DNA from: Myxococcota bacterium
GTDB lineage: Bacteria > Myxococcota_A > UBA796 > GCA-2862545
Length of the DNA stretch: 32,947 nt
Direction: 5' to 3'
Assembly (NCBI GenBank): GCA_039208735.1
Contig: JBCCQY010000105.1
Span: 1-32,947, forward strand
In this document: piece after piece, positions 1 to 32,947 of the stretch
Layout: each line of letters begins with the position of its first letter
Position numbering within the stretch: position 1 is the stretch's first letter
Notes under the pieces: model-generated
What the model was told of the DNA's origin: nothing
Database searches by the model: none
The model's input: the letters and a program-made list of their open reading frames with translations, nothing else
Program-made: the position numbers and the translations under genes

Positions 1-2
1 CC

Positions 3-359
3 ACGCCGACCGACCTAGATGGTGCCATTTCACGGCCGGTCCGCATCGAGGGCTTCTTCGACACCGTCCACGTCCACCAACCAGGGTTGCCCGCCCTTGT
101 GCTCACCGGGGCGGCCGCCCGTGTGATCTACGAGCTTGGCACCATTGGTCAGCCGGTTTCGTGGCGTGATGTCGCCACTACGGTGTGGCCAAACCATGAT
201 GGCGACGAACGACTGCGCAAACGCTGGGACGTCATGCTGACCCGGCTGCGCAAACGTCTCACCGAATCCGCCATTCGACCGTCCTTGGTGCATGCCGACG
301 GTGGCGGCAAGGTGCGCCTGCTCCTCGAACGGGCAGACGTCTTCCAAGACTGCGGATGA
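3..359 (+). CDS. 5'-truncated protein with C-terminal OmpR-like winged-helix DNA-binding domain
   Basis: Frame is open from base 3 to TGA at 357-359. The segment AARVIYELGTIGQPVSWRDVATTVWP...WDVMLTRLRKRL...LVHADGGG resembles a winged helix-turn-helix. The N-terminus lies outside the window. Confidence 0.7.
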   Translation, partial: TPTDLDGAISRPVRIEGFFDTVHVHQPGLPALVLTGAAARVIYELGTIGQPVSWRDVATTVWPNHDGDERLRKRWDVMLTRLRKRLTESAIRPSLVHADGGGKVRLLLERADVFQDCG

Positions 360-378
360 ACACGATGAGGGAGGTACG

Positions 379-1194
379 ATGCGTATCATTTCGATGACAA
401 CCCTAGTCGCCCTGATGGGCTGTGAGGTCGAGACGCCTCCGAGCGTGCTCACCATCGGTGGCTTCAAACGGCCGGTGGCTTGCGAACCGTTGCGCGATGC
501 CACCGACGAGCCGATGCTCATCACGTCCTGCATCTCGGAGGACTGTTCGTTGCTGTCGGTGACACTCGAACCGAACCCCGGTCCCGCGAGCTGGTCGTTC
601 GATGGGACGGAGGTCGCCGACGCCGCATGTGGCATCGAAGTGTCCCTCGAGCCAGGCCGTTCCCACACCCTCACCGCAAAGTGGGCCGCCGGCACCTACG
701 CAACCCAGCAAATGCGCGCCATGAACACCTTCCCCGGCGAAGAGGGAGGTGAGCCCGAGCCCGAGATCGTCATCTACGGCAACGGCGAAGGGTGCGATCT
801 GTACTGGATCACGATGCTGGGCGGCTGTCTCAAGGCACCGGATATAGCCTTTGAACGTCGGTTGTTTGCAATGAGCAACCAGACCAATCAGCCCGATGCG
901 ACCGACACCTTCGAGTTCAGCCCTCGACCCGCCCCCGCCACGGTCGATCGCGTTGGGTACGCCGACTTCGGGCACTGGACGGTCGCGCCTCCGGGACGCT
1001 TCCCGGCCGGTCCCCCGCCCGCACTCTCCCTCAATGCAGGTTCCAATCCATACCTCTCGCACGGCTTTGGGCTCCCCAACAGCACCCGAGGCGAGATCTA
1101 CATCTTCCACGGACGTGCACACAACGAGTACCTCGACACGTTTTGGTGCGTCGACAACAAAGGCGGGTTCGGGAACCTACCCCCTGGTAACTGA
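379..1194 (+). CDS. Hypothetical Cys-rich lipoprotein
   Basis: GGAGG 5' of ATG 379; signal peptide MRIISMTTLVALMG|C with lipobox; several Cys in the mature part. Confidence 0.75.
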   Translation: MRIISMTTLVALMGCEVETPPSVLTIGGFKRPVACEPLRDATDEPMLITSCISEDCSLLSVTLEPNPGPASWSFDGTEVADAACGIEVSLEPGRSHTLTAKWAAGTYATQQMRAMNTFPGEEGGEPEPEIVIYGNGEGCDLYWITMLGGCLKAPDIAFERRLFAMSNQTNQPDATDTFEFSPRPAPATVDRVGYADFGHWTVAPPGRFPAGPPPALSLNAGSNPYLSHGFGLPNSTRGEIYIFHGRAHNEYLDTFWCVDNKGGFGNLPPGN

Positions 1195-1275
1195 ACGTCG
1201 ATGAAGGACCATCCTTGGGTTTGGCCGCCAACTTGTGCTACCTGGCCAAGGCCCACCGTGCAGCTCTGAACGGGC

Positions 1276-4017
1276 TCAATCCGAGGGTTCGAGCGAAGCC
1301 CGAATTCGCGTAAGGCGACGCTGCAACGGCCCATGGTCCTTGGAAATCTGCTCTTCGGCGGCGGTAATGTCGCGATGGGCAAGACCGCGGTTGCCCCGAC
1401 CAGCGTGGGCTTCGGCCCGGGTGATCAAGGCGTCCGCCAACAACATGCGGTTGCCACATTGATTCAACCACGGCAATTGCCGAGACACCAGGCGCTCGGC
1501 TTCGGTGTAGTGCTCCTGGTCTACCAGCAAGCAGGCGCGCTCGTTGTTCACGAAGTGGCGGATGTAGGTCAGGCCAAGGTCCCCGCACCTGGCTTCCGCC
1601 TCGTCCAGAAGGACCGCAGCTGCTTTGAACCGTCTCTGGCGTCGCTCGAGTTTGCAAAGCCGCACGCGGGCGTAGCAAGCCTCGCGGACGTTGTCATGGG
1701 CCAGTTGAAACGCCAAGGCCCCCTCCAACGCCTTCCGGGCGGCCGCGACGAGCCCCAACCGAAGCAATACGACGCCGAGGGTAGACCGGAGGATCTCGGC
1801 AAACGATGTGCTGCCCAATCGGCGATGGAGCGCAATCGCCTCATTGAGGAGGGTTCGGGCGTGGCCCTCTTGGCCCATGACCGACGCCAACGTCCCCAAT
1901 AAGCCCGTCACACCGGCCTGACCGAATCGGTTGTCGAGCGACGCATACAATTCGCGCGCCGTCTCGTAGCCCTCACGGGCTTCCACTAAACCCCCCACCA
2001 TCCATCGGCTGCTTGCAACGTTGACGAGCGTGCGCGCGTGTAACTCCAAGTCGCCGACCTCCTGGCTCGCCCGTAAGGCCGCTTCGCAGGTCACTCGAGC
2101 TTCCTCCACGTTGCGTTGATCTCGGTACAGCCAAGCCTGGCAGCTGAGGACCGCGACCCGAAGTCGTGCATCGCCCTGACGCTCCAAGACCTGTTCGCCC
2201 ACCGTCAGGCTGTCGCGGGCGCCCTCCGCTTGGCCCGACATCATCCTCCCCCAGGCCTGCTGCGCCGCAATGCGGCCTTCAATCACGGTGTTACCGCCGC
2301 ACGCCCGAGCCGCCGCCAAGCCGCGCTCCAACACCTGATCCGCCTCGTCAAGGCGCGCCGATCGCACCAGCAAATCCCCCAACCGTAAAGCCATTTCGGC
2401 CTCGAGATCCGAGGGCAGTTCCAACGCTCGCACGCATTCGGCAAGCCCAATCCAGGACGAAAACGGTCCCACGTCCGACATCACGACGAACGCCGCCAGC
2501 AAGGTGTCGACGGCCGTTGGCACGTCCCCCCGAGCCACCGCTCTCCGACACGCAACCACCACGTTTTCGAGATCCTGCCGCACGTCGAGTGGATGAGTGG
2601 CCGCACCCGCACGAAGGCGAGCCCCCGTGCGAGCGAACCACGTGCCATGCCGGCGATGCGCCTGTGCAACATCGTCCAGCTTGGACATGGCGTACTCCTG
2701 GGCACTCACCAACAATCGAAAGCGATCCTCTGCAGCTGGGGTGACCCAGCTCAATTCGACAAGCCGCTGGAGAATGTCTAAGGTGAACCCTCCGGTTTGA
2801 ACAACGGCCTCCGCCGCCTCGATGGTGAATCCGCCTTCAAAGACCGACAGCTGAGCCAACCCCGACCGCTCGTCCTCAGACAACAGTTCGAAGCTCCAAT
2901 CGAGGACCCCAGCGAGGCTGGAATGCCGAGCCGCGATCCGTCGCGTGGAAGCGAGCAGTCGAAAGCGATCCGAAAGCCTGGGCAGCAGCCGGCTGGGCGG
3001 CAAAACCCGAACCCGCGCGGCGGCAAACTCGATGGCCAGCGGCAGTCGATCGAGCAAGCCGAGCAATTCCGGAAGCGCGGCCTCGTCTTCCTCGGACAAG
3101 CGAAACCCGGGGCGGGCCGTTCCCGCGCAATGAAGGTAAAACGAAGGTGCGTCTTCTTCCGCGAGAGGCCCCAGTAAAAACCGGGTTTCGAGAGCGAGAC
3201 CCAGTGGCTCGCGAGTGGTGACCACAATGTGCAGTTCAGTGGTACCGGCCATCCAGCGCTCGAGAGCCTGTCGCAGGGGTTCGGTGACCCGCTCAGCGTT
3301 GTCGATGATGAGCAATGCCTGACCCAGGTGGCGCAAACAATGTTCGATGCGATCCCCCAATGGGTCTCGCATCACCACCCCCAAACACCGCGCGATGGCC
3401 CCCACCATTTGTTCGGTGGTGTGCGCATCCACCAAATCACAAAAATGAATGCCCCCTGGCCAAACGTCTTGTTCATTGTGCCGACGCGCTCCTTCGACGA
3501 CAAGCCTGGACTTTCCTGTACCGCCTAGACCGATGACGGAAACAAGGCGCTGCATTCGAACCTGTTGATCGAACAGCTCAAGTTCCCGAGTTCGGCCCAC
3601 GAAAGCACTGCGAGCGTTCGGCAATCGAACCGGCGGGGAGACCGTGGGCGGCGCAGGCGTTTCGTCCGGCTCCTCCTCAACCTCGGGGCGAACTGGAAGA
3701 AATACGTAGCCAACCCCATAGCGGGTGATGAGGTGTTCGGGCCGCTTGGGATCGCGTTCGACTTTCCGTCGAAGCGTGTACATGGCTTTGTCGACTGCGC
3801 GCGTGGTCGTCCGACGGGAATACCCAAACCGCTCCGCAATTTCGTGCTGAGAGATTGGCTCCCCCGGACAAGCCACAAGACAGCAGAGCAACGTCCGTTC
3901 TCGCTCGGTTAGGCGACCGTCACGCCCACGGGCCAGCCGGCCAGTGACCAGGTCCACCGAACAGCCAAGGAGCTGCACCCATTGCGCAGGGGGTATGGGA
4001 AGCAAGTCAGAATCCAC
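1276..4017 (-). CDS. Winged-helix (OmpR/SARP-type) - STAND/NB-ARC ATPase - TPR transcriptional regulator (AfsR-like, COG3903-type)
   Basis: N-terminal wHTH (LTERERTLL...TRAVDKAMYTLRRKVERDPKRPEHLITRYGVGY); Walker A GLGGTGKS; Walker B LLIIDNAE; LDRLPLAIEFAAAR motif; C-terminal helical TPR-like repeats; GTG start with AGGAG upstream. Confidence 0.9.
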   Translation of the reverse strand: MDSDLLPIPPAQWVQLLGCSVDLVTGRLARGRDGRLTERERTLLCCLVACPGEPISQHEIAERFGYSRRTTTRAVDKAMYTLRRKVERDPKRPEHLITRYGVGYVFLPVRPEVEEEPDETPAPPTVSPPVRLPNARSAFVGRTRELELFDQQVRMQRLVSVIGLGGTGKSRLVVEGARRHNEQDVWPGGIHFCDLVDAHTTEQMVGAIARCLGVVMRDPLGDRIEHCLRHLGQALLIIDNAERVTEPLRQALERWMAGTTELHIVVTTREPLGLALETRFLLGPLAEEDAPSFYLHCAGTARPGFRLSEEDEAALPELLGLLDRLPLAIEFAAARVRVLPPSRLLPRLSDRFRLLASTRRIAARHSSLAGVLDWSFELLSEDERSGLAQLSVFEGGFTIEAAEAVVQTGGFTLDILQRLVELSWVTPAAEDRFRLLVSAQEYAMSKLDDVAQAHRRHGTWFARTGARLRAGAATHPLDVRQDLENVVVACRRAVARGDVPTAVDTLLAAFVVMSDVGPFSSWIGLAECVRALELPSDLEAEMALRLGDLLVRSARLDEADQVLERGLAAARACGGNTVIEGRIAAQQAWGRMMSGQAEGARDSLTVGEQVLERQGDARLRVAVLSCQAWLYRDQRNVEEARVTCEAALRASQEVGDLELHARTLVNVASSRWMVGGLVEAREGYETARELYASLDNRFGQAGVTGLLGTLASVMGQEGHARTLLNEAIALHRRLGSTSFAEILRSTLGVVLLRLGLVAAARKALEGALAFQLAHDNVREACYARVRLCKLERRQRRFKAAAVLLDEAEARCGDLGLTYIRHFVNNERACLLVDQEHYTEAERLVSRQLPWLNQCGNRMLLADALITRAEAHAGRGNRGLAHRDITAAEEQISKDHGPLQRRLTRIRASLEPSD

Positions 4018-4083
4018 ACCAGAGGTGTACTCCTAATTCGGAGAGTGTGAAGCCCGCTGTTACGTTTGGGTCATCGAACCGAT

Positions 4084-4596
4084 CTAAGGCGTGTCATCCC
4101 CCCCCATGCGCGACACGACAAAGGCTCTGGCTGCCCTCCACTCTCGCTGAATCGTACGCTCGGACACCCCAAGGGTTTCTGCCACTTCGGGAATCGAGAG
4201 CCCCCCAAAGGTGCGAAGCATCGCAATTTCAGCCCCCCGCGGATCGACAGCCTCAAGCTCGGTGAGGGCCCGGTCGAGGTCGATCAAATCCACATCCCGT
4301 GGTGAATCGGCCAACCCGGAAAGCGTCACCTGTCGCTGATGGGGACCGCCGCGTTTGTCTCGGCTCTTCGCCCGACCGCGGTCGATGAGGATCTGCCGCA
4401 TGGCCCGAGCCGCGACCGCGACGAAGTGCCGCTCGGAGTCGAATCGCCCGTCGGCCAGCTTGAGCCAAGCCTCGTGCAGAATGGCGGTGGGCTGAACGGT
4501 GGCGTGACCCCGCCCCCGTTCGGCGAAAATGCGTTCTGCCAACCGGTGGAGGTGGTGGTAAACGTCGTCGTCGAGTTGAACCTCAAAGTCGCCCAT
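4084..4596 (-). CDS. ECF sigma-70 factor, TIGR02999 (Planctomycete/Verrucomicrobia-type, kinase-associated) family
   Basis: Family motifs VYHHLHRLA, TVQPTAILHEAWLKL, HFVAVAARAMRQILIDRGR..KRGG, LIDLDRALTEL, FGGLSIPEVAETLGVSERTIQREWRAARA. Confidence 0.9.
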   Translation of the reverse strand: MGDFEVQLDDDVYHHLHRLAERIFAERGRGHATVQPTAILHEAWLKLADGRFDSERHFVAVAARAMRQILIDRGRAKSRDKRGGPHQRQVTLSGLADSPRDVDLIDLDRALTELEAVDPRGAEIAMLRTFGGLSIPEVAETLGVSERTIQREWRAARAFVVSRMGGDDTP

Positions 4597-4600
4597 GGCC

Positions 4601-7600
4601 TCAATCTACCGTGGCGTCTGCCAGTGCGACTTTGAGTTCCTCAATGTCCTGGGACAACTGCGAGGTCGGCGACAACTCCGCCGCGTCGGCAAGGGTCCTC
4701 GCTTCGGCAAGACGGTCCTCGGCATCGACCCGATCCCCGCGCGCGAGGGACAATCGACCGATACGACACAGCAGTTTCCCCAATTCAAGTGGATCGCCCC
4801 CCCGGCGCAGCCGCTCCTCGGCGCGCTGGGCCACCGTGAGCGCCCGCTCCCCGCGACCCGAGCGCTCGAGTACACCCGCCAAGGTGCCGAGCGAAATGCC
4901 TTCGAGCATGGAATCGCCAACGTCGACGGCCAACGACACCGCCGCTTCAAGCTGCGCGGCGGCCGCCTCCAGTTCACCCTGACTCGCGAGAAACGACCCG
5001 TAGTTCGCCGCATGCATGCCTTCGTGAATCCGATCCCCAATGGCCCGTTGGATGGCCAGCGCAGCTCCAAAGGCGGACCGGGCGGCCTCAGCGTCACCCG
5101 TCAGTGAACGAATACCCGCGATCATCCCCGTCGCGAGCCCCTCCGTTCGTCGATCGCCTAGCATCGCGGCCAACGATCGGGAACGTTCATAGGCAGCAAG
5201 GCCCTCCTCTAGGTCTCCGTGGGTGCAATGCAACGCTCCGAGGTAGCTCTCGGTCAACGCCTCACCGCTCCGATCGCCACCCGTGCGCTGAAGCCTCCGG
5301 GCCCTGCGCAACTGATCGAGCGGGACCTCGTAGGCCCCCCCTCGGATGCCCGTCAAATGTGCCATCTCGGCGAGCGCCTCTGCTTCCACGATGGACGCGC
5401 CCACGGACTGGGCCAACGGCAGCGCTGCCTCAAACCATGTGGTGGCGACATCCGACTCCCGACGCAGCACCGCTCCATGGCCCAACGCGGTCAGGGCTCG
5501 CGCTTCAAGTTCGCGCTCGGAAAGGCGTGCAGCACGTTCTCGAGCCTGTTCGAGCCACCCCCGCCCCGCCTCGGCATCGCCGGCTCGATTCAGGAGTTCC
5601 CCAAGGTCCACCTCGAGCCGGGCCCGCGGAGCATCGCTGACCTGTTCGGCGAGCACCTGCTCGGCGATCGTCACCCCTAGCGCGAAGGGCCCCACTCGCC
5701 GGAGGACCGCCAATGCGGCACTTGCCGCCGGGGCGGCCACGTCAGGCAACCCCGCTTCGACGGCCCACCGCGCCGCCGCCAATGCATTGCCTAGATCGGC
5801 CGGACCAATGGGGTGCGCGGCAAAGTGAGCCGCATGTGCAGCACGAGCAGGCTCCGCGGCCCCCTCCGAAAGCTTCTCCCTAGCGAAGAGACGAATCGAA
5901 GCCAGCAAGGTGAACCGTTCCCCCCTCGCCCGCACGAGGCTGTGCTCGACCAGTGCATCGATGAGGTCGATGGCGTCGGCCCCTGGTACGTCGACCACCG
6001 CCTCTACGGCCTCAAGATCAAACGACCCTTCGAAGAGGCTGCACAGCGCCAGCGCATCACGCTCGTCGTCCCTCAGCAGATCCCAGCTTGCATCGAGGGC
6101 TCCCCGCAGGGTCGCGTTGCGTCCGGTCGCATGCTTGCGCGCCAGGACGTCGAGCCGCCGTTCAAGCCGCCCAATCATCTTGCGGGGCGGCAAGACCCGC
6201 ACCCGAGCCGCCGCAAGTTCGAGCGCGAGAGGCAGCCCATCGAGCCTACGCACCAGCTCGACCACGTCCCCCACGTTGGCGTCTTCGACCTTGAAGGACG
6301 GATGGACGCGGCGAGCGCGCTCGGCGAACAACGCCACGGCCGGGCTTTGGTCGGCTTCGGCCAGGGTCGCGTTCGCCGGGGGCAACGCTAGCGGCTCGAC
6401 GACAACCAGCCTCTCACCACCTAGATCGAGGCGTTGGCGCGACGCTACCAACCATCGGGCTTCCGGCGCACGGCGCCTTAGGGCGGCAAGCATCGGAGGA
6501 AACACCTCCGCCAGATGCTCCACGGGATCAACGATGACGAGGGCGCGGCCACGATGGCCCAGCGCCGCCCCCAGCGCATCCAAGGGTGTACCTCCATCGA
6601 CGGGCACCGAAAGCCCTTCGGCCAACGCCCGCACGACTTCATCTTCGCTCCGGGCGTCCGCGACCGTGCAGAGAAACACGCCGCCTGGCCACATTCCCCG
6701 TGTCGAACGACCGTAGTGGATGGCGAGCGTCGTCTTGCCCGTGCCCGCCGTGCCCTGAAGGCTCACCACGGTCGCCTCCGCGAAGGCAGTGGCAATGGCC
6801 GCATGCTCGACCTCCCGGCCAACCACCGGCCCCGCATCGGGCAAATCGGGAAGCGCCGGACCCGAAAAGGCGAAGGTCAGCGGTGCAATCGCAGGCGGCT
6901 CCGGCGCCTCTTGGACCTCAAAACACCGCACGACCGTCGTCGCGTCGCGAGGCCGTGCATCTTTGGCGGGCTCGACGAGCGCGTCGAGCAACGACCCCAG
7001 CCACTCCGGAATCTGGGGTGCGGTCTCTCGAATCGAAGGGAGTCGCTCTCCTTTCTGAACGGCCAGCGCCCCCAAGGGCAGGTCGCCATCGAATGGCAGC
7101 TGACCGGTGGCCGCGAAACGGAGGGTCAACCCCAAGGCGTAAAGGTCGGCGCGACCATCCAACTGATCGGGGCGATCGAAGACCTGCTCAGGAGCCGCGT
7201 ACACCAACGTTCCCACCACCTGACCGGTGCGAGTGAGTTCGTGAGGCGCGGCCTGGGCTCGCGCCACCCCAAGATCGAGGACTCTAGCAACCCCATCATC
7301 GCCCAAAAGAATGTTGCTAGGCTTTATGTCGCGATGAACGTAGCCCGCCGCATGGATCGCCGCGAGCCCCCGGGCCGCCTGACCTCCGATGGTCTGCAGC
7401 GCATCGGCAGACAGTGGGCGCTCGGACACCCGGTCGAGCAAGGTCTGCCCAGGTACAAAGTCCATTACGAGAAGCGGCACGCTCGCCTGTTCGGTCACGA
7501 GCTGCCTGACGGACCGAGTCCGCACCACATGTGGATCCTGGACCGCCAAACCGGCTTCCGCTTCGCGGAGAAAGCGCACCAACATCGTCGGGGCATGCAC

Positions 7601-7948
7601 GAGATGCGGGTGGATCAGCTTGAGGGCCAGCGGCTCACCTAAGGGATCGAAGGCCTGCCACACCTCCCCCATGCCGCCGCCCGCAATCCAGCGTGGTTCG
7701 CGAAAGCCCGCCGACGCCAGGCGACTCGCGGTCGATGCGTGCAGCGCCCGACGGACGGCTTCGGGACCGGTCTCCGCGGTGGCTAAGGCGGCTGTGTCTT
7801 CGTCGGCATCCAGCAGCGCTTCAACCTCCTGGCGCAGTGCAGCGTCCGACCCACACGCCGCCGCAAGGGTCGCCTCACGCTCGGACGCGGGCAACTCCAC
7901 CACGGCGTCGAAGACCGCCCGCACCCGGGCCCAGCGCGCCGCATCCAC
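4601..7948 (-). CDS. Ser/Thr protein kinase - STAND/NB-ARC ATPase - TPR fusion
   Basis: Kinase motifs GGGMGEVW, ALK, RFLREA, HRDIKPSN, DLG, GTLVYAAPEQ, RADLYALG; Walker A GTAGTGKTT; Walker B LVIVDPVE; LDGLPLALELAAAR; TPRs; AAGGAG before the GTG start. Confidence 0.92.
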   Translation of the reverse strand: MDAARWARVRAVFDAVVELPASEREATLAAACGSDAALRQEVEALLDADEDTAALATAETGPEAVRRALHASTASRLASAGFREPRWIAGGGMGEVWQAFDPLGEPLALKLIHPHLVHAPTMLVRFLREAEAGLAVQDPHVVRTRSVRQLVTEQASVPLLVMDFVPGQTLLDRVSERPLSADALQTIGGQAARGLAAIHAAGYVHRDIKPSNILLGDDGVARVLDLGVARAQAAPHELTRTGQVVGTLVYAAPEQVFDRPDQLDGRADLYALGLTLRFAATGQLPFDGDLPLGALAVQKGERLPSIRETAPQIPEWLGSLLDALVEPAKDARPRDATTVVRCFEVQEAPEPPAIAPLTFAFSGPALPDLPDAGPVVGREVEHAAIATAFAEATVVSLQGTAGTGKTTLAIHYGRSTRGMWPGGVFLCTVADARSEDEVVRALAEGLSVPVDGGTPLDALGAALGHRGRALVIVDPVEHLAEVFPPMLAALRRRAPEARWLVASRQRLDLGGERLVVVEPLALPPANATLAEADQSPAVALFAERARRVHPSFKVEDANVGDVVELVRRLDGLPLALELAAARVRVLPPRKMIGRLERRLDVLARKHATGRNATLRGALDASWDLLRDDERDALALCSLFEGSFDLEAVEAVVDVPGADAIDLIDALVEHSLVRARGERFTLLASIRLFAREKLSEGAAEPARAAHAAHFAAHPIGPADLGNALAAARWAVEAGLPDVAAPAASAALAVLRRVGPFALGVTIAEQVLAEQVSDAPRARLEVDLGELLNRAGDAEAGRGWLEQARERAARLSERELEARALTALGHGAVLRRESDVATTWFEAALPLAQSVGASIVEAEALAEMAHLTGIRGGAYEVPLDQLRRARRLQRTGGDRSGEALTESYLGALHCTHGDLEEGLAAYERSRSLAAMLGDRRTEGLATGMIAGIRSLTGDAEAARSAFGAALAIQRAIGDRIHEGMHAANYGSFLASQGELEAAAAQLEAAVSLAVDVGDSMLEGISLGTLAGVLERSGRGERALTVAQRAEERLRRGGDPLELGKLLCRIGRLSLARGDRVDAEDRLAEARTLADAAELSPTSQLSQDIEELKVALADATVD

Positions 7949-7962
7949 AGGGTCTCCTTAGA

Positions 7963-9759
7963 TCAGGGAACCGCCCCCGGACGTCGAAACCAGTATCGCG
8001 GCCAGGCATAGCCGAGCCCATCACCGCCGATGCCTCCCACCACGCAATCCTCGACGGACAGGCGGCGCGCAACGGCGGGGAGCCGCAACTCCCCTTCGGG
8101 AACCGCTGGGCACACGGCAGGATCACGCCAGCAGGTCGGCAACGTTGCCGTCCGCTCGGCGCAGGCCAACCCCACCCCCGTCGCAATGCCGCGGTAGCCT
8201 GAGTCTTTGGGTACGCCGGGCGGCGCATCCCCCCAACACACAATGGTGCCATCACCGGTCGCAATGCCACAGCCGTACACGGCGTTACCGCCCTGAGTGC
8301 CATCGATTTCAAGAAACGGCCCCGGAGGGAGGGCGACCGCCAGCCCGTCACCCGTCGTGGCATCGAAGCACGACACCAACTGGTCTTGGTCTCGCACGCA
8401 GACGCCGTTGGCACCAAACGGGGCGATATCTTGGGCGTTGACGGGCATCACGATGGCGCCGCCCCCACCGTGATCGAGACACGTCGCGTTGCCCTCGTCA
8501 TCGAGAGAGCACACCCGGGAGCCCATGACGGACAGGTCCACCCTGTCGTTTCCGAGGTCCACCGCCCACACATCCTGCCCATCGGCGCATGTCACACCAT
8601 TGGCGGTGCTTGCGCACGCGATCCCAGGCCCCAGCGCAACGTCGAGGTAGCCCGTGCCGTCAAGACCCGGACCGTCGCCCCATGGTGCTTCCGTGCTCGT
8701 TGGAAACGCCCGGGGATGTGGCGGAACCCCACCGAGCACGGGAGCATCGTCTCGCCAACAGGCGAGGCTGCCGTCCGTGGCGAGCAACGCGCAACCAAAG
8801 CCATCGCTGATCGAAAGCGCGGTGATGGGCGTATCGCAGGCATCCCCCCATCCGCGGTTGGCGGAGTCGACCTGCAGGGGATCCGGCACAAACGGGCAAA
8901 CATCCAGGCTATTGGGGACCCCGTCCAGGTCGGTATCGAGGAAGGTGGTGAAGTCGGGCACCGTTTCGTTGGTGCTCTGCACCCGTTGCAGCTCCGAGAG
9001 ACCTAGACGGGGCAGCGCAGGATCGAGCTGGGTCTGCGCCGTGTCGAACAACCCCTGAAGGTTGGCATCCGGCGTGTTTCCACCGAGGAAGGCGTTTCGA
9101 AGGTCATCGAGGTAGCTCGCCAGTGAGCCGGTTCCTTCACGCTCGAGGAACAGGCCGACTTGCGCGACGATCGACGAGGTCGCAAACAACCACGCAGACT
9201 CATCCCCCTCGGCGAAGATCGGACTGCCCGAACCACGATCGGGCCCCTTCGGCAGCCCAAGTGCCAAGGCCACAGCAGTTTCGGCTTCGACGGTGGCCTC
9301 GGCGAACGTACGTCCCTGCGCAACCAACTCGGCCACCCGCGGCCGGCTCAGATCGGTGAGGAGGGTGAGCTGCACCGCGGCGGAATCTTCGTTCAGTTCG
9401 CCGTACCCCGACAACGACAGCGGCTGGCTAGGGAAGGCCCCCCGTGCCTCGTCGTAGGGCGCACCTGTGGTCTCGATAAGCACGAGGCCGCGGCCCGTAG
9501 CGACGTACCGGCCAGCGGTCCCGACCAGGCTCACGGTTGGCTCACCAACCGGCTGGAGACCCGGATTCAGGGACTGCACCGAGACTTCCGTGCCCTCGGC
9601 CATGGGCCCCTTGAAGACGATGCCGTCGCCTTGGTAGGGCCCTTCCGTGGACGTGGTGCTCGTCGGTCCGAGCGTCCCGATAGGGTCGGTGGTGCCTGGC
9701 GATCCCGGGGCGCTGCAAGCGACCGACGCCAATGCCAATGAGATTAGGAAGCGCAACAT
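7963..9759 (-). CDS. Lipoprotein with thrombospondin type 3-like Ca-binding repeat and RCC1-like beta-propeller repeats
   Basis: Signal MLRFLISLALASVA|C; T/S/P linker; DTDLDGVPNSLDVCPFVPDPLQVDS..GWGDACD (TSP3-like); repeated G..C.....G...CWG units (RCC1-like). Confidence 0.8.
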   Translation of the reverse strand: MLRFLISLALASVACSAPGSPGTTDPIGTLGPTSTTSTEGPYQGDGIVFKGPMAEGTEVSVQSLNPGLQPVGEPTVSLVGTAGRYVATGRGLVLIETTGAPYDEARGAFPSQPLSLSGYGELNEDSAAVQLTLLTDLSRPRVAELVAQGRTFAEATVEAETAVALALGLPKGPDRGSGSPIFAEGDESAWLFATSSIVAQVGLFLEREGTGSLASYLDDLRNAFLGGNTPDANLQGLFDTAQTQLDPALPRLGLSELQRVQSTNETVPDFTTFLDTDLDGVPNSLDVCPFVPDPLQVDSANRGWGDACDTPITALSISDGFGCALLATDGSLACWRDDAPVLGGVPPHPRAFPTSTEAPWGDGPGLDGTGYLDVALGPGIACASTANGVTCADGQDVWAVDLGNDRVDLSVMGSRVCSLDDEGNATCLDHGGGGAIVMPVNAQDIAPFGANGVCVRDQDQLVSCFDATTGDGLAVALPPGPFLEIDGTQGGNAVYGCGIATGDGTIVCWGDAPPGVPKDSGYRGIATGVGLACAERTATLPTCWRDPAVCPAVPEGELRLPAVARRLSVEDCVVGGIGGDGLGYAWPRYWFRRPGAVP

Positions 9760-9930
9760 GCCAGGTCCTTAGCGCGAACACAGCACGGAGCCGGGCTCCG
9801 CCGCGTTGCGGGATGAAGGTGTGACCCTCCCTACGACAGCGGCGGCAGCGGAACGCCAAACTCAACGCAACGCCGATCGCACTTCACCGGCTTGACCTCG
9901 TACCGCCACTTGCTTATCAATGGATAAATA

Positions 9931-9949
9931 GAAAATGAAAATCATTTTC
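9931..9949. promoter_or_regulatory. Fur-family operator (Fur box-like)
   Basis: GAAAATGAAAATCATTTTC has perfect 8-bp inverted arms and matches the classical GATAATGATAATCATTATC at 16 of 19 positions. It lies in the only strongly AT-rich patch of the window, with TTGACC at 9892-9897 upstream. Confidence 0.7.
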
Positions 9950-10003
9950 AATAATGGCGTGAGTCCGTCTCCACGAGCGAACTCGGCCCTGAGGAGCTAG
10001 CGA

Positions 10004-10855
10004 ATGGCGGAGAGCAAGGTCCCGGTGAAGCTAGGGCCCGTGCAGGAGACACTGTTGATTCCGTTGCTTGGCCGGGTCGTCGAGTCCCAACGGCCTGGCG
10101 GAATGCTGCAGGATCCCAAGGCGATCGAGATCCTCGAGGTGCTCGACTACGACTTCGACAAGTGGGGTTCGAAGCAGGCTCGCCAATCTGCAGCGGGGGC
10201 TGCGATGCGGACACGGGCGTTCGACACCTATGTGGAGCGGTTCGTCGCAGCCCATCCCCGAGGCACGGTGGTGGAGATCGGGTGCGGCCTGAATACCCGC
10301 TTCGAGCGGGTCGACAATGGCACGATCCAGTGGTTCGACCTCGACCTTCCCGACGCGATCGCGCTGCGCCGCCAATTTTTCGACGACACCGCGCGCCGAA
10401 CCATGCTGGCCGCCTCGGTCCTCGACACCGACTGGATGGAGCCCGTGGCGGCGACCGGAGGCCCCTGGCTGTTCGTGGCCGAAGCGGTCCTCATTTACCT
10501 CGATCACGCCGATGCGCGGCGGGCCATCGAGCAACTCGGGTCGCGCTTCGCGGCCTTCGAACTCGTGTTCGACACGACCGACCGCACCATGATCGCGCGA
10601 CAGCGCCACAGCGCCCTCATGAAGGCCTTGAGCCAGGACAGCTGGTTCCGCTGGGCCTGCGACGACCCCACCGAGATCCAGGGCTGGGTGCCTGGCCTCA
10701 CCTTGGCGGACTCGGGTACGTTCATCGACGCAGCGCCCGACCTGATGCGGGGCCTGCCGGGGATCTTCGGCTTCGTCGCTCGCTACGCTCCCTGGCTCCT
10801 CCGCTTGGCGATGAAGGGATACCGGCTCAACCGCTTCGTGCGGACGGAGGCCTGA
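10004..10855 (+). CDS. Class I SAM-dependent methyltransferase, leucine carboxyl methyltransferase/TcmP-like family
   Basis: VQETLLIPL, RTRAFD, VVEIGCGLNTRFERVDNG, WFDLDLPDAIALRRQFF and AEAVLIYL motifs; GAGGAG RBS. Confidence 0.9.
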   Translation: MAESKVPVKLGPVQETLLIPLLGRVVESQRPGGMLQDPKAIEILEVLDYDFDKWGSKQARQSAAGAAMRTRAFDTYVERFVAAHPRGTVVEIGCGLNTRFERVDNGTIQWFDLDLPDAIALRRQFFDDTARRTMLAASVLDTDWMEPVAATGGPWLFVAEAVLIYLDHADARRAIEQLGSRFAAFELVFDTTDRTMIARQRHSALMKALSQDSWFRWACDDPTEIQGWVPGLTLADSGTFIDAAPDLMRGLPGIFGFVARYAPWLLRLAMKGYRLNRFVRTEA

Positions 10856-11565
10856 TGTCCAACGAAGACCTCGATGTCCGGATCCCGTTTCGGACGCTGC
10901 GGTGGTTCCTCCTGCTGTCGGTCGTGGGCTCGGTGACCGTAGCCACTTGCAACACGCTGGTGGTCGCCCACGGCGACATCCAGAATTGGCCCATGTGGTC
11001 GATGAACCTCGCCTACTGGGCGGGCTCCATGACGCTGGCGTTTTCAAGCGTCGGGATCGTCCTCGTCACCTTCGTGGGCCTGCGGCCCGCCGGCCTCGCC
11101 TGGGCGCTGCCGCCTGCCCTGCTGTTCGGGTACTTCCTCGCACTCGGGTCGGCCGGGCACGGGTCGTTCTTCCCGCTGTACGAAACGCACCAGGTCATGC
11201 TCGCGGCCCCCGAAGGCTCCGAAGCCAGAACGGTCGTTGAGGGGCTCCGCGGGCAGATGCGCCTGAACATGTTCGTTCTGTTCTTCACCCCGGTCACCCT
11301 GCTGGCCATCGGGTCCATCTGGTACTCGCTCGTCGTCTTCTTCCGCTCCACCCTCTTCCCGCGGTGGATGGGGCTGGTGAACCTCTTCGCCATCGCCCTT
11401 GCGACGTTCACGCTCGGTGAGCAAACGTTCATCCCCGAGCCATTCAAGACGCTGTTTCAGGGCTTCGGCTTCCATGGGGGACTGCTCACCTACTATGCGC
11501 TCGCGTACACGTTCCTCGCTCGCCGAGACCGGGAGAGCGGCGAAACCGCTTACGGCGCTACGTAA
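10855..11565 (+). CDS. Multi-pass membrane protein of unknown function (236 aa)
   Basis: ATG overlaps the methyltransferase stop (TGATG); about 6 hydrophobic segments. The upstream extension to 10162 in the ORF track overlaps the methyltransferase and is not considered real. Confidence 0.8.
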   Translation: MSNEDLDVRIPFRTLRWFLLLSVVGSVTVATCNTLVVAHGDIQNWPMWSMNLAYWAGSMTLAFSSVGIVLVTFVGLRPAGLAWALPPALLFGYFLALGSAGHGSFFPLYETHQVMLAAPEGSEARTVVEGLRGQMRLNMFVLFFTPVTLLAIGSIWYSLVVFFRSTLFPRWMGLVNLFAIALATFTLGEQTFIPEPFKTLFQGFGFHGGLLTYYALAYTFLARRDRESGETAYGAT

Positions 11566-14500
11566 ACGGCAGCACCGACGCTCGGCTCCGGCATCGTTTG
11601 CCAAACCACGAGCGCCTCGCCTGTGGCCGACATCGCGACTTGCGGTTCGACGGAACCGTCACCGATTCCACTTTGGTCGATCTGCTCCGCGAGACCCCAT
11701 CCCTTCGTTGGATCGAAGTGAGCCGCGCGGATCCGAAACTCGATGGAAGAGGCAGCGACGTTCTGGGACCACACAACCATGGCGTTGCCACCAGCGTCAG
11801 CGGCGACATCGAGCCCATTGACGACCACTTGCGCGCTCCCCTGGTCTTCCTCGAGCAACGTTGACGCTCCCCACGTCCCTGTCGCGTGATCGTAGCGATT
11901 TGCGTAAACATCCCACAGTCCCCCGTCCTCTTCGAGCCAGGCCACGAACACGTTGTCGAGCCCATCGATCGCAAGCTGTGGAACCCGGGCATCTTGGTTA
12001 CCGCGTTTTGGCGCCTCAAGATCATCCCACGCGTCGAGGGTCGCGTTGTAAGCATAGACCTCGACGGAATCGGCATTGCCTGCCACGCCCTGCTTCAAAA
12101 CGGCAACGACCGCACTTCCGTCGGACCGCATGCCCGCCTCCTGAGGCTCGTGCCCAAAGGAGTCGGGGCTGAGCACCGGTGCCGACCATGTGGCCGTTGC
12201 GACGTCATAGATCGAATGGTAAAGGCCCGAGTCTGCAAACACGGCCCGGTGTTGGAACCAGACGGCCACGCCGTTCCCAACCGCATCGATCGCGAACACG
12301 GGGGCCAGACCGTCGCCCGAATCGTCGGTTTCGAGCACCTCGGGGGATGACCACTGCGCGCCTCCCGGGTCGTAGACCGAACGCCACCCTTTGCTGACGG
12401 GGTAGGTCAGGTCCGGGTTCCGCGTCCAGCCCGCGATGACCTGACCATCCTCGTTGGCCACGAGCGACACATTGAAGTTGCTTCCTTCGTCCAGAAGGGT
12501 CTGCCCCTGCCAACCCGCTCCGGGGGTATAGAGGCTCGCCTCAACCGCGGTGTCTCGCCACAACGCCATCGCACGGCCCGAGCCCGTCATCGCGATGCGG
12601 GGTCGCACGCTGTTGAACGAAAGGTCCTCGATGAGTTCGAGTGCACGAAACGATCCACCGGAGTAGCGCACCACCCCGATATGGTCGTCAAACGAAATGG
12701 GGTCGGGATCGCTGTCTGTATTGAAGACGATGGCTCCGTTCCCGGAAGCGTCCATGGCCACGGAGGGCTCCCATCCAGACCCAAGGTCCATGGTCGGCTG
12801 CCAGCCAGGTGGTAGGGGCACGGGTTTGCCATTCCCGGTGTCGGTCGAAGATTCGGTCGTCGACCCGGAACCATAGGTCACGTTCATGACGTCGCGATCG
12901 ACGTTCGTGCCTGCCGAGCACCCGAACGCCAGGCACGCTGCGACAAGTCCCTTGCCTCGACGGCGCACCAACCCGATCAACAACAAGATCCAGAGCCCCG
13001 CCCCAGGTGCGGGCGTTGCGCAGCCACACCGCGCGGGCTCGGACGTGGGGAGGAGTCCGTCGGGCTCGTCCTTCGAATCCGAATGAACGTCGAATTCCAC
13101 GACGGCTCGGCTCACGAAGCCCGCGGCGTCCTCTGCCTCGGCTTCGATCCAGTGAGTGCCGGTCTCCAGCCTCACCGCTTCGTTCACGATCGGCCCGGTC
13201 ACATCGAGGTCCGTGCCATCGATCCGAAGGGTCGAGTCCGTCAGACCGAACTCGTCCGTCAACACGACCTCGATCGGGATGGGAGCTTCCGCAGCCCAGG
13301 AAGAACCCGGTGCAGGCGAGACGATGCGAACGACGGGCGGGAGCCGGTCGACATCGGCACAAGCGTCCGTAGTGGTCGGGCGACCTGTGACCGTCAGCAG
13401 GTGGGCGCACACCCGCTCGGGGGTGGGGCGTAGAAGATCTTCGGCGTCGAGTTCAGTGATGGTGCGCACCGTCGCATCGACAACGGTCACCGGGGCCTCG
13501 AAGAGCACCTGCTCGGACGGAACAATATCGGGCGACCCGCTCGTGTCCCGTACCCCTGGCATGCGGTAGTCGAATCGAAGGGCATCGATGTCCTCGGCGA
13601 GGGGAAGTCCTCCACCAAAAGGCACCTTCGCGACAAAGGGGAGCCGATCCGTGCCATCGTTACCTGCGACCGTTGCCGTTGTGTAGCCGGCCACGATGAG
13701 CCCTTCCGGCGTTGCGTGCACATCCGTGAACGCCTCGTTGCCATCGGAGTCGAGCGTCGCGAACCACTCGGGCTCGAGCCGGGAGCCGAGACTCGCCATC
13801 CAGGCCGTCCGCACATCGTTGCCCGCGTGCCCTGCGACCACCACCGAATCCTCAACGACAGCGAGGGTTGTGAGCGTGTCGTAGGCCGTGTCATAGACCT
13901 GCGGAAGAAACGGGACGGGGAGTTCGTCGACCCACACTTCGCCATCGGTCGCGACCAACATCGCGTGGATGGCGCTGGAGCCGTCTGGCTCGACCCGAAC
14001 CACGAAGCTTGCCCCAGTTCGAGTGACGTCACGCACCGCGGAGCCCACCGCGACGAACGCACCATCCGCCGCCTCTTCGACATCGAACAATCGGCCGAGT
14101 CGTCGCGTCGATACGATGGCGTAGCTCCACACCACCTCGCCATTACCGGGCTCGATCCGCATTATCCATGCGTTGTCGAGTGAGAAGGGATCGGGACCAT
14201 GCTCGGTCGTTCCGACCACGACGAGATCGCCGTCCGACGTCTCGGTGGCCGCGTGGAGCTGCTGTCGACCATCCCCTTCGTAGATCTTGGCCCACACGAT
14301 ATCTCCGGCTTCCGTAAGCCTCGCAATGATCGCGTCGTCCTGCGGTCCCCTCGCCAGATGCCCGAGCCAGAACACACCGTCTTCTCCGAACTTCTCGAGG
14401 CCATTGATCTCGGCGGTGAAGGGCCGGTCCCCATCCGTGACTTCGTACGAACGGGCCCACAGCAGGTCATTGTCAGGTTCGAAGACGCCCATCCACGATG

Positions 14501-16439
14501 GCGCCCCCCCGACCAAGTGCGTCTCATCCGACAGAACGACCACGTTGTCGGGGCTATGGGTCACGAATTCGGTTTGGAGCCCGGCGCCGAACGATTCGTT
14601 CATCGAGCAAGTGGAATCCAAGATCCAAAGGCGGTGATCCCCTGGTCCCTCCGAAGTCAGTGCCAACGCACCGTTCGGCAACGTCGTCGCGGTGACCCGT
14701 TCGACGGTCGGGTTCGCGACGTCAATCTGGTCGAAGACCACCATCCAGCGAAGGTCACCTCCGGACGTAAACCGATTCAACGCCAACGGATCGGGAACCT
14801 CGAGCGCCGACAACAGCGCATCAGGATGAAACTCGAGGACGCCGCCAAGAGGGTATTCGGCGATGGACTCCCCGAGGATATCGAGCGCAAGGGTACCTTC
14901 GAGCGTGTGACCCGGCCGGATAGCGAACCAGGGCGTCTTCAGGGGCTGGACGTCGAGCCGACCGAACAGCCCGGCCGTGAGCATGACGCGAGAGCCCGTG
15001 GCGCACTCGGGCCACCGGGGCCCGCCGATCCACAACGTGGCGTCGAGCTGGGTTCCGACCTGCGCGAAGGCTCCGAGCGTCGGCGTCAGTTGGGGCGGCG
15101 TGATCTGGAGAGGGTGTGACGTCATCTCGCTGTCGTGCGAGCAGACGCCACCGCGGCCGTCGTTGTCGAAGCAGGTGACGGTAAACGCGTGGTGGACGCG
15201 ATGTTGGAAGTCGAGGAGCATCCCTGCCTCGAGTCCCGCTTCCACGGTCAGCAGATGTTCGAGGTGCAGCCGCATCGGCAACCGAACCGGGCCAAACCGT
15301 AGATCCGGCAGGGGAAAGCATGTTTGCCCCAGGGTGCGTTCGTCTTCGTCTTGCACGTCGGCCATCGCATGAAGCTGGGCCGCCAAGATGGCCTCGGACT
15401 CAAATCGCACCACGAGCTGGGTTCCACCGGGCCGTATGCGAAGCGTAAGGCTAGGTTTCAGCGTGCTTGCGTGGACCTGTCCCGATACGTTGATCGCGCC
15501 ATTCATCAGCGACAGGTCATTGAACGGAAAGGGTGCGGACCAGCCCTCACGCTCTTCGAGGGGAACCTCGTCCCCGTCGAGTTCGGCGATTGGCGTGCCT
15601 CCCACGGGCCCGGTGCCTACCTGCCCATCCGTCGAAGTGCTGAACGTTGCGTAGGCGTAGAGATTCTTGAGGTCGACCGCATCGGTGACCCGACCCGTAA
15701 GCGTCACGAACTGACCGGAGCCTGCGTCTTCGACTTCGCTGGTTTCGGCGACAAAATAGTGGAACCCCTCGGGGAGCAACGACAGATCCGTACCCGGGGC
15801 CGGTCTGAAGTAGAGGGCCGTCGTGCTGAGATCGGTGTCGAGGAGTTCTGGAGGGGCGCCCAGCACATAGAACAGGCGCATGGAAACGGTGTCCGCCGGA
15901 TCCCACGGGGGTGGGCCGAACGGATCGAAAGGGACGTTTCCCGCGACTTCGTAAGCGGCAGCATCGGCCTCGGTCCAATCGTAGAGGACGACGTCATCTT
16001 TGAGCTGGGGGACTTCCTCGGCCCACACCCGAACCGGCACCTGGCCCTGCTCGAGGGCGTCGACCAGCGCATCGAGGTCCACGAGGGAGCCGACCTCGAC
16101 GACCGCGTCGATCGTGCTCGCCGCTTCCGGCGTCGCACCGCCGGCTGACGTGAGCGCGGGAAAGACGGCCGCCCCCAACGTTCGAGCGTCGAACGCCGTC
16201 TGTTGTGAAAAATCGGGCACGGCCACCGCCCGTTCGAAATGGCCGCCTTCCTGGTTCCGAAGCACGACCGACAGCGTGACATGACGCTTCCCCGAGCCAA
16301 GGTCGACCACCGACTGAACGCCGAATCGCTCGGGCGAAAGTTCATCCGCGAAGTCGATCCAGATCGGCAGGTCTTCGACGTAGTGCTCTTGGACTTCGGT
16401 GATCTGAGCGAACGCCAGTGGAGTGAGCAAAAGGACCAT
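11550..16439 (-). CDS. Large secreted/surface protein (1629 aa): beta-rich domains, beta-propeller, Ig-like domain, internal MYXO-CTERM, lipobox, second beta-propeller-like domain
   Basis: GGAGG before ATG 16439; signal MVLLLTPLAFA|Q; repeats of the type IARLTEAGDIVWAKIY; Ig-like PPVVRIVSP...GTHWIEAEAEDAAG; RCGCATPAPGAGLWILLLIGLVRRR; then GKGLVAACLAFGC; repeats of the type P.VA.D..GN...VW to the C-terminus. Confidence 0.85.
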   Translation of the reverse strand: MVLLLTPLAFAQITEVQEHYVEDLPIWIDFADELSPERFGVQSVVDLGSGKRHVTLSVVLRNQEGGHFERAVAVPDFSQQTAFDARTLGAAVFPALTSAGGATPEAASTIDAVVEVGSLVDLDALVDALEQGQVPVRVWAEEVPQLKDDVVLYDWTEADAAAYEVAGNVPFDPFGPPPWDPADTVSMRLFYVLGAPPELLDTDLSTTALYFRPAPGTDLSLLPEGFHYFVAETSEVEDAGSGQFVTLTGRVTDAVDLKNLYAYATFSTSTDGQVGTGPVGGTPIAELDGDEVPLEEREGWSAPFPFNDLSLMNGAINVSGQVHASTLKPSLTLRIRPGGTQLVVRFESEAILAAQLHAMADVQDEDERTLGQTCFPLPDLRFGPVRLPMRLHLEHLLTVEAGLEAGMLLDFQHRVHHAFTVTCFDNDGRGGVCSHDSEMTSHPLQITPPQLTPTLGAFAQVGTQLDATLWIGGPRWPECATGSRVMLTAGLFGRLDVQPLKTPWFAIRPGHTLEGTLALDILGESIAEYPLGGVLEFHPDALLSALEVPDPLALNRFTSGGDLRWMVVFDQIDVANPTVERVTATTLPNGALALTSEGPGDHRLWILDSTCSMNESFGAGLQTEFVTHSPDNVVVLSDETHLVGGAPSWMGVFEPDNDLLWARSYEVTDGDRPFTAEINGLEKFGEDGVFWLGHLARGPQDDAIIARLTEAGDIVWAKIYEGDGRQQLHAATETSDGDLVVVGTTEHGPDPFSLDNAWIMRIEPGNGEVVWSYAIVSTRRLGRLFDVEEAADGAFVAVGSAVRDVTRTGASFVVRVEPDGSSAIHAMLVATDGEVWVDELPVPFLPQVYDTAYDTLTTLAVVEDSVVVAGHAGNDVRTAWMASLGSRLEPEWFATLDSDGNEAFTDVHATPEGLIVAGYTTATVAGNDGTDRLPFVAKVPFGGGLPLAEDIDALRFDYRMPGVRDTSGSPDIVPSEQVLFEAPVTVVDATVRTITELDAEDLLRPTPERVCAHLLTVTGRPTTTDACADVDRLPPVVRIVSPAPGSSWAAEAPIPIEVVLTDEFGLTDSTLRIDGTDLDVTGPIVNEAVRLETGTHWIEAEAEDAAGFVSRAVVEFDVHSDSKDEPDGLLPTSEPARCGCATPAPGAGLWILLLIGLVRRRGKGLVAACLAFGCSAGTNVDRDVMNVTYGSGSTTESSTDTGNGKPVPLPPGWQPTMDLGSGWEPSVAMDASGNGAIVFNTDSDPDPISFDDHIGVVRYSGGSFRALELIEDLSFNSVRPRIAMTGSGRAMALWRDTAVEASLYTPGAGWQGQTLLDEGSNFNVSLVANEDGQVIAGWTRNPDLTYPVSKGWRSVYDPGGAQWSSPEVLETDDSGDGLAPVFAIDAVGNGVAVWFQHRAVFADSGLYHSIYDVATATWSAPVLSPDSFGHEPQEAGMRSDGSAVVAVLKQGVAGNADSVEVYAYNATLDAWDDLEAPKRGNQDARVPQLAIDGLDNVFVAWLEEDGGLWDVYANRYDHATGTWGASTLLEEDQGSAQVVVNGLDVAADAGGNAMVVWSQNVAASSIEFRIRAAHFDPTKGWGLAEQIDQSGIGDGSVEPQVAMSATGEALVVWQTMPEPSVGAAVYVAP

Positions 16440-16520
16440 GCAGCCTCCCACTCGGCGGGTAGCGCCTCTCGACCCAGCAGATGTTCGCAACTCGTACGCA
16501 ATGGCCAGCTACTTTGGTCC

Positions 16521-19076
16521 ATGGGCCAGGTGTCGGTCGGTTCGTGGACGCTCAACCCCACCGCGTCGGAGCTGCGTCGCGGAGGGGAACGGCTCCACTT
16601 GAGTCCGCTGGAACGTGAGTTTCTACGATACATCGCCGAGAGACCGGGGCAAACTGTCACCCGCGAGGAGCTGCTGCGCGAGGTTTGGAACTACGCGCCC
16701 CAAAGCCGAAGCCGCGCGATCTTCAGCACCGTGTCGCGGCTGCGGCTCAAGCTCGGCGGCGATGCCGCTTGTATCGTCAACATCTATGGTCTCGGCTACC
16801 GCTTCGAGCCGGCGGGTGACCCTGGGTTGATCGGGCGCGACCGTGAGCTGCAAAGACTTTCGGAACTCCTCACGAACGAGCGGGTCTGTGTGGTGTGGGG
16901 GCTCGGGGGCATCGGAAAAACCCGCTTGGTCCGGTCTGGGCTGCGGCCGGGTCACACCACGAGTCCAACCACTTGGATCGAGGCCACCTCGATGACCGAG
17001 GTGCCCGAGCTGGTGCTGGCGCTGGCCCGAACGATGGGCCTCGAACGACCCTCACTCGCTTCGGTAACGCTTGCCCTCGGCGCGGCAGGTTCGATGAATC
17101 TGGTGATCGACGGCGCGGAGCAGATCGGGACTCCCATCGTCCAGCCCGTGACGCAATGGCTCATGGCCAACCCCCAACTTCGCATCGTGTTGACCTCCCG
17201 AACCCTGCTCGGCAATACGTTGCCAAGCTTGCCGTTGCGGGCCCTCGACGTCGATGCGGGCCAGACCCTGTTCTTGAGATGCGCGGCGCAGTCTGGGGTC
17301 TCCGTCGAATCCGACCCTGACGTGGACGAACTGCGGTCGCTGGTGGACCAGCTCGCCGGCCTTCCGCTCGCGATCGAACTCGCCGCAGCCCGCACTCGAG
17401 TCCTCCCGATTGCCGATCTTCGACGTCGCCTCGAAACGAGCCTCGAGGTGCTGGAGGTCGGCGAACGCAGTGTCGCCTCGATCCTGGCCGTCTCCTGGCG
17501 CCTCCTCACGCCCGAAGACCAGAGGATTCTTAGACTCGCCGCCCTTTTCCCCGTGCCGTTCTCGGTTGAACAGCTGGAACGGGTCGCCCGCGAGGAGGTC
17601 ATCGACGAGTTGGACCACCTGGTGACAACATCGCTCGTGGTTCGGGATGGCCGTCGCTGGCGACTGCCCGAACTGGTGCGGAGGTTCGCCTCGGCCAAGC
17701 AATGCGACGAAGATCGAGCCAGCTACCGACGTGCGACGGTCGCATGGGCCAGGGATCTGTGGACGGATCCGACCAGAGGCTCAGAGACGCATCGACAACG
17801 GCTGCTCAACGCTGTTCCCGTGTTCGTCGATGCGCTTCGGCTCGCGACCGAGACGACGGACGCGGCCCACCTCGCCATCGCCATCGCCTTTCATGACGCG
17901 CTGATGGGTCCGGTGGCGCGAATGCGGCCCCACCTCGAGCGTCTGACCCTCGAAAAGCTGACGCCCCCCATCGCCGCCGAGGTTCAGCTGCGGCTTGCCC
18001 ATCAAGCCCACCGCGCCGCGCTACCCGATGCAGTTCGGTTCGCCAGACGGGGGCTCCGTCTCGCGGAGCAAATCGACGATGCTGAACTGACCGTCTCTGC
18101 GCTGAAGCTGATGATGCGGCTGACGGCGGGAAAACCGGAACAGACCACGCTACGAGCTCGTCTGCGCACCTTGTCCGATTCTTCCAACTCCAAGCTTCGA
18201 CTCGAGACTCGGGCGAAGATTCTCCTGTCCGACGCCCACCATCTGATGCAGGAGGGGCGCGCACTCGAGGCCCTGGATCGGCTCCGGACGTGCCTTGCGT
18301 GGCTCAATGACGACGAGCTGGAGCTGAAATCCTACGCGGTCAAGGCGATCAGCGAAGCGCTGAATGATCTCGGACGCCACAAGGAAGGCATCGGGCTGCT
18401 GGAGCGCACCTTCGACGAAATGGCAGCGCACGAGGGGTCGGGGGCTCATGTCCGTATCGGCGTTGGACTCGCCGCCACGCTCATCGATCTGGGGGAGCGC
18501 GAGCGAGCTGCCGAGATTCTTCCGGGTGTGTTGCAAGCCGCACAAAGAGGCGGCTACAACAGCATGGAAGCGGTGGCCACGCTGAACCTGGCCAGCGTTG
18601 CGTCGGATCCGGCGACCGCCGAACAGCTGTGCGTTCAGGCACGAGAAGTCGCACGACGTGGGGGTCGCACCGATCTCGCCGCGAGCGCGGAAGGCCGTCT
18701 GGGTCGAAAGAAGCTCGAACGCGGGCAAGCGCGCAAGGCCATCGAATCGCTCCAGCGGGCCTTGGGATGGCTGGGCGAAACGACCCCGCGTCGAGCCTGG
18801 CTGCGCCTGCTCCTGTCACTCGCGCAATGGGTATCGGGCGACGGGCAAACCGCACAGTCGACCCTTGATGAAACCCACCCCATGAGTGCCGCGGACCGCC
18901 ACGCCTTGGTGCTGTGCCGATTGGCGGTGCGGGAGGACTTCGAGGGATTCGAGGAACACGTTGCGAGCCTCGATGCGCCGTCCTCGAAGATCACGACGTG
19001 CATTCAGCTAATTCGCCAAATCGCACCGCTCGGTTCCCGAGCTTCAGCTTACAGGAGCGTGAGCGACGAACGCTGA
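16521..19076 (+). CDS. Winged-helix - STAND/NB-ARC ATPase - TPR transcriptional regulator
   Basis: wHTH LSPLEREFLRYI...VTREELLREVW...RAIFSTVSRLRLKL...IYGLGYRF; Walker A GLGGIGKT; Walker B LVIDGAE; LAGLPLAIELAAAR. Start placed at ATG 16521 because the upstream extension overlaps the divergent gene. Confidence 0.88.
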   Translation: MGQVSVGSWTLNPTASELRRGGERLHLSPLEREFLRYIAERPGQTVTREELLREVWNYAPQSRSRAIFSTVSRLRLKLGGDAACIVNIYGLGYRFEPAGDPGLIGRDRELQRLSELLTNERVCVVWGLGGIGKTRLVRSGLRPGHTTSPTTWIEATSMTEVPELVLALARTMGLERPSLASVTLALGAAGSMNLVIDGAEQIGTPIVQPVTQWLMANPQLRIVLTSRTLLGNTLPSLPLRALDVDAGQTLFLRCAAQSGVSVESDPDVDELRSLVDQLAGLPLAIELAAARTRVLPIADLRRRLETSLEVLEVGERSVASILAVSWRLLTPEDQRILRLAALFPVPFSVEQLERVAREEVIDELDHLVTTSLVVRDGRRWRLPELVRRFASAKQCDEDRASYRRATVAWARDLWTDPTRGSETHRQRLLNAVPVFVDALRLATETTDAAHLAIAIAFHDALMGPVARMRPHLERLTLEKLTPPIAAEVQLRLAHQAHRAALPDAVRFARRGLRLAEQIDDAELTVSALKLMMRLTAGKPEQTTLRARLRTLSDSSNSKLRLETRAKILLSDAHHLMQEGRALEALDRLRTCLAWLNDDELELKSYAVKAISEALNDLGRHKEGIGLLERTFDEMAAHEGSGAHVRIGVGLAATLIDLGERERAAEILPGVLQAAQRGGYNSMEAVATLNLASVASDPATAEQLCVQAREVARRGGRTDLAASAEGRLGRKKLERGQARKAIESLQRALGWLGETTPRRAWLRLLLSLAQWVSGDGQTAQSTLDETHPMSAADRHALVLCRLAVREDFEGFEEHVASLDAPSSKITTCIQLIRQIAPLGSRASAYRSVSDER

Positions 19077-19100
19077 CCTAGGGCCAGCGGGGTTGGAACA

Positions 19101-19670
19101 TCACTTCCCGGGCGCACCAAAGCGCCAACCCACCAATAGCAACGGTCCGCTAATATCGGGCAAGCCGGGATTGTAGGTCGAGGTGTCCGTGAAGTCGATG
19201 TCTTGCGTCCCAAGCGCGATGCCGGCAACGATCGCAGGCTCAACGAACAATCCAATCTTCTTGCTCGGGAACCACACAAATCCAAGACGAAGCGCAATCC
19301 GGGTAAATCCAGAGTTCTCCTGGGCTTCATTGGTATCGGTGTCGGTCACGTCTACATCGTAGAAGTAGGTGACCCCGCCCCCAACGTTCAAGCCGCGCTG
19401 GCCTTTGCTTAGGATGAATCGGGTGTAATGAACGTCAAGGTACCTGCGATATTCGGAGAACGCATTGCCGGGGGTGTAGAACGACGGGCGCTCAATCCAG
19501 GTCGTCGAAACCGAGAACCGGTTCTTCCCCCAGCCCACGCCGGCTTCCGCATGAAATCCACCCAAGAACGGCGTGAACACTTCGGTCGACAACGAGATGC
19601 CAAATCCGTCGCGAGCCCCGTCTTTTGCCTGCGCAGCGCCCGTTCCCAACGCCAATGCCATGAGCCACAT
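19101..19670 (-). CDS. Small outer-membrane beta-barrel-like protein
   Basis: GGAGGTG RBS; signal MWLMALALGTGAAQA|K; alternating amphipathic strands, with LLLVGWRF near the C-terminus. Confidence 0.7.
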   Translation of the reverse strand: MWLMALALGTGAAQAKDGARDGFGISLSTEVFTPFLGGFHAEAGVGWGKNRFSVSTTWIERPSFYTPGNAFSEYRRYLDVHYTRFILSKGQRGLNVGGGVTYFYDVDVTDTDTNEAQENSGFTRIALRLGFVWFPSKKIGLFVEPAIVAGIALGTQDIDFTDTSTYNPGLPDISGPLLLVGWRFGAPGK

Positions 19671-19717
19671 GCCATCACCTCCGGGGCCGATGATGGCACG
19701 GACGTTCGGGTTGTCGC

Positions 19718-20419
19718 TCAATCGGCTTGGTCAGTGTTCTCGCCTTTCCTGCAGCTCACCGACGTACGGCGCGTCGCCTGGGTTCGGATCTGCGCAACCT
19801 CCTTGTCCGACAGGCCTTTCCGACCGGGGATCGCTTCCGTGCAATGGCCGCTCATCATCAAGCGTTCCGCAGCTTCGGGGCGACAGAGCGTGTGCCGCAG
19901 CCCCAGCGCATGTCCAAGCTCATGAGCCCACTTTCGGACCGGAGGCAGTTTCCCGCGACCCGTTCGCGCCGACACGAAGGCTCCCCCACGTTCGGCGTCG
20001 CAAAGAAAGGCCCCGCCGACTTTCAGCGTGGTGAGATTGCCCACCACATAAAGGTCAAAGCCTTGGGGCGCGAGCCGTTGCTTAGGGCGCACCAACGCTT
20101 TGAGAGCTGCCGTATGGTGTTGTCGTCCGGCAGCGGCTTCCTGCCAAGGTCCCAGCGCTCCCACGGGCTCCACGACCACCGACTCGACTTGCCAGGCGAC
20201 CCTCGCTGGAGCGAAGATCTCGTCGATACCTTCGAGCTGGGTCGATAGCGTCGAACCGGCGCGCAAACCTCGAGCATCGACGTCCGGGTTGTCGGAGGCA
20301 AAGAGGTGGACCCGTAGGGGCAATGGCGTTCGATGAGGGGGAGGCGGCGCTTCCACCGTCGACTTCGCCGTGCAACCGCTCGTCAAGAGCCCTCCCATGA
20401 GCCACCAAGCGTCCCGCAT
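19718..20419 (-). CDS. Zinc metalloprotease lipoprotein (metzincin, M43/M10-like)
   Basis: Lipobox LLTSG|C; zinc motif HELGHALGLRH (HExxHxxGxxH); downstream Met-turn RLMM; CAGGAGG RBS. Confidence 0.85.
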   Translation of the reverse strand: MRDAWWLMGGLLTSGCTAKSTVEAPPPPHRTPLPLRVHLFASDNPDVDARGLRAGSTLSTQLEGIDEIFAPARVAWQVESVVVEPVGALGPWQEAAAGRQHHTAALKALVRPKQRLAPQGFDLYVVGNLTTLKVGGAFLCDAERGGAFVSARTGRGKLPPVRKWAHELGHALGLRHTLCRPEAAERLMMSGHCTEAIPGRKGLSDKEVAQIRTQATRRTSVSCRKGENTDQAD

Positions 20420-20476
20420 CTGTCCTCCTGCGGGAACTCGAATCGGGCGTGGTCGAGGGCGCCTTGAACACCAGAA

Positions 20477-21490
20477 TCAGGAGGGGTCGGGTCGAGGCTC
20501 GACGCCGGGGGGCCACCCCAGCATGAAGTCGACGTAGATCGAAAGAAGTTCTCCCTCGGCGTTCATGCTGACGTACACCGGGTAGCCTCCCTCTCCCCAG
20601 CCTGAGTCCACCACCACGCCGTCATGGGCGTTCGCGAACGAGACCCAGTGACCACACGGAGGTTCGGCCGACGTATACGCGTCGAAGGCCTTTGCCTTTT
20701 CGCGGGCCGTGAGCCCGACCAGTGCGGAAGCATCGAGCATCACCAGACCCGCATCGATGCCCAGCACGAACCCTCCGTCATCGAGCGTGCCCTCGCAGTA
20801 GCGCGCATGTTCCCCCTCCTGAAACCGGATGCGGACCGCCGCATGTCGGCCGAACGCGATCGCTACCTCGACGGGCCACTGCCCCACGGGCACCGATGTT
20901 TGCAACGCGCGGAGGGCAGAGGCACCGTAGGCAAAGTCCCCGAGCACCAGCGCACCCGTCGACAGGTGCAGGCTACCCAAGGTGCATACCGTCACCTCGG
21001 AAGACTGCGGATGGGGATTTCCCTCTTCGAGGACGTGAGCCAAGCCTTGGCCCGAAAACCACCGATGCGGCTCATCGTCTTCTTGTGCCTCGACCCATCC
21101 TCCCTCCGGTGACGAAAGAAGCCTCGTTTCCGCGTCGGCATCGAGAAACAGGGTCCCTTCAGCATCGAGAAAGGCATCGATGCGCAGAATGCGCCAATCT
21201 CCTTCGACGGGTTCAAGCACATAGGCGAAGAACGGTCCCGAGGTGGAGGTCTCGACCACCACTCGATCCTCGTGCTGAGAGAAGCCAAGGATGGTCTCGT
21301 CGTCGAGCGAATGCAGGCACGGCGATCCGAGCTGTGTGTCTAGCCCAGATGACATACCAGGGACAAAGTGGGCTTCTTCCAGGGCTGGCACCAGCCTGGC
21401 CCAGACCGTTAAGTCCAGCGACTCCGGCAATCCATCGTAGGCCGCCTCGTAGGCCTCGATGAAGCGTTTGACTCGTTCGGTAGGTTCCAC
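20477..21490 (-). CDS. DUF4241-like domain protein with N-terminal NTF2-like segment (putative immunity protein)
   Basis: LGSLHLSTGALVLGD, VPVGQWPV, LGIDAG and SGWGEGGYPVY...IYVDF resemble DUF4241; very acidic; N-terminal YVLEPVEGDWRILRID strand pair. Confidence 0.7.
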   Translation of the reverse strand: MEPTERVKRFIEAYEAAYDGLPESLDLTVWARLVPALEEAHFVPGMSSGLDTQLGSPCLHSLDDETILGFSQHEDRVVVETSTSGPFFAYVLEPVEGDWRILRIDAFLDAEGTLFLDADAETRLLSSPEGGWVEAQEDDEPHRWFSGQGLAHVLEEGNPHPQSSEVTVCTLGSLHLSTGALVLGDFAYGASALRALQTSVPVGQWPVEVAIAFGRHAAVRIRFQEGEHARYCEGTLDDGGFVLGIDAGLVMLDASALVGLTAREKAKAFDAYTSAEPPCGHWVSFANAHDGVVVDSGWGEGGYPVYVSMNAEGELLSIYVDFMLGWPPGVEPRPDPS

Positions 21491-21602
21491 TTCCTCTCCT
21501 CGAACCGTCCGTCTCCTATCGCCTGGGGTGCAACCTCACCGCGACCCCGAATGGGGGTTTGAATTCGTTACTCGTGCGACGGAAACCAGGGAGATTGTGG
21601 AA

Positions 21603-21905
21603 ATGGCAGGAACCACCTACGGCGGAGAGGCCTTCGAGGACGTTCGCCGACGACGCTTCCGCCTGCTGGTCAGCTATCTGCTGGTGCTCGCTCTCATCTC
21701 GGTCCCTACGCCCTTTCTCACCCGGATCGACGGGCCCAATGTGCCATTCGAGAGCTACGCGATCAGCGGCATGCTGATGGTCTTCACGATCGTGTACAGC
21801 AGCGCCCTGTTGGCCGTACGCGCCGCTGACGAAGCGCCGCCGACCGTCGAGCATGCTCAAGCGGATTGTACTCGCGTCCGCATTGGGCGGCCCCTTCTTC
21901 GGTAG
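21603..21905 (+). CDS. Small two-helix membrane protein
   Basis: GGGAG upstream; RRRRFR followed by two hydrophobic segments; fills the gap between the flanking genes. Confidence 0.55.
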   Translation: MAGTTYGGEAFEDVRRRRFRLLVSYLLVLALISVPTPFLTRIDGPNVPFESYAISGMLMVFTIVYSSALLAVRAADEAPPTVEHAQADCTRVRIGRPLLR

Positions 21906-21932
21906 GATGAACTTCACCCCCGAGGCAGGCCG

Positions 21933-23207
21933 ATGGCGACCATTACTGCACTGTATCGCCAGACGCGCAAGGGATGGGAAGCGGTCGAGTTCATGGAAGC
22001 CCGGATCGTCGACAACTACGGCGTGTGGATTCGCCGCCGGCGGCCCGACTCGGTCGAAACGTTGCGCCAACGGTTCTTTGATTCCGCCGAAGAGGCGGCG
22101 TCGGTCCTCGACACCGCAAAGCGAAACCTCATTCGCATGGGATTCGCACCAACGATGCCAGACGACCCGGCATTGGCTGACCCTGCAGTCCAAGGCTTGT
22201 TTGCGAACCCACAGTTCGACGCTGCGCGTCAGGTCCTCCGAGACTGGCTCGTCGAGCAGAAGCATCCGCACGCGCCGTTTCTCGACCCCGAGGAGACAGA
22301 ACGGCTGCACACCCGATGGTTTGCTGCGTGGATGACCCACTATCGATGCGCCATCTCACAGGGCTTTCTCGAGGAACTCGACATTGGTGTTTCGACGGAA
22401 GTTCCTACCGATTTGGTGTTTCGACTCACGGAGTTGCAGCGCCACATCGGCGCACGATTCCTCTACAGCCTAAATGTACTGGATCAGGGGATCACCGAGA
22501 TCAATGCCGTCATCGAAACGCTCCGTCGGTCAGGATGCCCTTCCCTTCGCCGCCTCGGGCTGCGAACCCTGACGCAGGACCCCCTGGCCCTTGAAGGCTT
22601 GGCTACGTGGGCCCCCCAACTTGAAGAGTTGATGTTCGCCGGAGAAGCCGAAGCGCCTTCGGTCCCTACAGGATTGCGAAGCCTCCACTTCGCGGGAGGA
22701 CCCCTGACCGAGGCATGGCTCCGAGCCCTTCGCCCTTGCGCGCTTACCCACCTCGCGCTGAGTGCCGAAACCACCGGGCCCTGGAGCGAGCTGTTGCAGT
22801 CGCCCATTTGCCGCGAACTGCAGACCTTGTCCGTGCGGGGCAGAGGTCCCCTTCGCACGTGGCTGCCGGAACGCTGTCCATTCGAGTCTTCCCTGGTTGA
22901 AGCGGACCTTCGCGGCTGGCAAGGTCCTCAAGAGGAAGTGGTCACCCTTGTCGACCGGTTTCCAGCCCTGCGACGTCTGCGCATCCGTCGCCACGACCGC
23001 GCCCTTGCGGCACCGTTCCGAGCCCGCGGGGTGCGGGTGGATAGTCATGGCCAAACCTATGATGTTCGCCGCCAACTCGAGGTGGGCTGGCGAATTCCCT
23101 CTCCACAGCTCCGCGTATTGCGGCGGTTTCACGGCAATCCACCCGCCATCAGCGAACTGCGAACGCAATCATCCGACGCCAATTACTACGAGCCCATCCA
23201 AGAGTGA
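21933..23207 (+). CDS. WGR-like / TIGR02996-like / leucine-rich repeat protein
   Basis: FFDSAEEAASVL...RMGF (WGR-like C-terminal helix); FANPQFDAARQVLRDWLVEQKHP (TIGR02996-like); LRR units PSLRRLGL, PQLEELMF, GLRSLHF, ALTHLAL, ELQTLSV, PALRRLRI. Confidence 0.75.
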   Translation: MATITALYRQTRKGWEAVEFMEARIVDNYGVWIRRRRPDSVETLRQRFFDSAEEAASVLDTAKRNLIRMGFAPTMPDDPALADPAVQGLFANPQFDAARQVLRDWLVEQKHPHAPFLDPEETERLHTRWFAAWMTHYRCAISQGFLEELDIGVSTEVPTDLVFRLTELQRHIGARFLYSLNVLDQGITEINAVIETLRRSGCPSLRRLGLRTLTQDPLALEGLATWAPQLEELMFAGEAEAPSVPTGLRSLHFAGGPLTEAWLRALRPCALTHLALSAETTGPWSELLQSPICRELQTLSVRGRGPLRTWLPERCPFESSLVEADLRGWQGPQEEVVTLVDRFPALRRLRIRRHDRALAAPFRARGVRVDSHGQTYDVRRQLEVGWRIPSPQLRVLRRFHGNPPAISELRTQSSDANYYEPIQE

Positions 23208-23323
23208 GCGGTAAGCCCGTCGGCAATTTTTTCGATCCGATCCGATCCGGTCCGTTCCCTGCCCCACACTTTTGGGAGTGACAGCGGCACGACTTTGCAG
23301 GCGTGCTGGTTGGGGGAGGGTGA

Positions 23324-24574
23324 ATGCAGCGCCGTGCGTGGCACTCGAATTGGTGGATCGTCGCCGCAGCCTTGGCGATGGCCCTCGGAGTGGCGCGTCC
23401 GTCGCTGGCCGCCCCCGACTCCATTCGAGTTCCCATCACCTTACCTGCCGGCGAGGACCCCACCGCATGGCGAACGCCTCTCGAAGCCGCCGGTCTCGAG
23501 TTGGCCCTTTCGGCTCGCGGGGCGGCGGTCCGAATCGAAGCCGGAGGGCCTCGCTGGCGACTCGTGGCCGTCGAAAACCACAAGATCGTTCGAGAGCTTT
23601 TCGTCCAGTCCCCGAGAACCGAGACCGACCGGCGAGAGTTGGCGGTCCTCGCTCGCGCCCTAAGTCAGGGCATCCGACCGCCCGAACTTCCCGACTCGCC
23701 GTCCGCGCCTCCGCCCCCTCCTTTGGTGTGGCTGACCGTGCCCGAACCTGTAGTCCAAGAGATCGAGCCTCCGCCTGCGCCGAAACCCACCGAAACCGAC
23801 GAACCCGAACCCGAGCCCGCATTCGACGAGCTTGAGCCCGAACCGATGGACGGGACCCAAGACGATGAGGGGGTCGCCCCTCCCCCAACCCGGGACTTAG
23901 CGCCCTGGTGGCCGTTTCGACGGCGGACCGAGCCGCGTGAGCCAAACGAGACGCGCCCTCGCAAGCGACGCAAACGAGTGAGTGAGGCCCCACCCACGGC
24001 GCTGTTCGTCGGAGCGTCCTTTCGTGAGGGCGTCGAAGCTGCGGGGGCCTTTGGTGTGCAGACCGATGCGTTCACCACGGGGCCGTTTAGCCTCACCACC
24101 GAGTTCGCGGTGCAGCCGGCTCGCGGATTCCCACGCTTTGGCGATGAAGTAGCTGCCGCCGAGGAATGGTGGAGACACTACATCGACCTGCGCGGCCTCG
24201 TCGGGGCGGGCCTCCGGTTGTCGCCAGGGTTTCGCGTTCATGCCGTGGCCGGGGCGGCCCATCGTACCTACCGCCAACAGTTTCGCCCCGTTCGCACCTC
24301 GGTCATGCCGGTGGTTGGGGGCCAAGTGGAGGCGGTGGCCGGAGGTCTGTTTCGCTTCGGCGTCCGACTGCAGGCCCTCACGGACCTCCGCATGACCACC
24401 CTGGAAGACTCGCTGGGGGTGACGCGCTCCCTGTCGCCGCTTGATGTCGCGGTTCACGCCGTGTTCCGCGTGCATCCCCGCCAGCGGAAACGGGTCAGCC
24501 GAACCTCCCCCGAAGACACGGTGCGCGAACGCGTGCTCGACCCCATCGATCTCGAGAGCCTGCCCGAGCAATGA
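23324..24574 (+). CDS. Secreted protein: N-terminal domain, Pro/Glu-rich linker, C-terminal beta-barrel-like domain
   Basis: Signal peptide ending RPSLA; PPPPP/EPEPEP linker; amphipathic strands at the C-terminus; stop overlaps the next ATG (ATGA). Confidence 0.75.
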   Translation: MQRRAWHSNWWIVAAALAMALGVARPSLAAPDSIRVPITLPAGEDPTAWRTPLEAAGLELALSARGAAVRIEAGGPRWRLVAVENHKIVRELFVQSPRTETDRRELAVLARALSQGIRPPELPDSPSAPPPPPLVWLTVPEPVVQEIEPPPAPKPTETDEPEPEPAFDELEPEPMDGTQDDEGVAPPPTRDLAPWWPFRRRTEPREPNETRPRKRRKRVSEAPPTALFVGASFREGVEAAGAFGVQTDAFTTGPFSLTTEFAVQPARGFPRFGDEVAAAEEWWRHYIDLRGLVGAGLRLSPGFRVHAVAGAAHRTYRQQFRPVRTSVMPVVGGQVEAVAGGLFRFGVRLQALTDLRMTTLEDSLGVTRSLSPLDVAVHAVFRVHPRQRKRVSRTSPEDTVRERVLDPIDLESLPEQ

Positions 24575-25149
24575 TCATGCTTTTACCCGCCTTGTTCATA
24601 TCGATCGCGTCTGCGCAGTCCGACGAGGAATTCGTGGAGGACCCGGCTCCTCGCGCTCGGCCTTGGCCGATTCGGGTGCTGACGGGTCCCGCCGTGCGGA
24701 ACAACACCGCCGCAGGGCCCTTTTTCGAACTGGGATTCCGCGCGGCTGGAGACCGTCGGATTCATCTCGATCTTGGCCTGAACGTCACCCCGCCACGCAT
24801 TTTCACCCTGCCGGGACCGCGGCGCTTTCACGTAAGCGTCGACGCGATCGCTGATCTGGTCTTCGACATTGGGCCCTACCTGTCGACAGGCCCGACCGCA
24901 GGCATTTCGTACCGGCTGTTTGGGCAGCGTTTCAACCTGATTCAGGGAACGCCCATGGGCGTGTTCGGATGGATGGCGGGCATCACGTTGTTTCGTGGAC
25001 GAAACGTCGGGATGATGATGAATGCTCGGATCGTCGTCGACAGCCGACCCGTCGATCTGATTCTCGCAACCTCCCAGATCCAACGCATGCCGATCACCGA
25101 AGGCCGCCTGGGTTTTGGCATGACATTCGGCCGAAGGAAGACGCCATGA
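24571..25149 (+). CDS. Small outer-membrane beta-barrel-like protein
   Basis: Signal MIMLLPALFISIASA|Q; amphipathic strands ending GRLGFGMTF; ATGA overlaps at both ends. Confidence 0.75.
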   Translation: MIMLLPALFISIASAQSDEEFVEDPAPRARPWPIRVLTGPAVRNNTAAGPFFELGFRAAGDRRIHLDLGLNVTPPRIFTLPGPRRFHVSVDAIADLVFDIGPYLSTGPTAGISYRLFGQRFNLIQGTPMGVFGWMAGITLFRGRNVGMMMNARIVVDSRPVDLILATSQIQRMPITEGRLGFGMTFGRRKTP

Positions 25150-25745
25150 GCACGCGATGGATGATGACCGCGCGGTTGCCGCCAGAAGAGTTGGTGCTCG
25201 ATGCACTGAGTGGCGGTCAGCATGAGGTCAATGCGCTGGCCCGAGCGTGGCTGCCGCATGTCTACCGCTGGTGCGCCCGCCTCGGGGGGCCGGGTTTCGA
25301 TTCCGAAGACGCAGCCCACGAAGTGTTGATCACGATGTGCCGACGTCTCGGTGGCCTCCGTGATGCCGGACAGTTCCCGGCCTGGCTGTTTGGCATCACC
25401 CGACGCACCTTAGCCAACCACCGGCGGCGTGCATGGTGGCGACGTTGGCTCCCTGCGGCGGTCATCGAGGAACGACCGGCCCCTGGCGGGCCCCAGCGCC
25501 ACGTCGAGATCAGCGATGCTCATCGGATCGTTTGGACCGCCCTTTCGGCGTTGTCGGAAGCGCACCGGGAGGTGCTCGTGTTGTGTGAGCTGGAGGAACG
25601 GTCGGGCAGTGAGGCTGCGGTCTTGCTCGGGATTCCTTTGGGCACGGTGAAGTCTCGCCTACGTGCGGCTCGCACTCGCTTTCGGGCTGAACTCGGAGAA
25701 GAAGAAGACGTGCCAAGCGACAGTGTGGTGGGAGGTGGCCGATGA
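25146..25745 (+). CDS. ECF RNA polymerase sigma-70 factor
   Basis: Region 2 DSEDAAHEVL...FPAWLFGITRR; region 4 LSEAHREVLVLCELEERSGSEAAVLLGIPLGTVKSRLRAAR. Confidence 0.92.
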   Translation: MSTRWMMTARLPPEELVLDALSGGQHEVNALARAWLPHVYRWCARLGGPGFDSEDAAHEVLITMCRRLGGLRDAGQFPAWLFGITRRTLANHRRRAWWRRWLPAAVIEERPAPGGPQRHVEISDAHRIVWTALSALSEAHREVLVLCELEERSGSEAAVLLGIPLGTVKSRLRAARTRFRAELGEEEDVPSDSVVGGGR

Positions 25746-26746
25746 CCAACCTTCGCGAACGGCTTGAAGCGCTGCCCGAGCCTGATCCGGCGGCCGTCGA
25801 CCGCATGTGGGTCCGGTTCTTGACCACCCAGGCCCAAGAGCCCCGCCGCCGACGCCAACGGTGGATCACGAGAGGGGCCCTGGCCTTGGCCGCAGCAGCA
25901 TTGGTGACGCTCTGGGCCACCGCTCCGGAATCCCCCCGAAGCGAGACCCTCACCGCCCAGGTCCTTCCCGAAAACCACCGCTGGAGCGACCAGATTCAGC
26001 TTGAAACACTGGGTGCGGGCGTCATTTCGGGCACCTCCCGCAACGCCACCATCGATTGGGAGTCGGGCACGGTCCACGTCGAGGTTGAGCCCAACGCCAA
26101 CACCGATGTCACCGTGGTGACCAAAGAGGCCCGTGTCAAAGTGGTCGGAACGAAATTCGACGTCCGACGAGATGCCCTTGGCTCAACGATCATGGTGCAG
26201 CGCGGTCAAGTCGACGTACACTGTGGGGATGGTTGGCAGGGGAAACTCGGCATTGGCGAGGAGCACACCTGCCTGCCCACGACGGCATCCGAGCTGCTAG
26301 GTCGTGCTTCGGCACTCGAAGCCGAAGGACAAACCCAGGCGATTGGCCCAACGCTTGACCGCGGGCTCGCGTTGGCCGAGGGCCCGGTTCGTGGCGAACT
26401 GCTGGCCCGTCGCATGCGCCTTCGGGCCGGAAAAGGTGACGTGGACGGTGCCCTGGCCGACGCGACGGCCTATCTGGCAAGCCCGTCGGGGCGGGACACC
26501 GAAATTCTACGTTTCGCCGGTTGGCTCTCGCTCGAGTACAAAGGCTGCGCCGAAGCGCGTCCCTGGCTCGACAAACTGCACGCCAAAGGGTCTGCCCAGG
26601 ACACCGTGCTCCTCGCGGAGTGTCTGGCGGCCACCGATCCCGAACGTGCACGTCAGATGCTCATTATGGCCATGCCCACCCTCGATGGAGAGTGGAGTGC
26701 ACGAGCGGCCGCAGACCTTGCGAACTTGAGGAAGGTGCTCCCATGA
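25742..26746 (+). CDS. FecR-domain transmembrane anti-sigma factor with C-terminal TPR-like helices
   Basis: Short cytoplasmic N-terminus, RRRR followed by a TM helix, FecR motif VTVVTKEARVKVVGTKFDV...VQRGQVDV, helical C-terminus. Confidence 0.85.
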   Translation: MTNLRERLEALPEPDPAAVDRMWVRFLTTQAQEPRRRRQRWITRGALALAAAALVTLWATAPESPRSETLTAQVLPENHRWSDQIQLETLGAGVISGTSRNATIDWESGTVHVEVEPNANTDVTVVTKEARVKVVGTKFDVRRDALGSTIMVQRGQVDVHCGDGWQGKLGIGEEHTCLPTTASELLGRASALEAEGQTQAIGPTLDRGLALAEGPVRGELLARRMRLRAGKGDVDGALADATAYLASPSGRDTEILRFAGWLSLEYKGCAEARPWLDKLHAKGSAQDTVLLAECLAATDPERARQMLIMAMPTLDGEWSARAAADLANLRKVLP

Positions 26747-27309
26747 TGTCGCTTCCCCTTCGGACGCTCGGCGCAATCCTATTGCTGACCGGCTGCGAAC
26801 CCGAGTCTGTGTTGTTCTTGCCCGACCTGGGCACCGAAGAGTTTCCTCAAACCGACTTCTTTGGGTTGCCCGGTGGTGAACTTGGGATCGATGACGGCTC
26901 GGTCTTGTGGGGCTGCAACCCCGCGGGCACTGCCTTCAGCCTCGACTTTCGTACATTCGGACCCGCCGGCGGGGGCACCCTTACCGTCGTGACGGAAACG
27001 GGGTTCATCGAAGAGCATGAACTCCTGCTGACGGATGCTGCCCCAAATGGCTCCTGGGACCGGTACGCGGTAGGCCCGCTGCTCGATCAGACTCCGGAAG
27101 CGGATTTTCTGTCCGGCACCAACACCACGGCGATGTGCGAAGGATCCGATCCTACCACCATCATTCAGATCATCGACCGGTTTGGTGAACTCCAGGACTG
27201 TGTCTGGCACGACCACGATGGAGTTCCCCCCATCGCCACCAGCATCATCGAAAGCAAAGCCAACCTCAAGATTGGCGGTTGTCGCTTCCTTTCTTCCTAT
27301 TCCTACTAG
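26743..27309 (+). CDS. Hypothetical acidic lipoprotein
   Basis: MMSLPLRTLGAILLLTG|C; ATGA overlap with the anti-sigma stop; four further Cys. Confidence 0.8.
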   Translation: MMSLPLRTLGAILLLTGCEPESVLFLPDLGTEEFPQTDFFGLPGGELGIDDGSVLWGCNPAGTAFSLDFRTFGPAGGGTLTVVTETGFIEEHELLLTDAAPNGSWDRYAVGPLLDQTPEADFLSGTNTTAMCEGSDPTTIIQIIDRFGELQDCVWHDHDGVPPIATSIIESKANLKIGGCRFLSSYSY

Positions 27310-27386
27310 CGGCCGTGGGCCGTGCTCTCTTCCGCCGGGCTCCCGGTGGAACATCCAGGTTCGGTCTCGGCCGATCAGGAGGACCT

Positions 27387-28364
27387 ATGCGCGTTGTTGT
27401 TGTTCCCCTTATGGCATGGCTCGCCATCGGCTGTGCCCCGGCGGAGACGGAAATTCGGTTCCGTTCGACGGTGATCACCGAGAGCGATGGCGTGGCCATG
27501 GCGGATGATGGCCTGACCACCTATGCCGCGATGCAGGGCGTGACCTGCGCCCTTGACGTCCGCTGGGGTTGTCCCACCATCGAAGACGACTTGCCGACCG
27601 AAAACGAACAGGTCCTGGACCATCTCGACGGCACGACGATTGCGTCGTCCGACGCCACCCTGCACTACATGGACGGTGGCACCTGGGACCCGAGTCGCGA
27701 TGTCGCCATGCCCGCACTGCGTACCGCGCGCCTGTCGAACGCAGGCCTTATGGTGCTGAACGCGACCCAGGAACGTTGTGAACTCGACATCGGGGATGCC
27801 ACCTACGAAGTCGACGGTGCGCTCTGTACCGCCGAGGACTACGAGGTGGACCGCCGCGGTGCGTTGGTTGCCGTCACGAGTGAGGGAATCCTTCGCGCCG
27901 ACGCCAATGGAGTCACGAAGCTGGCCGACGAAGGCGACCGTAGCGCGGTCGACATGGCTCGCGACTACGTGTACGTCGCAACGGCGGGAGACACCCGCCT
28001 TGCCGCTGTGGATCCGAGCGGTGCCCAGGCTTGGTCAATGGACCTCGAAAACCCGATCCTCGACGTCGCATCGCGTGGTGACAAGGGCGACGTCGTCGTC
28101 CTCACCCAGACCGCAGACGGTTACGGTCAGATCGAACGCCGCGACGGCTTGACGGGTGAAACGAAGGCGGTCCGCACGGTTCCCTCATCTGAGGGTGAAC
28201 TCGTGGTCGCGGCCAATGGTCGCACCCTCGCGTTGGTGCTGCCTGACGAAATCCACCACTACGAGATTGTGGTGGATGGGGAAGACGCTCCCGAAGGCGA
28301 GCCCGTCACCTGCCCGGACATTCCGGCCCCGGCATCCTCCGGTCTTGGCGTGAGCTTCGACTAG
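27387..28364 (+). CDS. Lipoprotein, probable beta-propeller fold
   Basis: AGGAGG RBS; MRVVVVPLMAWLAIG|C; repeated short strands (AVDPSGAQAWS, RRDGLTGE, VAANGRTLAL). Confidence 0.8.
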   Translation: MRVVVVPLMAWLAIGCAPAETEIRFRSTVITESDGVAMADDGLTTYAAMQGVTCALDVRWGCPTIEDDLPTENEQVLDHLDGTTIASSDATLHYMDGGTWDPSRDVAMPALRTARLSNAGLMVLNATQERCELDIGDATYEVDGALCTAEDYEVDRRGALVAVTSEGILRADANGVTKLADEGDRSAVDMARDYVYVATAGDTRLAAVDPSGAQAWSMDLENPILDVASRGDKGDVVVLTQTADGYGQIERRDGLTGETKAVRTVPSSEGELVVAANGRTLALVLPDEIHHYEIVVDGEDAPEGEPVTCPDIPAPASSGLGVSFD

Positions 28365-29335
28365 ATCTCGAAGGCCCCGACCGCGGCCTCGCAACCCTCC
28401 CAGTTGATGCGGAGGTTCTCGGGGTCGCGCAACGCGTCTTCAGGCGGAAGAAGCTCGGGGAAGCCCGTCCACCGCTCGGGACCATAGAAATTGCCGGACT
28501 TTGCCTCGGGATCTGCACACGCCCGAAGGATGCCCAATGCGCCATCCTCGGCCGACTGCGCCTGGGACATCAAATCCGACTGGAGGTCCATGCCGCCGCT
28601 GTCGGCGGTCGTGACCTGCAAACTCGTCGCCGCCAGACCAGGATGCGCAAGCAGCGCCTTCACGTTCGACAGCCCCTGGGCTTCCAAACGCCGCTGCAGC
28701 TCATAGGTAAAGGTGCAGTTGGCGAGCTTGGTCTGGTGGTACCGCGACCAACGTGGGCCAGAGAAGGAGGCATTCTCTTCTTCGGTCCCGTCGCCCCCGA
28801 GATTTCCGCCGTTCTTGCCAAAGTACTTGGCTTCGAGCGGAGGTCCGCGGCGTGCCATCGAGGTGTGGTTGACGATGCGTCCATCGTCGCTCTGCTTCAA
28901 TAGACCAAACAGCTCCTTGGTCAGCAGGAAATGCGAGAGACAGTTGGTTTGCATCTGGACGTCATAGCCATCCTTGGTGGCCTGATCGGGCAGGGCCATC
29001 ACGCCAGCGTTGTTGCACAGCACATCGAGACGATCGACCCGCTCGAGGATGGTCTTGGCGGCGGCCCGCACGCTATCAAAGTCCTGCAAATCACAGGTGA
29101 TCGGCTCGAATACGCCATCCGGCACTTCGGATTGCAATCTGGCCAACGACGCTTTCGATCGTTCACTTTCGCGGTTCAGAAGCAACACGCGAGCGCCAAG
29201 CTTGCCAAGTTCGCGGGCACAAACATAGCCAGTGCCGCTGGTGGTGCCGGTGACTGCCGCCACACGGCCGGCCAGATCCTGGGTGTGGTTGTCAATCACG
29301 GTGTCGAGGTGCAAGGTCTCGATGGTCCGACTCAT
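28361..29335 (-). CDS. Short-chain dehydrogenase/reductase (retinol dehydrogenase/WWOX-like)
   Basis: TGTTSGTG cofactor motif, CDL, NNAGVM, catalytic YHQTK, AHPG; GGAG before ATG 29335. Confidence 0.92.
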   Translation of the reverse strand: MSRTIETLHLDTVIDNHTQDLAGRVAAVTGTTSGTGYVCARELGKLGARVLLLNRESERSKASLARLQSEVPDGVFEPITCDLQDFDSVRAAAKTILERVDRLDVLCNNAGVMALPDQATKDGYDVQMQTNCLSHFLLTKELFGLLKQSDDGRIVNHTSMARRGPPLEAKYFGKNGGNLGGDGTEEENASFSGPRWSRYHQTKLANCTFTYELQRRLEAQGLSNVKALLAHPGLAATSLQVTTADSGGMDLQSDLMSQAQSAEDGALGILRACADPEAKSGNFYGPERWTGFPELLPPEDALRDPENLRINWEGCEAAVGAFEI

Positions 29336-29387
29336 GATGTTCTCCGCATACGCCCGGGAAACGTATCGAATTCGACAACCTCGTCCC

Positions 29388-29422
29388 TGCCTCTTCCTCT
29401 GAATGGTATGCCCAATCCTCCA
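29388..29422. promoter_or_regulatory. Putative AraC-family binding site (two half-sites with 21-bp period)
   Basis: TGCC-TCT-TCCTC at 29388 and TGCC-CAA-TCCTC at 29409, in the SDR/AraC divergent intergenic region. Confidence 0.55.
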
Positions 29423-29454
29423 GCTCATGACATCAGCCGCCGCGGGGAGCCCGT

Positions 29455-30327
29455 ATGAGCCTCAGATCACTGACTCGGATCGTCCAACAAAGGGTTTCCA
29501 CTTCCTATCGTGAACTGGCCGCCGGACTCCGGGTGGTTCGCCGCACCGCTCCCACGACCATGGAGGCCTCGGTCTATGAACCCATCGTCTGCCTGATCCT
29601 CCAGGGTGCGAAAACGACGACCGTAGCAGGCCAGAGCTTTACCGTCCGGGCAGGCCAATCCGTCATCGTAAGCCACCCGTTGCCCGTCGGGGCTCGCATC
29701 ACGCATGCCAGCGCAGACGCGCCCTTCCTGTCGCTGGTTACCCCGATCGATCTCTCGGAACTTCGGAGCCTGCAGCACGAGCTGGATCATCCCTTACGAG
29801 AGTCCGAACCGGCTCGACCGTACGCCATCACTCCGGTCGACGCACCGACACTCGCCGTCTTCGAGCGCTATGCAGCCCTCGCGGGGGCGCCGGACGATGT
29901 TCGCGTACTCGTGCCGTTGATTCGACGGGAACTTCACTACCGGCTTCTCAAGGCCGACAATGGCGGTATGCTGAGGGCGCTGCTCCACCGCGACAGCCAC
30001 GCGAGCGCCATTGCCAATGCCATCCGAGTACTACGTGCGGATTTCCGTCAGGCCTTCGACGTCGCCGGTCTGGCCCAGTCTGTGGGCATGAGCGCCTCCT
30101 CCTTCTACAAACACTTCAAGGTTGTCACCTCCACCACCCCCCTGCAGTACCAAAAGGAATTGAGGCTTACCGAGGCACGCCGGCTCCTGTTGGGGGGCCG
30201 CCATAGCGTCTCGACCGCCGCCTACGAGGTTGGCTACGAAAGTCCTTCACAATTCAGCCGGGAATACTCGCGGAAGTTCGGGGCCCCCCCGCGCTCCGAC
30301 CTCCCCCGCTCTGCTCCGTCGGCTTGA
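29455..30327 (+). CDS. AraC family transcriptional regulator (AraC_N / YqhC-like)
   Basis: YEPIVCLILQGAK, RELHYRLL and MSASSFYKHFKVVTSTTPLQYQKELRL...VGYESPSQFSREYSRKFG. Confidence 0.93.
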   Translation: MSLRSLTRIVQQRVSTSYRELAAGLRVVRRTAPTTMEASVYEPIVCLILQGAKTTTVAGQSFTVRAGQSVIVSHPLPVGARITHASADAPFLSLVTPIDLSELRSLQHELDHPLRESEPARPYAITPVDAPTLAVFERYAALAGAPDDVRVLVPLIRRELHYRLLKADNGGMLRALLHRDSHASAIANAIRVLRADFRQAFDVAGLAQSVGMSASSFYKHFKVVTSTTPLQYQKELRLTEARRLLLGGRHSVSTAAYEVGYESPSQFSREYSRKFGAPPRSDLPRSAPSA

Positions 30328-30331
30328 CGCC

Positions 30332-31075
30332 ATGATTCGCGCAGCACTGGTCCACTCCCAGAATCCCTCGCGCCCCTTGGTTGAGGCCCAGGCGGTGTTC
30401 GATACCTTTGCGGCCCGAGGGCTTCCGACCACGCCCTTCCCGCTCAAGCGCCTGACTCGGCGACAGCTTCCTTTGGCGCCCGACGTGCTCGTGGCTGGAG
30501 ACACTCAGAGCGTGCCCATGGCGCTGCGGCAGCTGGGCATCGAAGGACCGTTCCTTCCGACCTACCCTTCGGCATTGAGGCCTTGGATGGGTCGCCGCAT
30601 CCGGTTGAGCACGGTGGCGAACGTCCGTCGTTCGTCGCTGACCCAACCCCAATTTGTGAAACCAGCGGCCCGTACCAAGCGATTCACTGGTTTTGTCCTT
30701 CGTGAACCAAGTGACGAGATGTACTTCGCCGGAGCCTCTGGACAGACCGAGGTATGGTTGGCGGACGTCGTGGACTTTACCGTCGAGCACCGAGTCTACG
30801 TCATCGACGGGCGGGTAAGAGGGGTTTGCGGTTATGCCGGCCGTGGCCCGACTCCCCCGTCGGCCTTCCTCGAAAACCTGGTCGCAGCCTTAGTTGCCGC
30901 TGGGGAGCCCACCGCAGGCATCGCGGTTGACGTTGGAATGGTGGAGGACCGATGGGTCGTCGTCGAGTGCAATGAAGGGTTTGGACTCGGATTGTACCCA
31001 GGGTTCGACGCGGCCACCTACACCGACCTGCTCCTCGCACGATGGAGGTCGCTGACCGCTACTCTACGGGGGTGA
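30332..31075 (+). CDS. ATP-grasp domain protein (R2K clade / DUF4343-like)
   Basis: YPSALRPWMGRRI, FVKP...KRFTGFV, EHRVYVIDG, VDVG...VVECNEGFGLGLY, LLARW. Confidence 0.85.
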   Translation: MIRAALVHSQNPSRPLVEAQAVFDTFAARGLPTTPFPLKRLTRRQLPLAPDVLVAGDTQSVPMALRQLGIEGPFLPTYPSALRPWMGRRIRLSTVANVRRSSLTQPQFVKPAARTKRFTGFVLREPSDEMYFAGASGQTEVWLADVVDFTVEHRVYVIDGRVRGVCGYAGRGPTPPSAFLENLVAALVAAGEPTAGIAVDVGMVEDRWVVVECNEGFGLGLYPGFDAATYTDLLLARWRSLTATLRG

Positions 31076-31184
31076 GGGCATGGTCCAGATCGAAACACAC
31101 GACCTGGTGTTGCCCGCCGCGACAGGAATGAGGGCAATGTCGCGCGCTCCATGGCGGCAGATTGGGAAACATCCTGCACAGTGG

Positions 31185-31373
31185 TGATCAGCGCTGGGCT
31201 TCGTCACAGAACCAAGGTGCCAGGCCATTTGTTCATTTGTTCCTGCAGCCCGACGCGCTTCAGGCTTCGTCGCCTGCGGCTCCTGCAGCCTGATCAGCTT
31301 GCAGGAGCGTCAGCGACGAAAGCTGAACCGCGTCGGCCTGCAGCCGCGTAGCGCCGAAGGCCAGCGGTGATCA
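31185..31373. repeat. Nested palindromic element (REP/REPIN/MITE-like or structured RNA)
   Basis: Outer arms 31185-31203 and 31355-31373 are complementary at 17 of 19 positions; inner ~50-bp imperfect stem 31243-31343 centred on TGATCA. Confidence 0.7.
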
Positions 31374-31591
31374 AGCGGTTGGGACCTAGCCGTACCTACG
31401 CGAAGGTTCTCGACCACCCGGCACACGAAAAATTCACGTCCACCCGACAGGACTCACAATGGCCCGGGGAACGGGCCAACATGGGAAGTGAGGTTCGACA
31501 ACTCGAGGCCAACGAAACCCCCAGAGTTTGACGCACGTTGACAGTCCTAAGGTTCGCGTGGAATCGTCTTTTGTACTTGCGTGGAGGTTCT

Positions 31592-32065
31592 ATGCGATGT
31601 TGGTGGTTGGCCATCGGAGCTGCGCTCGTCGTAGCCTGTGGCCAAGAACCAGGTTTAAATGGTGAAAACGGCACCGATCTACCTGAGTTCGATCCGAGCG
31701 CCGTGGTGTTTGCCGACGGCTGCGACCCGATGCCCGAAGCGCGGGCTTGTATCGAAGCGAATCCGGTGGAGTTCCTCCCTGGCGATGCCCCGCAAATTTC
31801 GGCACGCTGCGAGGACCTTGGCTACACCTGCTGCAATCCCGAAGACTGGATCAGCCGAGACGCCGCCTCGTGCATCGCGGAAACCGATGCGCGGATGTCT
31901 GACCGTCAGGCGAACCAGGTGACCCTCGGTTGCTACGACGATGTGTTCGGGCCCATGTTTGCCGTTTACGAGCGCAACGACGAAGGCCGTCTGCAGGGCA
32001 TCGGCATTCACGCCGCGACCGGTCGCGTGACCTGGTTCGACGACGGAAGCGGTGTCTTTAGTTGA
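31592..32065 (+). CDS. Cys-rich lipoprotein with C-terminal PepSY-like motif
   Basis: GGAGG RBS; MRCWWLAIGAALVVA|C; 7 further Cys; IGIHAATGRV resembles the PepSY I-D-A-x-T-G motif. Confidence 0.75.
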   Translation: MRCWWLAIGAALVVACGQEPGLNGENGTDLPEFDPSAVVFADGCDPMPEARACIEANPVEFLPGDAPQISARCEDLGYTCCNPEDWISRDAASCIAETDARMSDRQANQVTLGCYDDVFGPMFAVYERNDEGRLQGIGIHAATGRVTWFDDGSGVFS

Positions 32066-32127
32066 GGCTTTGGTTGAGGCCCTTGATTCGGATCCCGGTC
32101 GGGATCTCCAAGGGAGTGGAAGTGACC

Positions 32128-32847
32128 ATGATGGGCACCTTTCGATGCATGATGGTTGGTTTGTTCGTGGTGGCCTGTCGCAGCGGCGGCGGCGAACCCG
32201 GTGAACCGACGGCTGATGACCGCGATGGGGATGGACTCACGAACGCCGAAGAAGCGGCGCTCGGCAGCAACCCGGACGCGGCGGACACGGACCGTGACGG
32301 TTGGGACGACCTCATCGAGGTCGACAACTACACCGACCCCCTCAACGGGTTTGATCATCCGTACACTGGCGGCTGGGAAATCGACGCCTGTCGCAACGAC
32401 CTGCGGGGCACCGGCGGAGCGCGGGGCGATGTCGCCTTGCCGTTCTCGCTCATGGACCAACACGGTGACCCCGTGCGGCTCCACGACTTCTGCGATCGCG
32501 TGGTGCTCATCGCCTCCGCCGCGGGGTGGTGCCAGCCGTGCCAGCAGGAAGCGCCCTTCCTGCAGCGGATGTTCGAAGAGTACAAAGACGACGGTTTGAT
32601 GGTGATTACGCTCCTCGGCGAGGATGCGAGCAGCCAAACCCCCTCGCTCGACGTACTCCAGGATTGGGCTGACGAATTCGAACTCACCCATCCCGTACTT
32701 CAGGACACGTCGTTTAGCGCCACTGCGATCTTCACAGGTCCGAACGGTGCATTGCCCGCGAACCATCTCCTCGCTCGAGGCGCCGTGGTCGAGTTCACCT
32801 CGGTCATGGAAGTCGATGAGGAAATGATCACGAGCTACCTCGACTGA
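32128..32847 (+). CDS. TlpA/redoxin-like thioredoxin lipoprotein with Ca-binding DxDxDG repeat
   Basis: Lipobox FVVA|C; DRDGDGLTNAEEAALGSNPDAADTDRDGWDD; FSLMDQHGDPVRLHDF; active site WCQPC. Confidence 0.88.
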   Translation: MMGTFRCMMVGLFVVACRSGGGEPGEPTADDRDGDGLTNAEEAALGSNPDAADTDRDGWDDLIEVDNYTDPLNGFDHPYTGGWEIDACRNDLRGTGGARGDVALPFSLMDQHGDPVRLHDFCDRVVLIASAAGWCQPCQQEAPFLQRMFEEYKDDGLMVITLLGEDASSQTPSLDVLQDWADEFELTHPVLQDTSFSATAIFTGPNGALPANHLLARGAVVEFTSVMEVDEEMITSYLD

Positions 32848-32851
32848 CCGT

Positions 32852-32940
32852 TGTGTGGCGGGGGGGCGACCCCCCCACACAGCCCCAAAAAGCAGCGTAA
32901 CACCCCCCCGCCGCCCAGTAAGGGGTGGCCGGTGGGGGTA
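32852..32940. repeat. GC-rich hairpin cluster (REP-like) at the window end
   Basis: TGTGTGGC-G7-CGA-C7-ACACA hairpin with a GCGA loop right after the stop codon, then a second imperfect C-run/G-run stem. Confidence 0.45.
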
Positions 32941-32947
32941 TAAGGGG

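Follow-up and report, generated by a model that had tools for sequence, protein, structure and literature searches.

An open reading frame of 1,629 codons on a contig from an uncultured marine Myxococcota bacterium (GenBank assembly GCA_039208735.1, JBCCQY010000105.1; the window is this whole stretch of 32,947 nucleotides) appears to be an in-frame fusion of a gene for a MYXO-CTERM protein with a downstream lipoprotein gene, and the cell likely cleaves its product into two lipid-anchored proteins, a reading to which we assign a probability of roughly 0.58. The parts of the frame are listed in Table 1.

Table 1. Positions in the window of the fused open reading frame, its parts and neighboring features.
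Feature	Position	Strand	Basis or remark
Fused open reading frame, 1,629 aa	11550..16439	-	frame open throughout; X1 contig identical
Shine-Dalgarno sequence GGAGG, upstream of the ATG at 16439	16444..16448	-	
Short N-terminal Sec signal peptide (inferred), residues 1-11	16407..16439	-	sequence; P0002 begins alike
Exported body of the N-half: uncharacterised region, probable propeller, Ig-like domain	13086..16406	-	Pfam; homolog alignment; Atlas leads <0.9
Acidic/Pro linker, residues 1119-1137	13029..13085	-	sequence
Internal MYXO-CTERM tag (CGC motif, TM helix, RRR), residues 1138-1161	12957..13028	-	TIGR03901 below cut-off; alignment to homologs' terminal tags
Basic loop RRRGK, residues 1159-1163, common to both signals (cytoplasmic location inferred)	12951..12965	-	sequence
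In-frame GTG (V1158), possible internal start	12966..12968	-	no Shine-Dalgarno match
Second signal, h-region and lipobox up to Cys1174	12918..12950	-	
Ser/Thr/Gly linker, residues 1175-1203	12831..12917	-	sequence
Trp-repeat beta-propeller, 8 blades predicted, lectin-like fold, residues 1204-1629	11553..12830	-	AF2; repeat consensus; Foldseek
Divergent wHTH-NTPase-TPR regulator	16521..19076	+	

Architecture and integrity of the open frame

The first-pass annotation had placed a MYXO-CTERM signal inside the frame, after an Ig-like domain and an acidic linker, with the frame open past the RRR motif and a lipobox cysteine at 12918-12920. Both points were confirmed: the tag occupies residues 1138-1161 with its CGC motif at residue 1138 (position 13028), the lipobox cysteine is Cys1174 (12920-12918), and no stop codon lies between them. 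The separate propeller that had been described after the second signal is also present, although it is 426 residues long (1204-1629) rather than ~456, a length that takes in the linker. Residues 1-11 form a hydrophobic start which is common to the closest relative of the protein, P0002, and the N-half includes a Pfam Big_7 match (residues 1035-1078) that is below the cut-off.

The internal tag resembles TraA-type MYXO-CTERM proteins and the MrtX system in being tripartite (Cys motif, TM helix and Arg run) and in being accompanied by a myxosortase in the genome. Unlike the tags of TraA-type proteins, which lie near the C-terminus, it is followed by 468 residues. It possesses the Cys signature (GC/CGC), the TM helix and the basic cluster of MYXO-CTERM signals but falls short of the cut-off of the curated HMM, as TIGR03901 scored residues 1138-1161 at 13.8 bits in the whole protein and 17.2 bits in a 70-aa piece, both below the cut-off of 20 bits, and TIGR03382 scored the tag at 15.0 against a cut-off of 15.85. 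The available text of the preprint by the authors of the MYXO-CTERM model states that lineage-specific models are needed (bioRxiv 2023.06.07.544157). The internal tag aligns with the terminal tags of five N-half homologs, and its identification as a candidate sorting signal rests more on this alignment than on the HMM scores.

At the contig level the junction at 12900-13030 is spanned in a single run. One Logan contig of run X1 covers 11451-17000 at a depth of 9.2 and matches the junction exactly, with 0 differences and 0 gaps over that span, in a marine metagenome that is possibly the source sample, so the agreement may not be independent. Related strains in runs X2 and X3 are 95-99% alike and their contigs cover parts of the frame (in both halves for X3); the junction segment 12655-12996 is absent from these contigs. 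It is very improbable that the stop is missing only through faulty assembly or in a one-off variant. Room for such an error comes from the low depth (about 9), from the fact that no independent run spans the junction, and from overlapping gene pairs fusible by one indel, which are common in the genome, but a separately assembled contig is identical base for base and one slip would not give back two normal genes. Neither alternative frame has an Arg tail that is closed by a stop shortly afterward, and from RRR to Cys1174 there is no start codon, so a single-base slip fails to explain the junction.

Relatives of the two halves and the origin of the fusion

P0002 (MEM6926400.1; NCBI: Myxococcota bacterium), the closest relative in a search with the whole protein, is 66% identical and has 1,170 residues. 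It spans the N-half only and ends nine residues past its RRR, a stop that is deduced from a protein name without a 'partial' flag. Four further full-length N-half homologs (31-35% identity) were found in G001 and G002 in a search of 60 relatives; three of these (31-34%) stop at the tag and one is cut there by the end of its contig. None of the five homologs, one of which is cut by the contig end, is seen to run on into a second signal. A profile search gave no additional members of the N-half family, queries with the N-half or P0002 against genome contigs and with P0002 against metagenome contigs gave no close loci, and Atlas leads for the N-half were all below 0.9. The expectation that the junction is conserved did not hold, since the 66% homolog and the three at 31-34% all end behind their tags and the junction was found in no other genome. 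A stop in close homologs had been named beforehand as evidence against the arrangement, and it is what these homologs have. In G002 a homolog (34-40%) of the regulator that diverges from the fused frame is likewise divergent to the N-half homolog there.

The C-half is predicted to fold as an independent domain. With a 40-sequence alignment AF2 modeled it as an all-beta propeller (pLDDT 90.3, pTM 0.91), the single-sequence fold having a pLDDT of 37.7, and its consensus comprises 8 repeats. The nearest solved folds identified by Foldseek are the PLL/CV39L lectins (query TM-score about 0.53-0.58). The C-half shares the fold and Trp-rich repeats of these beta-propeller lectins but is only 13-18% identical to them and has one more predicted blade; the propeller is probably sugar-binding, a putative activity. 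A sequence search of the PDB gave one weak match (E 0.094), and for the C-half the Atlas returned unnamed clusters only. Database relatives of the C-half are 21-44% identical to it, and a lipobox pattern is present at the start of 22 of 47 matches and of 68 of 149 in a second set. The closest colinear matches (30-42%) are Calx-beta-stalked proteins that end in a propeller domain and, where full-length, have a lipobox at their start. An internal tag was found in none of the 149 relatives, and no upstream tag was found at 29 distant loci in the class, where up to 500 codons upstream were viewed. Since the internal tag matches the terminal tags of the N-half homologs, and the relatives of the propeller are free lipoproteins that lack an internal tag, the frame is read from these comparisons as a lineage-private fusion of two once-separate genes.

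A 1:1 ratio of the two products had been suggested as well. Two same-genus genomes have N-half homologs, but the C-half query has no match in either of them (nor in any other of the 4 same-genus genomes), so there is no sign of a selected 1:1 partnership. Between the C-half and the X3 strain, 10 of the 14 listed differences are synonymous versus 24% expected (p about 3e-4), indicating that the propeller domain has been maintained by purifying selection; as the X3 contigs do not bridge the junction, this selection may predate the fusion.

Two simple routes to the fusion were considered and rejected. An origin by a single indel does not fit, as the other frames do not restore two normal genes. 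As for an origin by stop-loss, a one-base change would turn the third Arg codon into a stop, but this codon accounts for 31 of the 211 codons for Arg in tag tails, and with a codon that frequent the one-base distance is no evidence for stop-loss. Among genes with a terminal tag in this genome, 23 of 65 have the next open reading frame at most 60 nt downstream, and four overlap a signal-bearing gene by 4 nt, one of these neighbors being a lipoprotein. Such tight pairs of a tag gene and an exported gene are pre-fusion states and constitute a visible route to fusion. The fused frame probably arose from this gene order, which is common in the genome, and the fusion would be tolerated since the joint resolves itself, not through selection for a 1:1 pair.

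Predicted processing of the product

Cys1174 matches a PROSITE-type lipobox pattern and Cys1169 does not. Ranked against 268 stand-alone lipoprotein signals from the same genome, the second h-region has a hydrophobicity (2.17) at the 61st percentile; it is only 10 residues long and comes after a 5-residue loop. The Phe at position -2 is found in 16 of 365 lipobox candidates. The C-half thus has the basic n-region, h-region and lipobox Cys of a lipoprotein in a signal that is internal rather than at the N-terminus of the chain. As a control for chance, the frames of 62 terminal tags were extended past their stops; a hydrophobic stretch followed in four cases, none of which had a lipobox. Both signals look genuine, with support from homology, the proposed hairpin is plausible as a topology, and the enzymes are encoded in the genome. 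Among 10 CPBP proteins a single one scores above the Mrt_core cut-off of 100 (118.8 bits), giving one myxosortase, and there are four matches to Lgt and two to LspA.

In the proposed pathway, the Sec system would export the N-half by means of its short N-terminal signal until the helix of the tag halts transfer, with RRRGK remaining in the cytoplasm. The second hydrophobic segment would then restart export, now of the propeller. Myxosortase may cut at the CGC motif, which would free the N-half for surface display by the T2SS, while Lgt and LspA would act on Cys1174 to yield a lipoprotein propeller. The two mature products would be about 1,130 and 456 residues long. A topology of stop-transfer followed by re-export accords with the positive-inside rule and ordinary Sec behavior. 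Sorting of MYXO-CTERM proteins by the T2SS was reportedly described in a 2020 paper.

The hairpin could instead stay partly or wholly uncut, which would leave a single protein in the inner membrane with two heads in the periplasm. The tag is under the HMM cut-off and the short loop may impede the enzymes, but this outcome is thought improbable given that both Cys motifs are intact and that MrtX, according to the available text of Guo, Haft and Wall, requires the tag cysteines and functions even in E. coli (PMC11980579). It is similarly doubtful that the C-half is produced mainly by internal initiation, at the GTG at 12968 or a nearby TTG, which would make the polyprotein step unneeded. A start at V1158 would create a normal lipoprotein signal of 17 residues, and at another junction of this genome (C93, described below) AGGAGG followed by GTG occurs within the loop, so that internal initiation is possible there. 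At the fused frame, however, a Shine-Dalgarno match of at least 4 nt precedes none of the four candidate starts versus 191 of 268 stand-alone lipoprotein candidates, and the stretch from RRR to Cys1174 has no start codon; internal initiation is disfavored at this gene for want of a candidate start with such a match.

Related junctions and what they imply

Among 12,477 coding-like frames scanned in this genome, tag-like matches were terminal in 62 cases and internal in 22, 15 of the latter being judged non-tags by eye. The seven internal tags judged genuine are all followed by a signal-like segment, which is a type I signal in C20, C26, C54 and C125 and a lipobox in C36, C93 and the gene described here. 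With C54 (whose tag has no exported domain ahead of it) counted apart, as is an eighth case, C164, which has a barrel-plus-OmpA layout and one helix only, five other clear junctions are present. The lipobox-type junction of C93 is kept without a stop in a sister species, G001 (57%), and a C93-type order of tag and lipobox is kept in G068, a member of another genus, with a frameshift just ahead of the tag. No upstream tag was found in relatives of the second halves of C36 (27 loci) or C20 (5 loci), so these fusions look private. Internal TIGR03901 matches with a type I signal make up three of 110 in G013, a closed, single-contig relative (110 of its 113 matches being covered), and two of 50 in G001 are internal with a signal (50 of 60 covered), after open-frame matches had been dropped as false (two of five in G013, three of six in G001) and one more in G001 had been set aside as a run-on tail without a signal. 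In G023 none of the top 30 of 137 matches is internal.

These junctions bear on another explanation, in which the fusion is a recent, half-working accident whose N-half is sorted normally while the propeller undergoes neither re-export nor processing and ends up degraded or in the cytoplasm. No homolog found has the fusion, the second signal is short, and the uncleaved form of the fused archaeal protein HVO_0405 was reported to be unstable in the text available (PMC7157517). This explanation is considered unlikely, as the second signal, typical for this genome, is intact, the C-half is without breaks, and the same type of junction (C93) persists across two species. Cleavage of the product into two lipid-anchored proteins is the preferred reading.

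Cleavage of a single precursor at an internal signal that follows a membrane anchor is familiar from the FbcH cytochrome b/c1 precursor of Bradyrhizobium and from viral envelope polyproteins with anchor-then-signal hairpins. Those systems involve signal peptidase I and obligate partners, whereas two lipidation pathways are proposed for the fused frame and no partnership of its halves is evident. Nothing relevant on bacterial internal-signal polyproteins was found in the literature searched. Internal MYXO-CTERM motifs are described as rare by Guo, Haft and Wall (2025), whose available text includes MXAN_5598 of Myxococcus xanthus, a probable gene fusion in which the N-terminal part was proposed to be processed and surface-anchored (PMC11980579). 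The fused frame resembles MXAN_5598 in having an internal MYXO-CTERM that is traced to gene fusion. The second half of MXAN_5598, however, is an OM barrel with an OmpA domain, a layout which C164 has, rather than a lipoprotein such as the propeller half found here, and the available text mentions no second signal or two products and no test of processing (PMC11980579). HVO_0405 of Haloferax volcanii likewise unites two genes in a strain-specific fusion whose sorting signal is central, and its cleavage at that archaeosortase site by the cognate sortase-like enzyme has been reported; it belongs to the archaeal ArtA/PGF system, and a second export signal is not described in the text available (PMC7157517). 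The word 'internal' is absent from the available part of the in-silico preprint (10.1101/2023.06.07.544157).

The first-pass annotation knew of no description of the arrangement. Its novelty is not sustained, since junctions of a tag and a signal are found repeatedly in this genome and in relatives, and an internal MYXO-CTERM acquired by fusion has been published for MXAN_5598 (PMC11980579, available text). The literature searched, which included few subscription papers, yielded no report of a lipobox behind such a tag. The layout is thus recurring and partly in print, and its lipobox variant is without description in the papers searched.

Being private to its lineage, the fused frame is a weak exemplar of this layout, and the C93-type junction, which is kept between species, is a better test case. 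The lipobox variant is directly testable by experiment. If the proposed processing is true, Lgt and LspA can use an internal lipobox that has another helix ahead of it, and one precursor would serve as a reporter for the order of the myxosortase, lipidation and signal-peptidase steps. Such processing would also bear on the proposal that Lgt lipidates MYXO-CTERM proteins, which is open according to the text available (PMC11980579), and would mean that annotation overlooks proteins hidden inside such open reading frames. It is conceivable, at somewhat less than even odds, that the order of MYXO-CTERM tag, Arg run and lipoprotein signal is a clade-wide, self-resolving joint in which myxosortase and Lgt/LspA share one hairpin. 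With both enzyme routes acting on one hairpin, a fusion of any tagged gene to a lipoprotein gene could still yield two lipid-anchored products. Were this so, the joint would amount to a bacterial polyprotein rule, under which fusions of surface genes would be nearly free and a lipobox need not be N-terminal.

Genes around the fused ORF and genome-wide export features

The regulator cluster flanking the fused ORF contains wHTH-NTPase-TPR regulators, an ECF sigma factor, and a Ser/Thr kinase-NTPase-TPR protein. Linkage of the divergent regulator to the homolog of the N-terminal half is retained in G002. Genome-wide, G000 (the window's own genome) has four matches to Lgt and two to LspA. The signal peptides of many of its exported proteins are very short, at 11-16 residues, and a basic n-region is often missing.

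Features in the window, in other contigs of G000 and in related genomes
Feature	Location	Strand	Remarks
Regulator cluster	window 1276-7948; 16521-19076	-; +	
Predicted lipoprotein, 598 aa	window 7963-9759	-	thrombospondin type 3 repeat; C-terminal part repeat-rich
Overlap, 16 bases	window 11550-11565	- / +	end of fused ORF (-) and convergent membrane-protein gene (+)
ORF with two tags (L022)	C20 874-4452		internal (plus type I signal) and terminal
Tag-like remnant (L025)	C54 2512-2721		ahead of barrel/OmpA-like gene
Tag-to-lipobox junction (L026)	C93 about 2076-2165		counterpart L060 in G001
Thrombospondin-repeat protein (L027)	C125 812-3232		tandem duplication within one ORF
Barrel-plus-OmpA fusion (L028)	C164 2118-2327		
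C93-type gene (L061)	G068		frameshift immediately ahead of tag

Other loci with an internal tag or remnant

In the C125 ORF, a MYXO-CTERM tag and then a type I signal separate the first unit from the second, which is followed by a terminal tag of its own. The second half of the C20 ORF is a separate protein in the relatives found. The C164 fusion has a single hydrophobic segment in which the tag helix and second signal appear to be merged, and this does not fit a two-helix hairpin. The upstream side of the C54 remnant lacks an exported domain.

The C93-type junction

The C93-type tag-to-lipobox junction is kept in two species, that of G000 and the sister species represented by G001. The frameshift in G068, a relative from another genus, may reflect an assembly error or a broken gene. 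At the G000 junction, Arg codons make up an AGGAGG motif with a GTG seven bases further on, which suggests that internal initiation may exist side by side with fusion. For testing, this conserved junction is preferable to the window's gene.
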